DNA from: Nitrosotalea sp. | GTDB lineage: Archaea > Thermoproteota > Nitrososphaeria > Nitrososphaerales > Nitrosopumilaceae | DNA length: 64,000 bases | Direction of reading: 5' to 3' | NCBI GenBank assembly: GCA_029850515.1 | Contig: JARCRW010000017.1 | Span: 8,591 to 72,590 of the forward strand | Shown: one piece after another, positions 1 through 64,000 of the stretch | Layout of the letters: each line of letters begins with the position of its first letter | How positions within the stretch are numbered: position 1 is the stretch's first letter | Notes under the pieces: generated by a model | What the model was told of the DNA's origin: nothing | Database searches by the model: none | What the model saw: the letters and a program-made list of their open reading frames with translations, nothing else | Made by a program: the position numbers and the translations under genes

Positions 1-1851
1 GTATTTGACGGAGATACAAAACAAATGGAACGTGGAGAAATTCTTTCAAATCCTCCTCAGGTCATAATAACTAACTTTGATGTATTACATTATCACTTGT
101 GGCATCGAACTAGGTTTGCTGCTTTGTTCAATACAACTAAATTTCTTGCAGTTGATGAAGCACATGTATACTCTGGAATATTTGGTTCTAACGTTCACTA
201 TATCATAAAAAGATTGAAACGAATCGCACCAAAGATACAGATGATTGCAGCATCTGCAACACTGGAAAATGCATTACAGTTTTGCCAGATGTTATTTGGG
301 GTAGAGATGATCCAAGTTTCAGGTTCTGGCAAGAAAGGAAAAATAGAATTTTCAATGCTCTTTCCATCCCTGATGACCCAGCGTGCACTAATGATTGACA
401 TACTAAAGAAATTGACATCAAAACGACACAAAACATTAGTGTTTAGCAACTCCCATCTTAACTCTGAACTTTTGGCACTGCAGGCAAGAAGACAAAAGGT
501 AGACATCAAGGTTCATCGGGCAGGCCTAATGGCAAACTATAGAAGGTCAGTTGAGAACTTGTTCAAGACTGACAAGCTACTTGCAATCTCTGCAACTCCC
601 ACACTTGAGCTTGGAATCGATGTAGGCAATGTGGATGGAGTCATATCATCTACGATTCCAGTAAACAGACTCACACAGAGGATAGGCAGGGCTGCAAGAA
701 AAGGCCAGGTGGGATATGCATTTTTGATACTAGGCAACGATCCAATATCCCAGTATTACAAGAATCATCCAGCAGATTATTTTGAGGATGTTGAGCAGAT
801 TTACATTGATCCGAAAAATCCCTTTGTTGAAGAATTTCAGGTTATTGCCATGGCGTGTGACAAGCCAATTGCAAAACATGAACTGCCAGAACACAAGGAT
901 GTAATCGATAGACATGTTGGTGCAGGTAGTCTTGTCTTGATTGAAAATAGGTATGTCCCAAATTATGATCAGATACAATCAATTTTGGAAGACTATAGCA
1001 TAAGAGGAATCGGAAGATCAATTGACATTTTCCTAAATGGTAAAAAAGTTGGAGAGCGAGTATTACCAATTGCGTTAGAGGAGCTTCACCCACAAGCAGT
1101 TTACTTTTTGGCAGGAATTAGATACAAAGTCAAAGAGACTGGATATCCAGAGAAGATGACCGCAAAGTTAGAACATCTCCCAAAGAATTATCCATACTAC
1201 ACCAAGGCACTTACAGAAGAGTGGCCAACAATAGAGACAATTTTTGAGAAAAGACTCGTAAATGGCATCGAGGTTGCATTCTGTAAGCTACACATTCAGA
1301 AGCGTGTCTATGGTTATGTCAACTTGGAGTTGGGCCAAGAGATAGGACAGGGACAAAAAATAATTTTAGAAAAACCACTTGATTATGATTTTGTGACAAA
1401 GGGAATTGTATTCAAGGCCCCAAGACCATTAGATGAGATTAACAAGGCAGAAAATGAAGAATATGTAGAAGCAAGCGGATATCATGCTACAGAGCATGTT
1501 GTAATAGAAGGAAGCAACATGATAACAGGTGGCGTCTCACAAGATTTGGGCGGCATATCTCTTGGTACATCTGGCTTGGTCTTTGTATATGATTCTGCAA
1601 TAGGCGGAAATGGTGCAAGTAAGGCACTATATGACAGGCTTGAAAAGGCCTTTGAGCGAAGTCTGAACATAGTAACAGAATGCCCTTGCAAGAGTGAGGC
1701 AGGTTGCCCACGCTGTACTTTTTCATACAGATGCGGCAACAACAATGAATACCTTCACAAGTTATCAGCAAAGGAGATTCTACAGAGGATAATAGATGGT
1801 GAAAGAACAGAGGTGACAGAGCCTGTAGAGGGTGACAAACCTCTAGTATGA
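1..1851 (+). CDS. Hrq1/SftH/MrfA-like DEAH-box helicase with C-terminal DUF1998 Zn-binding domain; 5' end lies upstream of the window
   Basis: Frame is open from base 1 (VFDGDTKQM, matching the family xDGDT motif). Motifs VDEAH, SAT, ATPTLELGIDVG, QRIGRAAR and C-terminal CPC-x4-GCPRC. Walker A is not in the window. Confidence 0.88.
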   Translation, partial: VFDGDTKQMERGEILSNPPQVIITNFDVLHYHLWHRTRFAALFNTTKFLAVDEAHVYSGIFGSNVHYIIKRLKRIAPKIQMIAASATLENALQFCQMLFGVEMIQVSGSGKKGKIEFSMLFPSLMTQRALMIDILKKLTSKRHKTLVFSNSHLNSELLALQARRQKVDIKVHRAGLMANYRRSVENLFKTDKLLAISATPTLELGIDVGNVDGVISSTIPVNRLTQRIGRAARKGQVGYAFLILGNDPISQYYKNHPADYFEDVEQIYIDPKNPFVEEFQVIAMACDKPIAKHELPEHKDVIDRHVGAGSLVLIENRYVPNYDQIQSILEDYSIRGIGRSIDIFLNGKKVGERVLPIALEELHPQAVYFLAGIRYKVKETGYPEKMTAKLEHLPKNYPYYTKALTEEWPTIETIFEKRLVNGIEVAFCKLHIQKRVYGYVNLELGQEIGQGQKIILEKPLDYDFVTKGIVFKAPRPLDEINKAENEEYVEASGYHATEHVVIEGSNMITGGVSQDLGGISLGTSGLVFVYDSAIGGNGASKALYDRLEKAFERSLNIVTECPCKSEAGCPRCTFSYRCGNNNEYLHKLSAKEILQRIIDGERTEVTEPVEGDKPLV

Positions 1852-1914
1852 TGTAATAAAAACTTGAAAGATTGGAATGATACAAATTATTAACATCATC
1901 AACAAAGAATCATT

Positions 1915-2739
1915 ATGGAAAAAGTTGCAATAGTGACTGGCAGTTCAAGCGGAATAGGTTTTGAGACTGCACTTGCATTAGCACGTGAAGGATACCACAC
2001 ATATGCAACAATGCGTGATGTCAAAAAAGGAGACAGGATTCTAGACATTGCAAAAAAAGAGAATCTCAAGATCAGTGTAATAGAACTTGATGTCAATAAT
2101 GAAAATACTATTAAAAAAGCAGTTGAGGGCATAATAAGCGAAAAAAAGAGAATTGATGTTCTAGTAAACAATGCAGGTTATTTTCTTGTTGGATGTTTGG
2201 AAGATCTAACGATTACAAACCTAAAGGATCAGTTTGAAACAAACTTTTTTGGAGTGGTAAGAACAATCCAAGCAGTACTGCCCACAATGCGCAGTCAAAA
2301 GTCAGGAACAATAGTAAACATAAGTTCAGTCGCAGGAAGAATAGGCTTTCCAGTGACTCCAGGATACATTAGCTCCAAGTTTGCATTGGAGGGTCTAAGT
2401 GAATCAATGCGATATGAGCTATTTCCGTTTGGAATCAGGACAATAATCATAGAACCTGGAGTCATCAAGACAAACCTGTTTTCGACCCTGAAAAAGGTGA
2501 CAAAGGCAGAGTCTCCGTATAGAGACATGACTGAAAAAGTAATGAAGGGATTATTGATGATGTCAGAGATGGGGACTCCTCCACAAGAGGTTGCCAAGAC
2601 CATAGTCAAAGCAGTTTCATCTGAGAATCCACTGCCCCGCTATCCTGTTGGCAATGACGCAATAATGTTTCTAGAGGCAAAAAAAGACAAGACGGATATC
2701 GAGTTTGAAAATTACATAAAAAAAGAGCTTTTCAGCTAA
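1915..2739 (+). CDS. Short-chain dehydrogenase/reductase (classical SDR)
   Basis: TGSSSGIG Rossmann motif, NNAG, catalytic YxxxK (YISSK). Confidence 0.95.
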   Translation: MEKVAIVTGSSSGIGFETALALAREGYHTYATMRDVKKGDRILDIAKKENLKISVIELDVNNENTIKKAVEGIISEKKRIDVLVNNAGYFLVGCLEDLTITNLKDQFETNFFGVVRTIQAVLPTMRSQKSGTIVNISSVAGRIGFPVTPGYISSKFALEGLSESMRYELFPFGIRTIIIEPGVIKTNLFSTLKKVTKAESPYRDMTEKVMKGLLMMSEMGTPPQEVAKTIVKAVSSENPLPRYPVGNDAIMFLEAKKDKTDIEFENYIKKELFS

Positions 2740-2895
2740 AATACACCTTTTTTGAGACTATTTCACCAGTACTGAAATACTATAGCATAAAATTCTATGA
2801 ATCTCACATGATTCTTTGGGTTAGATTGATATACGACATAAGGCAATTTTTGTCAAAGTCAACAGATTTAATCAAAGATTTAGTGATATTAAAAA

Positions 2896-4461
2896 ATGAA
2901 ATGGAAAACCCTTCAACACAATGGCATTGCGTTTCTTCCGCCCTATGAATCAAAAGGCATAACGGTCAAGATCAAGGGAGAAAAAGTTCCGTTAAACATA
3001 GATGCTGAAGAAATGGCTTACCAGTGGGCAAAAAAGAAAGACACCCCTTATGTCAAGGACCAAGTATTTCAAAAGAATTTTCTTTCCTATTTTGTAAAAA
3101 CACTTCCTGCAAATTTCAAAAATATTTCACTTGCAGATATTGACTTTTCTGAGGCATTCAAGATTGTGGACATGGAAAAAGATTCCAAGTTGACCATGAC
3201 CAAGGAGGAGAAGAAGAAAATTGCAGCTACAAGAAAGGAGATCAAGGAAAAAATGAAGGCAATGTATGGCAAGGCAATAATTGATGGAAAAGAAGTTGAT
3301 GTGGCCAATTGGATGGCAGAACCGCCCGGTCTTTTCATTGGCAGAGGGGACCACCCACTGAGAGGTAAGTGGAAACCACGGATTACAGAAAAAGACGTTA
3401 CACTAAATCTTGGAAAAGACGCCAAAGTTCCCCCAGGTAAATGGGGCAAGATAATCCACGAACAAGACTTTATGTGGCTTGCAAGCTGGGTGGACGTACT
3501 CACGGACAAGAGAAAATACGTATGGCTTTCCGATACATCAGATCTAAAGCAAGAGCGTGACAAGATGAAGTATGACAAGGCAACAAAACTAGCTGCAGAG
3601 ATAGACAAAGTGTTAGGCGCAGTGATAAAGAAAATGTCAGACAAGGATGAGAAGGTACGAAGAGTTGCAACTGTTTGTTATTTGATTTACAAGACTGCAA
3701 TGAGAGTAGGGGATGAAAAAGATCCGGATGAGGCAGACACCGTAGGTGCTACCACACTAAGAGTGGAGCACATAAACCTAAAACCTGGTGTCATAGAGTT
3801 TGATTTTTTGGGAAAAGATAGTGTGCGATGGCAAAAGCCACTTCCAGTGACAGAACAGGACAAGATATTTTTTGAAAATCTCAAAAAACTAACAGAAAAA
3901 AAGAAAAAGGATGATCTCATATTTGATGGAATTACATCAAGACATGTCAATGAGTTTCTATCAGGCATAGTAAAGGGCCTTACTGCAAAAGTATTCAGAA
4001 CATATCTTGCAACACAGGTAGTTACAAACTATCTCAAAAAAGTGGATAGTCTAAAATCAAAATCAGAAAACATCAAGATATACCACGCAAAATTGGCTAA
4101 CTTGGAAGCTGCAATAACATGCAACCACAAGAGAACCATACCAAAGAACTTTGATGAAACATTACAGAAAAAGCGTGAGTCGATCAAGAAACTAAAGGAG
4201 ACAAAACCCAAGACTGAGAAACAAATTGAAAAACTAAAACAACGCGAAGAAAAATTAAAACTCGTACTAGAATTGACAGAAAAAACTCGAGATTATAATT
4301 TGGGAACTTCGCTTCGAAACTACATTGACCCAAGAGTAGTCAAAGCGTGGTCTGATTCAGTTGGACTAGAATGGGAGAAACTTTACACGTCTGCATTACA
4401 AAAGAAATTCCAATGGGTGTCAAAAGTGGATATCAATTGGAAAGAGATTGCGCAAGTTTGA
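2896..4461 (+). CDS. top1: DNA topoisomerase IB (eukaryote-like, thaumarchaeal)
   Basis: Catalytic pentad intact: AMRVGDEK, FLGKDS, KVFRTY, CNHKR, GTSLRNYIDPRV. N-terminal KWKTLQHNG and EPPGLFIGRGDHPLRG match eukaryotic Top1. Confidence 0.97.
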   Translation: MKWKTLQHNGIAFLPPYESKGITVKIKGEKVPLNIDAEEMAYQWAKKKDTPYVKDQVFQKNFLSYFVKTLPANFKNISLADIDFSEAFKIVDMEKDSKLTMTKEEKKKIAATRKEIKEKMKAMYGKAIIDGKEVDVANWMAEPPGLFIGRGDHPLRGKWKPRITEKDVTLNLGKDAKVPPGKWGKIIHEQDFMWLASWVDVLTDKRKYVWLSDTSDLKQERDKMKYDKATKLAAEIDKVLGAVIKKMSDKDEKVRRVATVCYLIYKTAMRVGDEKDPDEADTVGATTLRVEHINLKPGVIEFDFLGKDSVRWQKPLPVTEQDKIFFENLKKLTEKKKKDDLIFDGITSRHVNEFLSGIVKGLTAKVFRTYLATQVVTNYLKKVDSLKSKSENIKIYHAKLANLEAAITCNHKRTIPKNFDETLQKKRESIKKLKETKPKTEKQIEKLKQREEKLKLVLELTEKTRDYNLGTSLRNYIDPRVVKAWSDSVGLEWEKLYTSALQKKFQWVSKVDINWKEIAQV

Positions 4462-4504
4462 GCAAGCTACATTTAATTGCATCAAGAATTTAGGCGTTAT
4501 TTAT

Positions 4505-4598
4505 GCCGGGGTAGCTCAGCCTGGCCTAGAGTGCCAGTCCATACAAAAGGGTAATACTCATAATCTGGAGGTCGTGGGTTCGAAACCCACCCCCGGTA
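4505..4598 (+). tRNA. tRNA-Met(CAT), probably elongator, with an 18-nt intron at 4538-4555 (position 30/31)
   Basis: Acceptor GCCGGGG/CCCCGGT and T-arm GTGGG-TTCGAAA-CCCAC. Removing 4538-4555 restores CCAGA-CTCATAA-TCTGG. BHB-like junction (TGCC/GGTA helix with two 3-nt bulges). No A1-U72 or GGG/CCC, so not the initiator; tRNA-Ile2 is not formally excluded. Confidence 0.92.
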
Positions 4599-4784
4599 TA
4601 CACCGTTTTGCTCAATGCCTTTGAGCGTGTTTTGAGGTATTTGAGCCAGGATTACTTCAAATCTCATGAAATTATCAGTTTATGACCATGGCAGGATCAA
4701 AAATAAAAACTCCTAACCAAAGAGCGTTCACAAAAACAGCATTTGTGAAACATTAAAAGATCAAAGGCCTGCGCATTAGGTAAG

Positions 4785-5348
4785 TTGTTAAAATCCGTTT
4801 TACTAGTGATTTCAATTTTATCTGTAACCCTGATGGTGCAGTCATTATTTTCTACAGCACATGCACAAGAAAATAGTCCAATGCAACAAGTGACACAAAG
4901 TGGTGTAACCATGCAGTTTACGTATTCCCCATCAAGCCCAAAAATCAATGATTATACTACATTGATGTTCTCCATGATAAATTCCACAACTGGAAAACAA
5001 GTACAAAACTATGTGGGATCAGTTACCATAGGCAATGTGGTTGGATTTACTGGTGGGAGTGGATATTACAACTTTAGTAAAATAACAGTTACAAACGGGA
5101 CTTTTTCAGTAAGTTATGCTTTTCCAAATGATGGCGTATTTCCAGTATTCTTCCGTGCAGATCATTCCACACCAATTTATGGATCAGGTAGTCTAATCAC
5201 AGTAGGAGTTTTCAAAGTAATCGTTCCCCCCCAAGCACCTTCCAGTGACTACAACACAATGATTTATGTCGTAATAGGAGTTGCAGTTGCAGCTGGTGGT
5301 GGGACTGTGATTGTCATCATGAAGAAAAGAAAACCCACCGTCCATTGA
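4785..5348 (+). CDS. Secreted/surface protein with signal peptide and C-terminal TM anchor
   Basis: TTG start, hydrophobic N-terminus ending AHA, beta-rich body, C-terminal hydrophobic helix followed by KKRK. Confidence 0.8.
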   Translation: MLKSVLLVISILSVTLMVQSLFSTAHAQENSPMQQVTQSGVTMQFTYSPSSPKINDYTTLMFSMINSTTGKQVQNYVGSVTIGNVVGFTGGSGYYNFSKITVTNGTFSVSYAFPNDGVFPVFFRADHSTPIYGSGSLITVGVFKVIVPPQAPSSDYNTMIYVVIGVAVAAGGGTVIVIMKKRKPTVH

Positions 5349-5592
5349 TTATCAAATCTAAATTTAATTTGTAGTTATAAAAGAGTAATTTAGCAAGTAT
5401 TGAATTGAGATTCCACGTCCCAGATATTCCAAACATGCTAAAAAAATCAATGCAAATACGATTAGTTTTGATTTTAGATTTATCAACAACGCAATAATCA
5501 TAAAACCAAGTTAGATGCCTCTAGTTGCATGTAATCATAGGGATTTATTCAGATTGACATTTTAAACAAAAAAGTTGTGAAATGGGTTGGCC

Positions 5593-6063
5593 CTATCCAC
5601 GTATAAGGTCAGCCCATGATTTTCGCTCTTCCATGGGAACATCATGTGGTCTTCCTTCTGCTTTCTCTTTTATCAGATCAGCCGCCATCTCTGCCTCAAT
5701 TTGTAGCTCTTCTTCAATTCTTCTTGAGAACAAGCCAGCAGGCCCAGATATTTTGTAGTTCATGCTAATTTCCAAAAGAGTTGCATTTCCCAGTGCGCTC
5801 AAAAGAAAATCCTTTGTTCCAGTTATCACGCCCTTTGTCCAAAGTACATGCAATTCTCCTTTGGGCACAAGTGTAATCTTTTGTAGGCACCTGTCTACCT
5901 TGCCTATGATAACTTCTCTAACAATCTCATTTTCTTTCTTTGAGATGTTTCTAATTTTTTTAGTCAAATTCCAGAACTTGGGATCATCATCAACTTTTGA
6001 TACCACGTCGTACACCTTTTCTATTGGTGCACCAATCTGTATTCTGACTTTGATTTCTACCAT
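5593..6063 (-). CDS. SRPBCC/START-like (polyketide cyclase) fold protein
   Basis: N-terminal I-x-I-x-AP-x-E-x-VY pattern and helix-grip length typical of SRPBCC. Confidence 0.75.
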   Translation of the reverse strand: MVEIKVRIQIGAPIEKVYDVVSKVDDDPKFWNLTKKIRNISKKENEIVREVIIGKVDRCLQKITLVPKGELHVLWTKGVITGTKDFLLSALGNATLLEISMNYKISGPAGLFSRRIEEELQIEAEMAADLIKEKAEGRPHDVPMEERKSWADLIRG

Positions 6064-6185
6064 GTCATATAATTAGTGATTCCGGAATAAATCATGTGTG
6101 TATACATTGTAAGACGATTGTGTCAGCAGGGCGAGTAATTGCTCATCGTATCATTTCTTAAATATTTAGAAATCAACTACACACC

Positions 6186-6722
6186 ATGGAAGAGACACAC
6201 CATAACAAGAAAAAAACATCGACCATAACATTCAGATTTGATTTAGATCTTATAGACAGGCTACACAAAGAGGCCAAAAATCATCAAGTAAATACCAACA
6301 CACTTGCAACCCAAGCCTTGAAAAGATTCCTAGAGTGGGACATCTACCAATCAAGAATAGGTCTGGTCAGCCTTAACAAATCTGTGTTTACAAAAATTTT
6401 TGACGGTTTAAGTGAAAAGAAGATAATAGAAATCGCATCCATTGGGAAAGACGAAATGCGCGATATTGCAATGTTCATGAAAGGAGAGACCGACATTGTT
6501 TCCTTTATGCTATGGTTTGAGATGCAAATGATCAACTCCTCTGTTCAGGTAAGTCACATGTCTAATAATGGGACCCATACTTTTGTTATGAAACACGATA
6601 TTGGTAAAAACTGGTCACTATACAACAAGATAGTCTTAGAGCTCATCTTCGAAGAGTTGTTCCACAAAAAAATTGACGTCAAATATGACAAGAATATGTT
6701 TGCGCTCAAATTCTCAGAATGA
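6186..6722 (+). CDS. Ribbon-helix-helix DNA-binding protein with C-terminal domain (thaumarchaeal family)
   Basis: KKTSTITFRFD beta-ribbon followed by two helices (LIDRLHKEAK; TNTLATQALKRFLEW). Confidence 0.7.
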   Translation: MEETHHNKKKTSTITFRFDLDLIDRLHKEAKNHQVNTNTLATQALKRFLEWDIYQSRIGLVSLNKSVFTKIFDGLSEKKIIEIASIGKDEMRDIAMFMKGETDIVSFMLWFEMQMINSSVQVSHMSNNGTHTFVMKHDIGKNWSLYNKIVLELIFEELFHKKIDVKYDKNMFALKFSE

Positions 6723-6907
6723 TTTGAAAATGAAATCCAGTTGCATAATTCTAAGATCATCCAACTTAATCATTTGAGGCAAGTTTCAAATGTATAAAAT
6801 AAGAAATCAGGGGAAAACTCATTAGCACCAAGACTGATTTAACCTCTACCGGCATACTTTTCATAGAGGCGAATACCTTTTATTCTAAGACAGTTCAAAT
6901 ACTGAAA

Positions 6908-7273
6908 ATGTCTAAAAAGATGCTAGTTTTTGCAGCTTTGTTTTCTCTTGTACTATCTATGACAGCAATACAAGAGGCAAGTGCTCTGACTAGAGGTACG
7001 GGCGAATATGGTCGTACCACGTCAATATTTAATCCAACCCAGGTCTGTGGCAACCACATCTGCCAACCCGGAGAGAGTACCAAATGGTCATCAGCTGTAT
7101 TATCATCACAGCGCCAAGGTCCAGGCAAAGCTACAGGTGCACAGTACGGATTCATCATAATGCATCAACTGGTTGTAAACTCTCTGGCAAGAACAGTCTA
7201 TGCAAATCAAACTACTTGGGACCATCCAGTCATGCCAGTACATACAAGCATGAATTCCACTGGATCAAAATAG
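6908..7273 (+). CDS. Secreted hypothetical protein with VCGxHxC disulfide motif
   Basis: Signal peptide ending ASA; VCGNHICQPGE motif. Confidence 0.75.
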   Translation: MSKKMLVFAALFSLVLSMTAIQEASALTRGTGEYGRTTSIFNPTQVCGNHICQPGESTKWSSAVLSSQRQGPGKATGAQYGFIIMHQLVVNSLARTVYANQTTWDHPVMPVHTSMNSTGSK

Positions 7274-7374
7274 GCATTTTTATTTCAAAATCAAATTCTG
7301 GCAAAAACACAACCCAAGATAGAAAACTAGATCTAAAGTTAATGTTAAATTGGCAGGTTTGACCCAATTTCATA

Positions 7375-8562
7375 ATGACAGAATTTGAAGAGTTTGCACA
7401 TGCCCTTTTAGATCAGCTCTCAGTTGAAATAAACGAGGAAAAAGAGATAACAAACTCAAAGGCAAAGTCCATTCAGGCGTTTGCCTCAAAGATAAAGTTT
7501 GAGGATATTGAACCAATTTGCAGTAGGTTATTTTCAGATATGTCAAAAAAAATAGCAGAATTTACAGGAATTTCAGTATCGCAGACAAGGGTCGAGTTTC
7601 CCGAACTTGTCGAGTTTAAGCGTCTAAAAGGACGCAAGGTGTATCCAACAAGAGAGTCTGCAGAGTTTGTAGACGAATTGTTCACCGCAATTGCAAATGA
7701 AGATGTTCTAAAGATAGCAACGCTTGCAGAAAATCAGACCTTCAGATACTTAGTTTATTCAACATATGCAAAGGGGTACATTTCACAGATATCCACCACG
7801 TATGGAGATTTTTACGAATCTGTAATATACCTAAACAAGTTCATCCTATCAAGTTATCCTCAAATCATACTATACAAGCAAGGTGAACCCTATGAATCAA
7901 GATTTGATCAGGTAAACTCGGGATATATTGGAGCCTTGAAGATGACCATCCTCGAGGAACAAATTCACTCGATACAAAATAATCTGTATGACATTAACAA
8001 AAATGCAGTATCTGAAGTAAATGCAATCAACGAAGAGCTTGCAAAAATAATCTTGTGTCTTGATGACACTACAATAAAGAACCTTTACAATTATTTACAA
8101 CTACCCGAAGTTCCAGATGAATACCCGGTAGCAAAGAGGGCAAACCTATTTTTCATATTAAATCCAGATAATTTCATAGTTCAAGTCTTGGGTCCAGATG
8201 TGATGACATTTACAAAGGTAACAGTCGATCCCAAAATTTCTGAGATGATTCCACAACTCTTGGACATTTATCAGAGATGGTTAAAACCAATCCAGTCACA
8301 TCACGCAGCATTTACAACGATGGAGGGGATGGCAGAGTTTGCGGTAAAAAATATTCTACGAGATGATCAAGACTTTAAGAATTATCTAGTCACGTTTGCA
8401 AATAGTGACATCTCATCATATCAGGTTAGAAAGAGCATGGGAATGGATTTTACAGAACATGTCTTTGCAAAGTTAGGTAAGAGTACATACAAGACATTGA
8501 TTGCAAATCCTCCAACAACTCGGGAACTCAAAAATCCAGAAAGTTATCTAAATAGAAAATGA
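7375..8562 (+). CDS. Conserved hypothetical protein, zincin/DUF2342-like with degenerate HExxH
   Basis: 395-aa ORF with coding-like composition; ILEEQIHSIQ and downstream MEGMAEF resemble zincin DUF2342 motifs (inference). Confidence 0.6.
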   Translation: MTEFEEFAHALLDQLSVEINEEKEITNSKAKSIQAFASKIKFEDIEPICSRLFSDMSKKIAEFTGISVSQTRVEFPELVEFKRLKGRKVYPTRESAEFVDELFTAIANEDVLKIATLAENQTFRYLVYSTYAKGYISQISTTYGDFYESVIYLNKFILSSYPQIILYKQGEPYESRFDQVNSGYIGALKMTILEEQIHSIQNNLYDINKNAVSEVNAINEELAKIILCLDDTTIKNLYNYLQLPEVPDEYPVAKRANLFFILNPDNFIVQVLGPDVMTFTKVTVDPKISEMIPQLLDIYQRWLKPIQSHHAAFTTMEGMAEFAVKNILRDDQDFKNYLVTFANSDISSYQVRKSMGMDFTEHVFAKLGKSTYKTLIANPPTTRELKNPESYLNRK

Positions 8563-9380
8563 ATGAATTTGATCCATTTGCAGCAGAGTGGATTTCTTAT
8601 GCAAAAAGTCCACAATACACGCTGATTGAAAAGTGTCTAAAACTATCTCAGATTCTAGAATTTCCTGATTTAGATATAACCGAATACATACAAAAATTGA
8701 GGACGTTTGAGCAAGGGCTACGTGATCACATATCGGATGTAAAAAACCCCATCTACCTTGTTTCCATGTTAAACGAGTACATGTTTGATGTCTTGGAGTT
8801 TGAAGGAAATAGTGATGACTATTACAATCCAAGAAATAACTTTCTAAATGTGGTAATTGACAAGCATACCGGAATACCTATCACATTGTCAATTATCTAC
8901 ATCGAGCTTGCAAAGGCAATAGGACTTGAGCTTCGCCCTGTTGGGTTTCCAGGCCATTTCCTTGTAAAGTATTCAGAGGAGCTTGTTTTGGATCCATTCA
9001 ATGGAGGCAGTCTATTAGATATTGAAGATCTGCAGGACATACTTGATGCCACATATGGTGAAGGTGTAGAGTTTGAGCCAGAATATCTAAATGACATAGA
9101 ACCAGAAAAGATTTTGATAAGAATTCTAAGAAACCTAAAGGGTTCGTACACCGAGTCTTTCAATTATGAAAAAGCAATGCACTGCATCAACATGATACTT
9201 GGCCTTGATCCCAACTCACCAGAAGATATCAGAGACAAGGGAATTATTCAGACAAGACTATTGCAAAATGATCTTGCGTTGACATCTCTTAACAAGTATA
9301 TCGAACTTGCTCCAGAAGCAGATGATGTTGATGACATATTAGAGATGATAAAAAACATCAAAGAAAAATCTAGTCAATAA
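8559..9380 (+). CDS. SirB1-like protein (Transglut_core2 domain plus TPR)
   Basis: YYNPRNNFLNVVID, GIPITLSIIY, GFPGHFLV, DPFNGG, ILIRILRNLK, C-terminal TPR helices. Start overlaps the upstream stop (ATGA). Confidence 0.88.
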   Translation: MNEFDPFAAEWISYAKSPQYTLIEKCLKLSQILEFPDLDITEYIQKLRTFEQGLRDHISDVKNPIYLVSMLNEYMFDVLEFEGNSDDYYNPRNNFLNVVIDKHTGIPITLSIIYIELAKAIGLELRPVGFPGHFLVKYSEELVLDPFNGGSLLDIEDLQDILDATYGEGVEFEPEYLNDIEPEKILIRILRNLKGSYTESFNYEKAMHCINMILGLDPNSPEDIRDKGIIQTRLLQNDLALTSLNKYIELAPEADDVDDILEMIKNIKEKSSQ

Positions 9381-9540
9381 TTGATTGCACGTCTTTTCCT
9401 TTTTTGATTAGCTTGTGTTCGTATCGTACAATTTTATTTCGAATTGTTCCTTTTAGGATATCTACCTCATTTCTCAGGCTGGCTACCTCATCTTCAAGTC
9501 TAGCTACTCTTTCATAAATTGACTCATCTTCGCCTGCCAT
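9370..9540 (-). CDS. Small coiled-coil protein
   Basis: Heptad pattern VARLEDEVASLRNEVDILK; ATG at 9540 (alternative GTG at 9555). Confidence 0.7.
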   Translation of the reverse strand: MAGEDESIYERVARLEDEVASLRNEVDILKGTIRNKIVRYEHKLIKKGKDVQSIID

Positions 9541-9611
9541 ATGTTTAATCTTCACTGGATGTGACCTTAAAAATTTATGGTTTATTTTGTTGAGGATTTT
9601 GTCAGTATTTT

Positions 9612-9773
9612 CTATAGGGTGAATTCACCGTTGCATGATTGGCACTTGCCTTTCTCGCTTCCAATCAATCCTATTATCAAAATTTTTCCTATTGTACCGC
9701 ATTTAGGACATAGGCCGGTGGTAACGTTTTTTGGACCGCTTGATCTTGGTTTTACCGATTTTCTCCTTACCAT
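9612..9773 (-). CDS. 53-aa basic zinc-ribbon protein
   Basis: MVRRKSVKPR...CPKCG...CQSC. Start moved to ATG 9773 because the longer ORF runs into tRNA-Ser. Confidence 0.72.
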   Translation of the reverse strand: MVRRKSVKPRSSGPKNVTTGLCPKCGTIGKILIIGLIGSEKGKCQSCNGEFTL

Positions 9774-9826
9774 TGAATAAATTTGCAAAATTCGGTTTAT
9801 TAAGTTTAAGCGTAGATCGCAGAAAG

Positions 9827-9910
9827 CGCGGGGAGTGGGATTCGAACCCACGGGTCCTTACGGACATGGGATTAGCAATCCCACGCCCTACCAGGCTAGG
9901 CGACCCCCGC
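9827..9910 (-). tRNA. tRNA-Ser(GCT)
   Basis: Minus strand GCGGGGG...TGGGA-TTGCTAA-TCCCA, long variable arm (GTCC-GTAA-GGAC), GTGGG-TTCGAAT-CCCAC, G73. Confidence 0.97.
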
Positions 9911-9972
9911 ACGATGTTGCTGAAATTTAAACTGTTATTATAACTTTGGAACCAGATCTGGAATAGATTTCC

Positions 9973-10719
9973 CTATTCTTCGCCAAAACGTTTGTAGTTT
10001 TCCACAAGATCCTTGAGGTGAATTTTCTCTCCGCCTACAATCTTCAAATCCACTTTGATCTTGCCTTTCTCAATAGTAATAATATTGTATGTGTTATCAA
10101 AGAGTCCCCTCACTCTTTCAGAAGATACAGTTCCAGCATTTGCTATAGATAAATTTCCAAAGTTCCAAAACCATGGCCTGTGCTTGTGGCCACATATTAC
10201 AAGGTCTATCTTGCTTGCAAGTGCAGTGCGCAGAGCATCTCCAGAATCTATTACAGTTACCCTGTCATTTCCAGTATCAGGAACACCAATCAGATGATGA
10301 TGCATTGCAAGTATCTTGGTCTTGTTTTCATATTTTTTCATAGTTCTCTCCAGCCACAGGTTTTGTCTATATCCTATCTCGCCCTCGTCTCGGTCAGGTC
10401 TTGCAGTACCAAGTGTTACAAGTATTGTATCATCATCTAGTTCATTTACAGAATCAAAAGGAAAGAACTTTTTGAAGAGAAGATACCCCGTGTTTCTATA
10501 ATCGTGATTTCCACTCATTGCAATTATCTTTTCAGCGTCAAACTGAGAGAACTTGGCCTTGCATTTTTCATATTCCTTGAGTAGCCCCTCATTTGTGAGA
10601 TCACCTGTTGCTACAATAACAGACGGTTTGAGTTGATTTATCTCTTCCACCGCGATATCAAAGGTTTCCTCTTTGAATTGAGCTCCAACATGAATATCGG
10701 AAATCTGTACTATTTTCAT
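9973..10719 (-). CDS. Calcineurin-like metallophosphoesterase (Icc/CpdA family)
   Basis: SDIH, TGDLT, SGNHD, MHHH, GHKH motifs. Confidence 0.93.
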   Translation of the reverse strand: MKIVQISDIHVGAQFKEETFDIAVEEINQLKPSVIVATGDLTNEGLLKEYEKCKAKFSQFDAEKIIAMSGNHDYRNTGYLLFKKFFPFDSVNELDDDTILVTLGTARPDRDEGEIGYRQNLWLERTMKKYENKTKILAMHHHLIGVPDTGNDRVTVIDSGDALRTALASKIDLVICGHKHRPWFWNFGNLSIANAGTVSSERVRGLFDNTYNIITIEKGKIKVDLKIVGGEKIHLKDLVENYKRFGEE

Positions 10720-10829
10720 CAACAAGATCTCCTATCAACGAGGGGTTTAAGCTTTAGCATTATGCAATAAATTTTGTAAGTAATTTTCTAGTTAGAATTA
10801 AATATGTAGGTACTACAATCTCGCCTGAT

Positions 10830-11858
10830 TTGGGAAAAAAGGCTGCAATAATCAGAGGCGATGGCATTGGCCCAGAGATTGTTGATTCAATGTTAAAGGT
10901 ATTGAAGGCATGTAACACTCAAACCGAATTGGTCTTATGTGAAGCAGGATCTGAACAATGGGAAAAATATGGTGGAGAGACATACATTCCAGACGCAACA
11001 ATGAAGATTCTGGAAAACTCGGATGCAGGTTTCAAGGGGCCTACGACTACAATCCCCAAGCCAAACTCTCCAAGAAGTGTTGCAGTAACCCTACGACAAA
11101 AATTTGATCTATATGCAAACATTAGACCAATCAAGACATACAAGAGAATAACTCCAGACAAGACATTAGACTTTGTGTGTTTCAGGGAAGCAACCGAGGG
11201 ACTCTACACTGGAATTGAATTCAAGATATCAGATGATGCGGCAATTGCAATTAGAAAGATCACGCGACAGGGAAGCAGTCGTTTTATCAACTCGGCATTA
11301 GCATGGGCAAAAAAATACCACATGAACAAGTTGGTTGCAATAACAAAGAGGAATATTCTCAAAATTACTGACGGAATATTCTGGGAAGAAGTGGAAAAGG
11401 CAGCCAAGGCAAATCCTGGAATATCCATTGAGGAATTATACATAGACAACATGACCCAACAACTAGTCATAAAACCAGAGCAGTTCAACGGCTCAGTCTT
11501 GATAAGCACCAACCTCTTTATGGATATAATATCAGAATTGGCATCTGGCATAATTGGATCTATTGGATTGGTTTACTCTGCAAACATGGGAGACAGGTTT
11601 GCCATGTTCGAGGCTGCTCATGGAAGTGCACCATCATTTAAGGGACTAAACAAGGTAAATCCAACTGCTGCCATATTATCAGGAGCGTGGATGGTAGAAT
11701 ATCTTGGTGAGACCCACATCAGAGATGCAATATTTTCTGCCACAGATCAGGTAATCAATGAAGGCAAGTATGTTACATTTGATATTGGTGGAAGTGCAAC
11801 CACTACACAAATGACAGATGCGATAATAGAGATTGCAAAACAGAAACTACGAAAATAG
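10830..11858 (+). CDS. Isocitrate/isopropylmalate dehydrogenase family protein
   Basis: GDGIGPE, LRQKFDLYANIRP, REATEGLY, NLFMDIISE, FEAAHGSAP, NPTA. Substrate cannot be resolved from motifs alone. Confidence 0.93.
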   Translation: MGKKAAIIRGDGIGPEIVDSMLKVLKACNTQTELVLCEAGSEQWEKYGGETYIPDATMKILENSDAGFKGPTTTIPKPNSPRSVAVTLRQKFDLYANIRPIKTYKRITPDKTLDFVCFREATEGLYTGIEFKISDDAAIAIRKITRQGSSRFINSALAWAKKYHMNKLVAITKRNILKITDGIFWEEVEKAAKANPGISIEELYIDNMTQQLVIKPEQFNGSVLISTNLFMDIISELASGIIGSIGLVYSANMGDRFAMFEAAHGSAPSFKGLNKVNPTAAILSGAWMVEYLGETHIRDAIFSATDQVINEGKYVTFDIGGSATTTQMTDAIIEIAKQKLRK

Positions 11859-12755
11859 TGTGGCAGCCAACCTAGATTTTGCAAAGAATAGGACAGACAT
11901 TATCGATACAATCAAAATAAGAAATGATGTGGAACCAAACTCTGGAACACTTGCAGTGTTGTCATTAATGGTAAAGTTTGAATGAATGATTGGCAGAGGT
12001 TGATCCCGAACTAGAGGAGAAGATGGTGGCGGGATGGATATTAGATCAAGTGACCTGTCATCGTTTGCATTCATGTCACCGGCTGTGTTGGCAGAATTTG
12101 CATCAAAGAATAGTCGATATTGTCCATTTGGAACATTGCTCCACACAAATGCTACGGGGACACTCTGTTTTGCAGGAACATCCAGTTTGACAAAATTATT
12201 GTAAAAAAGTGAGGATTGGTTTGTTATTTTTAGTGTAAATATTATAGAATGGGCATCAGCGTTTCCGGTGTTTTGGATCTGTTTTGTTATTACAATACCA
12301 TTTGAAGTATAGTTTTGTTTTTCAACTTTGAGAGAATCAGGAACCCAGGAAAGTTCAGCATGTGAAAATCCATTTGACACTACAACCAGTCCAGAGGGCC
12401 ATGTGTCAGTCTTGTCATAATATTGGTATTTTCCAACAGAACCAAAGAACTGGGTAAATGAGTGCCCAGGCAGTATGATTCCACTATCAAAGACACCTTG
12501 TGGACCATAGTTTGATGTTCCAGTAGTAACAGTATGTGTCCTATTATCCTGATTTGTCCAGGTAACTGTATCTCCGACAGAGACATTTACCTGAAATGGG
12601 TTATAGCATGAGAGATTAGGCATGCAATGATTTGCAGTTCCATTTACTATAATCACTTGTGCATCATATGCCTGTGCACTTGGGAACCACATTGAATAAA
12701 AAATTGCAGTTATGGTTACAGCATAAATCAAATGATAAAATCTCAACAATGTCAA
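11847..12755 (-). CDS. Surface protein: cupredoxin-like domain (Cu ligands degenerate) + CARDB-like Ig domain + PEFG-CTERM anchor
   Basis: Signal peptide; GDTVTWTNQD-x2-THTVT, FDSG, G-x-YQYY; NTGNADA...GQY...NANDD; VPEFG plus TM helix and basic residues. Confidence 0.85.
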   Translation of the reverse strand: MTLLRFYHLIYAVTITAIFYSMWFPSAQAYDAQVIIVNGTANHCMPNLSCYNPFQVNVSVGDTVTWTNQDNRTHTVTTGTSNYGPQGVFDSGIILPGHSFTQFFGSVGKYQYYDKTDTWPSGLVVVSNGFSHAELSWVPDSLKVEKQNYTSNGIVITKQIQNTGNADAHSIIFTLKITNQSSLFYNNFVKLDVPAKQSVPVAFVWSNVPNGQYRLFFDANSANTAGDMNANDDRSLDLISIPPPSSPLVRDQPLPIIHSNFTINDNTASVPEFGSTSFLILIVSIMSVLFFAKSRLAATLFS

Positions 12756-12805
12756 TCTCTCCCCTTTACAGATAAACTAGATGTACTTTTTGTAAGAAAA
12801 TCATA

Positions 12806-13342
12806 TTAGGGTTTGTTTCTGGTGCATTCCATTACAATCAATTCTTCATAGAATAATTTCTTTTTTGCAGTGATTTTAACATCAAATCCAAGAGACTCTG
12901 ATAATTGTACCAGAGTGTCATACTTTGCAAGAGAAGAGGTAAGAAATACCATCTTGCCATTTTTTTCAATTCTCCGACTAGCAGATTTTATTATCATACT
13001 TGGGATCTCTATACCATCATGCAGGCCATCTACTGCAGGATCAAGTAATTCATCAGATGGTAGATAGGGTAGGTTACACACAATCAGATCAAAACTAGTA
13101 TGCAGTGCATCAGCTGCATTACAACAGATGCAGTTGTCAATTGTTGCATGTGTCTTGACTAGGGCAGCAATGTTAATGTCAGTTGCAACAACAAGTGCGA
13201 AATTTTTTGATAAAGTATTTGCAAGAATTCCAGAGCCTGTTCCAATGTCAAGTGCAGACTTGCCTGTTTTGTTTTTTAAATAATCGGCAAAGAAGATCGA
13301 GTCCTCTGCTGGCACATAGTAATTACTTGATTCTTTTTGCAA
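12806..13342 (-). CDS. HemK2/PrmC-like N5-glutamine methyltransferase
   Basis: LDIGTGSG, NLPY (NPPY-like), position downstream of rsmA in the conserved archaeal operon. Confidence 0.85.
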   Translation of the reverse strand: MQKESSNYYVPAEDSIFFADYLKNKTGKSALDIGTGSGILANTLSKNFALVVATDINIAALVKTHATIDNCICCNAADALHTSFDLIVCNLPYLPSDELLDPAVDGLHDGIEIPSMIIKSASRRIEKNGKMVFLTSSLAKYDTLVQLSESLGFDVKITAKKKLFYEELIVMECTRNKP

Positions 13343-14024
13343 TTTCTATTATCTCACCATCAGGTATTTCTTCAAGTCTGTTATCTGAATCAATCTCTAT
13401 TCCCATTTTTTTTCCAATGTTACGTATGGTCTTTCTTTTAAATGAAAATAACTTGTTTACGGCATGTACTGTTTGACTTGAGAGTACATGCTTTGGGACA
13501 ATAGATAACACAATCGAGTCAACCTTTGGAGGTGGCCTAAAGTTTGTATTTTTTACATCCATGATGCTTTCAATCTCAAGGCAATAGTTTGCAAGAACAG
13601 ATATGGCCCGTCTCTCTTTACCATCTTTTTTGGCTAGCTTTTGGGCAAACTCCTTTTGAACCATCATAATGGCACGCTTGAATTTTCTTTGAACAAGCCA
13701 TTCGAATGCAGTTCGACTCTCAGAGTAGGGAAGATTTGAGACAAGAATGGTAAATTCTATACTTTTTTTGAAAGCATCACCCTCTTCTAAGACCAGATTT
13801 TGAATATATGATAAAGCATCACTTGCTTGTGAATATAGAATTGGGTCTTTTTCTACAGAGATTACCTGTTTTGCATCTCTGCAGAGAAGTGATGTCAGGA
13901 TACCATGACCTGTCCCTATCTCAAGGACAATGTCATCTTTTGTTATGCCAGCAGAGTCAACTATTGATTTTGCGATTGATTGTGTTATTAGAAAATGCTG
14001 TCCTAGTGATCTGCGTTTGATCAT
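13323..14024 (-). CDS. rsmA: 16S rRNA A1518/A1519 dimethyltransferase KsgA/RsmA
   Basis: LGQHFL, LEIGTGHG, SNLPY, MVQKEFA, FRPPPKVDS. Confidence 0.95.
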   Translation of the reverse strand: MIKRRSLGQHFLITQSIAKSIVDSAGITKDDIVLEIGTGHGILTSLLCRDAKQVISVEKDPILYSQASDALSYIQNLVLEEGDAFKKSIEFTILVSNLPYSESRTAFEWLVQRKFKRAIMMVQKEFAQKLAKKDGKERRAISVLANYCLEIESIMDVKNTNFRPPPKVDSIVLSIVPKHVLSSQTVHAVNKLFSFKRKTIRNIGKKMGIEIDSDNRLEEIPDGEIIEIAKRIK

Positions 14025-14581
14025 TTTCTAACAAAGAGACTCATCCTTGTTTCCCCTGTTATCTCTTCGATGATTCTCTTTGCAATTTGTTTTGCTGGTT
14101 CTTTTAGTCCAACTCTTTCCTGCAAGTCCTTAAAGTCGGTAAATTTTTTCTTTTCCCTTTCCTCTAGCATTGTCTTCATGTAGGTTTTTCCAATTCCAGG
14201 TATCAGCTCAAGTGCATGAATTCTCGGAGTAAGCGGTTGTGCGTTATTAAGATAATCTACAAATCTTTTTTCATTTTGCAAGACAATTTTTTCTATTACT
14301 GCATTTAGTTCGCTCTGTGCAGAAGATGATATTTGTTCATGCTCTAGCCTGCCAAGCACTGAAAGAATTTTTGTTCTGCCTTCTTTTCCAATGTAGACTC
14401 GTTCTCCAATCTCAAAGGTAGAATTTGGCATGGCAAGCAGTTCAAGTATGGTTAATCTTTCCTCTCCGATAGCTGTAACAATTATTCCATCTCGCCCTCG
14501 CACAGTAGTTGACTTGCCTCTTGTGACAAAATCTAATACGTATGCGTATTCCTCATACTTCCTAGTTTGAGAATGTTCCAA
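14021..14581 (-). CDS. DUF655 family putative RNA-binding protein (HhH)
   Basis: EEYAYVLDF, PLTPRIHALELIPGIGK; conserved position between rpo4 and rsmA. Confidence 0.9.
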   Translation of the reverse strand: MEHSQTRKYEEYAYVLDFVTRGKSTTVRGRDGIIVTAIGEERLTILELLAMPNSTFEIGERVYIGKEGRTKILSVLGRLEHEQISSSAQSELNAVIEKIVLQNEKRFVDYLNNAQPLTPRIHALELIPGIGKTYMKTMLEEREKKKFTDFKDLQERVGLKEPAKQIAKRIIEEITGETRMSLFVRK

Positions 14582-14601
14582 GATAAACCGTACTCCTAAA
14601 C

Positions 14602-14928
14602 TTAAGAGTTCTCCTTGATTATTTTTAGCATCTTGTCGAGTGTTTCAGCAAGAATTAGTTTCTTCCAGCCAAAAGTAAATGCTCGCAATTCAGCTTCGGT
14701 ACTTGGGAGATTATTTACAATTTCTACTGCTTCTTCTTCTTGTATACCACATTCTTTTACAAGTTGCTGCTTGAGTTTCTTTGCAGCCTTGGCATCAATT
14801 TTTGAAAACTTTGTAACATAATCATATGTCCATCTTTGAATTTGGTCCATTGATTCGGTATCAACTTTTTCCATAATTTCTTTTACCTCTGGAATAGAAA
14901 TACCTTGTTTCTTCTTTACTTCTTCCAT
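14602..14928 (-). CDS. rpo4: RNA polymerase subunit Rpo4 (RpoF)
   Basis: Y-x3-FSK, EEAVEIVNNLP-x3-ELR pattern; directly after rpl21e. Confidence 0.9.
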   Translation of the reverse strand: MEEVKKKQGISIPEVKEIMEKVDTESMDQIQRWTYDYVTKFSKIDAKAAKKLKQQLVKECGIQEEEAVEIVNNLPSTEAELRAFTFGWKKLILAETLDKMLKIIKENS

Positions 14929-15234
14929 CTATGCAGCAACACCGAATGGTTTGATATGATCTAATCTAGTGATTAAGGTTTTTGGCCTGTTACCAAGTTT
15001 AACAATTAGTTTTACCGTTCTACGACCAGCTTCTGTTACTGTTCCCACTTTTCCATGATATCGTCTATGTGGCAATGCCTTGTGTTGTGAAGGATCTATG
15101 ATTACCAAAACTTTGTCTCCTACGGCATATTCTCTAAGTAGAAAAGAGACTCCTCGGACTTCATCCTTAGTCATGACGGATCGTGATTTATGCATAAAGC
15201 CATGTGAACGACCCTTTGATTTCTTAGTAGCCAT
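14929..15234 (-). CDS. rpl21e: 50S ribosomal protein L21e
   Basis: SHGFMHKSR, GDKVLVIIDPS, LPHRRYHGKVG, HIKP. Confidence 0.97.
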   Translation of the reverse strand: MATKKSKGRSHGFMHKSRSVMTKDEVRGVSFLLREYAVGDKVLVIIDPSQHKALPHRRYHGKVGTVTEAGRRTVKLIVKLGNRPKTLITRLDHIKPFGVAA

Positions 15235-15342
15235 TAATCGCTAAGACTTGAGATGACCATAATTTAACACTTACTGGGTATAAAGGAAAAAATTAGACGG
15301 TGTGGAAGATGATACTTCCATCCGGGAAACATGATGAGATGC

Positions 15343-16341
15343 CTATTCTTCAGGCTCTTCCTTCTTTTTCTTCTTTGTCTCATCTTCTGGGTCTGCAACA
15401 CCACCTTCAGTTAGTGTGTAGAGAACCTCCTGTTCTGGATGGTGAGGACTATCGACCATTCTGGCAATTCTCTTCTTACCTGATTTCTTGAGATAAACAC
15501 GGTATGTTGAGGCATGCGCTACAACGTTTCCTCCAACAGGTCTTGTCGGATCACCAAAGAATTGGTCAGGCGATGACTGGACTTGGTTTGTAGCTATTGC
15601 TGCCACATTATATGTTTCAGCAGTTCTTGAAAGCAGGTGCATGAATTTGTTTAATCTCTGTTGTCTTACAGAAAGAGTGCCTCTGCCAAGGAATTCCGCT
15701 CTGAAAAGTCCTACTGCAGAGTCTACAATAATTAATTTTATTTTGTTTTCTTCAATTACAGGACCTGCTTCTTGTAAGATCAACTCCTGATGAGCACTAT
15801 TGTATGCTCTTGCTACCATAATTCTGTCAAGAACCTTTTCTGGATCAAGACCCTTTGCTTTTGCAATTGAAACAATTCTTTCAGGTCTGAATGTATGTTC
15901 AGTGTCTATATACAGCACCCCACCGTCTAGTCCACCTTCTTCTTTTGGCTTTTGAACAGTTACACATACTGTGTGACAAAGTTGTGTTTTGCCAGCACCA
16001 AATTCACCATAAACCTCCGTTATAGCTTGTGTCTCAATTCCTCCATCAAATAGAGTATCAAGTGCGTTAGTTCCGGTTGTGATCTTTCCAATATCTTGTC
16101 TTCTTTTATAGATCTCAGTTGCTGAGACAAATTCTTTAGCAATTTGACCGTTATCTATTAGCTGTTGTCTTGCTTTGTTTACTAGATTTACAGCAGCATC
16201 AAGATCCATACCAGTGATTTCTGATATGTCTACTGGTCCTCTTACAACAAGATCCAATATGTTATGGATTCCTGCATCGCTTAGCTTCTTGGAAGTTACT
16301 GGGCCTACCCCATCTAGATTTTCTAATCTTAAATCGTCCAT
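15343..16341 (-). CDS. radA: DNA repair and recombination protein RadA
   Basis: N-terminal HhH (LDGVGP), GEFGAGKTQ Walker A, YIDTEHTFRPER, IIVDS, GGNVVAH, ARMVDSP. Confidence 0.97.
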   Translation of the reverse strand: MDDLRLENLDGVGPVTSKKLSDAGIHNILDLVVRGPVDISEITGMDLDAAVNLVNKARQQLIDNGQIAKEFVSATEIYKRRQDIGKITTGTNALDTLFDGGIETQAITEVYGEFGAGKTQLCHTVCVTVQKPKEEGGLDGGVLYIDTEHTFRPERIVSIAKAKGLDPEKVLDRIMVARAYNSAHQELILQEAGPVIEENKIKLIIVDSAVGLFRAEFLGRGTLSVRQQRLNKFMHLLSRTAETYNVAAIATNQVQSSPDQFFGDPTRPVGGNVVAHASTYRVYLKKSGKKRIARMVDSPHHPEQEVLYTLTEGGVADPEDETKKKKKEEPEE

Positions 16342-16343
16342 CT

Positions 16344-16376
16344 TACCGTATGGTACAGTACTAGTACCTTATAAAG
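16344..16376 (-). promoter_or_regulatory. Putative radA promoter (TTTATAAG) with GTAC-rich palindromes between TATA and start
   Basis: Minus-strand TTTATAAG at 16369-16376, about 30 nt upstream of the ATG; perfect palindrome GTACTAGTAC at 16358-16367. Confidence 0.5.
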
Positions 16377-16479
16377 GAATCCTTTGATGGAACTGTTACC
16401 TTATAGGTTGTTTTTTTTACTATTAATTTTAGTTGGTGGGTCAATTGATGTTAGATACTGACAAATTATGAAAAATATG

Positions 16480-16587
16480 TTACTCTTTTCTTTTAAGAAC
16501 AAAGAAACAGATCGTTATTGCTACTGACACAATTCCATAAATAATGTAATTCCCATTACGAGTCCACCAAAGATCCTGTGCATTCAT
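16480..16587 (-). CDS. 35-aa single-pass membrane microprotein (not in ORF track)
   Basis: Hand translation MNAQDLWWTRNGNYIIYGIVSVAITICFFVLKRKE: one TM helix followed by KRK. Confidence 0.5.
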   Translation of the reverse strand: MNAQDLWWTRNGNYIIYGIVSVAITICFFVLKRKE

Positions 16588-16800
16588 AGCGATATAATCT
16601 ACGGCATCATGAAAAATCAAGTTACAATTATTAAATTAGAATCAGATTTAGGATTTACTTGTATTTTGTACTAGTGCAATTCATTTGTTTAGACTTGAAG
16701 GATGTTTCTATTTCCAAGACAAAAAATAGACAATTTTTTTATTTATAATTCCAGTAACATAGTTAATCGAGTCTTTTATACGGCAAAAACCAATTACGAG

Positions 16801-16876
16801 TGGAACCGTGGATGTGTCTTCCTAGTGCACGATCACACCATCACTATGACACAAGTCCCTAATATCCACGGTTTCA
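16801..16876 (+). ncRNA. Candidate structured RNA / long hairpin 1
   Basis: TGGAACCGTGGATGT (16801-16815) pairs with ATATCCACGGTTTCA (16862-16876), 15 bp including 2 G-U; inner helices TGTGTC/GACACA and TAGTG/CACTA; TTTTATA at 16774-16780 upstream. Confidence 0.4.
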
Positions 16877-16993
16877 TTGTGCTTATTTTATAGCAGATAC
16901 AACCATGACGCGGTATTAATTCATCAAGACATATTTGCCAGTTCAAAATGAACGAACACATTCTTTTCAATGTATGCCACATAGTAAATAATG

Positions 16994-17056
16994 CAGATTC
17001 TATACTGGCGGTGGTTCTTTTGGGCTCAACCCCAAAAGAGCAACCGCTAGAATCTG
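16994..17056 (+). ncRNA. Candidate structured RNA / long hairpin 2
   Basis: CAGATTCTA/TAGAATCTG, GCGGT/ACCGC and GTTCTTTTGGG/CCCAAAAGAGC give about 25 bp with one G-U, one mismatch, a 5-nt bulge and a 6-nt loop; followed by T7 at 17061-17067. Confidence 0.45.
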
Positions 17057-17182
17057 ATAATTTTTTTATTTACAAAAGACCAGTTTTGCAGTCATATCGA
17101 TAAACTATCAACAAGGTTCTCAGACAGATTAAACATAGAAAATCAATGATTTTATAGGTAAATACAGATAACTTGCAAAATT

Positions 17183-17362
17183 CTACTTTCTTCTTCGTTG
17201 ACCGGGTTTGTTTTGGCCTGGGACTCTTTTTAGGATGAATCTTTTTCTAAAATTATCCTTGTTTCGTGTAATGGATATTGTTCCATGTCTTTCCCGTGAT
17301 GGAACTTTAGGAGTTTGTCCTCTTACTTTTCCTGCTTTAGTAAGCGATCCGTGAGTTGGCAC
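17183..17362 (-). CDS. rps30e: 30S ribosomal protein S30e (59 aa, below the ORF-track cut-off)
   Basis: Hand translation from GTG: MPTHGSLTKAGKVRGQTPKVPSRERH...RRRK, with the diagnostic HGSLxKAGKVRxQTPKV motif. Confidence 0.96.
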   Translation of the reverse strand: MPTHGSLTKAGKVRGQTPKVPSRERHGTISITRNKDNFRKRFILKRVPGQNKPGQRRRK

Positions 17363-17413
17363 GAATCAACTTTCATTTTAATTCAATTTATGTATTTGGT
17401 TTTAATGAAAAAT

Positions 17414-19132
17414 CTACCAGTACTTTGCCTTGATGGTTTCAATTACTCTCTCGTGCTCCGGACCTTTTCTTCTTGCATATTTTTCCATCGCAGTCAATGG
17501 AACACCACCCAATGCTCTTGCAAGACCGGTGAATGCCTTTTTCTTGAAAGTATTATTACTTCCGGTTTTATCCATGAATTTTTGGATTCCATACTTGAAG
17601 TTGTGTTGCCATGTCTTGTACATGACACCAAGTTGTGGTGCAGTCAATTCATTTCCAATATCAAAGAACTCTGATTTTTCAAGCAATCCAATTGGGACAA
17701 ATGTGAGTGGAGTCACAGTAAACTGGGATTCAGGTTGTTCTCTTTCTAGTTCATTGATGAGTCGTATTGTATCCCATCCGTCTTCTTCTGTTTCCGCGTT
17801 GTCAAGACCCATGATTAGTGTAAATGCTGGAATCCAATGATTCTCGTTTAGTGTCTTTACCCCTTCTTTTACAACCCAGTGCCATTCCTCTGGCTTGTAT
17901 GGAGAGAGTTTTCTGTCTGCATATTTTCCAATCAATCTCAAGCTTCCTGTTTCAAATCCACATTGGACTCCAGTCTTGTTGTTAGGACCGGATTTAATTA
18001 TCTTAGATATGTTTGGAAGTAACTTTTCATCAGCAATTGCACCAGCCAAGGTACCGTGAGTTGGATTGGTGTGCTCAATTCCACACGACATGACAGCCTT
18101 GAAGAGTTCTTCCAATGCATCCCTGTTTGGTGCCATGTTTTTTGTCTTTCTTGGATCAAGGCCATAGACAAAGATATCATCACTGTGGAGCCATGCGTTA
18201 CGCTGTCCACCTTTCTTTATGTTCACCTCAATCTCTTGTTTTACTTTTTCAGGTGAATAGTATCTCAATGGTCTTAGTGTAACATCGCAAAACTTGCAAC
18301 CTCTTCCACACCCTCGCATGACCTCAACCATTCCATGCATACTTGGCTCTACGATATTTGGTATACTGTCAACATCTGGCTCATCCCAATAGTGAATGAA
18401 TCTGCCATGGAACTTTTCTGCATCTTTTCCAAATTCTTTTACTTCAACTTTGAAATCGCTCTTGACAAATGGATTCATGTTTTCAAATTCTCCAGCAATT
18501 AGTTTGTTGAAGAATTCTCCAGCATGTCCATCAATTTCTGGTGCAATGCCACCCAGTTCTCCTTCTAATACTGCATACAATCCATATTCTTGGATCTTTT
18601 TTGGATCATAATTATACTGCCAAGTTCCAGAAGCTCCAGCAATCACTTTGGCATGACTTCCGTTTTTCTTTTTTGCAGCGTTTATCTTCATGTGTAAGTC
18701 GCGATTGTAAAATTCATCATATGATGTCTGTTTTCTACCATAGGTAAATGTCATAGTTACAGGACCCATTCCAAGAGGATCCATTTCATAGGTTCCAACC
18801 ACTTCAGTTTCAGGACCAATGAACTTGTCTACATGATCAGGATGTGCCACCACAACTTCTTCTCTCTTGTATCCATCTCGGAGAAGGGCAGCTTCTACTT
18901 TTCTTAATCCGTATGGAGCATAATTTGCAACACCATTTTTTTGACCTATAGGATTGCAGATAAAGTCAAAGAGAACTTTTGGAGTTACCTGATCTTTTAG
19001 GATATAATACCAGAAACTGTTTTTTGGTCTATGTGGATCCACGGCAGGAGCACAACCAAAGAAAGTCGCCAATGATATTCCACGATAGGGAGACATCAAT
19101 GTACGGTCTGCAGTTAATACAATCTTAGTCAA
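17414..19132 (-). CDS. Radical SAM protein (archaeal family, possible B12-binding-like N-terminus)
   Basis: EVMRGCGRGCKFC (CxxxCxxC), N-terminal KIVLTADRTLMS and APYGLRKVEAAL. Confidence 0.88.
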   Translation of the reverse strand: MTKIVLTADRTLMSPYRGISLATFFGCAPAVDPHRPKNSFWYYILKDQVTPKVLFDFICNPIGQKNGVANYAPYGLRKVEAALLRDGYKREEVVVAHPDHVDKFIGPETEVVGTYEMDPLGMGPVTMTFTYGRKQTSYDEFYNRDLHMKINAAKKKNGSHAKVIAGASGTWQYNYDPKKIQEYGLYAVLEGELGGIAPEIDGHAGEFFNKLIAGEFENMNPFVKSDFKVEVKEFGKDAEKFHGRFIHYWDEPDVDSIPNIVEPSMHGMVEVMRGCGRGCKFCDVTLRPLRYYSPEKVKQEIEVNIKKGGQRNAWLHSDDIFVYGLDPRKTKNMAPNRDALEELFKAVMSCGIEHTNPTHGTLAGAIADEKLLPNISKIIKSGPNNKTGVQCGFETGSLRLIGKYADRKLSPYKPEEWHWVVKEGVKTLNENHWIPAFTLIMGLDNAETEEDGWDTIRLINELEREQPESQFTVTPLTFVPIGLLEKSEFFDIGNELTAPQLGVMYKTWQHNFKYGIQKFMDKTGSNNTFKKKAFTGLARALGGVPLTAMEKYARRKGPEHERVIETIKAKYW

Positions 19133-19187
19133 TTTTCAATTTGAGTGGATTTTTATAGCATTTTAAGTTTTCCGGCATTTCCACATT

Positions 19188-20015
19188 CTAATAATTATCA
19201 AGTATGCCTGATTTGCTCCGGTGGGTGTACCCAAACTCTTTGTTTGAAAGTAGTGTGGGTCCATCAAAAACAGTTCCATCCTTGCATGCCATCACATCAC
19301 CAAAGCAACAGCTACCACAGATTCCAATTCCACACTTCATCATCCTTTCAATGCTTGCCTCAACATGTGTCTTGTTTGAAGATGCAATCTGTACAACTTT
19401 GTGCATCATTTTTTCAGGGCCACATGTATATACTGCGTCAAACCCATTTTCGCGGAATAAATTTTCCATCACATCTGTAACAAGGCCCTTTTGTCCATAG
19501 CTTCCATCTTCCGTAACAACAATCACTTTGTGCAGAGTACCTTCAAGTAGTTTGTTTGTCAGTCCTTCAAAAAAGACTTCGGATTTTGTCTTTGCGCCCA
19601 TGATAATTGTTACATCATCTGTTTTCTTGAGAAATGTAACCAGTCGTATTAAAGGAACAAGTCCTGTTCCTCCACCAACCAAAAGTAGCTTGCCTTGCTT
19701 TATCGTAAACGAATTTCCATATGGTCCTCGAATACCTATCTGATCTCCAACCTTCTTGGAGAACAACTCTGTCGTGGCAAGTCCATGTTTTCTTACTGTA
19801 AATGCAGCCTTGCCATTTTCTTGCGATATCATTACACTCATTGGGATTTCATTTACCCCAAGTATCCACACCATAGCAAATTGTCCTGGAAGAACTTTGG
19901 ACATGGCATCATCAGAGAAAAATAGAGTGCGTACGGTAGGGGTTTCATCAACCACTTTATCTATTGTTACAATCTTCGGAGTATCAAAACTTTTTTGCAA
20001 GTCCAACCATCTCAC
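19188..20015 (-). CDS. pyrK: Dihydroorotate dehydrogenase electron transfer subunit
   Basis: IRGPYGN, LVGGGTG, CGPEKMM, MKCGIGICGSC 2Fe-2S motif; adjacent to pyrD. Confidence 0.94.
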   Translation of the reverse strand: MRWLDLQKSFDTPKIVTIDKVVDETPTVRTLFFSDDAMSKVLPGQFAMVWILGVNEIPMSVMISQENGKAAFTVRKHGLATTELFSKKVGDQIGIRGPYGNSFTIKQGKLLLVGGGTGLVPLIRLVTFLKKTDDVTIIMGAKTKSEVFFEGLTNKLLEGTLHKVIVVTEDGSYGQKGLVTDVMENLFRENGFDAVYTCGPEKMMHKVVQIASSNKTHVEASIERMMKCGIGICGSCCFGDVMACKDGTVFDGPTLLSNKEFGYTHRSKSGILDNY

Positions 20016-20892
20016 TTAGTTTTTTAAAGTTCTTTTTTTCCATATATCTGGATATTCCGTTATTTATTTCAGAGAAGATGCCAGTCCATTTTTCCCCAAC
20101 AGCACTACCAATCTGTACAGCTCTTGACCCTGCAAGTAAAAATTCTACTGCGTCTTCCCAACTTGAGATACCACCACAACCAATAATTGGGATATCAAAC
20201 TTGGATGAAATTTCATAGACGCATCGTACCGCAACAGGCTTGATTGGAGGTCCAGACAGTCCGCCAATCTTGTGACTCAGAATAGGCCTTGCTGTTTCCA
20301 CATCAATTGCCATTGCACGTAATGTGTTTATTGCAGTTATACCATCAATTCCACTTTCACATGCAGTTTGTACAGTTTCTAAATAGTCTGAAGAGCCAAG
20401 ACCAACTTTTGCAAGCACTGGAACCTTTGATTCTTTTTTTACTGATTTGACTATGGTGTGAACAAGTTCAGGATCATCACCTACTTCGAGCCCAACTTTT
20501 TCAACATGTGGGCATGACAGGTTAAGTTCATATCCCAGAATTTTTACATTTTCAAATTGTTTTATCATGAATGTGAAGTCCTCCGGAATAGAGCCAACAA
20601 GACTAATAATTATCGGAACAGTTTGATTCTGTGATAGCATTTTTGCAAAATATGGTGCACCGGGGTTTGACAGTCCAACTGCATTTAGATACCCATGTTT
20701 TAGCCCAATGACAGTCGGGTTTGGGTATCCATCCCACGGTTCCTTGCTAAGTGATTTTGTAACAAGTGCACCTGCTCCTTCTTTATATAGACGGCCAAAA
20801 ACGTCAAGCGATATACCGAGAATGCCAGATGCAAGCATGGTGGGCCTCTCAAGTACAATTGGGCCCACATTGGTTGAGATGTCAGGACTCAC
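19984..20892 (-). CDS. pyrD: Dihydroorotate dehydrogenase (family 1B) catalytic subunit
   Basis: LASG, NAVGLSNPG, ELNLSCPH, GGLSG, IIGCGGI. Confidence 0.96.
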   Translation of the reverse strand: MSPDISTNVGPIVLERPTMLASGILGISLDVFGRLYKEGAGALVTKSLSKEPWDGYPNPTVIGLKHGYLNAVGLSNPGAPYFAKMLSQNQTVPIIISLVGSIPEDFTFMIKQFENVKILGYELNLSCPHVEKVGLEVGDDPELVHTIVKSVKKESKVPVLAKVGLGSSDYLETVQTACESGIDGITAINTLRAMAIDVETARPILSHKIGGLSGPPIKPVAVRCVYEISSKFDIPIIGCGGISSWEDAVEFLLAGSRAVQIGSAVGEKWTGIFSEINNGISRYMEKKNFKKLSEMVGLAKKF

Positions 20893-20969
20893 TTCTAATA
20901 ATAAAAAATAGTTGTCTTATAACGTTTGATATAGTTCTGGATCTATAATGTTACATTTTTTAGTAAGCC

Positions 20970-22262
20970 ATGGAAATGCACTCTATGCATTCTGTAATTT
21001 TAACAGAGTTAGGTATTGCGGTTTTTGATGATAACAAATGTGTAAAATCATTTCCATTTTCAAATCCAGCTACACAGTATGTAGAGATAAAAAAAGAGCA
21101 AGTCAGTCTAAATGAGTTAGAACATTTTCTTGCCAATTTGGGAAGCATAGTTGTCGTAAACGATTCCTCACTCTTGAAACTTTTGAGGAAAAAATCTATA
21201 GAGGCAGATATTATGGATGAAAAAAAGATAGAGACAATCCAGTCTTCAAAATTGCGAGTACTTGTAGATTCGGGATTTGCAACAAATGAAGGAGATGCCA
21301 GAGGAAAACTGCGAGACTTTGCACTAAGTCTCTCATCATCAAGAGTTACAGAAATTTCTGAAAGTCCGGATTTGCATATAATTCAGGCAATCAATACGCT
21401 AGATGAAACGGATAAGATAATCAACTTGCTAAGTTCCAGAGTAAGAGAGTGGTATGGACTACATTTTCCAGAGCTTGATAACATGATAGACACAATCAGT
21501 GGATATTCAAAAATTGTAATGGCTGGAAGAAGAGACAATCTTACCCAGAACACGTATCTTGATGCAGGCTTTCCAGAAGAGAAGGCGGAGATGTTAACAC
21601 TATTGCAAAAAAAGAGCAGAGGAGGTCAAATCTCAGACGAGAATTTTGTCATAGTTCAAAGTATTGCAAAACAGATCTTGGATCTTTTTGAGTTAAGACA
21701 ATCACTAGAAAAGCACATCGAGTCACAAATGCAGTTGATTGCACCAAACATTTCAGTCATACTTGGCTCCGCAGTGGGAGCAAGAATACTTGCCAAGGCA
21801 GGAAGTCTAAAGAGACTTGCAACTATGCCTGCAAGTACCATCCAAGTTCTTGGCGCTGAAAAGGCGCTATTTAGAGCTCTCAAGACTGGCGCACAGCCAC
21901 CAAAGCATGGTTTACTATTTCAACATCAACTAGTTCATGCAGCTCCACGATGGCAAAGAGGCAAAATTGCAAGAGCAATAGCTGCAAAAGCTGCAATTGG
22001 TGCAAGAGTAGATGTCTTTGGCGCTGGAAGAAACGATACGTTACTTGAAAAACTTAACATACGTGTTACAGAAATAGGAGAAAAATACAAGGACCAGCCC
22101 GAGAGGCCAGCTTTCCAGCCACGCAGAAATGAGGAACATAGAGACAGAAAGTTTGGTGGAGGAGGAGACAGAAGATTTGGTGGAGGAGGAGGAAGAGGCG
22201 GAGAGAAGAGAAACGACTGGCAAAAGAGCAAGAGAAAGAAGTTTGGAAAACGAAGAAGATAA
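20970..22262 (+). CDS. nop5: Box C/D RNP protein Nop5 (Nop56/58) with RG/FG-rich basic C-terminal tail
   Basis: REWYGLHFPEL, IAPN, STIQVLGAEKALF, PKHG, RGKIAR. Confidence 0.96.
   Translation: MEMHSMHSVILTELGIAVFDDNKCVKSFPFSNPATQYVEIKKEQVSLNELEHFLANLGSIVVVNDSSLLKLLRKKSIEADIMDEKKIETIQSSKLRVLVDSGFATNEGDARGKLRDFALSLSSSRVTEISESPDLHIIQAINTLDETDKIINLLSSRVREWYGLHFPELDNMIDTISGYSKIVMAGRRDNLTQNTYLDAGFPEEKAEMLTLLQKKSRGGQISDENFVIVQSIAKQILDLFELRQSLEKHIESQMQLIAPNISVILGSAVGARILAKAGSLKRLATMPASTIQVLGAEKALFRALKTGAQPPKHGLLFQHQLVHAAPRWQRGKIARAIAAKAAIGARVDVFGAGRNDTLLEKLNIRVTEIGEKYKDQPERPAFQPRRNEEHRDRKFGGGGDRRFGGGGGRGGEKRNDWQKSKRKKFGKRRR
22143..22190 (+). repeat. Two tandem 24-nt units encoding DR(K/R)FGGGG in the Nop5 tail
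   Basis: gacagaaagtttggtggaggagga / gacagaagatttggtggaggagga (22 of 24 identical). Confidence 0.9.
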
Positions 22263-22917
22263 CATTTTTTGGGTAAAAAGCGAGGGGGAAAAGAGACTTG
22301 CAACCATAAATCTCGTGCCCGGAAATCAAGTCTATAGAGAAAAGCTAGTCAAGATAGATGACGAAGAGTTTAGAATATGGGATCCTTATCGTAGCAAGCT
22401 CGGTGCTGCAATAATGAATGGTCTTGAGATTTTACCTATTGTCAGAAAGTCCAATGTTCTCTACTTAGGAGTATCAACTGGAACAACTGCAAGTCATGTA
22501 TCAGACATCGTCGGTCCAAGTGGAATTGTTTTTGCAGTAGAGCACTCAAGCAGAGTTGCAAGAGATTTTTTGGAAAGAGTAGCTTCATTTAGATCAAACA
22601 TTGTTCCAATTTTACATGATGCACGTAGTCCCAAGGAATATTTTTCAGTATATGGTCCTGTCGATGTTGTCTATGTAGATATCGCCCAGCCAGATCAGAC
22701 AGAGATTGCAATACTAAATTGCAAAACATATTTGAAAAAAGGCGGATATATGATGCTAGTAATAAAAACAAGAAGTATCGATGTCACAAGAGAGCCGACG
22801 CAAGTAATGCGCTCAGAGGCTAAAAAACTATCTGCCAACTTCGAGATAGTTCAAGAGATAAACCTGGAACCATATGAAGGAGACCATGGCATGATTGTGG
22901 CAAAATATCTAGGATGA
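22243..22917 (+). CDS. flpA: Fibrillarin-like rRNA/tRNA 2'-O-methyltransferase
   Basis: WDPYRSKLGAAI, VLYLGVSTGTTASHVSD, YVDIAQPDQ. Start reassigned to TTG 22243; the track extension to 22129 is the alternative frame of the nop5 tail. Confidence 0.94.
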   Translation: MENEEDNIFWVKSEGEKRLATINLVPGNQVYREKLVKIDDEEFRIWDPYRSKLGAAIMNGLEILPIVRKSNVLYLGVSTGTTASHVSDIVGPSGIVFAVEHSSRVARDFLERVASFRSNIVPILHDARSPKEYFSVYGPVDVVYVDIAQPDQTEIAILNCKTYLKKGGYMMLVIKTRSIDVTREPTQVMRSEAKKLSANFEIVQEINLEPYEGDHGMIVAKYLG

Positions 22918-23532
22918 GATATTAAGCAAAATTTTGATTGGTTTCCAGCTCCTTCTAACAAATACAGGAACGTTTCCGTTTTTAGATATCCACTCCCTGA
23001 TGAACCTCATAGTCTTAGGGTCAGATGGATATCCACTTCCCAAATCGTGACTCTTTCGTAGTTTTTCTATAGCCCTGTCCCTGTTTACTTTTGCAATGAT
23101 TGAAGCTGCAGAGACCACAGGATATTTTCTGTCAGCATGATGACTTGAGACGATTTTTCCAGTCTTGGCGATATTTGAGATATACAGACCAAATCGTTTT
23201 GGGTTTACATCACACGAGTCAACATATGACGAGTCTGCCTCTAGTTTTTTTATAACTTTGGCCATATAATCCGCTTCAAGTTTGTTTAACAGGTTTTTAC
23301 TGACGCTCTTGTCTATTGTTTTTGGAGGAATTTTTGCAACGTGATAGCCTTCTACAAGAGACAGTATCTGTTCGTATAATTTTTCTCGTGATTGAGGACT
23401 GAGTTGTTTCGAATCTTTGACACCAATCTTAACAAGTTGTTTTATATTTTTTTGTTCAATAGAGATTCCAGCTATTACAAGTGGGCCGAGAACTGAACCC
23501 CGTCCTGCATCGTCAACTCCGCAGACTAGCAT
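22909..23532 (-). CDS. rnhB: Ribonuclease HII
   Basis: GVDDAGRGSVLGP, VKDSK, VSAASIIAK, GSGYPSDP. Confidence 0.96.
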   Translation of the reverse strand: MLVCGVDDAGRGSVLGPLVIAGISIEQKNIKQLVKIGVKDSKQLSPQSREKLYEQILSLVEGYHVAKIPPKTIDKSVSKNLLNKLEADYMAKVIKKLEADSSYVDSCDVNPKRFGLYISNIAKTGKIVSSHHADRKYPVVSAASIIAKVNRDRAIEKLRKSHDLGSGYPSDPKTMRFIREWISKNGNVPVFVRRSWKPIKILLNISS

Positions 23533-23621
23533 GTTTGATTTATTCTTGTGACAGACGTATTAAATCATTTTAGGAGTCAAGTGATCGTTTCATCGCTTAT
23601 GAAAAGCAATATTGTAAAAAA

Positions 23622-23882
23622 CTAACATGAAAGATCGCCATATTTTCCTTGCAGACCAGTGGCTCGCGCGATATTAGAGCCAGACTGATCACTCACCATG
23701 ACAAGATGACACACTCCACTCTTATCAGAATGATCACGGAGATTATCTGTAAATACAATTGCTGCATTCACAGACGAATCTGGGGAGTGAGCTCGCTCAA
23801 AAAGAATATGTCCAACAGCTTCAGGCACCGCTATCATCAAGATCACCAATATAGCAAATTTGTTGATTGATCTTTTATTCAT
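23622..23882 (-). CDS. Hypothetical small secreted protein, divergent from the Lrp-GAF regulator
   Basis: Basic-hydrophobic N-terminus (MNKRSINKFAILVILMIAV); no recognised family. Confidence 0.45.
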   Translation of the reverse strand: MNKRSINKFAILVILMIAVPEAVGHILFERAHSPDSSVNAAIVFTDNLRDHSDKSGVCHLVMVSDQSGSNIARATGLQGKYGDLSC

Positions 23883-23940
23883 GTATTATTTACCTGGATT
23901 CATTGTTATATTCACGATGGAAGAAATTATCATGAAAAAT

Positions 23941-24009
23941 TTCCAGTTTGGAAGCAAATTACATTGTAATATCATACAGTATAGACCCTAATTTCCGAAT
24001 CGGAAATTA
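23941..24009. promoter_or_regulatory. Two palindromic operator-like sites TTCCR-N3-YGGAA, centres 52 bp apart
   Basis: TTCCA-GTT-TGGAA (23941-23953) and TAATTTCCG-AAT-CGGAAATTA (23989-24009, perfect 9-bp arms) in the divergent promoter region of the Lrp-GAF gene. Confidence 0.6.
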
Positions 24010-24038
24010 ATATTAGTAACACATACCAATGTAAAATT

Positions 24039-25031
24039 ATGCTTGATGAGATAGACAAAGTAATACTCTTGCATCTAGGAAGAAATGCAAGAATTTCCTC
24101 ACAAGAGATAGCCGGTACACTTCAAGGCATTGGCTTTACAATTACCGACAGAGCTGTACGACAAAGACTTGTAAGGCTTGAGAAAAACAAATCTATTCTA
24201 GGATATTCTGTTATTTTGAATCCAAACCTAGTATCAGAAAAAGTCAACAGGACGATACTTGTTAAATTTAAATTTTCAAAAAATATTTCAGATGGAATTG
24301 ACAGGTTGACAAGATATCTAAACGAGTCTCCTTTTTGTATCTATTCAGCAAGATTGAGTGGAGATTTTGATTGGATTTGTCATTTTGTTTTCTCATCAAT
24401 AGAACAATACGATCTTGAAACAAACAATTTTCTAAACAGATTTGCAGATGTGATATCTGATTTTCGCTCCTATGAATCAAAAGCTACAAAATCTTCGCCT
24501 TATGTCCTATTTGATGAACACACCACTAATGAGAAAAAGCTTCAGGTGTATACCACATTGAATTCTATCAAAAAGTATGATAGTCTAAATGATCGACTTC
24601 AATCCATAGTAGAGAGTCTTGTAAAATATTTTAATGCCAAGTTTGCACGAATCTGGTTTTATGACAAGAAATCAAAAACACTGATTCTAAAATACAGTGC
24701 AGGCAAGTACAAGAACATAAATGGTGAGTTTTCCAGAGTATCCCAAAATTCTTTAAAAATTGGTTCCATTGCCAAGACAAAGAAACCCGTAGTTTCAAAT
24801 GATGTGGTACATGATCCCAGAATAAAATATCATGAATGGGCAAAAAAAGAGAAGCTCAAGTCTTTTGCAGGATATCCAATATTATACAAGGGCGAAGTCG
24901 TAGCTGTTTTAGCTATTTTCAGTGTGAAGTCCCTCTCACCGAGCGATTTTGAGATTCTAGGAATATTCTCAGACCAGCTCTCAAAGGAGCTTTCAGGTTT
25001 TTTTGAAACAAAGGACTTTCTTCTCATTTGA
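24039..25031 (+). CDS. Lrp/AsnC-family transcription regulator fused to a C-terminal GAF domain
   Basis: LDEIDKVIL...NARIS...AVRQRLVRLE HTH; RAM domain (RLSGDFDW); GAF features (ARIWFYD, PVVSNDVVHDPR, SFAGYPI...VVAVLAIFS). Confidence 0.88.
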   Translation: MLDEIDKVILLHLGRNARISSQEIAGTLQGIGFTITDRAVRQRLVRLEKNKSILGYSVILNPNLVSEKVNRTILVKFKFSKNISDGIDRLTRYLNESPFCIYSARLSGDFDWICHFVFSSIEQYDLETNNFLNRFADVISDFRSYESKATKSSPYVLFDEHTTNEKKLQVYTTLNSIKKYDSLNDRLQSIVESLVKYFNAKFARIWFYDKKSKTLILKYSAGKYKNINGEFSRVSQNSLKIGSIAKTKKPVVSNDVVHDPRIKYHEWAKKEKLKSFAGYPILYKGEVVAVLAIFSVKSLSPSDFEILGIFSDQLSKELSGFFETKDFLLI

Positions 25032-25118
25032 GGAAAAAATTAACAGTCATTTCGATCGTTTTGCCAATATCCAGTGTGGCCATTTCAATTTATTAAATCA
25101 ATTTTGGCAAGGCAACCT

Positions 25119-26249
25119 GTGGAATCTGAACTTGTAGAGATAACAGAAGGAAGTACAAAACTTTTGGTACCAAGGGAATCGCTGTCAGAAAAAACGCCTC
25201 CAAAGGAACCTGCATTTTTCAACCCAAGAGCAAGAATTAGTAGAGATTTTTCAATAATAGCATATTCTGCATTTCTTAAAAACTTCAAGGGTCCAAAGAT
25301 CTTTTTAGATTCACTCGCTGGAATTGGAGCAAGAAGCATCAGAGTTGCAAATGAAATAAAATCAGTAGAAAAAGTAATAGTAAATGATGTCAACCAGCAA
25401 GCCTTGGAGATTGGAAAAAATATTGCAAAATTAAACCAAGTTACAAAATGTGATTTTTCAGAAAACGAAGCCTGTAGGTTTTTGAGTCTTCACTCAACAA
25501 GAGATGGACGCGGTGCAATTGTAGATGTTGATCCATTTGGTTCACCCTCTCGTTATCTTGATTGTGCGATGAGGGCAACATTTCATGGTGGACTCTTGTC
25601 AGTAACAGCTACTGACATGACTGTACTACATGGAATATTTCCAGAGGCATGTCAACGCAAGTATTATGGAACTCCCATTAGAACAATATACGGAAATGAG
25701 ATAGCGTTACGATTGATTCTAGGATGCATGAACATGGTAGCAGGTAGAATGGATATTATGATATCACCATTATTTGTCCAGCACAACATGCATTACTACA
25801 AAGCCTATGTCAAAATACTTGTTAGAACAAATACCAAAAATTGTATGGGGTATATTTTACATTGTGACAATTGTGGGAACAGAAAAGTTGTACATGACAT
25901 AGAACATACATGCAATATTTGCAATTCAAAGGCAAAGCTTGCTGGACCTCTCTGGACAGAAGGTCTACACGACAAGAATTTTGTTGATTCCATGGTATCG
26001 GATGAGAAAAACTTGACAGTTGACAAGTCTTGTAGAGTTGTCCTTGAAAAGTGTCAAGAAGAGATAGATATGCCTCCCACGTATTTTACTCTAGATGAGA
26101 TTGGACATAGAAAGCAATCTGCTCCACCCTCTCTTGCCAAGATAATAGAAAAGATCAAAGAAGTAGGCAAGAAGGCTACAAGAACAAGCATGAATCCCAC
26201 AGGATTCAAGACAGATGCCACTATAGATGAGATTCTATCCTTGGTTTAA
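25119..26249 (+). CDS. trm1: tRNA (guanine-26-N2)-dimethyltransferase Trm1
   Basis: FFNP...RDFS, LAGIGARSIR, VDVDPFGSP, LSVTATD, AGPLW. Start set to GTG 25119, about 25 nt after TTTATTAAA. Confidence 0.93.
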   Translation: MESELVEITEGSTKLLVPRESLSEKTPPKEPAFFNPRARISRDFSIIAYSAFLKNFKGPKIFLDSLAGIGARSIRVANEIKSVEKVIVNDVNQQALEIGKNIAKLNQVTKCDFSENEACRFLSLHSTRDGRGAIVDVDPFGSPSRYLDCAMRATFHGGLLSVTATDMTVLHGIFPEACQRKYYGTPIRTIYGNEIALRLILGCMNMVAGRMDIMISPLFVQHNMHYYKAYVKILVRTNTKNCMGYILHCDNCGNRKVVHDIEHTCNICNSKAKLAGPLWTEGLHDKNFVDSMVSDEKNLTVDKSCRVVLEKCQEEIDMPPTYFTLDEIGHRKQSAPPSLAKIIEKIKEVGKKATRTSMNPTGFKTDATIDEILSLV

Positions 26250-26842
26250 TTTCCAAGATATCCCAAGCAGACATAATACAGTTCACTGCTTGATTTTCTA
26301 CTTGCTTGAGGTTTTCTCAATTGTACTTTGGCAAACTTTTTTCTGATATAATCTCTAAACTCAATAGAATACTGACCATCAAAGACCTTGAAAAGTGCGT
26401 TGCCTTTTTTTGCCAACACCTGATCCATTATCTTGCTTGCCGCATAATTGAGCGAGATTTGTCTTGTGTGATCCACATCCCACATTCCAGTCACTGTCGG
26501 AGACAAGTCGCAGATGACAGCATTCACTTTACCTCCAAAATAATCAAAAACTTGTTCCACAATAGATTCATCTTCAATATCCCCCCTGATAAAATGAACC
26601 TCAGGAATTTCTTCAACATATGATTTGTCAATGCCCATAACTTGTCCCCTATTTCCTGAAAGTTCATGTGCGACTTGACTCCATCCACCAGGAGAGCAAC
26701 CCAGATCCAAGACAAAAAATCCAGGACCTATTATTCTGTATGATGTGTTTAGTTCTTTTAGTTTGTATGCAGCTCTGCTTCGATATCCTTCTTTGTGTGC
26801 TAGTTTCCTATACAAGTCACGCCTTGCATCGATTAATTTCAT
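26246..26842 (-). CDS. rlmE: 23S rRNA Um2552 methyltransferase RlmE/FtsJ
   Basis: YRSRAAYKL, LDLGCSPGGWSQ, ICDLSP, KPQASRKSSSELY. Confidence 0.95.
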   Translation of the reverse strand: MKLIDARRDLYRKLAHKEGYRSRAAYKLKELNTSYRIIGPGFFVLDLGCSPGGWSQVAHELSGNRGQVMGIDKSYVEEIPEVHFIRGDIEDESIVEQVFDYFGGKVNAVICDLSPTVTGMWDVDHTRQISLNYAASKIMDQVLAKKGNALFKVFDGQYSIEFRDYIRKKFAKVQLRKPQASRKSSSELYYVCLGYLGN

Positions 26843-27426
26843 TTTTTAGCCTTCTTTGTAGAAAGTTCTGTCAATACCCATTGTTCAATCAAAGGACAAG
26901 TTCTCGGACTAATTTCGCCTTCAAGCGTACACTTTGATTCCACTGGACATATCAGACAAGGAGCAGATTCTATTGATTGTGTTGTTACCGGTACGTGTGC
27001 GATCTTTAGCTTGTAAGTCCAACGTCCGTTTTCAAGGATTTTTTCTCTTTTTACCAAGTGCTGTCTTTCAAGCTTTAGTGCAAGTCTTGAGCCATCTCTG
27101 CTTGAGAGTTTGAGTTTTTTCCAGAGTTCGCTTTGGAACATGCCGTTGTCGCCGCGTTTTGCAACCAAACCCAAGACAGTTGTCTTTAATTTATCCATGT
27201 CAAGTCCTTCTATCTGGAAATTTTCGATCTCTTTTTCATCAATTGCTTCAAGCTCTTCTTCTGAGAGTTCAGCCTCCTTTTTCTTGTCGCCCTTAGACTT
27301 TTTCTTTTCTATCTTGTCAGATTCTGCTTGCTTGTCAACCTGTGGTAATTCTTTTTTCTTTTCTGCCTTGGCTACTTCCTTCTTGTCTTCAGCCTTTTTG
27401 ATTAGTTTTTTTTCTTTTTTAGCCAT
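26839..27426 (-). CDS. tfeB: Transcription factor E beta subunit (RPC34-like wHTH + 4Fe-4S domain) with charged N-terminal extension
   Basis: wHTH (GMFQSELWKKLKLSSRDGSRLALKLE...GRWTYKL) plus C-terminal PCLICP-x4-C-x4-ISP-x2-CP-x4-W, the RPC34/TFE-beta Fe-S signature. Confidence 0.85.
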   Translation of the reverse strand: MAKKEKKLIKKAEDKKEVAKAEKKKELPQVDKQAESDKIEKKKSKGDKKKEAELSEEELEAIDEKEIENFQIEGLDMDKLKTTVLGLVAKRGDNGMFQSELWKKLKLSSRDGSRLALKLERQHLVKREKILENGRWTYKLKIAHVPVTTQSIESAPCLICPVESKCTLEGEISPRTCPLIEQWVLTELSTKKAKK

Positions 27427-27496
27427 ATTAATCACTAAATTATAACATTACTCCAGTATTACTGGCACTCGTGCAATATAATAACATATAATTTTC

Positions 27497-27979
27497 TTAT
27501 TGTACCCTAATGTTAGCCATTACACTAATGCTGTTTTGGTTGGTCTTGTCTTTCATTTCTGCCATGATTTGATATATACCGGGTTTGTCAATCACAGAAG
27601 AAAACGTATCCTGAATTGGCAGAGATGAGTTAGTTTGTGCAAAGCATTGTGTAAAATAAGCGTGCTGAACAATTACCTGTTTTGGAGACGTATTTGGATC
27701 GTATATCGTCATGTACAAGTCACCGCAATCAAATGAAGTGTCATTCACCATCACTTTAAAGTTCAATGGTGTTGATGCGGTATAGTTACTTACAAGATTT
27801 AGCAGTCGGATTTGTTTATCACCTTGTTGCTGTCCAATGTTTGATGGAAATTTAAATTGCCACATATTTAATTGCCTATCAGGCTGTCCCAAAACATCAG
27901 ACAATACATATCCCCCAAAAATCAATGATGCGATTATAGGAAAGACAAAAACAAGATAAGCAATTTTTTTTACTGCCAA
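27497..27979 (-). CDS. Membrane-anchored hypothetical protein
   Basis: N-terminal TM helix, beta-rich extracellular part with CGDLY...CF. Confidence 0.75.
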   Translation of the reverse strand: MAVKKIAYLVFVFPIIASLIFGGYVLSDVLGQPDRQLNMWQFKFPSNIGQQQGDKQIRLLNLVSNYTASTPLNFKVMVNDTSFDCGDLYMTIYDPNTSPKQVIVQHAYFTQCFAQTNSSLPIQDTFSSVIDKPGIYQIMAEMKDKTNQNSISVMANIRVQ

Positions 27980-28084
27980 TTATGATATAACTGCTCTAGT
28001 TCCCATATATCTATTTGGTCGAAAAAGATTCAAGTAACAAATTTGACGAATAAGTTAAATCACAGCCAAGCCAATAGCCGCTAG

Positions 28085-30166
28085 ATGCGACTTAGAAAAT
28101 TTAGAGTTCAAGGCTATCGTTGCATTCATGATTCAGGGGAAATCAAAGTTGGGGATCTCGCAGCATTTGTTGGAAGAAATGAAAGTGGCAAAACTACAAT
28201 TTTAGAAGCTCTTACGTTACTTAACAAAGATACAAAACTTTCTGAATTAGATTTGTGTGATGAAATGAATGAGGAACTCAAGTCCGAGATAAGATTGGCA
28301 GAGGGAGAATTTGTGCTAAGTGAGAAAGAGACCGCATTAATTCGAGAGAAATTTCCAAACCTTCAGGACATAAGAAAGATGAAGATCTATAGGACGAATA
28401 AACATACTAGAGTACAATATGATTTTGGTGATGTAAAAATCAGCGGCGAGGCAAGTAAAAGACTCAACTCTTGGGAAAATTTTGTAGAGAGAATCAAGTC
28501 TTTTGTAGCAGCCATGCCAAACCCAATACGAATCAGAGTTGATACCAAGTTTCTAAATGCCCCACCACCACGAACCCGAGAAGTCTTTATGGATATGATG
28601 GCCGAATTTAACAATAACATTTACCTGATTGCATCACAGGAACCTCAGGTGATTTCAGAATGGAAAGACATCTACCAAGATTTGGAAACCATATTTGACA
28701 ACATGTTAATAGGAACAAACGAACGTTCTGCCCTAGATAATTTCATAGAGGATAAGTTACATCCAAGATTTGTCTACTTTTCAGACTACAAAAAAATACT
28801 TGGAAATATTGATCTTGAGGAATTTGTCAGGGAGACAAAAGGGATTAGATCAAAGGGATTAGAATATGTTGAAGAGTTTGACAAGGCAGAGACTGTAAAT
28901 AATTTATTTTATCTAGCAGAGCTTGATGCTCAGAAGCTAGAAGAGGTTAGAAGCAGTCCATCAAGATTGATAAAATTATTACACACTGCAAGTAGAAGGC
29001 TCAGTGAGAAACTCAACCCGGCTTGGAAGGGAGACCCCATTCATGTTGAACTCAGATGGAATCCTGGAAATGTTTTGAGCGTAGTCATATCAGACGTACA
29101 CAAGGATGGCACTGTGACAAATACCGGGTTACTTAATAGAAGAGCAGAAGGGTTCAAGTGGACTTTTTCATTTATCGTAAACTTTGCAGCGGAGACACAA
29201 AAAGCAGAACTAAAGGAAGCAATACTTTTACTTGATGAGCCTGCCAGAAATCTCCATCCTGCACAGCAGAGAGGAATTTCAGACTTGCTAAAAGGACTTG
29301 CGGGTTCCAATCAAATACTTTATGCAACTCACTCACCCTTTATGATATTTGATTACACACAAGGAAATCTGTTGGTAGTAGAGCTTGACAAGAGAAGGCA
29401 TCTAAGTAAGATCTATTATGATTATTGGAATGCAGACGATCAAACTCTTATTCCAATATTGTATGGTCTGTCAAGAGGCCTTGTAGAATCTATAGTAGAC
29501 AAACAAATAGGCTTCAACTCTAGGCCTGTGATAATAGTTGAAACCATGTCAGATTGCATGTATCTAAATGCATTTGACAGATTCCTAAAGGATCCAAATC
29601 TTTCCATGAATCCACTTAACATAGTTGCAGCATACAATAAGAATTCGGTTATGCCACTTGCAATATTTTATAAAAATCATGGGTATGATACTTTTATACT
29701 ATTGGACAATACGGAGGAATCAAGAAAAATTTCTGCAGAACTACAGTCTAATGAATTTAAATCAGTACAAATGGTCTTTTTTGAACTTGCAGGACAACCA
29801 AAATTGTTCATCGAAGATCTTTTGGTGGAAGATGATTATCTTTATGCGGTAAACCAAACTTATGAAGTCAGATTAAGAAAAGAGGGGTATGTAACATTGA
29901 CCAAAGATCAGGTGGCAAGCAAGGGCAAGAAAAGCATAATAGACAATCTAAATGAAATTTGGAAAGAAAACCAACATCTGGGTTGGGAGAAATTTGACAG
30001 AGAGGATATTTGCAGATATATTTGTGAGAAGATAGTATTAGGTGAGACAGACTTTTTATCAGATAAGACAAAGGACCAATTTAGGTCATTGTACAGATTG
30101 ATTGCAGAGAGAATAAGACAGAATCAAAACCTAGGAATCCAGTCATCTGCAACCAGTAATCGATGA
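28085..30166 (+). CDS. ABC/SMC-type ATPase fused to a TOPRIM-like domain (OLD/YbjD-like)
   Basis: GYRCIHDS, GRNESGKTT, LLLDEPARNLHP, YATHSPF, then IIVETMSD...LLDNT...IEDL. Confidence 0.75.
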   Translation: MRLRKFRVQGYRCIHDSGEIKVGDLAAFVGRNESGKTTILEALTLLNKDTKLSELDLCDEMNEELKSEIRLAEGEFVLSEKETALIREKFPNLQDIRKMKIYRTNKHTRVQYDFGDVKISGEASKRLNSWENFVERIKSFVAAMPNPIRIRVDTKFLNAPPPRTREVFMDMMAEFNNNIYLIASQEPQVISEWKDIYQDLETIFDNMLIGTNERSALDNFIEDKLHPRFVYFSDYKKILGNIDLEEFVRETKGIRSKGLEYVEEFDKAETVNNLFYLAELDAQKLEEVRSSPSRLIKLLHTASRRLSEKLNPAWKGDPIHVELRWNPGNVLSVVISDVHKDGTVTNTGLLNRRAEGFKWTFSFIVNFAAETQKAELKEAILLLDEPARNLHPAQQRGISDLLKGLAGSNQILYATHSPFMIFDYTQGNLLVVELDKRRHLSKIYYDYWNADDQTLIPILYGLSRGLVESIVDKQIGFNSRPVIIVETMSDCMYLNAFDRFLKDPNLSMNPLNIVAAYNKNSVMPLAIFYKNHGYDTFILLDNTEESRKISAELQSNEFKSVQMVFFELAGQPKLFIEDLLVEDDYLYAVNQTYEVRLRKEGYVTLTKDQVASKGKKSIIDNLNEIWKENQHLGWEKFDREDICRYICEKIVLGETDFLSDKTKDQFRSLYRLIAERIRQNQNLGIQSSATSNR

Positions 30167-30273
30167 GGCAGAAAATATCAGCATTTGTACTTTACTCATA
30201 AATCATACCAGAACACAAGACGATAAAGTAGAATTTCTTATTAAGATTTAATTTAGAGAGAGGTTGTGAGTCT

Positions 30274-32475
30274 ATGAGTAACGTGTTATTAAAATCAGTT
30301 ATTGTTCTTGCTTTACTTTTGGGCAGCGTATTTACAACATGTGTCGTATACCCAGTTTATGCAGATTCAGGATTTGTAACTGTAACTGCAACTAATGCCG
30401 GGGGACAAACGGTGATTTCAGTTAGCAATAGTGCAAATAATACTGGAAATATTGTTTCATTTACTTTGCAGATAACCGGAGGAGGTACCTTCAAATCATT
30501 CAATATACAAAACGACTGGACAGGTGCAAAGACTTCACCAACTACTGTGGCATTTAGTGCAATAGCTCCACTTGCTCCAGGAATGACAACATCTTTTGAA
30601 ATCCAGACAGACCAGCAAGCACCAACCATGACTTGGAAAACATCAGATGGAGAATCAGGCCAGATAGGAGTTCAGCAGACTAATACCAACTCAATAGGAG
30701 AGACTACTCAACAACTTGGTAATAATTTGGGCAGCAATCCCAACAACAATCAGAATACTAACAAAACATCAGAGACTACTCAGACAATACAACAACCGCC
30801 CAAAGGCATACTTGATACATCAACATTTAGAATCATTCCTTCCACCCCATCTCCAAATTCTCACATTCGTGTAGTCGGTTTTAGTTTTTCAGCACTGACC
30901 AGTCTTGATTTGTACATAGGCAATGACAAGATAGGCTCATTTTCATCGGATGACAAAGGAAACTTTGTCACAACTGTACTTGTACCAGACTCAGAACAGC
31001 CAGGCAGTGTCAACTTTATTCTAAAGGATCAGCAAAATAACCAAAAAACATTCTCTACAAATATCAAGGCACCATCAAGTCGTAACAGTGGTCCAGTTAC
31101 AAATATCCCTCTGACACTAAACGTTGATCCCATATACCATAGAGGAGAGACAAAGACAATTAATGGTACAGATAATCCTCAGAGCACCATAACTATAACC
31201 CTGCTAGATCCAAAAGGAAACCCAATAACAACTTCGGTGGTACAATCAGATAAAGATGGAAATTATGCAATGAAAGACGTAGTGCCAACTGATAGAGATT
31301 TTGGTAAATATTCAGTTACAGCATCAGATGGAAAGAATCAGGTAACTAAACAGTACAACGTTGTTACAACCCACAATATTTCAGTTGTGTCATCTGCTAC
31401 AAGATACGAACCGGGACAAATAGTTGTCATAAATGGCACCTCAATCTCAAATCAGCTCGTGCATTTTGTAGTGACAGATCCTACCAATCAACCCATTTAT
31501 TCAAAGGATGCAAATGTTACATCGGCAGGCACAGTTTCCATGTCATACCAGTTAGATGATTCAGCCATAAAAGGAACCTATGAGGTAACCGCAACACAAG
31601 GCACTGATCTTGTGACTATTTTCTTTGGAGTAGGCCAAGACGTATCTCCACCCATAACAGCAACATTAGACAAGCTTAGTTATCAGAATACAGACAATCC
31701 TGTTGTAAGTATTACAGGCCCTCCATCCTCAACTCTGAATCTTATCATAGTAGACCCTTCCGATACACAAAAGTTTGCAGACATTATCAATCTAGGATCA
31801 AGTGGACAGGCAACATATTCATTTAATTTGACTTCATATACACCGGGAATTTATTCCGCCGTAGTCTCTCATGCAGAAGAAAAAGTGGAGAAACCATTTG
31901 CAGTAGGACTTTCAACTAATACTGGACAAATTTCACTTAGTATTGTAAAGGATTCATACTTGCCAGGAGATAACATCATAATTATTGGAACCACTGCCAA
32001 TGCAAATAGCCTTCTCCAAATTTCCTTGACTGACCCTAATGGACAAATAGTAAAGACAATACAGACATTCTCAGACAAGACGGGTCACTTTTCTTCATTT
32101 GATTTCAGCCTCCCGTCTACTGCAATTCCAGGAACATGGAAACTAGATGGTACCAGTGGAGTCAATCACTCATCCGTACCATTAATTGTAAAGTCATCAA
32201 AACAAGCAATCACCGTTTCTCTGGATAGGTCTTCAGGCGCATACACAAGAGGAGATATTGTAACAATCTCTGGAACCGATGCAGGTGTTACTGCAGAAGT
32301 TGACATCACCATAAACGGCAATAGCACTGTTATTGACAAATTGCCCACTTCGTCAACAAACCGAGGAGACTATAGTACAGCTTGGCAAGTTCCACGCGAT
32401 GTCAATCCAGGAACATATACAGTTGAGGCATCTTCCATTACAGGCAAAGCAACAATCAGCATAACAATTCAATAA
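30274..32475 (+). CDS. Large secreted multi-Ig-like-domain surface protein
   Basis: Signal peptide (VYA), N/Q/T-rich linker, repeated beta-sandwich modules (ITLLDPKG, VVTDPTN, IIVDPSD, LTDPNG; GxYxV); no C-terminal TM anchor. Confidence 0.82.
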   Translation: MSNVLLKSVIVLALLLGSVFTTCVVYPVYADSGFVTVTATNAGGQTVISVSNSANNTGNIVSFTLQITGGGTFKSFNIQNDWTGAKTSPTTVAFSAIAPLAPGMTTSFEIQTDQQAPTMTWKTSDGESGQIGVQQTNTNSIGETTQQLGNNLGSNPNNNQNTNKTSETTQTIQQPPKGILDTSTFRIIPSTPSPNSHIRVVGFSFSALTSLDLYIGNDKIGSFSSDDKGNFVTTVLVPDSEQPGSVNFILKDQQNNQKTFSTNIKAPSSRNSGPVTNIPLTLNVDPIYHRGETKTINGTDNPQSTITITLLDPKGNPITTSVVQSDKDGNYAMKDVVPTDRDFGKYSVTASDGKNQVTKQYNVVTTHNISVVSSATRYEPGQIVVINGTSISNQLVHFVVTDPTNQPIYSKDANVTSAGTVSMSYQLDDSAIKGTYEVTATQGTDLVTIFFGVGQDVSPPITATLDKLSYQNTDNPVVSITGPPSSTLNLIIVDPSDTQKFADIINLGSSGQATYSFNLTSYTPGIYSAVVSHAEEKVEKPFAVGLSTNTGQISLSIVKDSYLPGDNIIIIGTTANANSLLQISLTDPNGQIVKTIQTFSDKTGHFSSFDFSLPSTAIPGTWKLDGTSGVNHSSVPLIVKSSKQAITVSLDRSSGAYTRGDIVTISGTDAGVTAEVDITINGNSTVIDKLPTSSTNRGDYSTAWQVPRDVNPGTYTVEASSITGKATISITIQ

Positions 32476-32522
32476 GGAATCAATTAGCAATATTTTTTAC
32501 ATCCAATACTTGAGAACGATTT

Positions 32523-33035
32523 GTGAACCTAAAGAACAAGATAGATGAAATACCAGACTTTCCAAAAAAAGGAATTTTATTCAGAGACATCAGCCCGCTC
32601 TTAAGAGATCCAGCAGCTTTATCACTTGTAATAGACGAATTTACAAAAATAATACATCCAAACGATGTAGATGTTTTTGCAGGAATAGAATCAAGAGGTT
32701 TTCCCCTGGCTTGTGCATTGGCTCTCAAATACAATAAAGGAATGATAATGATTAGGAAGCAGGGAAAATTACCAGGTGCTACTTACAAAACAACATACAG
32801 CATTGAATATGGAACTGCAACAATGGAGATCCAAACTAATGCAATAAAGAAAGGTCAAAAAGTGTACATTTGTGACGATCTGCTTGCGACTGGAGGTACC
32901 GCAAAAGCAGCTGCAAATCTAGTTGAAAAAATAGGTGGTAATGTATCAGGTTTTGCTTTCATAATAGAATTAACTGATCTGAAAGGATCAAAATCAATCA
33001 AGGGTTACAAATACAACTCGTTGGTGAAATATTGA
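32523..33035 (+). CDS. apt: Adenine phosphoribosyltransferase
   Basis: [37 protein letters not shown]. Confidence 0.96.
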
Positions 33036-33826
33036 TAGAGCAAGCAGAAATAGGAATCTTTGGAGGAACTGGAATATATGATTCAGGTCTTCTCAAAGAA
33101 AGCAAAGAAATTACAATAGATACTCCATTTGGCAAGACTTCAGATTCTATAACAGTTGGAATTTACAAGGGAAGAAAAGTTGCATTCATGCCAAGGCATG
33201 GTAAAAAGCACACTATTCCACCTCACTTGATAAACTTTAGAGCAAATATCTGGGCGTTCAAAGAGATGGGAATTAAGAGAATCATAGCGCCATCAGCAGT
33301 TGGAAGTCTCAAAGAGGAATTAAAACCCGGAGATGTCGTACTTCCATCACAGTTTATAGATTTTACAAAATCAAGAAAATATACGCTTTATGAAGACAGC
33401 AAAGTCATTCACATATCAGTAGCTGATCCATTTTGCCCTGAGCTTCAAAACGTTGTTTCCAATGTAACAAAGAAAATGAATTTGCACATTCACAAAGATG
33501 CTACATACATTTGCATTGAGGGACCAAGATTTTCAACAAGAGCAGAATCAAAATTTTATAAAAATGTGATAGGTGCAGACATCATAGGGATGACGCTGGT
33601 TCCAGAATGCCAGCTTGCGCGAGAAGCCCAGATGTGTTATGTGTCAATTTCCACAGTAACAGATTACGATGTATGGGCAGACAAGCCAGTTACTGCAAAG
33701 GAAGTCCTAGAGACTTTGTCTAAAAATGTAGGAACAACGAAGAACATACTGTCACTGCTTTTTGATTCCATACCAGAACAACGCGGCTGTCTATGCCACA
33801 AGGCATTTGAAGAAGCCCAGTTCTAG
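33032..33826 (+). CDS. mtnP: S-methyl-5'-thioadenosine phosphorylase
   Basis: [34 protein letters not shown]. Confidence 0.94.
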
Positions 33827-34107
33827 CCATCTGCAAAGGATTCTTTTGTGAGCCCTTCTGGAAGAGTGATATCTCCGCGAACAAGCTTTTGCTGGAGTTC
33901 GTTTATCACTTCATCTACATCATAACCAAGGTTCACAAGACTCTTTTCCACCACCTTTGATATTTTGGCACCAATGTTATGACCGCCTATTCTGCCAAAG
34001 GCTATTGCGTTGAACTTGAACGGGTGGCCATCAATATTAAAAGTACCAGTTATCTTGGCAGCTATTTGACTACCACGAACATTATTGATATGAACTTGAA
34101 TGTCCAT
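33823..34107 (-). CDS. Conserved hypothetical protein
   Basis: 94-aa ORF with coding-like composition ([16 protein letters not shown]), convergent on mtnP. Confidence 0.75.
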
Positions 34108-34114
34108 GTGAGAT

Positions 34115-34516
34115 TTAGATCTCTACTGCTTTGTTAATTGAGGTTTCGATAAGAAAGCTCCAGTGCTTATCATCATCAATCTTAAAATCATTTACCCCAA
34201 GTTTTATTACTTTTTCATCAATACATTCATGTTGAATTTCGTCATTTTGTTTTATCTTTATTAATTTCCATTTATCCTTGTGTTTTTTAAGATTGCATAA
34301 AAGTACAGCCCATTTTTGATCTGGGGATATTTTGGGCATTCCAACATAGTCTACAATGCTGTCTATTCCGAGTTGTTTTTCTTCACAGAAAATTTTCTTG
34401 CACTTTACACATCTCCATGTATCAACCGAACCTATTGTTCTTCTTTCATAATTTAGATTGGTGACTCCATAGTATACTATTTCATGATTACAAGAAGATT
34501 CTTCGTCTGTGGACAT
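34115..34516 (-). CDS. Hypothetical protein with possible metal-binding Cys/His residues
   Basis: CNH...CVKC...HEC. Start set at ATG 34516 behind GGAGG. Confidence 0.72.
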   Translation of the reverse strand: MSTDEESSCNHEIVYYGVTNLNYERRTIGSVDTWRCVKCKKIFCEEKQLGIDSIVDYVGMPKISPDQKWAVLLCNLKKHKDKWKLIKIKQNDEIQHECIDEKVIKLGVNDFKIDDDKHWSFLIETSINKAVEI

Positions 34517-34529
34517 GTTTCCTCCTCCA

Positions 34530-34898
34530 TTATTGGTCATATTTAGTTCTTGCATCATCATATGGTTTTTCTAAAACAATTGAGATGTTATCTACCAAGA
34601 GATTCTTCTTAAATGAAATGTTTTCTCTTTCGCACATTCTTCTATACATATTGACAATAGCAAATCTAGGATGCATTGATTCAAACTCTGTTTTTGTGAT
34701 ATCAATAAAGCCTCCATTTTGAATAAGGCTTGTTGCTACTTGATGTGCAGCATCTTCAGATATGTTCAGATCATGTGCTATGTCTTTGGCAGACATTTTG
34801 CCTTTTTTTACAACCAAGACATAAACTTTGGATTGTATTGGAGACAATCGAAGCTCTGAGACAATATTTTCCTCGACGGTATCAATATTGACACTCAT
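34530..34898 (-). CDS. TrmB-like wHTH transcription regulator
   Basis: LRLSPIQSKVYVLVV...MSAKDIAHDLNIS...LIQNGGFI. Confidence 0.7.
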   Translation of the reverse strand: MSVNIDTVEENIVSELRLSPIQSKVYVLVVKKGKMSAKDIAHDLNISEDAAHQVATSLIQNGGFIDITKTEFESMHPRFAIVNMYRRMCERENISFKKNLLVDNISIVLEKPYDDARTKYDQ

Positions 34899-34979
34899 GG
34901 ATATTGAGACTCATAATGCCATAAATAAACATGCCAAAATCATAGCTGAAAATAAATATGGAATACAGTCAATCGTTTC

Positions 34980-35537
34980 ATGAGATTAATCATAGGATTA
35001 ACTGGAAGTTCTGGAATCATATACGGTGTAAGAATGCTAGAAGTTCTCAAGCAATGCAATGTTGATGTTCATCTAGTCATGACGGAATGGGCAAAGAAAT
35101 GCATGGCATTAGAAACTGATTATGATTTGAAATATGTAAAATCATTAGTGGGACACTATTCAGATGATTCAAACATGGCTGCAAGTGTTTCAAGTGGAAC
35201 ACACAAGACAGATGGCATGATAGTCATTCCCTGTACCATGAAGACACTTTCAAGCATTGCCAACGGATATGAAGAGACTCTGGTTGCCCGAGCTGCCGGG
35301 GTTACCATGAAAGAATCTCGCAAGCTAGTTCTAGTTCCAAGAGAGACTCCACTTACCAGCATTCATCTTGAAAATATGCTCAAGCTTTCAAGAATTGGAG
35401 TAGTCGTATTACCAGCCATGCCAGGTTTTTACAACAGACCAAAGAACATCGATGATATTTTGAATCATGTAGTAGGAAAGTGCTTGGATCAATTTGGAAT
35501 TGAGCACAACCTGTTTAAAAGATGGGAAACTACCTGA
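34980..35537 (+). CDS. ubiX: Flavin prenyltransferase UbiX
   Basis: GLTGSSG, SVSSGT, PCTMKTLS, RAAGVTMKE, PRETP, PAMPGFY. Confidence 0.95.
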   Translation: MRLIIGLTGSSGIIYGVRMLEVLKQCNVDVHLVMTEWAKKCMALETDYDLKYVKSLVGHYSDDSNMAASVSSGTHKTDGMIVIPCTMKTLSSIANGYEETLVARAAGVTMKESRKLVLVPRETPLTSIHLENMLKLSRIGVVVLPAMPGFYNRPKNIDDILNHVVGKCLDQFGIEHNLFKRWETT

Positions 35538-35644
35538 GTATGATTATCTACACAGTAGAATTATGAAACAATTGTACATTTGCTTTTGATCAAAATTCTA
35601 CGAGTGTTTATATTTGGAGCATAGTTAAATCATACAGAATATCT

Positions 35645-36115
35645 TTGGCAAGCTACAAAAGCAGATACTCTAATGACAAATCATTTGATATTATCATTCC
35701 CTTGATGGTTTTACTATTCTTGGGTGTAGTGTACATGCTTTCACTTAGATCTTCACAGGGGTATGTCAATTTCATACTTATCGGAATAGCTGCTATGATT
35801 ATGATCTATTGGGTCAGAGTATTAAAAAAGATGACAGTGGAGAGTACTCCACAATATACACCAAAGGAAGCGGACACAAAGAACTGGGTGTATGACCTCA
35901 TAAAGGGAGAAAAAGAGATAATATTCGTAGCAGAAGTGCCAGGCCCAGAGGACCAAGTAACTGTGAGATTGATTGATAAAATCCTATACGTGCGAGGCTC
36001 GGGACACTTTTCAAAAGAAGTTCCGATTGAGACAACACCAGACATGGGAATTCATGATTTCAAGTACAGAAATGGTGTTCTCACCTTACGAATTAAAAAA
36101 TTAGAAACTCTTTGA
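35645..36115 (+). CDS. Membrane-anchored Hsp20/alpha-crystallin-like protein
   Basis: Two N-terminal TM helices; VAEVPG...YRNGVLTLRIKK. Confidence 0.78.
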   Translation: MASYKSRYSNDKSFDIIIPLMVLLFLGVVYMLSLRSSQGYVNFILIGIAAMIMIYWVRVLKKMTVESTPQYTPKEADTKNWVYDLIKGEKEIIFVAEVPGPEDQVTVRLIDKILYVRGSGHFSKEVPIETTPDMGIHDFKYRNGVLTLRIKKLETL

Positions 36116-37204
36116 TTCTTCTAGCTTTGCTGGAAGATATTTGTCTGTAATATTAGTAAGGCCATACTTTGAGAATGCCTCAAGTTCTGCCTTTCTCTTC
36201 AACTTGAGAAAGACCTCAAGTTGTTTTTTCCAGTTTCCTTCTTGATATCTAGGATCTTTTTGAAGGTCATAGATTCTCTTTATGTCAGATTCGGTCATAG
36301 GAATTGTAGGAAGTTTGTATTTTTCAATATCAGTTGCCCAGACACCCAACCACTTGGCATCTGGTACAGTCAATTCCCTCAAGTGAGCTGCATTTGCAGA
36401 ACCAGATTTTATTACCATTGCAATGTGTTCACCATACACATCACCGTCAGCCAATATAACAACAGGCAACCCCATTTCTGTGTTCAATCTTCTCAAAAGA
36501 TTTCTTGTTGACCTAGGAGCTTGACCTGCAGTATCTACAATTATAGACTTGAATTTTTTATGAACTTTTTCTTCGACGAATCTTGTAAAAAGACCACCCT
36601 TTTCTATGGCAATTACAAGTTCTGCACTAGTGTCAACAAGTTCAGCACTGCTCAAACTTGGACCTATCAGATATCCATCAGGATGATCTGACAGATTCAT
36701 CCTTTTTCCTTCATATCCTGGAACAGTATACTCTATTGTCAGGTCACCAAATACGCTGCTTCGTTCCTCAGGAAATATGTGAAATTCTTCACGCGGGCTT
36801 GTGAGCACAGCTTCAAGGTCCACTATTATATTGTCAGACTCTGGCTGATCCTCGAAATCAATACTAAATGCCTGTGATGAATAGTAAATATCTCGCAATG
36901 TGGATGATTTTCCCTCTCGCACTAACCTGTTTACAAAGAAAGCAAGCCATGCAAGCTGTGTGTAAGAACGTAATTGGGACATGTTTCTGGAACTGCGAAC
37001 AGCGTTAGCACTACCCAAAATGTATTGCCTTATTTTTTTATCATAAACAATATTGCTTACAGATCTACTTGGTATAACAAATTGTGGAAATTTTCCCTTG
37101 TCTAGATTTTCATATATGCTAAGACCTTGTTGTTCCAACATTGACAGCAATCTTTTCTTTCTTGTTTCTGCGGTCTTTGCGCTAGACTTGTTCTTCAATC
37201 TCAC
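36101..37204 (-). CDS. top6A: DNA topoisomerase VI subunit A
   Basis: STLRDIYY (catalytic Tyr), IAIEKGG, GQAPRSTR, DGDVYG, KAELEA. Confidence 0.97.
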   Translation of the reverse strand: MRLKNKSSAKTAETRKKRLLSMLEQQGLSIYENLDKGKFPQFVIPSRSVSNIVYDKKIRQYILGSANAVRSSRNMSQLRSYTQLAWLAFFVNRLVREGKSSTLRDIYYSSQAFSIDFEDQPESDNIIVDLEAVLTSPREEFHIFPEERSSVFGDLTIEYTVPGYEGKRMNLSDHPDGYLIGPSLSSAELVDTSAELVIAIEKGGLFTRFVEEKVHKKFKSIIVDTAGQAPRSTRNLLRRLNTEMGLPVVILADGDVYGEHIAMVIKSGSANAAHLRELTVPDAKWLGVWATDIEKYKLPTIPMTESDIKRIYDLQKDPRYQEGNWKKQLEVFLKLKRKAELEAFSKYGLTNITDKYLPAKLEESKSF

Positions 37205-39014
37205 TTCCCATCCTTATTAGTTGGTTATAATTTGGTTCTTTTTTCTTTCCAGCAAGCTCAGTAGCAAATTGTGCAATGAGTGGTACATATTTTGAATAAA
37301 GATTTGCCCGCTTTTTTGCCATGTCCGCGGCCCCTTGTCGTGACATGTGAACAGCTAGCTTTCTTGCCAAGTACTGTAACGCATTCTTTAATTCTCTTTC
37401 AAGCTCGGGTCTATCTGCTACATTTTCTTTTCCTACAGTCTTGTAAGGAATTCTAGTGGAACAAATATGGGATACTATGACAAGGGGTGGATCTCCTTTT
37501 ATTTTATATCTAGTCCATTCAGTTTCGTTAACTATCTTAAGTACCACATCACTTCCCTCATCATACAAGAGCGGTATACGATTTGCAAAACGGTAAACTT
37601 TGAGTCCGTTTGGTGGAATATCTCCGCCATAAGCAATGCCCATTTCAACTACGAAAGGAAATCCAGAATATGCCGATGCATTGCGTTGCCAAACTGCTGC
37701 AAACTCGGGGTTGAAAAACTTCATTATTCCTTTTGAGAGTGGTTCTTCCCCGAGAGGTGCCAAGCAGCTAGGATCAGGTGCAAGAAATTCCTCGAATTTT
37801 TGAAGTGCATCGGCTAGTTTTACCAATTCCTCGTTTGTCATGCTGCCTATTCTTTTGTCTGGCTTGAACTTGGCAAATTCACAGAATTTTTCAGCAGTTG
37901 TAGGTCCGACCCTCTGAAATCGTTTTGTCAAGAATGTGAGAAGGGTATCGCCTTGAACAGTACTTGCAAGTTGTTTGTAATACGGACTCTCTGGGCTTAA
38001 TTCCACTGCATGAGACTGTGATTCGCCAAAGTCCCAATATGTAATAGTTTTATTTGCAACGTCAATATCATCGATCCTAATTTTTTGCAGTCCTTCAAAA
38101 TCAATATTCAGAAATGACATTACGGAAATTACAGTTCTTACGGGTTTTGATATGTCAGACCAGCGTTTCTGTGCACGCTCTAGTATTTCTTTTGGTGATA
38201 GATTTTTTTTCAAGCTCAATTCTTTTTTGACTTTGTCAATCATCTTATTGTCTATGGTTGGAATCTGATAATGTGTATCAGTAATCATTCTTCTAATAGT
38301 CTCAACATCAATACCATGCGGATGAGGTTTGATAACGGTGGGAGGACGCGGCATATCTTTTACAATTCTTGCATAATGGAATTTTTCTCCAGCTGGATCT
38401 TCAAACGTTATCGATGCATAGGGTGTGATCAAAGAAGTTTGATATACGTAATCTCTGATTTTGGATCCTGCTTTTGAGTAATCTCCTTCAAGAACAATAC
38501 TTACTGTAAGACCTGTCTTTGATCCTTCTTTCGTTGTATGTTTTTGTATGACTGGTTTGTTTTTCTGAATGTCAAGCAGCATAACAAACTCATCAAGTGA
38601 TTTTCCATCAGAGCAACTCTTCACAGTCACTGGTTTGTTAGTAGTGATCTGACCATAAAGTATAGCCATCGTAGCTCCAAGGCCAAACATACCTCTTGCT
38701 TGTTTGAGACCAAACTTGGATCCATAAAGAACAGTGCCAAAAGCAAGAGGAATGTGTTCAGGATCAATTCCGGGACCATTATCTTTTACAGTCAAGATGT
38801 AGTGTTTTGGATCTGCTTGTTCAGGATTAACGGCTTTTATCGAGAGGTGAATATCAGGAAGTATTCTCCTGTGGTCACATGCATCAAGTGCATTTTCCAC
38901 AAATTCTCTAACCGAAGTATAAAGCGATCTGGTGGGATTACTAAATCCTGCAAGGTCTCTGTTTCTGTAAAAGAACTCACTTGGGGATATTTGACTAAAG
39001 ACTTCTTTACTCAA
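37182..39014 (-). CDS. top6B: DNA topoisomerase VI subunit B
   Basis: ISPSEFF, EFVENALDA, DNGPG, GSKF...RGMFGLG, RFANRIPL. TTG start 39014 behind GGAGGGTG. Confidence 0.97.
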   Translation of the reverse strand: MSKEVFSQISPSEFFYRNRDLAGFSNPTRSLYTSVREFVENALDACDHRRILPDIHLSIKAVNPEQADPKHYILTVKDNGPGIDPEHIPLAFGTVLYGSKFGLKQARGMFGLGATMAILYGQITTNKPVTVKSCSDGKSLDEFVMLLDIQKNKPVIQKHTTKEGSKTGLTVSIVLEGDYSKAGSKIRDYVYQTSLITPYASITFEDPAGEKFHYARIVKDMPRPPTVIKPHPHGIDVETIRRMITDTHYQIPTIDNKMIDKVKKELSLKKNLSPKEILERAQKRWSDISKPVRTVISVMSFLNIDFEGLQKIRIDDIDVANKTITYWDFGESQSHAVELSPESPYYKQLASTVQGDTLLTFLTKRFQRVGPTTAEKFCEFAKFKPDKRIGSMTNEELVKLADALQKFEEFLAPDPSCLAPLGEEPLSKGIMKFFNPEFAAVWQRNASAYSGFPFVVEMGIAYGGDIPPNGLKVYRFANRIPLLYDEGSDVVLKIVNETEWTRYKIKGDPPLVIVSHICSTRIPYKTVGKENVADRPELERELKNALQYLARKLAVHMSRQGAADMAKKRANLYSKYVPLIAQFATELAGKKKEPNYNQLIRMGSEIEEQV

Positions 39015-39579
39015 GTATGTTTCCACCCTCCCAAAGTTGAAGTTTTTCTAATTTTTGTCTACGTCGTGACTCTTGAAGATCATTGTAAACTTTTCCATGG
39101 GTGCTACCACTTGAAATAGACGTTATTGCGTTTACAGCAGATTTTAACTGTGTTCCATCTCCAATTATGGCAACAGTTCTACCATAAACAGATACTTTGG
39201 CACCGCTTAGGTCTTCGATGTTTTTCCTAACACGACCACCTTCACCTATTATTCTGCTCTTTATCCTCTCAATTTGAGCAGGAGACTTGCCAGCAAATTG
39301 GCGCAGATCCATGATATGCAAGGAGGTTTCCTCCTGAACAAGACGCATTGCATTCTCTGCTGAGAACCCACGACCTATGGCCATTACAATTTCTTCAGCC
39401 TTAAATGGCATTATATTTTCAACGTCACCCACTCCCTTTATGACTGTCTCGCCTGTTTGACTGTCAATGGTTAATGAGACAGAGCAAATTTTTTCTATTT
39501 TGGCTTTTATCTTTCCAGATTTTCCAATCAATACACCAACACGATCAACTGGAATTAGTATGATTTTCTCAAAGATCAT
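39007..39579 (-). CDS. KH-domain RNA-processing protein (Dim2/Pno1 family)
   Basis: VLIGKSG, AIGRGFS, RIIGEGG, HGKVY; next to RIO1. Confidence 0.92.
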   Translation of the reverse strand: MIFEKIILIPVDRVGVLIGKSGKIKAKIEKICSVSLTIDSQTGETVIKGVGDVENIMPFKAEEIVMAIGRGFSAENAMRLVQEETSLHIMDLRQFAGKSPAQIERIKSRIIGEGGRVRKNIEDLSGAKVSVYGRTVAIIGDGTQLKSAVNAITSISSGSTHGKVYNDLQESRRRQKLEKLQLWEGGNILE

Positions 39580-40460
39580 TTTGTAACCCTCTCAAATACA
39601 TCAATTGGATTGTCCACCGTAAGTCCTCTCTTAACAAAGAATTTGGTAATATTACTAATATCTCTTTCAAGAAATTCTTTTGTTTTAGGATGTCTTATAT
39701 CTACTGCCGAGCCAAAATCAAAAACCACCGGTCCGTTTTCTGTCTTGAAAATATTATATTCTGAAAGATCAGCGTGTACCAGTTCTGCTTTTCGATATAG
39801 ATCAGAAATGATTTCTATCGTCTTTTCATAGTCGGTGTAATCCACTTCAGATTCAACCAACGTAGGTGATGGAACACCATTAGATCCTATAAATTTCATT
39901 ACTAGAATATTTTTTACCACGGTGATTGGTTCTGGACATGGTATTCCAGTGTTAAAAGACTTGCTTAAATTGCGGAATTCTTTTTTTGCCCACAACTCTA
40001 CAAGAGATCTGGTTCCTTTTTTTATTCGTGTAAATCGCGGATCACCTATAAGATAAGGATAACGTTTCTTAAAGTTAGATGTAGTGACAAGATAAATTTT
40101 TACAGCAAGATCTTGACCAGACGGATCAACTGCCCAGTACATTTGAGATTCTTTTCCCGCACCTACTGCACCGTTGACATATGAGATGATGCCATTGTTT
40201 ATCATTCGTGAGAGAAGCATCACGGTTGATTTATCAAATACTGCTTCGAGCACTTTGTCTTTATCAAATATTCCCTTCTCGGTTTTTCTTGCCCTCTCTT
40301 TTCCGGCAAGTCTAAGGTTCATCTTTTTTGCAAGTTTGTCTTGCAATCCTAAATCAGATTCTTCAGGGCTTGAATCTTCAGATTCATCATTTGATTCCAA
40401 CGAGTCTAGGTTATTTTCCTCTTGGACTTCATTGAACTCATCTACAGAATCTTCACTCAT
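39576..40460 (-). CDS. rio1: RIO1 family Ser/Thr kinase
   Basis: GAGKES, AVKIY, WAKKEFRNL, LVHADLSEYNI, FDFGSAV. Confidence 0.94.
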   Translation of the reverse strand: MSEDSVDEFNEVQEENNLDSLESNDESEDSSPEESDLGLQDKLAKKMNLRLAGKERARKTEKGIFDKDKVLEAVFDKSTVMLLSRMINNGIISYVNGAVGAGKESQMYWAVDPSGQDLAVKIYLVTTSNFKKRYPYLIGDPRFTRIKKGTRSLVELWAKKEFRNLSKSFNTGIPCPEPITVVKNILVMKFIGSNGVPSPTLVESEVDYTDYEKTIEIISDLYRKAELVHADLSEYNIFKTENGPVVFDFGSAVDIRHPKTKEFLERDISNITKFFVKRGLTVDNPIDVFERVTK

Positions 40461-40521
40461 ACTGATTTTGCTCCTAGTAACAATACAGTTTGTAATACAA
40501 ACCTTGTAAAATCGATTGCTG

Positions 40522-40833
40522 TCAGAAATCTTGCGGCAATAGTCCCTTTTGTTTTAACATCTCAACTTGTGACAGGGTATATCTCCAAGTAATATCTCCG
40601 CGATCATCAGATTTGAAATCCCATGGAGCAATTGTTACAACATCATTATCCCTTATCCAGATTTTTCTCTTTAGTTTTCCTCTAATTCTGCCCATTCTTG
40701 TCTTGTCATCAGTACATCTTACAAGTATATGATCACTGCCCAAAAGTTTTACAACTCTTCCTAATAGTTCACCTTCGCCAGGCAACTGCATTTCCTTCAA
40801 TTCACTTTCGTTTAGTACTTTTCGCTTACCCAA
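40522..40833 (-). CDS. eif1a: Translation initiation factor aIF-1A
   Basis: LGSDHILVRC...RIRGKLKRKIWIR-x2-DVV...WRY. Start set at TTG 40833. Confidence 0.95.
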   Translation of the reverse strand: MGKRKVLNESELKEMQLPGEGELLGRVVKLLGSDHILVRCTDDKTRMGRIRGKLKRKIWIRDNDVVTIAPWDFKSDDRGDITWRYTLSQVEMLKQKGLLPQDF

Positions 40834-40880
40834 AATTCTCAGACAATAATGCATTCAGTATGTATATAATCGTTGTATTT

Positions 40881-41177
40881 TCAAAATTTGAAAACAATGA
40901 GGAAAGGAACTCCCTCAATTTCTTTTACACCTTTTGCAGATCCTATCCCTATTTTTATTGAAAGATCAATTGTTTTTTTACCAACCATGTTTATTATTGA
41001 AGAAGTTCGTAGAAGAGATTCTGCCTCTTTTTCGTCAACTATACGGTCTCCATAGTAACTCTTGGTAATGGTTACATCTAGATCAGATTGCCTAACTGTT
41101 CTACCAACTAATTCGGCATCACAGATATTTAGCAGCCTATTGTTCTTTTGATTCACTATCTTAACTGCAAAATTCAT
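40881..41177 (-). CDS. DUF424 family protein
   Basis: LLNICDAELVG, YYG, IINMVG; conserved position between aIF-2b and aIF-1A. Confidence 0.88.
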   Translation of the reverse strand: MNFAVKIVNQKNNRLLNICDAELVGRTVRQSDLDVTITKSYYGDRIVDEKEAESLLRTSSIINMVGKKTIDLSIKIGIGSAKGVKEIEGVPFLIVFKF

Positions 41178-41600
41178 TTACGCATATTGACCCTTTAAGG
41201 GTGATCTTGCTCCACATGCTTCACACTTGAGAAGGGTCACCCTGTTTTCTTTTTCAACCCGGGTATCTGGACTTTTACAAGTTGGGCATTCAACATATTC
41301 CTTGAGATATCTATTCAAAAGTGCTGAAAATTCATGAGGATCTTTTTTGCCTACAAAGACTGCTTTGTCGCCTCCAAACTGTGCAGGAGTTGCAAACTCT
41401 TTTGATAGATATTGTAAAAGCTTTTCAGGATCTCTTCGCAGTATTTTTGGAAATTCTGAAAAATTTCTGAAAAATGTTCTATTTCCTTGCCACATGATAT
41501 CTACTTTGGGAAGTTCAAATCTTGATGTAGAGCTAGTCTTGGTCTGAGATACTTTATCCTGAATATTCTTTAGTAATTTTTCATATTCGGCTTTTGTCAA
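41178..41600 (-). CDS. eif2b: Translation initiation factor aIF-2 beta subunit
   Basis: RFELP, YLSKEFAT, YVECPTCKSPDT...CEACGA Zn finger. Confidence 0.95.
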   Translation of the reverse strand: MTKAEYEKLLKNIQDKVSQTKTSSTSRFELPKVDIMWQGNRTFFRNFSEFPKILRRDPEKLLQYLSKEFATPAQFGGDKAVFVGKKDPHEFSALLNRYLKEYVECPTCKSPDTRVEKENRVTLLKCEACGARSPLKGQYA

Positions 41601-41761
41601 CTATTCCAGTATGAGAATCGCCACCTATATGGATTTACATGATAAATTTGCCACTTGACACGCATAATGCATGATTAGTCATGAAGACTTGCTCTAAAAT
41701 TGCTAATTCTATTTTTTAGTGAAAATATAATGTATTTTTACAAATTTGTGTCAATTGTATA

Positions 41762-42136
41762 CTAGCCTCTAAATTTTGGCGTACCCTTGGGTTCAGGCAA
41801 GACTTGCCTAGAATGAGTTTTGTTTACCAGCCCTCTAAATACACCCGTCATCATTTCGAGTTCTTTTTTTCTATCCCTCATATCTTGTGTCCCTTTAAAT
41901 AATTCAATTAGCATTTTAGCGTTTAGTTCAAGATCCATGTCTTCAAGGAACTTTGCTCCACCTCTTATTACATCAGCAGCGTTGACCATCCTTTCTATAG
42001 CATCCAGATCAGTCGGGTTTTTTTCTAGTTTTTGTAGACAATTAAAGACAAGTTTAGTCAATCTTGAGCATTCTTCAAGGAACAGGTTTTTGTGCATCTC
42101 AATGAGAGCCATGCCATAGTACCGTACTTTCCCCAT
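41762..42136 (-). CDS. Stand-alone CheA-P1/Hpt-like four-helix protein with Asp at the phospho-His position
   Basis: FLEEC...LQKLEKNPTDLDAIERMVNAADVIRGGAKFL aligns without gaps to the CheA P1 pattern LEKNPED-x3-I-x5-A-x-H-x-LKG. Confidence 0.72.
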   Translation of the reverse strand: MGKVRYYGMALIEMHKNLFLEECSRLTKLVFNCLQKLEKNPTDLDAIERMVNAADVIRGGAKFLEDMDLELNAKMLIELFKGTQDMRDRKKELEMMTGVFRGLVNKTHSRQVLPEPKGTPKFRG

Positions 42137-42243
42137 TTAAGGTGATCGTCAAGTAAAAATTCCCCTATATAGATAACAACATAATTTAGTACCATAATAG
42201 TTCTACCAAGAACTTATCCATACGTCCCGGACATAATAATCAA

Positions 42244-42405
42244 TTGCCGCGAAAAGAATACAAAACAATCACAGTAAAATCAGAGGCTTTTCAGAAATTT
42301 GTAAAGGCCATAAGAGATGCAAAAAAGAATGATCCCTCCATGGATAATAGTACATTTCTAAATTCACTCATAACTAAATACCAGAAAAACAGGAGATCGT
42401 CCTGA
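42244..42405 (+). CDS. 53-aa RHH-like DNA-binding microprotein (not in ORF track)
   Basis: Hand translation from TTG: MPRKEYKTITVKSEAFQKFVKAIRDAKKNDPSMDNSTFLNSLITKYQKNRRSS; ribbon KTITVK plus two helices. Confidence 0.68.
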   Translation: MPRKEYKTITVKSEAFQKFVKAIRDAKKNDPSMDNSTFLNSLITKYQKNRRSS

Positions 42406-42431
42406 TTGAGGATAGATGATTCTGTTACGTC

Positions 42432-42758
42432 ATGGCCAAAATAAAGATAAACATGTCAATTGGCGAACTAATGATCGAATTTACTGATACATCAGACTTG
42501 GAAAATCAATTAAAAAACATTGATCTTTCCGAGATAGAATCACTGCTTTCAAGAAAAATTCATTGTCATCCACATACAAAAGAATCCATACATGTAACCC
42601 CAAGAGAGGCACAAATTGTAGAAGAACTTGGTACCGTGAATCTATTGAAGGTATCAGAGGGAGGTCAAGATGCTACAAAACTTGCCATATTCTTGTCTGC
42701 AAATAAAATGAATTCGGAAGACGTCAAAAAGATAACAGGTATAACAATACGGAGTTGA
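42432..42758 (+). CDS. Hypothetical protein
   Basis: 108-aa ORF, coding-like, follows the RHH gene. Confidence 0.65.
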   Translation: MAKIKINMSIGELMIEFTDTSDLENQLKNIDLSEIESLLSRKIHCHPHTKESIHVTPREAQIVEELGTVNLLKVSEGGQDATKLAIFLSANKMNSEDVKKITGITIRS

Positions 42759-42762
42759 TAAT

Positions 42763-42996
42763 ATGTCAATAATAGAAAACCAAAACATCCCATCACTTTT
42801 AGAAATGTGGGAGTTCATTGGTAAAAATCTGAATCCAGTTGGAATGACACCAGACAAGGCAAGTTTGGATCATATGCAGATTTTTAGACTGTATGTAGAA
42901 TTGCGAAATTTAGATAAAACATTCAGAGATTCAATACAGGTACATGTGTTAAGAAATGAATTGGCATATTCTTTGTTATCTACCTTGGTAAATTAG
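42763..42996 (+). CDS. Hypothetical protein
   Basis: 77-aa ORF starting 4 nt after the upstream stop. Confidence 0.5.
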   Translation: MSIIENQNIPSLLEMWEFIGKNLNPVGMTPDKASLDHMQIFRLYVELRNLDKTFRDSIQVHVLRNELAYSLLSTLVN

Positions 42997-43080
42997 AGTA
43001 TGACGTATCATAATTAAAAAATATAGAGTTACCGACCAAGTCCTTGTAACCAATAAGACTTTCATCTTAATTCCTTAAAT

Positions 43081-43102
43081 GTGTATAACTAGGAGTATAC
43101 AC
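43081..43102. promoter_or_regulatory. Inverted repeat enclosing the SD of the PAS kinase gene
   Basis: GTGTATA-actAGGAG-TATACAC, perfect 7-bp arms, ending just before GTG 43104. Confidence 0.4.
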
Positions 43103-43103
43103 G

Positions 43104-44231
43104 GTGGCAAAAAACGAGAACGAGTCTTATAATTACAAGGAAGAGGATCTCAACATCCTGTTAGAACGCTATGAAAAAATGTCAGAAAAATACAGAAATT
43201 TATATGATAACTCGCCAGATCTTTATAGAACAATCAATATCGATGGCATCATTTTAGATTGCAACAAGACCTATGCAAGCAAACTAGGATACAAAAAAGA
43301 AGAGATCATTGGCAAAACAATTTTTGAGCACGTGTCAGAAAACAGTCAGAAACTATTACAAGATGCATATAACACGTGGAAAACTACAGGGATTGTATCA
43401 AGTAGAGAGATATGGTTAAGACGAAAAGACCAAACAATATTTCCAGTTTTGCTCAGCGCTACCAGTCTATACGGTAACGATGGTATGCTTGTAGGAAGTA
43501 ATACTACGATAAAGGATATGACTGAGATCTATAACGCAAAAAAAGAAATTGAAGAACACAAACTAAAAAATCTCAATGTCATAGGAGATCTCTCCGCTAG
43601 AATATCACATGATTTTAGAAATCCCATATCAATAATCAGAAATAGTCTAGAACTAATGAAGATGCAAAACCATGATCTCAGTGAGAAAAACAAGAATCAC
43701 ATATTGATGATGGAGCGGGCCATTGCCAGAATATCTCACCAGTTAGAAGAGGTTTTAGACTATGTCTTGCCAAGACCACTGGATCTTCAGATCCATTCAT
43801 TATGTAATATCATAGAGGCTGCAATCTCCAAGATAGACTTTGGAAAAGTAGTGTTGAGCGTTCCAAAAGAGGATCATATCATAGTATGCGATGGAGCAAA
43901 AATTGAGATTGTTCTTACTAACCTCATACTAAATGCGGTTCAAGCTATGGAGAAAAAAGGTAACATATTTGTAAAAATCAATGACATGGCAGATTCCATC
44001 ACAATAGAAGTGGAAGACACTGGTCATGGCATACCAAAACATCTGATAGAAAAAATGTTTGAGCCCCTATTTACGACAAGACAGATTGGAACAGGTTTAG
44101 GGTTGGTCAGCTGCAAGAGCATCATAGAAAAACACAATGGAACAATCAACATACGCACTCAGATTGGAAAGGGAACTACATTCATCATAAAACTACCAAA
44201 ACTCCAACCACTCAAGACTCCCGAGTTGTAG
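43104..44231 (+). CDS. Cytoplasmic PAS-domain sensor histidine kinase
   Basis: PAS (YRNLYDNSPD...GIILDCN...LGY), HisKA SHDFRNP, N box NLILNAVQA, DTGHG, FEPLFTT, GTGLGL, GTTF. Confidence 0.95.
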   Translation: MAKNENESYNYKEEDLNILLERYEKMSEKYRNLYDNSPDLYRTINIDGIILDCNKTYASKLGYKKEEIIGKTIFEHVSENSQKLLQDAYNTWKTTGIVSSREIWLRRKDQTIFPVLLSATSLYGNDGMLVGSNTTIKDMTEIYNAKKEIEEHKLKNLNVIGDLSARISHDFRNPISIIRNSLELMKMQNHDLSEKNKNHILMMERAIARISHQLEEVLDYVLPRPLDLQIHSLCNIIEAAISKIDFGKVVLSVPKEDHIIVCDGAKIEIVLTNLILNAVQAMEKKGNIFVKINDMADSITIEVEDTGHGIPKHLIEKMFEPLFTTRQIGTGLGLVSCKSIIEKHNGTINIRTQIGKGTTFIIKLPKLQPLKTPEL

Positions 44232-44283
44232 GGAACGTATTGGGATTTCTTTTGGCTACATTTAGAAAAAGAAGAAAAATGTA

Positions 44284-44427
44284 CTAAGGCTTTCCTATTC
44301 GGAAGACATTAGTACCACATTTTGGGCACACGCCCTTGACCGCAGGTCGTCCGTTCTTTAGCTTAACTTCCTTTGGGTTTGAGATATCGACTTTTTTTCT
44401 GCATTTTACGCAGTATGCTTGAGTCAT
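44284..44427 (-). CDS. DUF5679-type 47-aa zinc-ribbon protein (not in ORF track)
   Basis: Hand translation MTQAYCVKCRKKVDISNPKEVKLKNGRPAVKGVCPKCGTNVFRIGKP. Confidence 0.88.
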   Translation of the reverse strand: MTQAYCVKCRKKVDISNPKEVKLKNGRPAVKGVCPKCGTNVFRIGKP

Positions 44428-44680
44428 TTCAACTTCTTACGAATGAAGTGGTATATAGCAAGACGCTGTAAAAATTATTTCACTATACACTAGAGGGTGT
44501 TAAATTTTTACATGGTCTAATTCAGATCATAGATCCAGTTTTTACATAAAAATATGTGTTTTTATGATATTTCTTATGAGTAAAGGATTCAACGCCATGA
44601 AATTAACAAATTGACCAGAAGAATAATCAAATTGTTGAATGTAGGTATGCTTTTAAAAGCCCCAAAAAAGACTCATCTGA

Positions 44681-45178
44681 ATGGCAACTAAAAAAGGTCT
44701 CATCATCACCATTATCACATTAGCAGTCATTTCAGGAGCAAGTTTTGTAGTATGGTTCCTCCCACAAAACCATGGATCTTTGTTTGTGGTTTCAGACTAC
44801 AAAAGCGAGTTGGATAGTGTGAAAGAGAGGTATTCTCTCATCTCTGTAGATATGGAATCAAACCTAAATGGATTGTTAGACAAGACAGTGTCTCCGGATA
44901 ATTTTACAAGCCAGGCCCAAATCTCATCGTCTCAGATTACTTCATTGATAACTGAGGTGGTGGAGAGTAACCCACCGGCAGAGTGGAAACACAGCTATGG
45001 TGCATATTATGAATCCCTCAAAAAGTATAACGATTACTTGGCTGAGACAATATCTCTTGCAAACAAGATCAAGGGAGAAGCATCCTCAAGTGATATCAGT
45101 GATGAGATATCAAAGCTTGACTCTCTCAAGAAAGAGTCAGACTCTTTAGCATCAGATTCAAATCAGACTCGTCCATAA
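44681..45178 (+). CDS. Membrane-anchored helical-bundle hypothetical protein
   Basis: N-terminal TM helix, helical extracellular region. Confidence 0.75.
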   Translation: MATKKGLIITIITLAVISGASFVVWFLPQNHGSLFVVSDYKSELDSVKERYSLISVDMESNLNGLLDKTVSPDNFTSQAQISSSQITSLITEVVESNPPAEWKHSYGAYYESLKKYNDYLAETISLANKIKGEASSSDISDEISKLDSLKKESDSLASDSNQTRP

Positions 45179-45279
45179 AATTGTCAGAAAATACACGATT
45201 AGAGTCAGACATCTTGAAATATTTGTAAAATCGGTAGAAACTACATTAATTAATAGGAAATGCTATTTTCGTCTATACC

Positions 45280-46425
45280 ATGTCAACAAAAGAGGCTAGT
45301 TTGCAAAGCGGAACAGCGGAGACAAAGACTAGCCGACTCTTGGTAATTTGTGTTGACAGAGATGACGATATTGGAAGCAAGGCAGGTGTTATTACTCCAG
45401 TGGTTGGACGTAATGCGTGCATAGAAGCAGCCCAACGACTTGCACTAGAAGATCCAGAAGATGCAGATTCTAATTCAATTTTTGCGGCTGTGAAAACATT
45501 TGAGGACTTGACAAGCAAAGGATATCAGGCAGAGGTTGCACTTGTTTCAGGCACACAACATAAAGGGGTACAAGGAGATGAAAAAATTGTTTCCCAAGTT
45601 AAGGCGATTACAATGAAATTTGCGGCAAATGGAGCAGTCATAGTATCAGATGGAGAGGATGATGAAAGTGTCATACCAATAATTCAAAATGTTTTGCCCA
45701 TAGTTTCTGTAAAAAGAGTGGTAATGCGTGCAAGCAGATCAGTTGAATATTCTTATGCTGTTTTAGGAAGATACCTCAAGACAATTGCGTTTGATTCAAA
45801 ATATTCCAAGTTCTTTTTAGGCGTTCCCGGAATGCTTTTGCTGATAGGAGGAGTAGCAACTGTTCTTGGGTTAACCCGAGAAATATTTGCAGTCCTAGTA
45901 AGCATTTTGGGAGGAGCATTTCTAATAAGAGCATTCGATATTGACAGAGCTTGGACAAATTGGAACAAGCCTACACCGGGAGGGTTCATACGAACATTTA
46001 CGCTGGTGGCAGGAATTGTAATGATTCTCGCATCATTTACAGCTGGCATTGGCTCTGCAGTACCTGGCATCGCTACAAAACCTGATAGTATTTTGAAATT
46101 AGTTTTAAATCAACAAACAACTGGACTCTTCATATCAGGAATGTTGCCTTTCCTTTGGATGGGAATAGGATGCATTTTCGGAGGCTCGTTGTTAAGTAGT
46201 TGGTTCAAGGGAAGCATCAGATCAATTACAGACATACTAAGACTTATTGTACTAGTCACACTATATCCAGTTGTTTCCCAATTTACTACAATCATGGTAA
46301 AAGGAGAAAGTCCATTCACTCTCATTCCACCGTTACTAATCGGTCTTGCAGTAATACTGATATCAGCATCCTTACTCTTCCATAAATATAGAAAGAAGAA
46401 GGGTGGCGAAGTACTATCAGAATAA
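45280..46425 (+). CDS. DUF373 family membrane protein
   Basis: LLVICVDRDDDIG, DPEDADSN, VSDGEDDE, VVMRASRSVE, several C-terminal TM helices. Confidence 0.9.
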   Translation: MSTKEASLQSGTAETKTSRLLVICVDRDDDIGSKAGVITPVVGRNACIEAAQRLALEDPEDADSNSIFAAVKTFEDLTSKGYQAEVALVSGTQHKGVQGDEKIVSQVKAITMKFAANGAVIVSDGEDDESVIPIIQNVLPIVSVKRVVMRASRSVEYSYAVLGRYLKTIAFDSKYSKFFLGVPGMLLLIGGVATVLGLTREIFAVLVSILGGAFLIRAFDIDRAWTNWNKPTPGGFIRTFTLVAGIVMILASFTAGIGSAVPGIATKPDSILKLVLNQQTTGLFISGMLPFLWMGIGCIFGGSLLSSWFKGSIRSITDILRLIVLVTLYPVVSQFTTIMVKGESPFTLIPPLLIGLAVILISASLLFHKYRKKKGGEVLSE

Positions 46426-46442
46426 AAGATAAAGTTCTCAAC

Positions 46443-47204
46443 TTGGGTGGTTTGTATAGCCTATACTCTAGAAGATTAGAAAATGATATTCAGAGTGGAG
46501 AAATGCCAAAACATGTTGCCATAATACTTGATGGGAATAGGAGGTGGGCAAAACGTAATCTGATCATGAAGATAGACGGTCATTTCAGAGGTGCTGACGC
46601 AGTAGAAAAATTACTGGACTGGTGTGAGGAACTAAATATCAAAATAATCACCTTGTATGTGTTATCAGCAGAAAATCTTGACAGAAAAGACGATGAATTA
46701 GACTATCTTTATGATTTGATAAATAAGAGATTACACAAGTTATACAATGATCCAAGAATACACAAGAACCGCATGAAGGTAAAGGCCATTGGCAGTATGG
46801 AATTGTTACCAGACTTTCTAAGAGATATTCTCAACAAACTTGAGGAAACTACAAAAGATTACGACGATCATTATCTAAATATTGCAATAGCTTATGGAGG
46901 ACAAAATGAACTTGTTGATGCAATCAAAAAAATTGGCTCTAGAATCAAGGATGGTTCTCTTGACATCAATCAAATAGACAAAGAAGTAATCGAGTCTAGC
47001 CTTTATACCTCTCACCTGCCGCAATCGTCTCCAGACATGATATTGAGAACATCGGGTGAAAAACGGTTGAGTGGTTTTCTGCTTTGGCAGAGTGCATACA
47101 GTGAGCTTGTCTTTATGGATGTATATTGGCCAGAATTTAGAAAAATAGATCTCATGCGTGCAATTAGGACTTTTCAGAAAAGAGGTCGTAGGCTTGGAAA
47201 ATAG
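46443..47204 (+). CDS. uppS: cis-Prenyltransferase (undecaprenyl diphosphate synthase family)
   Basis: HVAIILDGNRRWA, LSAEN, IAYGGQNE, RTSGEKRLSGFLLWQ. Confidence 0.95.
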   Translation: MGGLYSLYSRRLENDIQSGEMPKHVAIILDGNRRWAKRNLIMKIDGHFRGADAVEKLLDWCEELNIKIITLYVLSAENLDRKDDELDYLYDLINKRLHKLYNDPRIHKNRMKVKAIGSMELLPDFLRDILNKLEETTKDYDDHYLNIAIAYGGQNELVDAIKKIGSRIKDGSLDINQIDKEVIESSLYTSHLPQSSPDMILRTSGEKRLSGFLLWQSAYSELVFMDVYWPEFRKIDLMRAIRTFQKRGRRLGK

Positions 47205-47235
47205 AAATACTAGATGTAAGAAACTCCTTGTGTAA

Positions 47236-47640
47236 ATGTTGGAAGAGAGATCTGCAGGTGCCATTATTTATCGCCAATCACCCGAAGGCAAGATGTATTT
47301 GTTGTTAAACTACCCCTCAGGTCATTGGGATTTTGTCAAGGGAAATATTGAGAAAGGTGAAACTTTCAAGCAAACTGTTCTAAGAGAGATAAGAGAGGAA
47401 ACTGGAATAGAAGACATTACATTTGTAGACGGATTTGAAGACAAGGTAGAATACCATTATCAACGAGACGGCCAAGTCATACACAAGGAAGTTATTTTCT
47501 TTTTGGCAAATACGAAAACAAATAAAGTGGTTTTATCATATGAGCACTGCGATTATACATGGTTAAACTTCAATGACGCCCTTGAGAAATTGACCTACAA
47601 GACGGCTCAGAATCTATTCAAAAAAATTAAAGATCTATGA
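47236..47640 (+). CDS. Nudix hydrolase, Ap4A asymmetrical hydrolase-like
   Basis: SAGAII, WDFVKGNIEKGE-x6-REIREETG, LSYEH. Confidence 0.9.
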   Translation: MLEERSAGAIIYRQSPEGKMYLLLNYPSGHWDFVKGNIEKGETFKQTVLREIREETGIEDITFVDGFEDKVEYHYQRDGQVIHKEVIFFLANTKTNKVVLSYEHCDYTWLNFNDALEKLTYKTAQNLFKKIKDL

Positions 47641-47641
47641 A

Positions 47642-48382
47642 CTAGGTTAGATCTTGGAGTTTTTGCACTTCAAGTTGGGGGTTTTTCGAATTCAGTATTG
47701 TTCTTCCAACAATTAGATAATTTGCACCTGCATCTAATGCATCATTTGGGTCGCCACCCTGAGTTCCAATACCAGGTGAGTAGATCTCGAATTTTCCCCT
47801 TGCTTTCTTGGCTGATAGTTCTATGAGTTTTGGTACTGTAGCTCCAACAACTATCCCATCAACGTGTGATGAATAAGACCATTTCAAGAAAAGATCATGA
47901 ATACTTGACATTTTTCCACTAGATGGATCTTGTACTCTCAAACCATAACCAAGCTTTGCTCCAGGATGACTCATGTGTACCAGAGTTATTACACCGTGAC
48001 TATTACTGTGAGCATTTTTTACAAGTTGCAATAAATTTTCTGGACCCATTATAGGATTAGCTATTACAGCGTCAAATTCACTATGCCAGAGTCTTTGTAA
48101 AGTTACCATGTTAGTATTTCCAATGTCATTTAGTTTGATGTCAGCAATCGTTTGTAGTCCAAAATCATGTGCAACCTTGTTTATTCTCTTGATGCTTTTT
48201 TCGCCTAGAGGCAACAAGAGATGAAAATTAAATTTTATAGCACACAAGTGCTTGCCAAGTGTTTTAATGTTTTTCAGAGTATGTTTTTCAAGTAATTCCA
48301 AATTTATGCCATCAAGATCATTTGCCAGTATTACAGAGCTTCTAGAAGAAGAATCTCGTATTCTTTTTCGAAAACTACTCAT
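47642..48382 (-). CDS. pyrF: Orotidine-5'-phosphate decarboxylase
   Basis: LAND, DIKLNDIGNT, SPGIGTQGG, IVGRTI. Confidence 0.92.
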   Translation of the reverse strand: MSSFRKRIRDSSSRSSVILANDLDGINLELLEKHTLKNIKTLGKHLCAIKFNFHLLLPLGEKSIKRINKVAHDFGLQTIADIKLNDIGNTNMVTLQRLWHSEFDAVIANPIMGPENLLQLVKNAHSNSHGVITLVHMSHPGAKLGYGLRVQDPSSGKMSSIHDLFLKWSYSSHVDGIVVGATVPKLIELSAKKARGKFEIYSPGIGTQGGDPNDALDAGANYLIVGRTILNSKNPQLEVQKLQDLT

Positions 48383-49047
48383 AGCTTGACTAGAGGATGC
48401 TTACCTTTGAGTTTTATCACTTTTAGGTATGAGTATCCATGGTCATTCACGGTGCTGACAAAAGATGGTTCTGCACCATCCTTGCTAGAATATTTTAGAA
48501 ACGGTTTGGTGGGTTCTGAGTCAAGTTTAACATGACAGAAATACGAAGTCTCATCAGACTCATTAAAATTCATGAATACTCCCATATTCCATTTATTACC
48601 ATCTGGAAAAACAAATAGTGGAAACGGAGATTCTTCAAATCCATAGCTTAGCTTGATCAAACTTGTAAGATCTTCAAGCTCAATTGATTGGTATACAACT
48701 TCTGGAGGTGATGTAGTTTCAGGTTTGAGAGTTTCAGGAAGTGATTTTACTCGTACAATTGGGGAGTAGAGATACATCGGATTTGAGACAGTGTTGACAA
48801 CATCAAAGTCTTCTTTCCCCGCCTTGAAACCATATGAAAGATAGTGCCCATTTTTCTCTGTGTGGACATAATAATTGACAGATCTTTCCTTGAGTAGATC
48901 CATTTGAACTGAGATTATGCTTTTTCCGTCAAGCTCAAAAGAAAAGGCAGTACGTGGAACCCTTTCCAAGGCACATACCATTCTTGAAAATTCAGTCATG
49001 TCTGACACTTCAATATAAAAAGGAAGTTTTGTCATGAGATTTGTCAA
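48379..49047 (-). CDS. Conserved hypothetical protein
   Basis: 222-aa ORF between purA and pyrF, same strand, overlapping the pyrF start. Confidence 0.78.
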   Translation of the reverse strand: MTNLMTKLPFYIEVSDMTEFSRMVCALERVPRTAFSFELDGKSIISVQMDLLKERSVNYYVHTEKNGHYLSYGFKAGKEDFDVVNTVSNPMYLYSPIVRVKSLPETLKPETTSPPEVVYQSIELEDLTSLIKLSYGFEESPFPLFVFPDGNKWNMGVFMNFNESDETSYFCHVKLDSEPTKPFLKYSSKDGAEPSFVSTVNDHGYSYLKVIKLKGKHPLVKL

Positions 49048-49090
49048 AAACTATCCACATTAAAAGTAGTCGTTTATGGTTTTCTTTTCT

Positions 49091-50092
49091 CTACTGCCTT
49101 CTGTCAATAATGTCGTTTACATCAGGTCCAGTACCAATTAATGTCACAGGCACCTTGAGTTGTTCTTCAATATTTTTTATAAAATATTTGGCTGGAGAAC
49201 TTAGATCTGAAAATGACTGCATTTGTGCACATTCGGGAAAGACCACGTCAAGCTTGGTAATTCCCAACTGCGTTGCACTATTCAGCATGATTGATCTTCT
49301 TGCAAGATCAAAATCAAATTCAGCTGCACGTCTTTGTCTTCCAGTTACGGTTCCTATTTCTTGCCATCCATTAGCCACTGCTTTTTCTGGACTAATTTCA
49401 TTTTTTAGTGGACCTTCTCCAACTCTAGTAACAAAAGATTTGAAAACGACGAGTACCTCATCAACACTCTTTGGCCCTATTCCAACGTCTGCACAAATTG
49501 CAGATGCCGTGACATCCTTCGATGTAACATATGGATAAGTACCATGCCATAACGAGAGAAATGTACCTTGGGTTCCTTCTACTATCACATTTTCTTTTCT
49601 GTCAAGTGCAAAATTTACTTGATTAGGAATATCATCAAGATATAAAGTAAGAGACTCGATATCTCTTGCAAGTTTTAGTGTACGCATTGCCCTATCAGCA
49701 TTGGCTGGTCCAGTACCAGTTCCGGTACTGCCTATAGATTGCTTTAGTCTACCTCCAGAGTCTGTTGTTCTATGTGACTCTTCAATTATACCGCATTGAA
49801 AATCCACAAACGATCTATCATGAGTACCGAATTCTCCTATTTCTTTTAGAAGTACTTCAGGACTTACTACTACCCCAGGTCCTATGAGTAATCTAGTACT
49901 AGGATTTAGAAAAGCACTTGGCAGCATTCTAACTTTGTATTTTTTATTTTCATATTCAATTGTGTGACCTGCATTTGGTCCTACTCCACCGCGAACGGCT
50001 ACTGTTGGGTTGTCTTTCATTGCAAGGTAAGAAACTATTTTTCCTTTTCCCTCATCACCGTAAAAACCACCAACGATAACTGTAGAAGGCAT
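49091..50092 (-). CDS. purA: Adenylosuccinate synthetase (short archaeal type)
   Basis: GGFYGDEGKGK, GPNAGHT, GSTGTGTGPA, EGTQG, YPYVTS, GTVTGRQRR, GTGP. Confidence 0.96.
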   Translation of the reverse strand: MPSTVIVGGFYGDEGKGKIVSYLAMKDNPTVAVRGGVGPNAGHTIEYENKKYKVRMLPSAFLNPSTRLLIGPGVVVSPEVLLKEIGEFGTHDRSFVDFQCGIIEESHRTTDSGGRLKQSIGSTGTGTGPANADRAMRTLKLARDIESLTLYLDDIPNQVNFALDRKENVIVEGTQGTFLSLWHGTYPYVTSKDVTASAICADVGIGPKSVDEVLVVFKSFVTRVGEGPLKNEISPEKAVANGWQEIGTVTGRQRRAAEFDFDLARRSIMLNSATQLGITKLDVVFPECAQMQSFSDLSSPAKYFIKNIEEQLKVPVTLIGTGPDVNDIIDRRQ

Positions 50093-50173
50093 ATACATGA
50101 TGAGCATAACCGGATATATTTAAGCCAAATCTTAACAATACGGTTTTAGAACAGATCTAATTCCTAGATTCAC

Positions 50174-50635
50174 ATGACCTCTCCAAATTACGCGGGAAAT
50201 ATCATAGTAAATTTGGCAGGCCTTCCGGAGTTTCTAAGAAAGCCAATATTGCGCAAGAGACTAACAGAATTTTTTTCGATGACCCAAGAGGACCAGAAAG
50301 AGATCATAAACAATGCATTACAAGCAGGACCTACTATACAATTTGACAAATTTTCCATCTTGTTTAAGACATGGCTTGAAATTCTTTGTAATTTGTCTGA
50401 AGAGCAGAGAATAATCATGTTTTCAAGTTATATCAACGAGATCATAAGTCATCCAGAAAAGCTAATTGTCTTTAACCTAGATGGAATTTTTGAAATCTAT
50501 ATGTCATTATCAGTAGATCAACGATCTATACTTTCCGCGACCATCAAGAAAATAATTGAAGCCTTTGATGAAAAGGACAAAAGGAAACTTTACATGATAA
50601 TTCCAGAAATGGCAAAAAATGAGATAGATATCTAA
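50174..50635 (+). CDS. Conserved helical hypothetical protein
   Basis: 153-aa ORF divergent from purA. Confidence 0.75.
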   Translation: MTSPNYAGNIIVNLAGLPEFLRKPILRKRLTEFFSMTQEDQKEIINNALQAGPTIQFDKFSILFKTWLEILCNLSEEQRIIMFSSYINEIISHPEKLIVFNLDGIFEIYMSLSVDQRSILSATIKKIIEAFDEKDKRKLYMIIPEMAKNEIDI

Positions 50636-50907
50636 GTTGGCTTTTCTGGTTTTCTCTGACTCTCATCTGCAAAATTGACAACATCACCTTCAGGAGTCAG
50701 GACACCGACAAACACTTTCTCATATTTCTTTACTACCTTCCTATGATCGGGCATCGACATGTCTAATTTCATTTCATTCATGACCATTACTCTATATTGC
50801 TTCCACTCAGCCCAGCATTCATTACAGCATGGATATGCAGAAGCAAATGGATCAAGTTCGATGCCGTCTGGAATTTCCTTTTTACATTTGGTACATGTTC
50901 TAACCAT
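50632..50907 (-). CDS. YggX-like Fe(II)-trafficking / oxidative-damage protection protein, Cys-rich variant
   Basis: CNECWAEWKQYRVMVMNEMKLDMSMPDHRK matches the YggX W-x2-W-x5-M-x2-NE-x2-L pattern. Start set at ATG 50907. Confidence 0.75.
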   Translation of the reverse strand: MVRTCTKCKKEIPDGIELDPFASAYPCCNECWAEWKQYRVMVMNEMKLDMSMPDHRKVVKKYEKVFVGVLTPEGDVVNFADESQRKPEKPT

Positions 50908-51035
50908 AGTAAAACAACAAAAATGTAGCAATTTAATTCTTTAAGAGATTAACACGTACAAACCACATGATATAATCAAATTTGAAAAATTTCACCCAAC
51001 AACATATTGTTAACAGTTTCATTAAAACATGAATT

Positions 51036-52520
51036 TTAGGATAGTTTTGTTTTAGGTAACTCAATAGTAAAGGTAGTAGGATTGTTTTTTACCCGAATTT
51101 GTCCCCCGTGATTTTTTATTATGGTGTTGCAGCTAGCCAAGCCAAGTCCAGTTCCACGTTGTTTTGTTGTAAACAATGGCTCAAATATTTTGCTCAGGTA
51201 TTTTTCAGGTATTCCAGGCCCTGAGTCAGTTATACTAATTACACATGTATCTAGTTTGTCTTCCACAGATATGATGATTTTACCCGAATCGCCTATTGCC
51301 TGGATTGCATTGATGATAATATTTGATAAAACAATTTCCAACTGGACAAGGTCGCCTGTAATGGATACATCCTGTACAGGAGTTACAATTTTGATATCAT
51401 CTGGAACAGAGATATTTTCAAGAGCATTCTGTATTAGCGTATTTGATGAAAATTTTGTAATTTTTAATGGTCTCTCTCTGACAAAATCCAAAACTCCCCC
51501 AATCTGGTGGTCCATTTTATCAATTGCTCGCATTAGGTGTTGTAATCTTTTATCCATATTTTCAGCTCCAAAGTCTTTAAGAGATATCAGAGAAACCTCA
51601 CTTTTGATCACCGTGAGTGTATTTCTCAAATCATGAGATATTCTAGCAGCTAAATTTCCTACGGCAATCATCTTTTCAGTTTTTAGCACAGTTTCATTTG
51701 ATTCCTTCAGTTTGTTTCTCAAAATTAAAATCAAGTTTATTCCTACAGTTAATGAAGCTAAAAGTATTGGCATGATTTTTACATTATAATTAAAATCATC
51801 GATTTTAGATTTAGCTGCCTGTGACAAGATAAAAGAAGAATAATCCGTAGTTTTCTTCCATCCTTTCTCATTAACAGCTATTGTCTTATTGTCTTGTACC
51901 TGATAATCTTCCCAGTTTTTTTCAAACCTGATTAGATCTCCAGTTATTGGTTCAACCCAGAAAGTTGAATTCGTGTTAGACAGTATTTTCACATTTGCAT
52001 ATTGAGGAAAAGTATAACTAATGTCCACATTACGCGTCTCAGATTTGAAAACATAGACATTAAGTCCATTAATTATGTCTGTTCCTTGATAAATAAGTGG
52101 TGCATCTGCAAAAATCAACGGATGTAGGAAATTATAATTTTGCTTTTGTACCCCAGGTTTGAACCAGAATTGTTTTTCAGGCATATCCTTGTAGGTCAAG
52201 CTGTATGCATTAACTTGGTACAATCTCTCAGAATGAAATACCTCCTTTTCTGCATCTTCATTTATTCCACTTATAATGGACGAAATTGTCACATAGTCTC
52301 CATTAATACTAGTTACCTTTTGAATCAAAGATTCCTTCAAATCAAATTGTTGTGATAGATTTCCTCCAACTTTACTTGCAATCTGATCTTTTCCCTCTTG
52401 TTCCAGATAAACCTGAAAATTGTGGTGTATTTTTTGAGATTCTGGAATATAGACGGCAAACCAAATTGCAACCACTACAATTGTTGACACGAACATGAGA
52501 AGAATTCTTTTTGGAATCAT
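51036..52520 (-). CDS. Membrane sensor histidine kinase with DUF3068/PorA-like extracellular domain
   Basis: Two TM helices flank an approx. 230-aa domain (FKPGVQKQNY...INGLNVYVF...WVEPITG); SHDLRN, NIIINAIQA, DSGPG, GTGLGL. Confidence 0.9.
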   Translation of the reverse strand: MIPKRILLMFVSTIVVVAIWFAVYIPESQKIHHNFQVYLEQEGKDQIASKVGGNLSQQFDLKESLIQKVTSINGDYVTISSIISGINEDAEKEVFHSERLYQVNAYSLTYKDMPEKQFWFKPGVQKQNYNFLHPLIFADAPLIYQGTDIINGLNVYVFKSETRNVDISYTFPQYANVKILSNTNSTFWVEPITGDLIRFEKNWEDYQVQDNKTIAVNEKGWKKTTDYSSFILSQAAKSKIDDFNYNVKIMPILLASLTVGINLILILRNKLKESNETVLKTEKMIAVGNLAARISHDLRNTLTVIKSEVSLISLKDFGAENMDKRLQHLMRAIDKMDHQIGGVLDFVRERPLKITKFSSNTLIQNALENISVPDDIKIVTPVQDVSITGDLVQLEIVLSNIIINAIQAIGDSGKIIISVEDKLDTCVISITDSGPGIPEKYLSKIFEPLFTTKQRGTGLGLASCNTIIKNHGGQIRVKNNPTTFTIELPKTKLS

Positions 52521-52695
52521 ACTTGAAAAAATTTTATAAAATGTCTATTAAGGTCCTTCGTCAAATGTCATTCCTAAGAATATTCTACAAGAATCATTCT
52601 GCTTTAAACCGATTAAGCATCATCGGGATTGATAAAAAATCAAGTGTTGGCATCCCTTAAGAAGAAATAATAGGTTTGTAAGTAATACATATGTC

Positions 52696-52902
52696 ATGAA
52701 AATAAAGTGTCCCAAGTGTGACAAGATAGCAGAGTTGGGAGATGATTTTTCCTATGTCAAATGTTCAAACTGTTCACTTGACATATCATATGGCGAATAT
52801 GTGAAACTTATCGCTTACAAGGATGCAAGATATTCAGATGTTTTAGGAGATTATGCCAAAGATACTAGTGGTACTACATCCGGAACTCTTGATGATTGGT
52901 AG
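52696..52902 (+). CDS. 68-aa zinc-ribbon protein
   Basis: CPKC...CSNC, acidic C-terminus. Confidence 0.8.
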   Translation: MKIKCPKCDKIAELGDDFSYVKCSNCSLDISYGEYVKLIAYKDARYSDVLGDYAKDTSGTTSGTLDDW

Positions 52903-52954
52903 AAAAAAAATCCACTGCAAGACTTATGTAATTTCAGAAGGCAGCAATATCTAG

Positions 52955-53599
52955 TTGGAATTTATAACTTTTGCAGAATCTGCTCTCAATCTTTTAGGCT
53001 TTGTAGTTGGACTAATCTTAGGAATCTTTGCATATATTGGATTTAGAAATACTGGCAGCCCAACACTCTTTAGATTGAACATTTCTTTTTTTTCAATCAG
53101 TATAGGATTTGGTGTTGTTGGGTTTGGATACATGTTAGAGTCTTTTGTCTTGGGTTATGTCAAGATAGATACTTGGATTCAAACATTAGGCATAGGAATT
53201 CAAACGGTAGGATACTTTTTCATAGCATTCTCTCATGGAATAAAATCATTTTTTCCAAAGTCTAGGTACTTCAAGTCTATAGTGGCTCCTCTTTTCATCA
53301 TTCCAGCTAATTCAATTGAGCATATTATAAGGTCAATTTCTTTTATCCTATTGGTATATGGGACAATTGAGACCATAATGTCCTATATGGAAAATAGAAA
53401 TAGAAATACTATTTTCGTAGCTGCAGGCCTGGGATTACTTGCACTGGGCGAGTTTTTGGGGTGGTATTCGATTGTATTTCCAAAATCAGTGTTGTATTTT
53501 GTCTCAGTATCTACAAAGATAGTTGGATTAGGAGCACTCTTTGTTCCAATTTCTCAGGTTCCATTAAGAGGAGGACCAAGATTTGGCAATAACATATAG
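52955..53599 (+). CDS. Multi-pass membrane protein (about 6-7 TM)
   Basis: Successive hydrophobic helices; TTG start; overlaps the downstream wHTH gene. Confidence 0.82.
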   Translation: MEFITFAESALNLLGFVVGLILGIFAYIGFRNTGSPTLFRLNISFFSISIGFGVVGFGYMLESFVLGYVKIDTWIQTLGIGIQTVGYFFIAFSHGIKSFFPKSRYFKSIVAPLFIIPANSIEHIIRSISFILLVYGTIETIMSYMENRNRNTIFVAAGLGLLALGEFLGWYSIVFPKSVLYFVSVSTKIVGLGALFVPISQVPLRGGPRFGNNI

Positions 53600-53873
53600 A
53601 ACTCACATGAGCATAATAGGAGACATCCTTTCTACTACGAGGGATGAAATTCCTGACGAGTCAGGAGCTAGTGTAACATACTTAATCCGAAAGGCAAATG
53701 TTTCATATGCCAGACTTTCAAAAATTTTAGAAACTCTTGTTTCACAAGGTCTTTTGGAGCAGACAAGCTCTGAGAGAGCTTGCAAGTACAGAATTAGTGA
53801 GAGAGGAAGAGAATTCCTTCAGGCATATCGAGGATTTAGAGAATTTGCAGACTCGTTTGGTCTGAGAATTTAA
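53583..53873 (+). CDS. Archaeal winged-helix regulator (HTH_45-like)
   Basis: YRTHMSIIGDIL...TYLIRKANVSYARLSKILETLVSQGLL...YRISERGREFL. Confidence 0.85.
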   Translation: MAITYRTHMSIIGDILSTTRDEIPDESGASVTYLIRKANVSYARLSKILETLVSQGLLEQTSSERACKYRISERGREFLQAYRGFREFADSFGLRI

Positions 53874-53977
53874 CCGTCGGCCTCATCATCAGTAATATTA
53901 TCATTATCGTCTTCTACATCATCTTCAGGATCATCATCGAATTCATCTTCAAAATCATTCTCAAAGTCATCTGACAT
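53870..53977 (-). CDS. 35-aa hyperacidic peptide (not in ORF track)
   Basis: Hand translation MSDDFENDFEDEFDDDPEDDVEDDNDNITDDEADG (21 of 35 D/E); minus-strand TTTTATA near 54001-54007 and GTGAT just upstream of the ATG. Confidence 0.65.
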   Translation of the reverse strand: MSDDFENDFEDEFDDDPEDDVEDDNDNITDDEADG

Positions 53978-54040
53978 AACGATCACACAAAATATTTTCC
54001 TATAAAAGACTTACACAGTCCCAATGATATCATCACTAAA

Positions 54041-54151
54041 TTAGTTAGTTGGTCCTACCCAGCCACTACACGAAACACAGATTTGCATGCCGTCTTCATT
54101 TACGTAGGTTTCTCCGCCTGGAGGACACTGACATTGTGGTATCTCATCCAT
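54041..54151 (-). CDS. 36-aa Cys4 microprotein (not in ORF track)
   Basis: Hand translation MDEIPQCQCPPGGETYVNEDGMQICVSCSGWVGPTN; minus-strand GATATAAG about 28 nt upstream. Confidence 0.62.
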   Translation of the reverse strand: MDEIPQCQCPPGGETYVNEDGMQICVSCSGWVGPTN

Positions 54152-54228
54152 AGTATTATGATACGCACATCAATCTTATATCATTTTCATAAAAAGAGAT
54201 AATTTACTATTAAACAGCAAGAAAAATT

Positions 54229-54819
54229 GTGATTTTACCGTGTAATGATACTATGATAAAAAAGGCGTATGAAATCATACAAAAGGGAGGAACCGTAGTG
54301 TTTCCTACCGATACAGTATATGGAATAGGCTGTGATCCACGTAACCAAGATGCCGTTAACAAGATTTACAAAATAAAGGGCAGAGAAAAAACGAAACAAC
54401 TTCCGGTTTTGGCATACTCAAAAAAAGACATTGCAAACATAGCATTTTTTGATGAGATTTCTGAGAAAATAGCAGACAAGTTTTGGCCTGGTCCAATTAC
54501 GTTGATTCTCAGAGTCAAGGACAGGAAAATTGAAGAGACCCTTGATCTTAAAGGCAAGATTGCAGTGAGGGTTCCCAATCATCCTTGTGTACTTGCCCTT
54601 TTGGAAAAATGTCGATTGCTTGTAGGTACTAGCGCAAATTTTTCCGGGAAATCATCATTTAGTGACTCTAAAGAAGTGGCAAGTAAATTCTCAGGCTACG
54701 ACATATTGCTTGACGGAGGACAAATTACCGACTCGTATGAATCCACCATAGTTGAAGTTGTAAATAATGAATTAAAAATAGTAAGAGAAGGCAAAATAAA
54801 AATGGAGTCGCTGGTGTGA
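54229..54819 (+). CDS. tsaC: L-threonylcarbamoyladenylate synthase (TsaC/YrdC domain only)
   Basis: VFPTDTVYGIGC, KGR, FWPGPITL, AVRVP, TSANFSG; no C-terminal SUA5 domain. Confidence 0.93.
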   Translation: MILPCNDTMIKKAYEIIQKGGTVVFPTDTVYGIGCDPRNQDAVNKIYKIKGREKTKQLPVLAYSKKDIANIAFFDEISEKIADKFWPGPITLILRVKDRKIEETLDLKGKIAVRVPNHPCVLALLEKCRLLVGTSANFSGKSSFSDSKEVASKFSGYDILLDGGQITDSYESTIVEVVNNELKIVREGKIKMESLV

Positions 54820-55337
54820 ATTTAGTTGTAACGTGCAGCAGACATCTGGAGGAAGAGGCATGTAATGAAATTTCTGAAATTATTGAAGATCTCGGGGATG
54901 ATTCACCCAGAATAGGAAAATCAAGTTTCTCTGGGATAATTTGGGTTGACACTTGCATCGATCCATTTTCTGTGATAGACAACATCAAAAAAATAATTCT
55001 AGACGAACCATGGAGAATGAGATATTGTCACAGATTCATACCAATCAGACATACTACTTCGTCCAATCTTGAAAACATTGCAGAGGGCGTAAAAAACCAA
55101 ATCAAAGTCATGAAGGACACAGATACTTATAGAATCACAATTGAAAAAAGAGGATCAGACATATCCTCAAAAGAATTGATAAATTCAGTTGCGGATATAA
55201 TTCCAAACAAGGTATCTTTAGAGTCTTATGACTGGAATGTCATGATTCAGATAATGGGCGGTATCGTAGGCATTTCCATACTAAAAGAAGAAGATATTGT
55301 GAGTACGTTAAGGCTCAAACGAGATTCAATGGAATAG
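54816..55337 (+). CDS. Stand-alone THUMP-domain RNA-binding protein
   Basis: TYRITIEKRGS...IPNKVSLESYD-x-NVMIQI; coupled to tsaC by a GTGA overlap. Confidence 0.85.
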   Translation: MNLVVTCSRHLEEEACNEISEIIEDLGDDSPRIGKSSFSGIIWVDTCIDPFSVIDNIKKIILDEPWRMRYCHRFIPIRHTTSSNLENIAEGVKNQIKVMKDTDTYRITIEKRGSDISSKELINSVADIIPNKVSLESYDWNVMIQIMGGIVGISILKEEDIVSTLRLKRDSME

Positions 55338-56105
55338 TGTTGCAGATCTTTCTACAAGCAAGTCTTCCAAGGGCGTCCTAGAAATAATACAGTCAAGTTC
55401 CTTCTGTGTCATTCCAAATTCTTTTTTTATGAATTTAGAATTGTCTTTTGGGAACACATTACTCTCTAAAAGATTTTTAATTTCATCAAATAGTTTTTCA
55501 AGCAATGATTTTTTTCCAATCATCACAAGTATGGTACCTGTATTTGTTTTCATACCGACTTTGGATATGGCATCACTAATTTGTCTAGTACATGCAAATC
55601 GCATGAGAATATCAGTCTCAATTTTATTTGAAAGTAAAGTATCTGCTCTTTTAGCAGATAAAGAAATTGCCACTGTTTTTTTAACATGTCCCACATTCAA
55701 GACATACGGTGCCTGAATTCCTTGGATGACAAGATCTGGATATGTCTCCCGAATAGATTCAAGAAATTTGATTGGTTCTTTGACAGTTTTTTTGAGTAGT
55801 ACAAGTTCTACAGTAGTGTTCATCAAATCAAACTGTATTCTTTTTGATCTTCCGCCATGAACCACTGGGATTATGCTTACAACATCCCCATTTTTTAACA
55901 AGGTCTCCTTTCCTTGTAACACAGACGAGTCTACCCCATTTACTGCAACTAAGATATTGTCTTGGTCAAGCTGGGGCAAATTTGTAGGTATAGATACCTT
56001 GAGACGATCCAATAGAGCAAATATAGTGATACCATCACTTTGAATTTCAAGTTTATTAGATGAAAATGATTTTCTCGCACCTCCCAGAAGCTTGACTATT
56101 ATCAT
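55326..56105 (-). CDS. cgi121: Fusion of Urm1/SAMP/MoaD-like ubiquitin fold (aa 1-85, ending HGG) to KEOPS subunit Cgi121
   Basis: LVAVNGVD...LKNGDVVSIIPVVHGG, then Cgi121 motifs (IQGIQ...HV...SNKIETDILMRFACTRQISDAISKVG...LLVERSA). Confidence 0.88.
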   Translation of the reverse strand: MIIVKLLGGARKSFSSNKLEIQSDGITIFALLDRLKVSIPTNLPQLDQDNILVAVNGVDSSVLQGKETLLKNGDVVSIIPVVHGGRSKRIQFDLMNTTVELVLLKKTVKEPIKFLESIRETYPDLVIQGIQAPYVLNVGHVKKTVAISLSAKRADTLLSNKIETDILMRFACTRQISDAISKVGMKTNTGTILVMIGKKSLLEKLFDEIKNLLESNVFPKDNSKFIKKEFGMTQKELDCIISRTPLEDLLVERSATLFH

Positions 56106-56153
56106 GGTACCATCAAAAGATATGTTAGACTATATCGAATTTTTGTAATGTAT

Positions 56154-56414
56154 CTAGTTGAGTATCTGTTCTTCAATCTCTTCAGTCTCATCAACTGATT
56201 CATCTGGAGCAACCACTTCAGACTCTTTTTCTTTCTGCTCCTCTAGTTCACGTCTGAGGTAAGAAGAAATGTAACCCGCAATTTCGTTCTTTAGACCTTT
56301 AGATCTCACAATTGCAACTTCGTTTAGAACCTGTTTGTTGTGCGCAAAATCAATATCAAATTTTCCTTTATAAGTAGACATGAGTTCTGTGGAAATTCGT
56401 CTGATTCTATTCAC
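56154..56414 (-). CDS. rps17e: 30S ribosomal protein S17e with acidic C-terminal tail
   Basis: F-x2-DF-x2-NK...SKGLKNEIAGYI. Start set at GTG 56414 with TATAAAAA about 25-30 nt upstream. Confidence 0.93.
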   Translation of the reverse strand: MNRIRRISTELMSTYKGKFDIDFAHNKQVLNEVAIVRSKGLKNEIAGYISSYLRRELEEQKEKESEVVAPDESVDETEEIEEQILN

Positions 56415-56445
56415 GGATTGGATGGGCCAAAGGGGTTTTTTATAC

Positions 56446-57201
56446 CTATACACCAAGATACGAATCGACATTTCTTTCTACAACAAGCAGCATTTCGTCA
56501 TATGATTTGTTTAGAATACTAGCAGCACAAAAAAGGACGCTTGGAAGAAATGCTATTTGCGCAGTTTTCATGCCAAAGCACTTGGAGAACTTCACAGGCC
56601 CATCAGTTTCCAACAATATTTTGTCCTGATGAGTTTGTGAAAGAAGGACTTGCTTGTCATCAGAGTATACCATTGCAGGTCCATACGACACAAAACAGTC
56701 TAATTCCATTGCTTTTTGCAATTGTTTTTTGCTGCCAGAAAACCAATGAAGTAAAACGCCTTTTATAGAATAAGAAGGGAGTATAGAAAAAATTTCATCC
56801 AGAGTTCTTCTTGAGTGAACAGATACTGGTTTCCCAAACTTTTCTGCAAGCGAGAGCATCTTTTGAAACACTAATACTTGCCTTGAGAATCCAGCCTCGT
56901 CTGAGACGTATGTCTTGTCAAGACCGATCTCACCTATGCCAGATATTTTGTTAGAGTTTTGAGTAACTAGTTCCACCATTGCATGTAGATCATCATCTGC
57001 TTTTTCGGGATGAATTCCAATAAAGGGAAGAACGAGGGAGCTGCGCTTACTCAGATCAAGTGTGGATTTTGAGCTCTGGTTATCCATAGACACACAGCAG
57101 GCCCTAATTTTCATTTTATCCATTGTAGTGAGTATGCATTCCATGTCATCAGAATATTCGTTGTCTGATAGATGGATGTGAGTATCAGTCAGCCAAGTCA
57201 T
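56446..57201 (-). CDS. tatD: TatD family metal-dependent hydrolase
   Basis: DTHIH, GIHP, GEIGLD, SVHSR, LHWFSG, LLETDGP. Confidence 0.93.
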   Translation of the reverse strand: MTWLTDTHIHLSDNEYSDDMECILTTMDKMKIRACCVSMDNQSSKSTLDLSKRSSLVLPFIGIHPEKADDDLHAMVELVTQNSNKISGIGEIGLDKTYVSDEAGFSRQVLVFQKMLSLAEKFGKPVSVHSRRTLDEIFSILPSYSIKGVLLHWFSGSKKQLQKAMELDCFVSYGPAMVYSDDKQVLLSQTHQDKILLETDGPVKFSKCFGMKTAQIAFLPSVLFCAASILNKSYDEMLLVVERNVDSYLGV

Positions 57202-57299
57202 TTGTCACATATCTGAGCATGAAATAGTGTGTATAAATCGATCCGTGCATAGTTTTTTTCCACTCAAAGTCTTTTATCAAGGGTTTTTGGATTTATAAT

Positions 57300-57521
57300 A
57301 TGGTAACATCTGAATTTGGACTTTCTGTAATGTACAGAATTTTGAAAAAAGCAGGCGCGGAAAGAGTAAGTGATGAATCTGCCAACGAACTTCGAAGAAT
57401 ACTGGAAGAAATCGGTGTTTCAATTGCAAAAAATGCAGTGGAGATGTCAACACATGCAGGTAGAAAAACGATAAAATCAGAAGATATCAGACTGGCTGCA
57501 AAGCAATTTTCAAAATTTTAA
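57300..57521 (+). CDS. Archaeal histone (HMf family)
   Basis: RILKKAGAERVS...A...HAGRKTIK-x-EDI histone-fold motifs. Confidence 0.95.
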   Translation: MVTSEFGLSVMYRILKKAGAERVSDESANELRRILEEIGVSIAKNAVEMSTHAGRKTIKSEDIRLAAKQFSKF

Positions 57522-57562
57522 TCTAAAAGATTTAATTGTTCAAGTAAAGACATTTTGATCGC

Positions 57563-57634
57563 GGTGAGGTGGCAGAGTGGCTATGCGTTCGCCTGCAAAG
57601 CGAATCTATAGGGGTTCAAATCCCTTCCTCACCT
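57563..57634 (+). tRNA. tRNA-Cys(GCA)
   Basis: GGTGAGG/CCTCACC acceptor, TTCGC-CTGCAAA-GCGAA, AGGGG-TTCAAAT-CCCTT, U73. Confidence 0.96.
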
Positions 57635-57640
57635 TTGCTT

Positions 57641-58009
57641 TTATTCCATATGATTACTAGACATGGCATCACGAATGATTTTTGCTGCAGATTCTTTATC
57701 CTGTACTTCAAAGATGACTTTTTTGTACTTTTCATTATTTAGGGATACTGTTATGCATTTTTCCGGGTCATGCATTTCAAAAAACAAGAGACCATCTTTT
57801 GAGAGAAACATGCCGTCTTTTATTACACCCGGAAGGGATGCTCCCGCAATCTTTAGTTGTTGAAAAGGTTCCCAATAGACCTCATCAGTAGACACTGATG
57901 ATATATGATCTAGTGGAACGGTTACGCTTTTTCTTATTGCCAATATGATATCAATTCCATGAATTTCAAAGACAAGGTTTCTGCCTTCTATTTTGATAGT
58001 TCCAGTCAT
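57641..58009 (-). CDS. Hypothetical protein, probably PH-like fold
   Basis: LAIRKSVTVPLDHISSV...KIAGASLPGVIKDG-x-F...CITVSL...YKKVIFEV; resembles a widespread bacterial family (inference). Confidence 0.7.
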   Translation of the reverse strand: MTGTIKIEGRNLVFEIHGIDIILAIRKSVTVPLDHISSVSTDEVYWEPFQQLKIAGASLPGVIKDGMFLSKDGLLFFEMHDPEKCITVSLNNEKYKKVIFEVQDKESAAKIIRDAMSSNHME

Positions 58010-58086
58010 TATGGTGTTAGTGAGTTAGAGAGTCATAATTATATCATAATAACCTGCTTTTCTAAATAGGGCGATTTGTAGACAGA

Positions 58087-59847
58087 GTGAATTTGACTGA
58101 AAGAAGTAATGGTCTACTAGAATACATTCCGGGCGCAAAGCCTGTTTCATATCAGTACACCAATGGTCAACCATTGGATGGGTTTTCACAGAATGTCAAG
58201 GATAGTATAAAAGAATATGCGGAAAGTGCACAGAGCGAAGTTGAAAAAGGTCACAATTTCTTGCAGTGGGTTCTAACCAGAGTCTTTGAAGCAACGGAAG
58301 ATGATGCGACTGATGCCATAATAGACGGAGCAAATGATCTTGGAATAGATGCATACCTGCCAGTAGATTTCTCTGAAGACAAGATCTATTTATTCCAGTC
58401 AAAATATGGAACATCCCATTCAATTGAGGCCATTGCAAAGTTCAAGGAAGATGTCAAGAGGCTACAAGGAAGAGACATCTCCAAGATGCGTCCAGAACTT
58501 GCCCACTTGGTAACAAAAATTCAAGAAAAAAACCTCAAGATAGAATGCATCTATGTGACAGACCAGAAAGTGGAGGACGAGAATTTTGACGCAGTTGAAA
58601 TATACGATGTAGATGTGATAATACAGAAACTTTGGGACAGGATAAAAAAACCAGCAGCAGGCAAAAAAGCCCCCATCAAACTTGAAACCAAACTACGATA
58701 TCAGAATACGCTTCTTGGAATTTTAAAACTAAGAGAGCTTACCAATTTTGTCACAAAGAACAAGGACTATGTCTTTGAGTCAAACATAAGACAGTGGATG
58801 CAGTTCAAGACTACAGTAAACAAGGGATTGAGAGAAACTTTGCAAGAAGTACCTCACAAGTTCTTTTACTACAATAATGGGATAACAATAGTTGTAAGTG
58901 ATTTTGAGGAATTGGAGGATAATTCCATAATGTTACACTCCCCTCAGATAGTAAACGGGGCGCAGACATCAAATTCAGTATTAGATCACGCAAGACGTAC
59001 CCACAATTTGGATGGAAGTATAACGGTTACAATCATAAAGGCTGCAGATGAACTTGACCAAAATAACATTACAAAATATAGAAATTCTCAGAATGCGGTA
59101 AGAGGAAAAGATTTGGTATCCCTGATGGATTTTCACAAATCATTAAAATCACAAATGGAAAATATTCATTATTTTTATGAGATCCAGGGCGGCTCGTTTG
59201 ATACCAAGACAAAGTCTCATCAAAGTGAGTTTGTTGGAGATGCAATTTACAACAAATATCTGCCAGACAACCATAAAAAAGTCATAGTGGCAAAAGATGC
59301 CATACAGGCGTTTGTTGCAGGAATAGAACAAAGACCAACGGAGGCATATAGTTCTCCTGCGCAGTTCCTGCCAAGAGGTAGTAAGTATGACGAAGTCTTC
59401 AACGAGAAATTAAAGGATGATTATAGACTTCTCCTTTATCCGTACTGTGTAAAGGAATATGCAAAGAAAAACCTCAACTATGGAAAGAAAGGAGGTCACA
59501 AGACAAAAAGATATGCAACCTTGTTCTTTGTGGCAGTGTACTTTAAGATCCTTCATGAAAAGATCTTGTTTACAAAAGACGATTTTAAAGAAGACATATC
59601 CAAGCTAGAACCTGTATTCAAGAGTGTCAAGCTAAATCAACGCATACTCAAACTTACAGACACCATTGCTACCAAGTTCCTAGAAGATACTGTGGTTGAT
59701 GACGAAATGGCTGCTGCAAATACATACCATAATTTCTTCTCTCATCACGTATGGCAGGATTCCATGGTTCGTGTAATAGAGAAGAAAATAAAACAAGAGG
59801 AAGAAGAGATAATCAGCATTCAAAAAGTAGTCCAAGATCTTTTTTAG
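58087..59847 (+). CDS. AIPR family protein with N-terminal PD-(D/E)xK-like domain
   Basis: IIDGANDLGID...FQSK; FESNIR, VNKGLRETL, FFYYNNGITIV, QIVNGAQT, NSQN. Confidence 0.88.
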   Translation: MNLTERSNGLLEYIPGAKPVSYQYTNGQPLDGFSQNVKDSIKEYAESAQSEVEKGHNFLQWVLTRVFEATEDDATDAIIDGANDLGIDAYLPVDFSEDKIYLFQSKYGTSHSIEAIAKFKEDVKRLQGRDISKMRPELAHLVTKIQEKNLKIECIYVTDQKVEDENFDAVEIYDVDVIIQKLWDRIKKPAAGKKAPIKLETKLRYQNTLLGILKLRELTNFVTKNKDYVFESNIRQWMQFKTTVNKGLRETLQEVPHKFFYYNNGITIVVSDFEELEDNSIMLHSPQIVNGAQTSNSVLDHARRTHNLDGSITVTIIKAADELDQNNITKYRNSQNAVRGKDLVSLMDFHKSLKSQMENIHYFYEIQGGSFDTKTKSHQSEFVGDAIYNKYLPDNHKKVIVAKDAIQAFVAGIEQRPTEAYSSPAQFLPRGSKYDEVFNEKLKDDYRLLLYPYCVKEYAKKNLNYGKKGGHKTKRYATLFFVAVYFKILHEKILFTKDDFKEDISKLEPVFKSVKLNQRILKLTDTIATKFLEDTVVDDEMAAANTYHNFFSHHVWQDSMVRVIEKKIKQEEEEIISIQKVVQDLF

Positions 59848-60008
59848 AAAATTAACTTAGATGCGGCAGAACGATGACTGATAGGTTCTCTTGCAGGAGG
59901 TCCACATTAGCCATCTATCCTACCGCTGGTTTATTCTATACCTGCTAGTATTTAATATGGTTTTTACAAACATGATTTTTATATTGAACTGAATCGAGTG
60001 TTATCTAC

Positions 60009-60173
60009 ATGGTAGAAACACAACAATGTGCCATATGCAAAGGCCCTTTGGATCATGTTTATGTCCCAATGGAGTCTTGGAACATAAAAGGTCAGTTGTG
60101 CAGCAAATGCTACTCGAAAAAAATTGGGGAGCATTATCCAGGTACCCATGAAAGAGTAAACAAGTCAAACTAG
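60009..60173 (+). CDS. 54-aa zinc-finger microprotein (not in ORF track)
   Basis: Hand translation MVETQQCAICKGPLDHVYVPMESWNIKGQLCSKCYSKKIGEHYPGTHERVNKSN (CxxC...CxxC). Confidence 0.8.
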   Translation: MVETQQCAICKGPLDHVYVPMESWNIKGQLCSKCYSKKIGEHYPGTHERVNKSN

Positions 60174-60722
60174 AAACCAGCCAGTTTTGATTAGATCCTT
60201 ATCTTGTAATTCTCCTGTACCAGTAGCATAGCGCCAAATGTATGGCGCTTTGGTATCCATCTTTTTTTGTATCAGAATTAAAGATTCCAATTCAGAATTC
60301 ACATTCCCAGATGGCGTCCCACAACTTTGACAGAATTTGCATTTTGGGTCAATACCTATCGGCAAAGACTGGATTACCGGATATGCTCTACATGCAAGCG
60401 GCCGGTTTTCATATATTTTACATGCATATCCACCATGTGGAGATCTTTTACTTGATTTTGTATCAAGAAATGGACAAGTATTACCATCCAGGTCCTTTCC
60501 CATCATCTGATATGCAAGTATTGTTTGCTGCTCAGATTTTGTTTCAGACACACCTATTCTTGGCAGTATCGTTACCTCGATGTCATTTTTTTCTGCCAGT
60601 GATACTATTTTCTCTTTTTCTTCAGGCATGACAAGCACGCCAATCTTACCAAATTGTATCGCAGGGTAATACTCTCTTTCAATGCAACACTGAGAGCATC
60701 CTTCCACACAAGAAAAATCCAA
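60165..60722 (-). CDS. YkgJ family Cys-cluster (CxxCxxCC) Fe-S/Zn protein
   Basis: FSCVEGCSQCC, CPFL, CKIYENRPLACRAYP. Confidence 0.9.
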   Translation of the reverse strand: MDFSCVEGCSQCCIEREYYPAIQFGKIGVLVMPEEKEKIVSLAEKNDIEVTILPRIGVSETKSEQQTILAYQMMGKDLDGNTCPFLDTKSSKRSPHGGYACKIYENRPLACRAYPVIQSLPIGIDPKCKFCQSCGTPSGNVNSELESLILIQKKMDTKAPYIWRYATGTGELQDKDLIKTGWFLV

Positions 60723-60846
60723 TACCTTTCATATGCTAAAAAAGGATAAATTTCCTTTCATCAAAGACAAGATCTGATCCCTATAAGGTTTCCAAAGAGA
60801 ATAAATAGTAATACCCTTATATCACCAATTCCTATACTTTCTAACA

Positions 60847-61128
60847 ATGGTAGCATATAGAACAAGCATGCAGATAGTAAGAGATTTGCTTACTGTAACA
60901 GAAGAAAGCGGCATGAACGGCATTAATGTAACATCACTTCTAACCAAGGCAAACTTATCACATTCGAGACTTTCAAAATTCATAGACAACCTCACCGGTG
61001 CAGGCCTAATGAATAAGATAGAATACGACGGCAAGAACACATTTGTCATAACCTCAAAAGGTAAGCAATATTTGGAAACATACGAAAGATTCCAGAATCT
61101 CGCAGACTCTTTTGGTTTAGATCTCTAA
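60847..61128 (+). CDS. Archaeal winged-helix regulator (HTH_45-like)
   Basis: YRTSMQIVRDLL...TSLLTKANLSHSRLSKFIDNL-x3-GL...FVITSKGKQYL; paralog of 53583-53873. Confidence 0.87.
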   Translation: MVAYRTSMQIVRDLLTVTEESGMNGINVTSLLTKANLSHSRLSKFIDNLTGAGLMNKIEYDGKNTFVITSKGKQYLETYERFQNLADSFGLDL

Positions 61129-61374
61129 GCCAATTTTTCCATTATTTTAGATCAGAAATTAGATATTTTATTTTATTAAATTTTAAAAAAATTGCATTTA
61201 TAATTTTTCGTGAAAGATCACCCCCAAATTTGATCAGACATAACTTTGTAGCAAACAAATTTTTGGCAAACCACGCAATAAGCAACTTTGATCTAATGAT
61301 CGATCCTTGAAATCATGTCAAAGAACCGACAGATCTATAAAGGTGTAGTTTGGTTTATCAAAAGGGGAGTAATT

Positions 61375-61470
61375 ATGGGAGAGACATTAGTATGGTGGAA
61401 AGGACTTGCAAAAGAATTGGAATTAGATATAGAATCCCTTGACGAAAGAAAAGATGAAAACAGACTGTAG
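61375..61470 (+). CDS. 31-aa microprotein (not in ORF track)
   Basis: MGETLVWWKGLAKELELDIESLDERKDENRL; GGGGAG SD 5 nt upstream and CTATAAA about 35-40 nt upstream. Confidence 0.55.
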   Translation: MGETLVWWKGLAKELELDIESLDERKDENRL

Positions 61471-61500
61471 TTAACGTATAATATTTTTATAACATGATAA

Positions 61501-61574
61501 AGCCTCGAACGGGATTCGATCCCGCGGCCTAACGCTTACGAGGCGTTCGCTCTACCAGGCTGAGCTATCGAGGC
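61501..61574 (-). tRNA. tRNA-Thr(CGT) with A54 in the T-loop
   Basis: GCCTCGA/TCGAGGC acceptor, AACGC-CTCGTAA-GCGTT, T-arm GCGGG-ATCGAAT-CCCGT. Confidence 0.95.
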
Positions 61575-61627
61575 AGTGGTTCGCAATGTAATCAGAGTTT
61601 ATAAAAAGCCTTTGCGCTTTTGATTCA

Positions 61628-62926
61628 TTGAAAGTATCAATTTCAGGAGTTAGGGGAATTTTCGGCAATGATCTAAATCTTGAAGACATAATTCATTATT
61701 GCAGGAATTTTTCACGTCTTGTCAAGTCAAAAAAATGTGTAGTAGGCAGAGATACAAGGCCATCAGGCGAAATTGTAACCAATGTTGCAATTGCTTCACT
61801 TTTAGAAAGAGGAATATCAGTTTACAATCTAGGTATGTCCCCCACTCCAGTTATTTTCAGAGAGGCAAGAAAATATGGAGGCGGTTTGATAGTTACTTCT
61901 TCACATAATCCATTAGAATGGAATGGCCTCAAGTTCATCCTAGATGGTAGAGGCATCAATGAATCAGAACTAGAATACTTGGAAAGGAAAGACAAGTTTC
62001 AAAGAGAGGAGATTGGAACTGAAACACAAGTCGACTCGGGCTATATCGATGAGGCCATCAAAGTAATTGGCAATATTAAAAAATCATCAAAAATAGCAAT
62101 AGATGTTGGCGGAGGAGCAGCATTCAGTGTTGCTCCCCAGTTGCTAAGAAAATTAGGTTGCAAAGTAAGCGTCATCAACGGTACACCTGGCAAATCAACT
62201 AGAGGTCCAGATCCCACAAACGATCAATTGCCAGAGCTTGTTCAGGCATCAAAAAAAGCAAACATAGGTTTTGCTTTTGATCTTGATGGAGATAGACTAG
62301 TCGTAGTAAGGAACGGTAAAAAACAATCGCCAGACGTGACACTAGGTCTTGGTGTAGCAGGTGCGCTTGAGAAAGGATACAAGAAATTTGTCCTTAGCAT
62401 AGATACAAGTATTGCAATTGAGAAATTTATCAAACAGGAAGGCGGTCAAGTAAACAGATCAAAAGTAGGAGAAGCAAATGTTGTGGATTTGATGTTAAAA
62501 ACTAAATCACAAGCTGGCGGAGAAGGAAGTAGTGCAGGATTTATCCTACCAGAGTTTAACATGTGTAGAGACGGTCTTCTTACAAGCGGTCTCATTGCAT
62601 CAATGGTTGGGACAAAACAATTTGATGATATAAACAAATTCATGGAAGAATATCATCAAGTACGAACTAAGGTGAGTGCAGATTCTAAACTTCATAAGAA
62701 AACACTTGAAATCCTTTTGAAAAAAATGAGGAAACAGTCAAGTCAGATAATAACAATTGACGGAATAAAATCAATAATTGATGAAGATAGTTGGGTCCTG
62801 GTCAGACAATCAAATACTGAACACATTATCAGAGTCTCTGCAGAATCAAATGACTTGAATAAAGCTAAAGAAATAGAAAAACAGATCACCAAGTTGGTTA
62901 AACAAAGCTATGAAGAGTCCAGATGA
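61628..62926 (+). CDS. Alpha-D-phosphohexomutase (PGM/PMM/GlmM family)
   Basis: SISGVRG, GRDTR, TSSHNP, FDLDGDR, GGEGS, VRQSNTE. Confidence 0.93.
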   Translation: MKVSISGVRGIFGNDLNLEDIIHYCRNFSRLVKSKKCVVGRDTRPSGEIVTNVAIASLLERGISVYNLGMSPTPVIFREARKYGGGLIVTSSHNPLEWNGLKFILDGRGINESELEYLERKDKFQREEIGTETQVDSGYIDEAIKVIGNIKKSSKIAIDVGGGAAFSVAPQLLRKLGCKVSVINGTPGKSTRGPDPTNDQLPELVQASKKANIGFAFDLDGDRLVVVRNGKKQSPDVTLGLGVAGALEKGYKKFVLSIDTSIAIEKFIKQEGGQVNRSKVGEANVVDLMLKTKSQAGGEGSSAGFILPEFNMCRDGLLTSGLIASMVGTKQFDDINKFMEEYHQVRTKVSADSKLHKKTLEILLKKMRKQSSQIITIDGIKSIIDEDSWVLVRQSNTEHIIRVSAESNDLNKAKEIEKQITKLVKQSYEESR

Positions 62927-63869
62927 GACAAAAATAATCAAGACATTTCAAAGTAGATTCAGAAAAAAATCAAGATTTCAACCAGAAGATGTTGAGGTCC
63001 TGAAGATAAAAAATGCTAAATTTGTTGTAAAATCAGATATGTTGGTACAGAGCACTGACGTTCCTACAGGGATGAAACTTGGAGAGATTGCAAGAAAAAG
63101 TTTAGTTTCATGCGTAAGCGACTTTGCATGCAAGGGAATCAAGCCCATATTTGCTACTATTGCATTAGCAATACCACGTGATTTTACTCAAAAAATGATC
63201 AATGAATTGGCAGACGGTTTTCTGAAATCATCCAAGGAGTTCGGATTGCACATAGTAGGAGGAGATACTAACGAAGGAAAGGAGTTGGTTATCGAAGTAT
63301 CCATGTTTGGAGACAGTAGTAAGAAAATGCCATCAAGAGGAGGTGCAAAAGCAGGAGACATTGTAATAACATCTGGGCCTTTTGGCTATTCTTCAGCAGG
63401 TTTGAAGATTGTTCTGAATGGCTACAAGGTAAAATCCCAGGCTGCGAAAGGATTCAGAAAAGCAATCTTTAGGCCAACCCCCAGATTAGCTTTTGGACTA
63501 AGGGCTGCTAGATATTTTTCATCGTCAATGGATTCTAGCGATGGACTTGCGATAACACTAAATGATATGAGTGAACAGAGCAAGAAAAAATTTGTGATAA
63601 CCAGTGTACCCACCGAAAATAATGTAATCAAATTTGCACGCCAAAATAAAATAAATCTTGAGGATCTAGTGTTTTGTGGTGGCGAAGAATATGAAATTGT
63701 ATTCACAATACATCCAAGAGATTTGAACAGAGTTAGGAATTTAGCAAAGAAAATGTGTATTTCACTATATGAGATAGGCCATGCAACCAACGGAAAAAAC
63801 GTGGTTTTGGTTGACAGCGATAGATCCAGAGTCATTAAGAGATGTGGTTGGACGCACCTTAGATCCTAA
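62910..63869 (+). CDS. thiL: Thiamine-monophosphate kinase
   Basis: SDMLV, VSDFACKG, VGGDT, MDSSDGL, GGEEYE. Confidence 0.92.
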   Translation: MKSPDETKIIKTFQSRFRKKSRFQPEDVEVLKIKNAKFVVKSDMLVQSTDVPTGMKLGEIARKSLVSCVSDFACKGIKPIFATIALAIPRDFTQKMINELADGFLKSSKEFGLHIVGGDTNEGKELVIEVSMFGDSSKKMPSRGGAKAGDIVITSGPFGYSSAGLKIVLNGYKVKSQAAKGFRKAIFRPTPRLAFGLRAARYFSSSMDSSDGLAITLNDMSEQSKKKFVITSVPTENNVIKFARQNKINLEDLVFCGGEEYEIVFTIHPRDLNRVRNLAKKMCISLYEIGHATNGKNVVLVDSDRSRVIKRCGWTHLRS

Positions 63870-63911
63870 TGTAGTCAACACAATGCACTGGTCTAATAGC
63901 CATTCAACGCT

Positions 63912-64000
63912 CTACTTGTGTGGATTAATCAAGTCATGTTCGTCTTCTATCTGTATTGTGCAGTGGTCTATTCCAAACCTGATCTTCATCATACCTTTTA
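63912..64000 (-). CDS. C-terminus of a cation diffusion facilitator (CzcD/ZitB-like) transporter; the rest lies beyond the window
   Basis: Hand translation ...KGMMKIRFGIDHCTIQIEDEHDLINPHK*, matching the CDF FGI-x-H-x-TIQ-x-E motif. Confidence 0.7.
   Translation of the reverse strand, partial: KGMMKIRFGIDHCTIQIEDEHDLINPHK

Follow-up and report, generated by a model that had tools for sequence, protein, structure and literature searches.

Intergenic small RNAs (sRNAs) that carry their own BRE/TATA promoter and end at an oligo-U terminator have been catalogued in Haloferax, Methanosarcina and Sulfolobus (PMC4152357), and U-tracts are described as archaeal terminators in another study (PMC8716108). 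The locus described here lies in a window of 64,000 nucleotides, the whole stretch of DNA that was analyzed, from Nitrosotalea, an acid-loving ammonia-oxidizing archaeon. It contains two hairpin units, HP1 and HP2, which resemble the catalogued intergenic sRNAs in that they stand alone between protein-coding genes, have a TATA element 21-22 nt before the predicted start and a terminal T-run, and are predicted to give structured, one-lineage RNAs of 70-90 nt. The TATA/BRE promoter distance and the downstream oligo-T of both units are those used as generic marks of archaeal sRNA genes. The units differ from described archaeal sRNAs in having no sequence or Rfam relationship to them, and HP1 also differs in that a single long hairpin makes up nearly all of it and leaves no single-stranded end free as a seed. 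Ammonia-oxidizing archaea drive nitrification in acid soils; to our knowledge, almost nothing is known about regulatory RNAs in this group, and we know of no functionally studied sRNA from it.

We consider it probable that the locus contains two independent small non-coding RNA genes, arranged in tandem on the plus strand at the rps30e edge of a strain-variable island. By sequence, HP1 and HP2 are most likely candidates for two new genus-restricted small-RNA gene families. The split into two units is based on about 40 related loci from Nitrosotalea relatives; 229 stretches passed a tblastn check and 80 loci were kept. The features of the locus are as follows:

15343-16341, minus strand: radA, the far border of the strain-variable gap, 99-63% identical among the 80 loci kept
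16746-16773, plus strand: upstream promoter box of unit 1, ATTCCAGTAACATAGTTAATCGAGTC, which hardly varies among 30 copies
16774-16780, plus strand: TATA box of unit 1, TTTTATA, invariant in 30 copies
16781-16800, plus strand: variable 20-nt spacer of unit 1
16801-16876, plus strand: HP1, a 76-nt imperfect hairpin identified by fold and conservation, with predicted transcription start site (TSS) G16802 (T/G initiator)
16883-16891, plus strand: T-rich stretch after HP1, TTATTTTAT, a putative terminator
16934-16971, plus strand: 38-nt upstream box of unit 2, TTTGCCAGTTCAAAATGAACGAACACATTCTTTTCAAT, which holds the TATA-like CTTTTCAAT at 16963-16971
16972-16992, plus strand: variable spacer of unit 2, poorly conserved between lineages
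16993-17056, plus strand: predicted HP2 hairpin RNA (hairpin 16994-17056, 25 pairs, -35.9 kcal/mol, z = -7.55)
17061-17067, plus strand: T7, the oligo-T of unit 2 and its predicted terminator; T6-T9 in all copies found
17183-17362, minus strand: rps30e (Pfam Ribosomal_S30, E = 4.7e-10), the convergent neighbor

Among the related loci, the gap between rps30e and radA can be as short as 90 nt or exceed 3 kb, and the locus marks it as a gene-turnover hotspot in the family. HP1 is positioned at the edge of this hypervariable island, which in relatives contains fragments of IS6-type (rve_3) transposases. According to the synteny table of related loci, rps30e is the sole gene constantly adjoining HP1, and in loci without HP2 its 3' end is located about 100 nt downstream of HP1. 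No protein family common to all HP1 loci was found in the 3 kb upstream.

The promoter region of unit 1 is sharply delimited. Within the upstream box, GTTAATCGAGTC (16762-16773) is invariant, and the sequence further upstream is unrelated from lineage to lineage. The TTTTATA box, to which a first-pass annotation of this DNA had drawn attention together with a start just downstream of it, is present and lies about 21 nt upstream of the predicted TSS; with its flanking C's it makes up a nine-base element, CTTTTATAC, that ends (C16781) 21 nt before G16802. A TATA element occurs at a comparable distance in the four tRNA genes of the window (in tRNA-Thr, CTTTTTATAA). The spacer differs between lineages at up to about 9 of its 20 positions, the pattern expected between a TATA box and an initiator.

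The HP1 hairpin consists of three helices, P1 (13 bp), P2 (GUGUC/GACAC) and P3 (UAGUG/CACUA), with an 11-nt 3' bulge (AAGUCCCUAAU), an internal loop (UUCC/U) and a 14-nt apical loop (CACGAUCACACCAU). Its minimum free energy is -25.1 kcal/mol (z = -3.75, with 0 of 200 shuffles folding as well), compared with z = -2.32 on the minus strand. The hairpin at 16801-16876 had been proposed earlier with a 15-bp outer stem, of which 13 pairs are conserved and the two outermost fall in variable sequence. Its limits coincide exactly with an invariant block, T16801-A16876, in 30 related copies from genomes and metagenomes. Only four sites vary among these copies (16822 C/T, 16823 T/-, 16828 C/T and 16864 A/G), the last of which converts a pair into a U-G wobble. 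By comparison, third-codon identity of the flanking genes is 74-80% in HP1-bearing genomes, so that neutral sites differ by 20-26%, and this rate predicts about 17 changes per genome pair in 76 nt. Recent transfer does not explain the invariance, because the upstream spacer and the downstream sequence are highly variable. The stems are as invariant as the loops. HP1 is under very strong purifying selection across all 76 nt. Support for its structure is limited to thermodynamics and two wobbles, namely G16803-U16874 and the A-to-G change at 16864, both of which pair on the plus strand only; the 30 copies show one wobble change and zero compensatory double changes.

The T-rich stretch at 16883-16891 is probably a terminator, possibly a leaky one. 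A T-run is found 2-12 nt past HP1 in all lineages, with varying sequence (TTGATTTTTTTG, TCTATTTTTATG, ATTTTATTTTAG, TTTTTTACC and others), and the 3' flanks of HP1 read UUGU, AUUU, UCUA or UCAA across lineages.

In unit 2, the upstream box is conserved in 13 HP1-bearing loci and retains 75-80% identity in six genomes without HP1. Its TATA-like CTTTTCAAT is weak, with an internal C or G, and ends 22 nt before a conserved T/G at 16992/16993, a geometry comparable with that of the tRNA genes in the window. Hairpin 2 (16994-17056, about 25 bp) and the T7 run had both been recognized in the first-pass annotation, and both are present. The hairpin has a base stem, CAGAUUCU/AGAAUCUG, a 5' bulge that begins with UAUAC, and an upper stem of 17 pairs closed by a 6-nt loop.

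HP2 keeps its structure through compensatory change. All 16 variants adopt one shape with 24-28 canonical pairs, and most upper-stem pairs differ in sequence between the groups with and without HP1 while pairing is kept, at 25-28 pairs in the group without HP1. At one position of the base stem, 10 sequences have a U-A pair and 6 a C-G pair, alifold detects double changes at 6 of 19 pairs, and, as read from the pair lists, the upper stems of loci L012 and L015 show six differences that all stay paired via G-U. With regard to the covariation suggested earlier as a check, HP2 shows compensatory changes, and double changes are absent from HP1. Formal covariation is weak for HP2: within its window-like group, column-based covariation does not exceed shuffles, as MAFFT shifts the register at a compensating UUUU/AAAA versus UUU/AAA indel. 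The fixed parts of HP2 are the base, the UAUAC bulge and the tail only.

It had also been observed that deviations in both long stems are mostly G-U on the plus strand, and this is correct for the relatives as well. HP2 is 3.9-14.8 kcal/mol more stable on the plus than on the minus strand (z = -8.3 and -8.9 versus -4.3 and -5.8), where the long helix is lost. This strand asymmetry, with G-U pairs and a better plus-strand fold in every copy, favors the plus strand.

Expression was assessed on assembled contigs of metatranscriptome-labelled runs, and no such run shows HP1 or HP2 above the neighboring genes. The run with the highest HP1 depth (X31), although labelled as a metatranscriptome, has even, DNA-like coverage over the whole locus; in the remaining runs HP1 lies at low depth, no higher than the neighboring genes. 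Four libraries with uneven, RNA-like coverage contain no HP1 contig and a single 2.6x contig over 16928-17071, in which the presumed HP2 promoter box is included. Where contigs start at 16801-16803, the start coincides with the variable spacer and may be an assembly break-point. Run searches listed no pure-culture Nitrosotalea transcriptome.

The alternative that HP2 acts mainly as a hairpin-plus-U7 terminator or insulator is unlikely in our view. It would protect rps30e, and in relatives an 82-aa membrane-protein gene, from antisense plus-strand transcription arriving from HP1 or the divergent promoter region of radA. HP2 has the shape of an intrinsic terminator, its stem sequence varies freely with shape alone being kept, and it faces convergent genes at every locus. 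As in bacterial intrinsic terminators and the 3' module of Hfq-type sRNAs, a long G+C-richer hairpin is followed by U7. The best Rfam match in 16300-17250 is likewise a terminator-bearing leader, Bacteroid-trp (RF01692), the alignment of which spans exactly the HP2 hairpin and tail at 34.6 bits, under the 49-bit threshold; other matches have E > 3. However, HP2 has no upstream ORF or Trp-codon leader, and the hairpin is essentially the entire predicted RNA. Its host is archaeal, where a hairpin is not needed for termination: a U-tract alone suffices (PMC8716108). Hairpin-type terminators are not enriched in the genome (14 found versus 12.1 expected). In addition, the 38-nt box 22 nt upstream is conserved along with the hairpin, even after the island has parted HP2 from radA, and the whole unit is tandemly duplicated in locus L066.

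The first-pass annotation had proposed a candidate RNA of about 260 nt, or else paired hairpin elements. In this form, one RNA of about 265 nt (approximately 16802-17067) would have hairpin 1 as its 5' domain and hairpin 2 as its terminator, which we regard as quite unlikely. The fold check that it had called for, on both strands against shuffles, gives z = -4.86 for the 276-nt stretch on the plus strand and -3.95 on the minus strand, and the cDNA contig mentioned above takes in the box upstream of hairpin 2. In the window and its nearest HP2-bearing relatives (loci L001, L089 and L095), HP1 is followed by just T4, which makes read-through plausible. Nevertheless, the two units are separable, each having its own box and its own T-run. 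HP1 occurs without HP2 in 17 of 30 loci, where T5-T7 follows it directly and rps30e comes next, whereas HP2 occurs without HP1 in six other Nitrosotalea genomes (L012, L013, L015, L044, L064 and L066), where it lies about 100 nt from radA. Both units are present in Ca. Nitrosotalea devanaterra Nd1 (genome LN890280, locus L005). Between the hairpins, positions 16892-16933 lack conservation and are rich in indels. The small stems proposed there, GTTCA/TGAAC and ACATT/AATGT, exist in the window and are lost in relatives, in which the sequence reads TTTCAAAATAAAC in one group and AATGT becomes AATAC in others; judged from these changes, they are probably not RNA structure. With two separate genes, the weak T4 run would still allow some read-through into HP2, giving a species of about 265 nt.

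It is improbable that the units act at the DNA level, as a protein-binding palindrome, a cruciform, an attachment or recombination site of the island, or a replication-related site. The position of HP1 at the edge of an island with IS6-type fragments in relatives would suit such a site, as would the fact that its stems never covary, and its arms vaguely recall what we take to be archaeal origin-recognition boxes. On the other hand, the stem imperfections are all G-U on the plus strand and would be A-C mismatches on the minus strand, a bias that argues against a DNA palindrome because DNA pairing favors neither strand. The arms of HP1 are no more invariant than its asymmetric interior. A transcription unit fits both the TATA box, which is invariant, and the T-run, which is always there, and in HP2 the stem sequence changes while pairing stays. 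Furthermore, GC-skew shows no turn at the locus within the 64-kb window. Origin-of-replication, dif and K-turn readings were dropped by inspection.

A non-autonomous mobile element, either a MITE or a relic of an IS200/605 end, had been offered as the alternative to an RNA and is very improbable. The long inverted repeats and the variable region with transposase remnants are shared with MITEs and IS200/IS605 terminal hairpins, L066 carries HP2 twice, and in assembly X40 the HP2 box joins four contigs, which suggests that it is present there in two copies. Unlike these elements, however, HP1 and HP2 are single-copy in the window and fixed in position, HP1 always beside rps30e, with purifying selection, strand-specific G-U pairs and no target duplications seen. 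In X40, HP1 is single-copy because it is unbroken within a 49-kb contig. The flanks diverge like neutral DNA, and the core is fixed. Covariance models of HP1 (R1) and HP2 (R2), run over 0.57-0.73 Mb of related loci, found no further copies or homologs outside the close Nitrosotalea set, apart from a weak chance-level R1 match at 23941-24005 and an R2 match in L036 with E = 0.32. Among viral contigs, the HP1 core has 0 matches and a 17-mer of the HP2 box has three chance matches inside unrelated sequence; phage and plasmid collections give no blastn match to either unit.

Small proteins are hardly credible products of the locus: ORFs of 63 aa (16702-16893), 51 aa (16948-17103) and 16 codons (16812-16862, inside HP1) exist and have similar counterparts in L002 and L005, yet they have no Pfam matches, the 76 + 19 invariant nucleotides contain zero synonymous-type substitutions and the changes seen are non-synonymous, about half of the copies carry a 1-nt deletion at 16823 that disrupts all frames through HP1, and the frame across HP2 differs in L005.

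Comparison with known RNA classes gave no assignment, in agreement with the earlier statement that no tRNA, C/D or H/ACA pattern is recognizable. In Rfam 15, no family reaches its gathering threshold in 16300-17250, and in the window only the four tRNAs do so. Despite the 76-nt length of HP1, neither ARAGORN nor RF00005 calls a tRNA at 16801-16876. The units are similar in size to H/ACA and C/D guide sRNAs and likewise have a hairpin with internal loops, and Nop5 and fibrillarin are encoded in the same window. In contrast to H/ACA sRNAs, there is no ACA/ANA box after the HP1 stem in any lineage, and what would be the pocket is closed by pairing of its two sides (GUGUC/GACAC). Inspection led us to reject box H/ACA, with no conserved ANA 3' of the stem, self-complementary pocket strands and no tandem G-A pairs. 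Box C/D was likewise rejected by inspection: RUGAUGA and CUGA are absent on the plus strand, the minus strand has GUGAUGG-like strings and no CUGA, and the tandem G-A pairs of a kink-turn are absent. A comparison with Y RNAs shows no sequence likeness of HP1 or HP2 to what we presume to be the Ro-binding helix. The literature on Nitrosotalea and Thaumarchaeota sRNAs yielded nothing on either element.

The reading that emerges from these comparisons as the best one, a plus-strand small RNA preceded by a TATA box and ending in oligo-T, is that of the first-pass annotation with two units in place of one. Both genes would share a common layout. A conserved box has a TATA-type element (CTTTTATAC or CTTTTCAAT) at its end, and 20-22 nt of unconserved spacer separate it from a conserved T/G initiator, after which come the hairpin and oligo-T. 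The predicted HP1 RNA would extend from about G16802 to about 16890 (roughly 85-90 nt), and the predicted HP2 RNA from about G16993 to 17067 (roughly 70-75 nt). Both may be stable trans-acting RNAs, protected by their long terminal stems and U-tails, and the U-tail may be bound by an Sm-like protein.

The two RNAs would be recognized in different ways. Since the stems of HP1 are as invariant as its loops, a protein partner or several RNA partners probably recognize its specific sequence along the length of the RNA, with the 11-nt bulge, the UUCC loop and the 14-nt apical loop as the likely exposed contact surfaces. This complete sequence constraint points to a specific molecular partner. A target search in the window for complements of the bulge and the apical loop found nothing beyond chance. 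HP2, fixed in nothing but its base, UAUAC bulge and tail, is probably recognized by shape.

If expressed, HP1 and HP2 add two RNA families missed by current annotation pipelines. They are two concrete candidates for experimental tests, one an invariant 76-nt hairpin and the other a hairpin kept by compensatory evolution. It can be speculated, with little probability, that they are members of a broader, so far undescribed class of promoter-hairpin-U-tail mini-genes at the edges of variable or mobile islands in ammonia-oxidizing archaea, HP1 being the RNA subunit or ligand of a protein, with a role in island maintenance, in defense or as a translation decoy. The idea of a decoy for the translation apparatus comes from the HP1 apical loop, GAUCACACC, which loosely resembles what we take to be the 16S 3' end, GAUCACCUCC.

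The window is from a genome of Nitrosotalea, a member of the Nitrosopumilaceae that is acidophilic and oxidises ammonia. Its RadA shares 95-99% identity with the RadA proteins of Ca. N. devanaterra and Nitrosotalea MAGs. The gene order rSAM-rps30e-gap-radA-L21e is kept family-wide, with a radical-SAM (rSAM) gene beyond rps30e in the window. The rps30e-radA gap varies in size from ~90 nt to >3 kb across Nitrosopumilaceae (L001-L080, the related radA loci) and in relatives holds fragments of IS6-type (rve_3) transposases as well as unrelated small ORFs, thus representing a gene-turnover hotspot. In the window, the gap spans 840 nt and contains two units that most likely represent two new, genus-restricted small-RNA gene families:

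15343-16341, minus strand, radA, gap border
16774-16780, plus strand, TATA box TTTTATA of unit 1
16801-16876, plus strand, hairpin of unit 1 (HP1)
16934-16971, plus strand, conserved box of unit 2
16994-17056, plus strand, hairpin of unit 2 (HP2)
17061-17067, plus strand, T7 following HP2
17183-17362, minus strand, rps30e (Pfam Ribosomal_S30), gap border

All sequence features listed in the first-pass annotation were found in the window. A blastn search of the 80 radA loci, combined with a scan of metagenomes for a 20-mer taken from HP1, identified 29 copies besides that of the window. The block T16801-A16876 is identical in 30 of 30 copies except at four sites:

16822, plus strand, C/T
16823, plus strand, T/absent
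16828, plus strand, C/T
16864, plus strand, A/G

The limits originally drawn for this hairpin are exactly those of the conserved block; two extra outer pairs fall in variable sequence. Upstream of HP1, GTTAATCGAGTCTTTTATA (16762-16780) is invariant and ATTCCAGTAAC nearly so, the 20-nt spacer separating the TATA box from HP1 differs between lineages at up to ~9 positions, and a T-run is located 2-12 nt 3' of HP1 in every lineage, in otherwise unrelated sequence (TTGATTTTTTTG, TCTATTTTTATG, ATTTTATTTTAG and TTTTTTACC; TTATTTTAT in the window). At third codon positions, radA, rps30e and the rSAM gene in the same genomes are only 74-80% identical to their counterparts in the window; over the 76 nt of HP1 this predicts ~17 neutral differences per pair, as against 0-3 observed. 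HP1 is under extreme sequence constraint, and recent horizontal spread is excluded as a cause of its invariance, since the spacer and flanks are variable. The promoter geometry of HP1 (TATA element, ~21 nt spacer, T/G initiator) includes a TATA element at a distance comparable to that in the four tRNA genes of the window, of which tRNA-Thr has CTTTTTATAA. G16803-U16874 forms a G-U pair on the plus strand and an A-C mismatch on the minus strand, and the A-to-G variant at 16864 likewise changes U-A to U-G on the plus strand and yields an A-C mismatch on the minus strand. A protein-coding role for HP1 (a 63-aa ORF and a 16-codon ORF inside it) was rejected, because the 1-nt indel at 16823, which distinguishes roughly half of the copies, breaks every frame and the few substitutions are non-synonymous.

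HP2 follows HP1 in 13 of the 30 HP1 loci; in the other 17, the end of rps30e comes ~100 nt after HP1 and its T-run. Six Nitrosotalea genomes with ~95% RadA identity (L012, L013, L015, L044, L064, L066) possess HP2 without HP1, ~100 nt from radA and divergent to it, and the unit is tandemly duplicated in L066 (3231-3407, 3484-3627). Its conserved parts are a 38-nt box ending CTTTTCAAT or CTTTTGAAT, the hairpin bases (5' GCAGAYUCUAUAC, 3' GARUCUG) and the tail UNAUUUUUUU, and its variable parts are a 22-24 nt spacer and most of the upper stem. All 16 distinct HP2 sequences share one shape, in which the base stem measures 8-11 bp and the upper stem 17-19 bp, the 5' bulge begins with UAUAC and the loop has 4-7 nt, and 24-28 canonical pairs are kept though most upper-stem pairs differ in sequence between two groups. 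HP2 is under structural constraint. With regard to the covariation check proposed in the first-pass annotation, compensatory change is seen in a base-stem pair that is U-A in 10 sequences and C-G in 6, and RNAalifold counted six pairs with double changes even though MAFFT had aligned the sequences without regard to structure; a column-wise count within the window-like group gave no excess, a compensating indel (UUUU/AAAA versus UUU/AAA) shifting the MAFFT register. In pair lists read by eye, the upper stems of L012 and L015 differ six times, and pairing is preserved by G-U each time. The plus strand is more stable than its complement by 3.9-14.8 kcal/mol in every variant, and the complement of the L012 hairpin no longer forms the long helix at all (z = -8.3 on plus versus -4.3 on minus). 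With only its base, UAUAC bulge and tail fixed, HP2 may be an RNA whose shape is what is recognised; a live alternative is that it serves as a terminator or insulator towards the convergent genes. In L005 (704-952, plus strand), L012 and L015, HP2 and rps30e are separated by an 82-aa membrane-protein ORF whose last codons (NKIKK) are encoded by an A-run complementary to the HP2 U-tail; this gene is lost from the window (17068-17182).

The region had been proposed to encode a single ~260-nt RNA. However, the units occur independently, each with its own conserved box and T-run, the inter-unit segment 16892-16933 is unconserved, and relatives do not retain the small stems proposed within the HP2 box; therefore, two genes are the best reading. 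Some read-through from HP1 to T7 after HP2, giving a joint transcript, is possible, as the HP1 T-run in the window is only T4. The original interpretation is partly supported: the evidence favours an undescribed small RNA on the plus strand and does not support one RNA or a mobile relic.

As compared with shuffled controls, the 276-nt stretch folds better on both strands (z = -4.86 on plus, -3.95 on minus). HP1 alone (16801-16876) folds at -25.1 kcal/mol (z = -3.75 on plus versus -2.32 on minus) and hairpin 2 (16994-17056) at -35.9 kcal/mol (z = -7.55). The Rfam scan of the region identified no family, the top sub-threshold match being Bacteroid-trp (34.6 versus 49 bits), in which hairpin 2 and its U-tail align against a terminator, and ARAGORN called no tRNA there. 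By the tests applied, neither unit belongs to an Rfam family or to the tRNA, H/ACA, C/D or MITE classes, in agreement with the initial failure to recognise a tRNA, C/D or H/ACA pattern. Elsewhere in the window, a 96-nt tRNA-Tyr call (4504-4599, plus strand) is presumably intron-bearing, and its ARAGORN anticodon, 'ata', looks like a mis-parse around the intron.

The two conserved units are separable, have promoter-like and terminator-like framing, and both favour the plus strand. We infer that they are transcribed into U-tailed hairpin RNAs of ~85 nt (HP1) and ~72 nt (HP2). In their behaviour, both candidates resemble the intergenic sRNA genes that stand alone in other archaea (review PMC4152357), and their T-runs fit archaeal U-tract terminators (PMC8716108). 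HP1, being ultra-conserved, is the more intriguing unit. Since stems and loops are equally invariant in HP1, it would probably be read sequence-specifically over its whole length, either by a protein or by multiple RNA partners, which fits better than a simple antisense seed; the predicted exposed parts are an 11-nt bulge AAGUCCCUAAU, a UUCC loop and a 14-nt apical loop. A target search for HP1 within the window found none, and no protein gene within 3 kb upstream is consistently linked to HP1 loci.

Transcription was assessed from Logan contigs. In X31, the run labelled as a metatranscriptome with the highest HP1 depth, radA, rps30e and the rSAM gene have the same flat, DNA-like depth, and in other runs HP1 is at low depth, no higher than neighbouring genes. 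Four patchy, RNA-like libraries contain neighbouring mRNAs of relatives and lack HP1; RNAs <100 nt are usually lost from such metatranscriptome libraries, and many soil relatives do not possess HP1. In the same four libraries, a single contig (2.6x) spans 16928-17071 and takes in the presumed HP2 promoter box. Contigs that start at 16801-16803 do so where the hypervariable spacer lies, and these starts may reflect assembly break-points.

A purely DNA-level palindrome is argued against by the strand-specific G-U pattern in both units, by the asymmetric yet invariant interior of HP1 and by the promoter-terminator framing; GC skew has no turning point at this position in the window. The suggested MITE or IS200-605 relic is not supported: neither unit has a second copy in the 64-kb window, and covariance models of both, run over related loci totalling 0.57-0.73 Mb, found no further copies. 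Searches of viral, phage and plasmid collections yielded three chance 17-mer matches and nothing else. A weak match to the HP1 model (23941-24005, plus strand; 17.3 bits, E = 0.4), probably due to chance, is located in the divergent promoter of an Lrp-GAF regulator and shares AGNCCCUAAUNUCC with the HP1 bulge region. In assembly X40, HP1 is single-copy, as it lies within an uninterrupted 49-kb contig and has the same depth as its surroundings. The HP2 box of X40 joins four contigs of equal depth, suggesting two HP2-type units in this organism, the second with a different hairpin (...GTTCTCAGGGTTAAAAGCCCCCAGAA). Together with the L066 duplication, HP2-type units may form a small paralogous family.

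A 16-nt inverted repeat at 44461-44518 (88% complementary, arms 26 nt apart), within a 450-nt gene-free stretch (44232-44680), could be another hairpin element. Several 80-125-aa protein families without an assigned function are located in the rps30e-radA gap of relatives; two of them, a 94-aa family (MGDSEKL...) and a 118-aa family, resemble paralogues with ...LKEV..Y..V..I in common. In the window, a 46-aa ORF (MIFHDAVDYIAMNAQDLWWTRNGNYIIYGIVSVAITICFFVLKRKE; 16480-16620, minus strand) with a C-terminal membrane helix and basic tail, which had no match in a Pfam search and is kept only in the two closest relatives (80% in L001, 87% in L004), could encode a small membrane or toxin-like peptide. 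Finally, the radA 5' leader/promoter region (16342-16418) is 74-84% conserved far outside the genus, in dozens of loci from Nitrosopumilaceae, suggesting that radA has a conserved regulatory element upstream.

Follow-up and report, generated by a model that had tools for sequence, protein, structure and literature searches.

A conserved family of stand-alone Hpt-like proteins with an acidic residue in place of the phospho-accepting histidine in ammonia-oxidising archaea

The Hpt-like gene and its neighbours in Nitrosotalea

The 64-kb stretch of DNA analysed here (the window) comes from Nitrosotalea, a low-GC, acid-loving ammonia-oxidising archaeon, and carries on its minus strand a gene for a small protein related to the P1 domain of CheA and other Hpt domains (Table 1). 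The protein consists of a single domain of 116–124 aa to which Pfam added no further domain, and none of the P3 dimerisation, P4 HATPase or P5 CheW-like domains of CheA was detected in it by Pfam. Both LEKNPTDLDAIERMVNAADVIRGGA and LEKNPTDLDAIERMVNAADVIRGGAKFL, containing Asp55, are present in the 124-aa translation. An antisense ORF on the plus strand (41820–42119) was dismissed as a shadow of the conserved minus-strand gene.

Table 1. Features of the window and of the L007 operon of Nitrosarchaeum
Stretch	Feature	Position	Strand	Remarks
Window	aIF2-beta gene	41178..41600	-	directly downstream of the Hpt-like gene, same strand
Window	Hpt-like ORF (longest)	41762-42136	-	124 aa, from the ORF listing
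Window	Likeliest Hpt-like CDS	41762..42112	-	116 aa, MALIEMHKNLF...; from the second in-frame ATG (M9)
Window	Gly59 codon ('H+4' glycine)	41960..41962	-	kept from canonical Hpt domains
Window	Asp55 codon GAT	41972..41974	-	position of the phospho-accepting His in Hpt/CheA P1
Window	TTAAAT, candidate archaeal TATA box	42135..42140	-	about 26 nt upstream of the M9 ATG; overlaps the first ATG
Window	Conserved intergenic block (TGTCCGGGAC.TATGGATAAG..CTTGGTA)	42203..42233		between the Hpt-like gene and the divergent 53-aa gene; from the upstream alignment
Window	Three small divergent genes (53, 108, 77 aa)	42244..42996	+	53- and 77-aa genes syntenic in all Nitrosotalea loci
Window	Cytoplasmic PAS-HisKA-HATPase kinase gene	43104..44231	+	HATPase_c 1e-26, PAS 8e-13, HisKA 2e-10 (Pfam)
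L007	REC gene	510-911		
L007	M10-like peptidase gene	908-1825		
L007	Membrane HisKA kinase gene	1822-2868		
L007	Gene for a 74-aa Cys/His protein	2865-3089		
L007	Hpt-D gene	3089-3478		

As judged from the upstream alignment, from the MAL start shared by all distant homologues and many of those in Nitrosotalea, and from the frame-shifting indels that P0046 and P0058 carry between the two ATGs, translation probably starts at the second ATG (M9, 42112) and not at 42136, and the mRNA is probably leaderless. In the alignment of the upstream regions of four Nitrosotalea loci, the block ACCTTAAATGG, which holds TTAAAT, is invariant. Since TTAAAT lies at what would be the usual archaeal distance between TATA box and start, it appears to be a better TATA candidate than the element at 42166–42176 proposed in the preliminary description, which is not conserved in L001/L002 in the same alignment. 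The conserved intergenic block is possibly a regulatory site shared with the divergent 53-aa gene.

In all Nitrosotalea loci the Hpt-like gene is followed on the same strand by aIF2beta, DUF424, aIF1A, Rio1, KH and TopoVI-B/A, with a gap of 160 nt between the Hpt-like gene and aIF2beta; the aIF2beta synteny is limited to Nitrosotalea. A foreign or mobile origin of the locus was dismissed on the basis of this conserved synteny and of the local GC content, which is flat at 0.34–0.41 across 39–46 kb. The Hpt-like gene is transcribed, as seen from a soil metatranscriptome contig of approximately 91 % identity that spans 41791–42096, although the evidence comes from assembled contigs, not from reads, and may include carried-over DNA. 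The contig is deeper than, and separate from, the one covering aIF2-beta, leaving a gap at 41598–41768.

On the other side of the gene, the three small divergent genes gave no family matches, and the label of RHH protein that the 53-aa product had been given found no support in Pfam, NCBIfam or PDB sequence searches. The nearest two-component gene is that of the PAS histidine kinase; it had been described as 1 kb away and lies 968 bp from the Hpt-like ORF. This kinase is non-hybrid, has the H-box SHDFRNP and is present in the window and in L003, but was not called in L001; it is a candidate for the partner system of the Hpt-like protein. Neither phmmer nor an HMM for REC built from related loci found a REC gene in the 64-kb window, in agreement with the earlier observation that the window contains no response regulator.

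Descent from CheA P1 and the re-tooled site

The search for relatives yielded 67 close homologues with 53–97 % identity, and an alignment of 34 of these has 14 invariant columns, with Asp or Glu at position 55 in every sequence. The query alone matched no family in the Pfam or NCBIfam scans and stays under the Pfam gathering threshold, and Pfam gave just two weak Hpt matches among the 34 members (best E 0.011). With the single sequence, phmmer returned the CheA P1 domain of T. maritima (2ld6/1tqg) at E 0.26–0.39 with D55 placed on His45, which reproduces the ungapped alignment to Thermotoga CheA P1 in the preliminary description. A profile of the Nitrosotalea set matched CheA P1 in the PDB at E 0.007, and a broader family profile matched the CheA P1 domains of T. 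maritima (5e-4), E. coli (0.008) and Salmonella (0.019).

When the family profile was run with HMMER against 1.84 billion (1.84e9) representative proteins, 77 matches were obtained at E <= 1e-3. The top group, consisting of the best ~20 and a few lower-scoring short ones, is made up of small proteins that stand alone and have x-A-D-x-I-x-G-x-A-[KR]-F-L; the remainder, from E ~1e-10, comprise multi-Hpt CheA/ChpA-like and small Hpt proteins in which the site reads A-A-H-[ST]-[IL]-K-G, and those of the His-bearing matches that were scanned were confirmed as PF01627 (E 1e-20 to 9e-42). Profile-to-profile comparison of the family (alignment A2) with 15 Hpt domains (A4) by hhalign gave a probability of 98.5 % and E 3.9e-15 over 78 columns, again with Asp on His. 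The AlphaFold2 model is a four-helix bundle (pLDDT 83, pTM 0.73), and its best natural matches in the PDB according to Foldseek, designed bundles being set aside, are CheA P1 domains (1tqg, 3kyi/3kyj, 1i5n, 2ld6); further Hpt proteins (3myf, 7c1i, 1wn0) come next, interspersed with chains of FliS chaperones. The Foldseek probabilities are near 1 and the TM scores 0.55–0.70, with weak E-values, as is usual for helical bundles. The profile searches, hhalign and the predicted structure thus agree with the first description of a stand-alone CheA-P1/Hpt homologue without the phospho-accepting histidine, and demonstrate that the family descends from CheA-P1-type Hpt domains and consists of four-helix-bundle proteins that stand alone.

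The named sources of the members are Nitrosotalea, Nitrosopumilus, Nitrosarchaeum and Nitrosotenuis, and none was seen outside Nitrosopumilales among the homologues found. This range is a lower bound; a strict-pattern locus scan gave 4 loci, and searching a word index with the broad alignment A2 contributed few distant members. Some source pipelines (JGI) label homologues 'CheA', a name that reflects the P1 similarity alone.

The family and the Hpt domains (PF01627; T. maritima CheA P1, 1tqg and 2ld6; E. coli and Salmonella CheA P1, 8c5v and 1i5n) share, besides the four-helix bundle, the F-x-x-E of helix A, the L-E-K-N-P-x-D turn, the Ala before the site, the Gly at +4 and A-[KR] at +6/+7. 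In residues, F19 and E22 (helix A), L37, P41, D43, A54, G59, A61, [KR]62 and A73 are common to both. Of the 108 family members 100 keep the glycine at +4 (G59), as do 101 of the 112 Hpt domains; the shares are 93 % and 90 % when representatives are counted. Conserved only in the family are C23, F63, L69, E70, F80 and D85, which point to a partly new surface. That the H+4 glycine has a role in receiver docking is well established. Such a role is also described in an earlier paper (PMC6341664).

The phosphotransfer site itself has changed throughout. In the column of the phospho-accepting His, which in Hpt domains lies exposed to solvent on helix B, the 108 family members have Asp (89), Glu (18) or Asn (1) and never His, whereas the same profile finds His in 105 of 112 Hpt domains. 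When 28 family representatives below 60 % identity were compared with the Hpt set, four further positions proved to be replaced: -3, where Arg (94 % of Hpt domains) has given way to Gln/Asn; +3, with Met/Ile/Arg for Lys (95 %); +19, with Lys/Thr for His (88 %); and +22, with Val/Ile/Leu for Glu (98 %). The Lys, His and Glu of CheA P1 tune the phospho-His through a network of hydrogen bonds. The preliminary description had held that the P1 pattern around the site is retained, which is true of the scaffold and of the glycine at +4, but not of these four positions. It had also pointed out that the Asp codon is one transversion away from a His codon; GAT is indeed one base from CAT, but since the His/Lys/His/Glu network is gone across four genera, the change is not a recent one. 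The family motif now reads A-D-x-I-x-G-x-A-[KR]-F-L. The family differs from CheA furthermore in being stand-alone (~100–116 aa), in lacking the P2–P5 domains and in falling under the Pfam gathering score. As His, Lys+3 and Glu+22 are all missing and the Pfam threshold is not reached, the family should be filed as Hpt-like or pseudo-Hpt, and not as Hpt or CheA.

The proximity of GAT to CAT, together with the failure of the query alone to reach the Pfam threshold, could also be taken to mean that the gene is a decaying Hpt pseudogene or that CAT was misread as GAT. The Asp55 codon was confirmed at the position given in the preliminary description, and contigs from the source run, a mine-drainage metagenome that was the sole run to hold 99 % of the words of the stretch, match the window letter for letter. 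Among related strains, the contigs vary at the third base of either flanking codon (41969 and 41975) while 41972–41974 stay constant, which argues for selection on the Asp. The dN/dS ratio among Nitrosotalea orthologues is 0.11–0.13 (about 0.12, with dS saturated), showing that the gene is real and under purifying selection; it is moreover transcribed. The identical source-run contigs, the codon constant across strains, the dN/dS ratio and the 108 members without His from four genera together refute sequencing error and decay, and we give these explanations practically no weight. As judged from the sequences, the site is an old, selected re-tooling rather than a recent His-to-Asp mutation, in a family that lost its phosphotransfer chemistry long ago and whose carboxylate is kept under selection.

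The carboxylate might instead be a phospho-acceptor in its own right, Asp55 (or Glu) forming an acyl phosphate that would be relayed on the Hpt scaffold. Its conservation exactly at the acceptor position and the association of the family with kinases and REC proteins (see below) would fit such a role. However, Asp, Glu (18 members) and Asn (1) are interchangeable at the site, and Lys+3 and Glu+22 have been lost rather than adapted. REC domains need an acidic Mg2+-binding cluster together with Thr/Lys, and neither such a cluster nor equivalents of Thr/Lys are apparent in the family. The idea of a novel Asp phospho-acceptor, raised in the preliminary description, is weakened accordingly by the tolerance of Glu and Asn and by the missing metal-binding cluster, and we consider it very improbable.

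Two-component genes beside the family in other genera

In Nitrosarchaeum and Nitrosotenuis, the family member (Hpt-D) is the last gene of a tightly coupled operon. The Nitrosarchaeum operon (L007, Table 1) has overlapping stop and start codons at every junction, and the Nitrosotenuis operon (L009) is just as tight, running in like order from REC through kinase and a Cys/His protein of 53 aa to Hpt-D. In L006, two REC genes and one for a kinase of 544 aa come shortly before the Hpt-like gene, with REC plus NitrOD1 after it; in L004 (Nitrosopumilus), L011 and L012 kinase and REC genes lie within 1–7 kb. Counting Nitrosotalea as one, kinase genes occur within 7 kb in seven of the eight independent contexts and REC genes in six of the eight. 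The background frequency in Thaumarchaeota is ~1 % (399 HK+RR in 36,321 proteins; Table 1 of PMC5847659), although two-component genes tend to cluster in these genomes, which makes the enrichment of 7/8 less independent than the plain count implies. In the sole context with neither kinase nor REC gene (L008), the Hpt-D copy has no standard start codon and is frame-shifted near the C-terminus; this copy is possibly decaying.

The kinases and REC proteins of the operons look canonical: the kinases are of the HisKA type, with the H-box AHELKNP, and the REC proteins, inspected by eye, have their acidic pocket as well as the Asp, Thr and Lys. These kinases are not hybrid, so that a phosphorelay Hpt is not needed. 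The link to two-component genes is thus borne out by the gene counts and by the L007 and L009 operons, whereas nothing ties the family to CheA kinase cores, as had also been proposed, the neighbouring kinases being of the HisKA type. According to an earlier census, approximately 75 % of thaumarchaeal RRs are REC-only (PMC5847659). Taken together, the results show a family that is Hpt-derived, cannot carry phosphate on His and has its genes linked in the genome with those of HisKA kinases and REC-only regulators.

P0132, a stand-alone relative that has kept the His, is likewise encoded by the last gene of a kinase-REC-Hpt operon. It has the same size and the same terminal position after kinase and REC as the archaeal family, with detectable homology to it, but differs in keeping A-A-H-S-L-K-G and in passing as Hpt (Pfam E 7e-5). 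The kinase-REC-Hpt order of P0132 may be the ancestral arrangement.

These contexts also bear on the idea that the Hpt fold has been re-used outside two-component signalling, e.g. as a helical adaptor working with translation-initiation or ribosome-biogenesis genes. The strict same-strand synteny upstream of aIF2beta, DUF424, aIF1A, Rio1 and KH in Nitrosotalea would agree with such a role, as would the absence of REC in 64 kb, the loss of all phosphotransfer residues and the presence of conserved family-specific residues. Beyond Nitrosotalea, however, the aIF2beta synteny is absent and the gene lies in or beside kinase/REC operons, and even within Nitrosotalea the separate RNA contigs of unequal depth, the 160-nt gap and the promoter-like box of the gene itself argue against co-transcription with aIF2beta. 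The kept H+4 glycine and the helix A/B signature, moreover, suit REC docking. We therefore regard a role outside signalling as quite unlikely.

Possible roles and relation to other His-less Hpt proteins

The sequence evidence suggests that the protein is probably a previously undescribed, non-phosphorylatable accessory of two-component signalling. With modest confidence, we lean towards a pseudo-Hpt protein that would dock REC through the kept face of helices A and B and the H+4 glycine without taking part in phosphotransfer. Shuttling of phosphate would have been lost and docking kept, and Hpt-D would join ordinary HisKA-kinase/REC-only pathways as an accessory third partner, in which role it would hold the REC protein, compete for it or sense and read it out. 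It may act as a decoy, a phospho-mimic or an anti-activator, as the preliminary description had suggested. In Hpt-REC complexes, the His position faces the REC active site. The carboxylate of Hpt-D would consequently face that site too, and binding may depend on the phosphate or Mg2+ present there. The protein could also be the partner on which the many REC proteins without an output of their own in ammonia-oxidising archaea dock, or through which they exert an output. Against docking stand several features of the Nitrosotalea loci, namely that no REC lies near the gene, that its neighbours belong to translation and ribosome biogenesis and that the kinase is present in some loci only; the query, in addition, scores under the Pfam Hpt threshold, and the residues conserved in the family alone hint at a partly new surface.

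A different use of the same geometry would be a receiver phosphatase or dephosphorylation enhancer derived from Hpt, which would dock REC~P as an Hpt does and in which the carboxylate would position or activate a water molecule (or Mg2+) for hydrolysis of REC~P, a role like that of CheZ, CheX/CheC or Rap. The carboxylate or amide (D/E/N) at the former His point is strictly conserved, known REC phosphatases insert an acid/amide pair, and the operons hold a complete kinase-REC pair for which an Hpt is unneeded, all of which would fit such a role. REC-only RRs also dominate in these archaea (PMC5847659). On the other hand, the D-x3-Q motif of CheZ and the E-x2-N motif of CheX/CheC are absent, the +4 position being Gly and +3 hydrophobic or Arg, and HisKA kinases usually carry out their own phosphatase activity; we hold this role to be unlikely. 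It is conceivable, if doubtful, that the Asp-bearing Hpt protein is a new two-component element of ammonia-oxidising archaea that reads or resets the phospho-state of REC-only proteins, either by supplying the output adaptor they lack or by acting through its carboxylate as a receiver phosphatase of a new class.

Two kinds of Hpt-related protein without the histidine offer themselves for comparison with the preferred docking role. The plant pseudo-Hpt AHP6 of Arabidopsis inhibits phosphorelay (PMC3572949). Like the archaeal family, it has the Hpt fold without the phospho-accepting His, and the archaeal protein would be its functional analogue if the docking role holds. The archaeal member P0081 has Asn at the site, the residue that AHP6 also carries there. 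The archaeal family is nevertheless of independent origin, as its roots lie in CheA-P1-type domains and the matches included no AHP-type proteins; it has mostly a carboxylate at the site, has lost the other site residues and is accompanied by non-hybrid kinases, with no phosphorelay evident to inhibit. The Xpt domains (Spt/Tpt) of P. aeruginosa ChpA are of the CheA-P1 type with the His replaced (PMC10896506), and two of the sequences, P0087 and P0104, have Gln at the site of their first Hpt domain. Xpt domains are internal to large bacterial kinases and stand beside functional Hpt domains, whereas the archaeal proteins are free-standing and have a conserved acidic residue. As to the NitrOD domains, which are output domains associated with REC in Thaumarchaeota, NitrOD1/2/5 (PF18549, PF18550, PF11537) had no match at E <= 10 in the query or the 34 members; NitrOD3 and NitrOD4 are without a Pfam model (PMC5847659).

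A census of archaeal two-component systems contains no description of the family (PMC5847659), and an earlier survey, which does not comment on the site, found seven of 11 thaumarchaeal proteomes to encode HPt domains (PMC4558063). Targeted literature searches found no description of an Asp-substituted or otherwise His-less stand-alone Hpt protein in archaea or other prokaryotes, which supports the earlier impression that the component had not been described in archaeal two-component signalling. To our knowledge no prokaryotic family of stand-alone pseudo-Hpt proteins has been known before; the present one would be the first, and an independent parallel to plant AHP6. It offers a natural experiment on what becomes of the Hpt scaffold after removal of the His chemistry. 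It follows that the 'HPt' counts in censuses of Thaumarchaeota (PMC4558063) may include proteins unable to relay phosphate.

Ammonia-oxidising archaea have many histidine kinases and, which is unusual, mostly receiver-only response regulators, the outputs of which are unknown (PMC5847659). Conserved and expressed, unable to carry phosphate on His and yet encoded together with kinase and REC in operons, Hpt-D is a candidate, open to direct testing, for a part that these pathways still lack and, if it does read or reset REC-only proteins, would provide the first handle on REC-only signalling in Nitrosopumilales.

Relatives with His or Gln at the phospho-accepting position

The stand-alone, His-bearing Hpt P0132 is encoded at the end of an operon that comprises a PAS-kinase, a REC and the Hpt, and two further REC genes at the same locus (L013) are divergent from this operon. 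The Asp family plausibly descends from an arrangement of this kind. In the bacterial multi-Hpt proteins P0087 and P0104, the His of the first Hpt domain (residues 14–75 and 15–81, respectively) is replaced by Gln (A-I-Q-A-I-K-G-G-A), while it is kept in the later Hpt domains.

Coordinates of features at the Hpt-D loci and their relatives
Feature	Locus	Coordinates	Strand	Remarks
PAS-kinase, REC, Hpt operon	L013	2789–5327
Small Cys/His protein, 53–74 aa	L007 (Nitrosarchaeum)	2865–3089		directly upstream of Hpt-D
Same	L008 (Nitrosarchaeum MAG)	6597–6815		directly upstream of Hpt-D
Same	L009 (Nitrosotenuis)	1263–1424		directly upstream of Hpt-D
Hpt-D copy	L008	6815–7129
DUF6659-like gene	L008	6068–6415	minus	divergent from Hpt-D
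Conserved 31-nt intergenic block	window	42203–42233		TGTCCGGGAC.TATGGATAAG..CTTGGTA; common to four Nitrosotalea loci
47-aa Cys-rich ORF	window	44284–44427	minus	directly after PAS kinase
Gas-vesicle genes (GvpA-like x2, GvpK, GvpL/F)	L011	2086–3991		between kinase/REC genes

Start codon and intergenic region in the window

On the minus strand at 42110–42140, a conserved TTAAAT box contains the first ATG of the Hpt-like ORF (42136). The true start is probably the second in-frame ATG (42112), giving a leaderless mRNA, and the annotated N-terminal MGKVRYYG is therefore probably untranslated. The 31-nt block separates this gene from the divergent 53-aa gene, and the two genes may share it as an operator or promoter element.

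Variation within the Asp family

The family member P0077 (233 aa) carries a fused C-terminal domain resembling the DUF6659-like gene of L008 (BLASTP 8e-7); a Rosetta-stone link between Hpt-D and DUF6659 is possible. A C-terminal tail, C-P-x-G-Y-x5-7-C, is found in members of the Nitrosopumilus/Nitrosarchaeum type (P0073, P0083, P0145, P0147, P0151 and L007 3089–3478) and is absent from the Nitrosotalea proteins. The Hpt-D copy of L008 lacks an ATG, GTG or TTG where its start would be expected, and a frameshift follows KKIDQFG; since L008 is also the sole Hpt-D locus that has neither kinase nor REC neighbours, this may be a decaying gene or an assembly error.

Neighbouring genes

The small Cys/His protein has the motif C-x2-C ... 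W-Y-H-x2-C-F, with weak matches to half-LIM and zf-FLZ. In Nitrosarchaeum and Nitrosotenuis, its stop codon either overlaps the start of Hpt-D or directly adjoins it, which makes the small protein a candidate fourth partner. The counterpart of the 47-aa ORF in the related Nitrosotalea locus L003 keeps the same position and is a DUF5679 zinc-ribbon-like protein. At L011, the gas-vesicle genes lie 3–5 kb upstream of the Hpt-D gene, and there are hints that this is a buoyancy locus under two-component control.

Follow-up and report, generated by a model that had tools for sequence, protein, structure and literature searches.

Results

The window, that is, the 64-kb stretch of DNA of the ammonia-oxidising archaeon Nitrosotalea sp. 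that was analysed, contains on its reverse strand a single open reading frame of 259 codons plus stop (positions 55326 to 56105), which codes for an N-terminal Urm1/ThiS/MoaD-type beta-grasp domain (amino acids 1-85, 55851 to 56105) followed by the KEOPS subunit Cgi121 (amino acids 89-259 plus stop, 55326 to 55841). The N-terminal ubiquitin-like (Ubl) domain ends with His83-Gly84-Gly85 (cat ggc gga, 55851 to 55859), with a candidate processing site after Gly85, and is joined to Cgi121 by a linker of three residues, Arg86-Ser87-Lys88 (55842 to 55850), positions that are variable or gapped among homologues. The junction DNA, cca gtg gtt cat ggc gga aga tca aaa aga ata cag ttt, is translated to P-V-V-H-G-G-R-S-K-R-I-Q-F, and the Gly-Gly codons were read at 55856-55851, exactly the positions given in a preliminary description of this DNA.

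Upstream of the fusion gene and on the same strand lies the gene for ribosomal protein S17e (56154 to 56471), which matches Pfam Ribosomal_S17e from amino acid 22 and whose real start is probably later than the listed 56471; a TatD-family hydrolase gene (56446 to 57201; Pfam TatD_DNase, E 2.7e-47) heads this same-strand block. The forward strand carries a gene for a TsaC-type (short Sua5/YrdC) threonylcarbamoyl-AMP synthase (54229 to 54819; Sua5_yciO_yrdC, E 2.5e-54; TIGR00057, 171 bits with a cut-off of 123) and one for a stand-alone THUMP-domain protein (54816 to 55337; Pfam THUMP, E 2e-6). The overlap between these two is 4 nt. Both are convergent on the fusion gene, as had been described and as gene coordinates and Pfam matches agree, and the 3' ends of the THUMP and fusion genes overlap by 12 nt. 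The designation of the region as a tRNA-modification cluster holds for tsaC, the THUMP gene and Cgi121, but not for rpS17e, which is a ribosomal protein gene. In Pfam scans of 39 window proteins, the fusion was the only Ubl-pathway gene, and incidentally no Kae1, Bud32 or Pcc1 was seen among the scanned proteins. No public RNA runs containing the sequence were found.

The gene order is old. Of the 79 related loci with sequence upstream of the Ubl gene, 78 have S17e followed by Ubl, the exception being a locus without S17e (L082), and in Nitrososphaerales there is a 4-nt overlap between S17e and Ubl. TatD synteny is also conserved among related loci, and the THUMP gene adjoins the Ubl/Cgi121 genes in most of those extending downstream (it is missing in L080 and L082).

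Both fold and family model place the N-terminal domain among the ThiS/MoaD/Urm1 beta-grasp proteins. Pfam ThiS matched amino acids 4-85 over the complete profile (1-76 of 76; E 6.5e-10; 39.9 bits, cut-off 22.5), while the match to Pfam Urm1, which covers the last 36 residues only (22.3 bits, cut-off 21.8), reaches the profile end (96 of 96), and the profiles of NCBIfam moaD_arch, Urm1_like and SAMP1 each end at G85 of the fusion. The Gly-Gly stands where the C-terminus of this family falls, and it is not C-terminal in the primary product of the fusion gene, as 174 residues come after it. The score for the NCBIfam Urm1_like equivalog was far under its cut-off (26.5 bits against 70), and what points to Urm1 over a generic ThiS/MoaD protein are the closest solved structures by sequence profile, which are Urm1 proteins (2k9x, 4wwm, 2ax5), the HGG ending and the linkage to rpS17e as in Sulfolobales. 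The C-terminal 170 amino acids have the family models and the fold of archaeal and eukaryotic Cgi121/TPRKB, and passed the curated models above cut-off (NF011465, amino acids 105-257, E 1.4e-32, 112.9 bits, cut-off 40; PF08617, CGI-121, amino acids 116-251, 38.6 bits, cut-off 25). Canonical Cgi121 binds Bud32 and the 3' CCA end of tRNA, stimulates the synthesis of t6A and, unlike the window protein, has no N-terminal Ubl.

The AlphaFold2 model of the fusion (mean pLDDT 86, pTM 0.65) has a beta-grasp domain and, after it, a Cgi121 fold, both confidently modelled, with a pLDDT of about 90 or more across amino acids 89-240 and the first strand of the Cgi121 part starting at residue 89. Within the chain, the pLDDT falls below 50 only at residues 83-85, so that the HGG is predicted to be flexible and is the sole such internal segment. 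The GG tail of ThiS/MoaD/Urm1 proteins plays no part in their fold. In Foldseek, the matches to Cgi121 structures were 4ww7_B, 6wqx_A, 8k20_C and 7kjt_H (probability 1.0, target-normalised TM 0.6-0.69), and those to beta-grasp structures SAMP1 (2l52), Ta0895, Urm1 (2k9x, 2ax5, 4wwm) and MoaD. In the window protein, an Urm1-like Ubl and the KEOPS subunit Cgi121 form one translation product; the single 259-amino-acid frame, the profiles and the contigs of four sequencing runs bear out the earlier reading of a Ubl of 85 amino acids continuing into a full Cgi121 with neither stop nor frameshift.

A missed stop codon, deleted by an assembly or sequencing error, or a frameshift that merged two genes could produce a similar picture, and at one related locus (L081) a lone stop codon parts the two genes, so that a single wrong base could make them look fused. 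We rejected this explanation, which is practically excluded by the available sequences. The identical fusion protein is present on an independent Logan contig, and the contigs from four public sequencing runs have no indel or substitution at 55851-55859 and no stop at the junction; a stop after the GG was the observation that the preliminary description had named as speaking against a fusion. In Nitrosopumilaceae, the two genes are fused at all 66 genome loci with sequence across the junction (locus L063 is broken there), and among 1759 database homologues the best 120 are nearly all two-domain proteins of 257-259 amino acids bearing both Pfam domains. Finished genomes have also been described with the fusion (Makarova and Koonin, 2010). 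An internal start giving a free Cgi121 was likewise rejected, as about 80 of 294 homologues have the sole nearby methionine (M95).

Two models had been put forward for this protein, a linear precursor that is cleaved after the GG and an uncleaved Ubl that docks KEOPS to other factors, and poor conservation of the GG in orthologues had been named as evidence against the former. A first scan of genome contigs with a single protein query returned Nitrosopumilaceae and one bacterial Ubl-only match (L069), and wider taxa were sampled via representative proteins and one metagenome scan. H83, G84 and G85 are invariant in an alignment of 62 Nitrosopumilaceae sequences, and 284 of 293 two-domain homologues from Nitrosopumilales, Nitrososphaerales and deeper lineages retain the HGG, with the His present in all 293. 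The sequence after the GG differs among homologues, and the linker ranges from 3 to about 70 amino acids, poly-Gly and Asn-rich inserts included. Pro was never found directly after the GG in 269 distinct junctions and occurs 15 times one position further, an absence that weakly backs the precursor model. In one cluster (P0261, locus L079), the GG is replaced by Cys-Ser, yet the Ubl remains fused within the same operon, so that a GG site is not indispensable for keeping the domain.

In the rival view, the Ubl would be an integral N-terminal domain of Cgi121, and its HGG would act as a hinge or a site of contact. Such a domain might connect KEOPS with a partner, for example the E1-like enzyme, the NcsA thiolase, the proteasome or the ribosome, or might regulate the binding of tRNA or Bud32 by Cgi121. 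Integral UBL domains occur in proteins such as Rad23 and parkin, and they normally lose the GG. The retention of HGG in nearly all homologues argues against such a role, as does the more than 20-fold variation in linker length, which argues against a fixed inter-domain geometry; a strong sign of a fixed interface is also missing from the predicted structure, given its pTM. On the other hand, the lineage without GG keeps its Ubl, the linker of the window family, with just 3 residues ahead of the first Cgi121 strand, is very short, and the fusion persists in Nitrosopumilales, Nitrososphaerales and deeper lineages. We consider an integral, uncleaved Ubl rather unlikely, and the nearly invariant HGG beside a freely varying linker favours the precursor over the docking model. 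The retention of the fused state across most of the class hints at a benefit of covalent linkage and, together with the short linker and the persistence of the fusion in L079, speaks against a precursor.

In several Nitrososphaerales and deep-branching lineages, Ubl and Cgi121 are encoded by separate genes in the same operon, and the split Ubl either stops directly after the HGG or has 1-5 further residues. At loci L071-L073, from three samples, CAT GGT GGT TAG TAG is followed after 18 nt by the ATG of a 176-amino-acid Cgi121; a Nitrososphaeraceae MAG (L074, in a cluster of 92 members) encodes an 85-amino-acid Ubl ending in HGG and then a separate Cgi121; L145 has an HGG-stop; and L081 reads HGG-TAG-ATG with no spacer. 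Other split Ubl proteins carry short tails, ending in HGGS (L127), HGGGTAF (L147), HGGSQKDL (L075, L076), HGGGPKAA (L130) or HGGSPKSA (L142), and such tails must come off before any C-terminal chemistry. In a crude NJ tree, the split forms fall into at least two separate clades amid fused forms. The two halves thus seem able to work as separate polypeptides, and covalent linkage would be dispensable in these lineages. That the split occurs at the GG or at most five residues further on, and not randomly in the linker, is a further argument against an integral Ubl and favours the precursor model.

Two clades have genes for JAMM/JAB proteases close to the operon. At L075/L076, L130 and L142, which are tailed loci of one clade, a Prok-JAB gene whose HxH...S..D motif is intact is divergently adjacent to S17e-Ubl, and a different, unrelated JAB paralogue is located 2-5 kb upstream at three Nitrososphaera gargensis-like loci. 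This proximity favours a precursor. Elsewhere in Nitrososphaeraceae, the conserved neighbour of the first family (JAB75) is AspRS and not the Ubl operon, so that the adjacency is confined to a single clade and counts as one evolutionary event; a general JAB-Ubl adjacency was therefore rejected. The best 120 JAB75 homologues and the cluster names all belong to Nitrososphaeraceae or Nitrosopolaris. Neither in the window nor up to 10 kb away in any of the 68 Nitrosopumilaceae loci did we find a JAMM, E1 or NcsA gene. JAMM, E1, Elp3, AspRS and related genes were absent from the window in tblastn searches with proteins of related loci, and a motif scan of 1.86 Mb of related loci returned no ThiF-type E1. 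The lack of a linked protease gene in the Nitrosopumilaceae operon fits an uncleaved Ubl and, like the single origin of the JAB-Ubl adjacency, speaks against the precursor model.

Published gene counts for N. maritimus and C. symbiosum list two JAB genes, two Ubl-containing proteins, which are not named, one E1 (arCOG01676), one arCOG00042 (NcsA/Ncs6-type) PP-loop ATPase and zero Moco biosynthesis genes per genome (Makarova and Koonin, 2010, Suppl. Table S1, PMC2948915). The text on Thaumarchaeota in the same paper describes Ubl-Cgi121 and Ubl-E1-TBP fusions, which we take to be the two listed Ubl proteins; no free-standing Ubl would then be left, a count that refers to arCOGs of 2010 and to two genomes of organisms other than Nitrosotalea. 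We take the combination of no free Ubl, no Moco pathway, one E1 and one NcsA-type ATPase to suggest that the Ubl needs to be released.

Discussion

The Ubl-Cgi121 fusion has been known since 2010, when it was described in Thaumarchaeota together with its linkage to rpS17e (Makarova and Koonin, Archaea 2010:710303, PMC2948915). The window protein is an orthologue, with the same family, domain order and rpS17e linkage, and shares 42-48% identity with proteins of Nitrosopumilus loci and 75% with that of Nitrosotalea devanaterra. The authors proposed a regulation of KEOPS or a coordinated function, not processing, and their proposal is in line with an uncleaved Ubl. What we add are the conservation of the GG, the variation of the linker, the split orthologues and the proximity of JAB genes. 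In keeping with the earlier remark that the fusion had been noted in Thaumarchaeota but not tested, we found no reports testing cleavage, including proteomic or biochemical data, in the open literature searched, and a recent paper on archaeal Urm1 gene shuffling mentions neither Thaumarchaeota nor the fusion.

Comparable free-standing proteins are the Urm1 proteins of Sulfolobales (Saci, Sso, SiRe), which are also beta-grasp proteins of 83-85 amino acids with a His-Gly-Gly ending and an rpS17e neighbour; the window Ubl matches S. solfataricus Urm1 (4wwm) in sequence profile and fold. Conjugation and a link to the proteasome have been shown experimentally for Sulfolobales Urm1 (PMC4569737, PMC12625751). 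Here the GG is truly C-terminal, whereas that of the window protein is internal, and Sulfolobales are without Cgi121 (PMC2948915).

Based on the sequence comparisons, we propose that the window protein is a linear precursor, which is cut after Gly85 to yield an Urm1-like carrier or modifier and Cgi121, and we put the probability of this reading at roughly 0.55. Its layout is that of a linear Ubl-fusion precursor, with an N-terminal Ubl, a GG at the junction and an unrelated folded protein after it. A GG-directed protease, most likely a JAMM/MPN+ (M67) metalloprotease, of which these archaea have two, would cleave after Gly85. The Urm1-type protein set free in this way would have the exposed C-terminal glycine that activation by the single E1-like enzyme requires. 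The freed protein could then serve as thiocarboxylate sulfur donor for the NcsA/Ncs6-type tRNA 2-thiolase, in protein conjugation, or in both, and the same cleavage would release a normal Cgi121, which joins Bud32, Kae1 and Pcc1 in t6A synthesis. The fusion most likely originated by loss of a stop codon between two genes long adjacent in the (TatD)-S17e-Urm1-Cgi121 operon, and we propose that an existing C-terminal processing activity makes it tolerable; joint synthesis might in addition aid folding, equalise dosage or time the release. The Ubl-Cgi121 link is explicable by the old gene order S17e-Urm1-Cgi121; the coupling of s2U34 to t6A37 and the 1:1 production suggested in the preliminary description are pure inference.

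Precedents exist for such a processing step. In Deinococcus, DRJAMM cleaves the natural MoaD-MoaE fusion DR2607 and thereby exposes the C-terminal Gly, a cleavage needed for its activity, and HvJAMM1 cleaves linear SAMP1 fusions (PMC8832034). By analogy, JAMM cleavage of natural Ubl fusions favours the precursor model, so that of the two models put forward initially, the precursor is now backed by the HGG, the split genes, the JAMM proximity and precedent, and docking is less favoured. As in MoaD-MoaE, a prokaryotic ThiS/MoaD-type Ubl is joined via GG to a functional downstream partner; the difference is that MoaE uses the carrier, whereas Cgi121 has no known use of a thiocarboxylate and its cleavage from the Ubl is only proposed.

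One might also speculate that cleavage is conditional, with the fused Ubl holding Cgi121 inactive or stabilised until it is released by a JAMM protease, which would provide a switch for KEOPS assembly, Ubl supply or both. The whole evidence for a functional GG applies equally to this idea, the DRJAMM-dependent activation of MoaD-MoaE is tied to oxidative stress (PMC8832034), and Haloferax MPT synthase is reported to be inhibited by covalent SAMP1 until its removal by HvJAMM1 (PMC4443979). However, the sequence data are silent on regulation and the split lineages manage without such a switch, and we regard conditional cleavage, a refinement of the precursor model and not an independent alternative, as improbable.

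In eukaryotes, ubiquitin is made as the N-terminal part of linear fusions, namely Ub-L40, Ub-S27a and polyubiquitin, which are cleaved after the GG. As in Ub-L40 and Ub-S27a, the partner of the window Ubl belongs to the translation apparatus, although cleavage is a proposal here. The partner is a ribosomal protein in the eukaryotic case, whereas it is a tRNA-modification subunit in the window, where rpS17e is an unfused neighbour; furthermore, the modifier is an Urm1/ThiS-type Ubl instead of ubiquitin, and the protease would likely be of the JAMM type, whereas ubiquitin fusions are mainly processed by Cys DUBs.

Tentatively, the picture might extend to all of Nitrosopumilales, though we regard this as doubtful: every Ubl would be the N-terminal part of a linear fusion (Ubl-Cgi121, Ubl-E1), in an Urm1/SAMP-type system reliant on JAMM processing, and Ubl release would possibly time or dose KEOPS assembly (t6A37) and U34 thiolation or urmylation. 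If true, this would be the closest prokaryotic counterpart of the eukaryotic ubiquitin-fusion genes, located in a translation-apparatus operon beside rpS17e.

Taken together, if the fusion is not processed, these archaea would possess a rare KEOPS subunit with a built-in Ubl domain, the Gly-Gly of which is intact but unused. If it is processed, relatives of the eukaryotic stem among the archaea would produce an Urm1-type modifier from a linear precursor with a translation-related partner, as eukaryotes do with ubiquitin, and the logic of a Ubl precursor plus JAMM protease would reach back to sulfur-carrier-type Ubls. In this case, a likely sulfur carrier or modifier would also have been identified in globally abundant ammonia oxidisers.

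Results

The fusion gene (55326-56105, minus strand) encodes 259 aa in a single uninterrupted frame, and both of its domains are recognized, as the preliminary description of an in-frame fusion of a ubiquitin-like beta-grasp domain (Ubl, residues 1-85) with the KEOPS subunit Cgi121 had proposed. Residues 4-85 match the entire Pfam ThiS profile, Gly85 is the exact end point of the matches to Urm1, archaeal MoaD and SAMP1 models, and Urm1 proteins are the best sequence-profile matches of the N-terminal part, while the NCBIfam Cgi121 equivalog covers residues 105-257 at 112.9 bits (cut-off 40). The junction DNA, cat ggc gga aga tca aaa, encodes H-G-G-R-S-K and places the Gly codons at 55856-55851, in agreement with their earlier assignment. 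In an AlphaFold2 model based on 62 homologues (mean pLDDT 86, pTM 0.65), the last beta-grasp strand spans residues 75-80, the first strand of the Cgi121 fold starts at residue 89, and HGG is predicted to be flexible, as the sole internal stretch with a pLDDT below 50. In Foldseek, the model matched solved chains of Cgi121/TPRKB and, in separate hits, SAMP1, Urm1 and MoaD. It is extremely improbable that the fusion is an artefact: the same protein is found on an independent Logan contig, and the junction, previously read as free of stops and frameshifts, has no indel or substitution in contigs from four public sequencing runs, which sampled mine drainage, soil and groundwater. Furthermore, the fused gene is present with the same synteny in 66/66 Nitrosopumilaceae species-representative loci covering the junction (taxon labels taken from source names; L063, broken at the junction, is not counted).

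The gene map confirms that a TsaC-type gene and a stand-alone THUMP gene (54229-55337, plus strand), which overlap by 4 nt, converge on the fusion gene, with rpS17e nearby. The 196-aa Sua5 is a short form without the C-terminal SUA5 domain, and the 173-aa THUMP protein may bind tRNA as a partner of the t6A pathway. This pair is kept beside the Ubl and Cgi121 genes in most Nitrososphaeria loci that reach downstream, including deep lineages, and is missing from L080 and L082. Upstream of the fusion gene, on the same strand, lie rpS17e (listed as 56154-56471, minus strand, 105 aa) and a TatD hydrolase gene. The true start of rpS17e is probably later: Pfam aligns only from residue 22 onward, called orthologues have 54-99 aa, and the long form runs 26 nt into the 3' end of the TatD gene. 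A histone gene follows beyond them (57300-57521, plus strand).

As a chromosome segment, the window is typical of Nitrosotalea-like Thaumarchaeota, and it also encodes eukaryote-type Topo IB, RadA, Nop5/fibrillarin, Trm1, Topo VI and Rio1. A 586-aa protein of the AIPR family (58087-59847, plus strand; PF10592 detected in its N. devanaterra orthologue) has 93-98% identity among Nitrosotalea-like loci, dropping to 84-88% in the more distant of them and to about 75% against Nitrosopumilus, whereas its neighbours in the same loci are much less conserved (Ubl-Cgi121 72-75%, tsaC 73-82%). One would not usually expect such strong conservation in a family whose name refers to abortive phage infection. 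At 28085-32475 (plus strand), a 693-aa AAA_15/AAA_21 (OLD/AbiEii-like) ATPase gene is followed by one for a 733-aa protein with an alpha-2-macroglobulin-type MG2 domain. A three-gene block (52696-53873; 85-100% identity across Nitrosotalea-like loci) encodes a Cys-rich 68-aa protein (CPKC...CSNC), a 214-aa membrane protein that weakly matches DUF7521, and a protein with an HTH_45 winged helix.

Discussion

The GG tail of ThiS, MoaD and Urm1 lies outside the fold and serves to enter the active sites of E1 and acceptor enzymes. H83, G84 and G85 are invariant across 62 Nitrosopumilaceae sequences. We aligned 294 proteins of two-domain length, collected from 50%-identity representatives, from a search that started from a Nitrososphaera-type protein, and from cluster members. 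Among the 293 that span the junction, His is present in all 293 and Gly-Gly in 284, a conservation on which the preliminary description had partly staked its precursor model. Beyond GG the alignment varies or has gaps, and between 3 residues (in the window) and about 70 separate GG from the Cgi121 core, poly-Gly and Asn-rich inserts included. An internal GG long conserved beside a drifting linker suggests that the GG itself is functional, and canonical Ubl chemistry of any kind would need it to be freed. Pro is found directly after GG in 0/269 distinct junctions and 15 times one position later; this weak observation fits a scissile bond, but the junction sequences are phylogenetically related. 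The only GG-less case, 9/293, is one 90%-identity cluster (P0261, 'HCS'): in this 'Nitrososphaerota archaeon' lineage (L079 8001-8735; clusters P0261/P0414), Gly-Gly is replaced by Cys-Ser (STLHCS), and the fused domain is kept in the same operon. This lineage, the persistence of the fusion and the 3-residue linker are the main arguments for an uncleaved, integral Ubl domain, which we consider a genuine but minority possibility; a variant in which cleavage is regulated is unlikely.

The same operon also occurs with Ubl and Cgi121 as two separate genes, and the break falls at GG or at most 5 residues from it. In L071-L073 (three samples), the Ubl gene ends GTG CAT GGT GGT TAG TAG and a 176-aa Cgi121 starts 18 nt on. 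A Nitrososphaeraceae MAG (L074; cluster of 92 sequences) encodes an 85-aa Ubl ending in HGG and a separate 189-aa Cgi121, the deep-branching L081 reads HGG-TAG-ATG with zero spacer directly before Cgi121, and in L145 the Ubl ends at HGG-stop with Cgi121 3 kb downstream. Other separately encoded Ubls end in HGGS (L127), HGGGTAF (L147), HGGSQKDL (L075/L076), HGGGPKAA (L130) or HGGSPKSA (L142); a single extra residue after GG distinguishes L127 from its close relative L071. In a crude NJ tree, the split forms make up at least two clades interspersed with fused ones; the covalent linkage is therefore dispensable, and short post-GG tails that come and go would be expected of organisms with a C-terminal processing activity directed at GG. 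Additional genes, 2.5-3 kb in extent, stand between Ubl and Cgi121 in some split lineages (L075 8271-10847; L076 5475-8051; L145 1260-4141), among them genes for a Gly-rich protein of 110 aa and a membrane protein of 242 aa. In L074 (5395-7035), Elp3-type radical-SAM and class I LysRS genes lie 3-7 kb from the split genes; the 64-kb window encodes no Elp3 homologue. In eukaryotes, the U34 thiolated by Urm1 is also where Elp3 builds the side chain.

We propose, with a probability of roughly 55%, that the fusion gene is translated as a pro-protein, which a protease, most likely of the JAMM/MPN+ type, would cut after Gly85 to yield an Urm1-like carrier or modifier together with an ordinary Cgi121. 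Cleavage, the protease, activation by E1 and downstream use in s2U34 formation or conjugation are steps we infer; domain architecture, junction conservation, split orthologues and gene contexts are observed. The natural MoaD-MoaE fusion of Deinococcus depends for its activity on a JAMM that cleaves it and so exposes the C-terminal Gly; linear SAMP1 fusions are cleaved by HvJAMM1 (PMC8832034). Urm1 of Sulfolobales, with 83 aa, an HGG end and a gene beside rpS17e, is a proven protein modifier (PMC4569737, PMC12625751).

Loci of the tailed clade (L075/L076, L130 and L142; source names give 'Ca. Nitrosopolaris') have a Prok-JAB (M67) gene with an intact JAMM motif divergently adjacent to S17e-Ubl (L075 5411-7671). 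In three N. gargensis-like loci, a JAB gene is found 2-5 kb upstream of the operon, but it is a different paralogue that shows no detectable similarity in pairwise comparison with the first. This context gives limited support for JAB as the candidate protease: in other Nitrososphaeraceae (L163-L167 about 5001-7241) the tailed-clade family is paired not with the Ubl operon but with aspartyl-tRNA synthetase (tail-to-tail, 11-nt overlap, together with a conserved unannotated 165-175-aa protein), and no JAB gene lies within 10 kb of the fusion gene in Nitrosopumilaceae loci. For N. maritimus and C. symbiosum, Makarova and Koonin (2010, PMC2948915) list two JAB genes each (Table S1), one E1-like enzyme, one arCOG00042 PP-loop ATPase (NcsA/Ncs6 family), only two Ubl-containing proteins, and no Moco biosynthesis genes or PAN; a thiamine or Moco role for the Ubl is therefore unlikely. 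Taking the two Ubl proteins as the Ubl-Cgi121 and Ubl-E1-TBP fusions that their text describes for Thaumarchaeota, these two genomes, by 2010 counts, would have no free-standing Ubl.

The fusion is already described, as the preliminary description had stated, and we found no later test of it among open-access papers. Makarova and Koonin noted its co-transcription with rpS17e in N. maritimus, drew a parallel with the Sulfolobales S17e-Urm1 neighbourhood and proposed that KEOPS is regulated by SAMPylation or that the partners function in coordination (PMC2948915). Most simply, the fusion would have arisen by loss of a stop codon between old neighbours in the S17e-Urm1-Cgi121 operon. The mechanistic coupling of thiolation and t6A suggested earlier is possible but unsupported.

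Taken together, the retained GG and the split orthologues strengthen the precursor model of the preliminary description, which is still a hypothesis. Whether Nitrosotalea and its relatives would release an Urm1-like protein from a Cgi121 precursor is a directly testable question of moderate interest.
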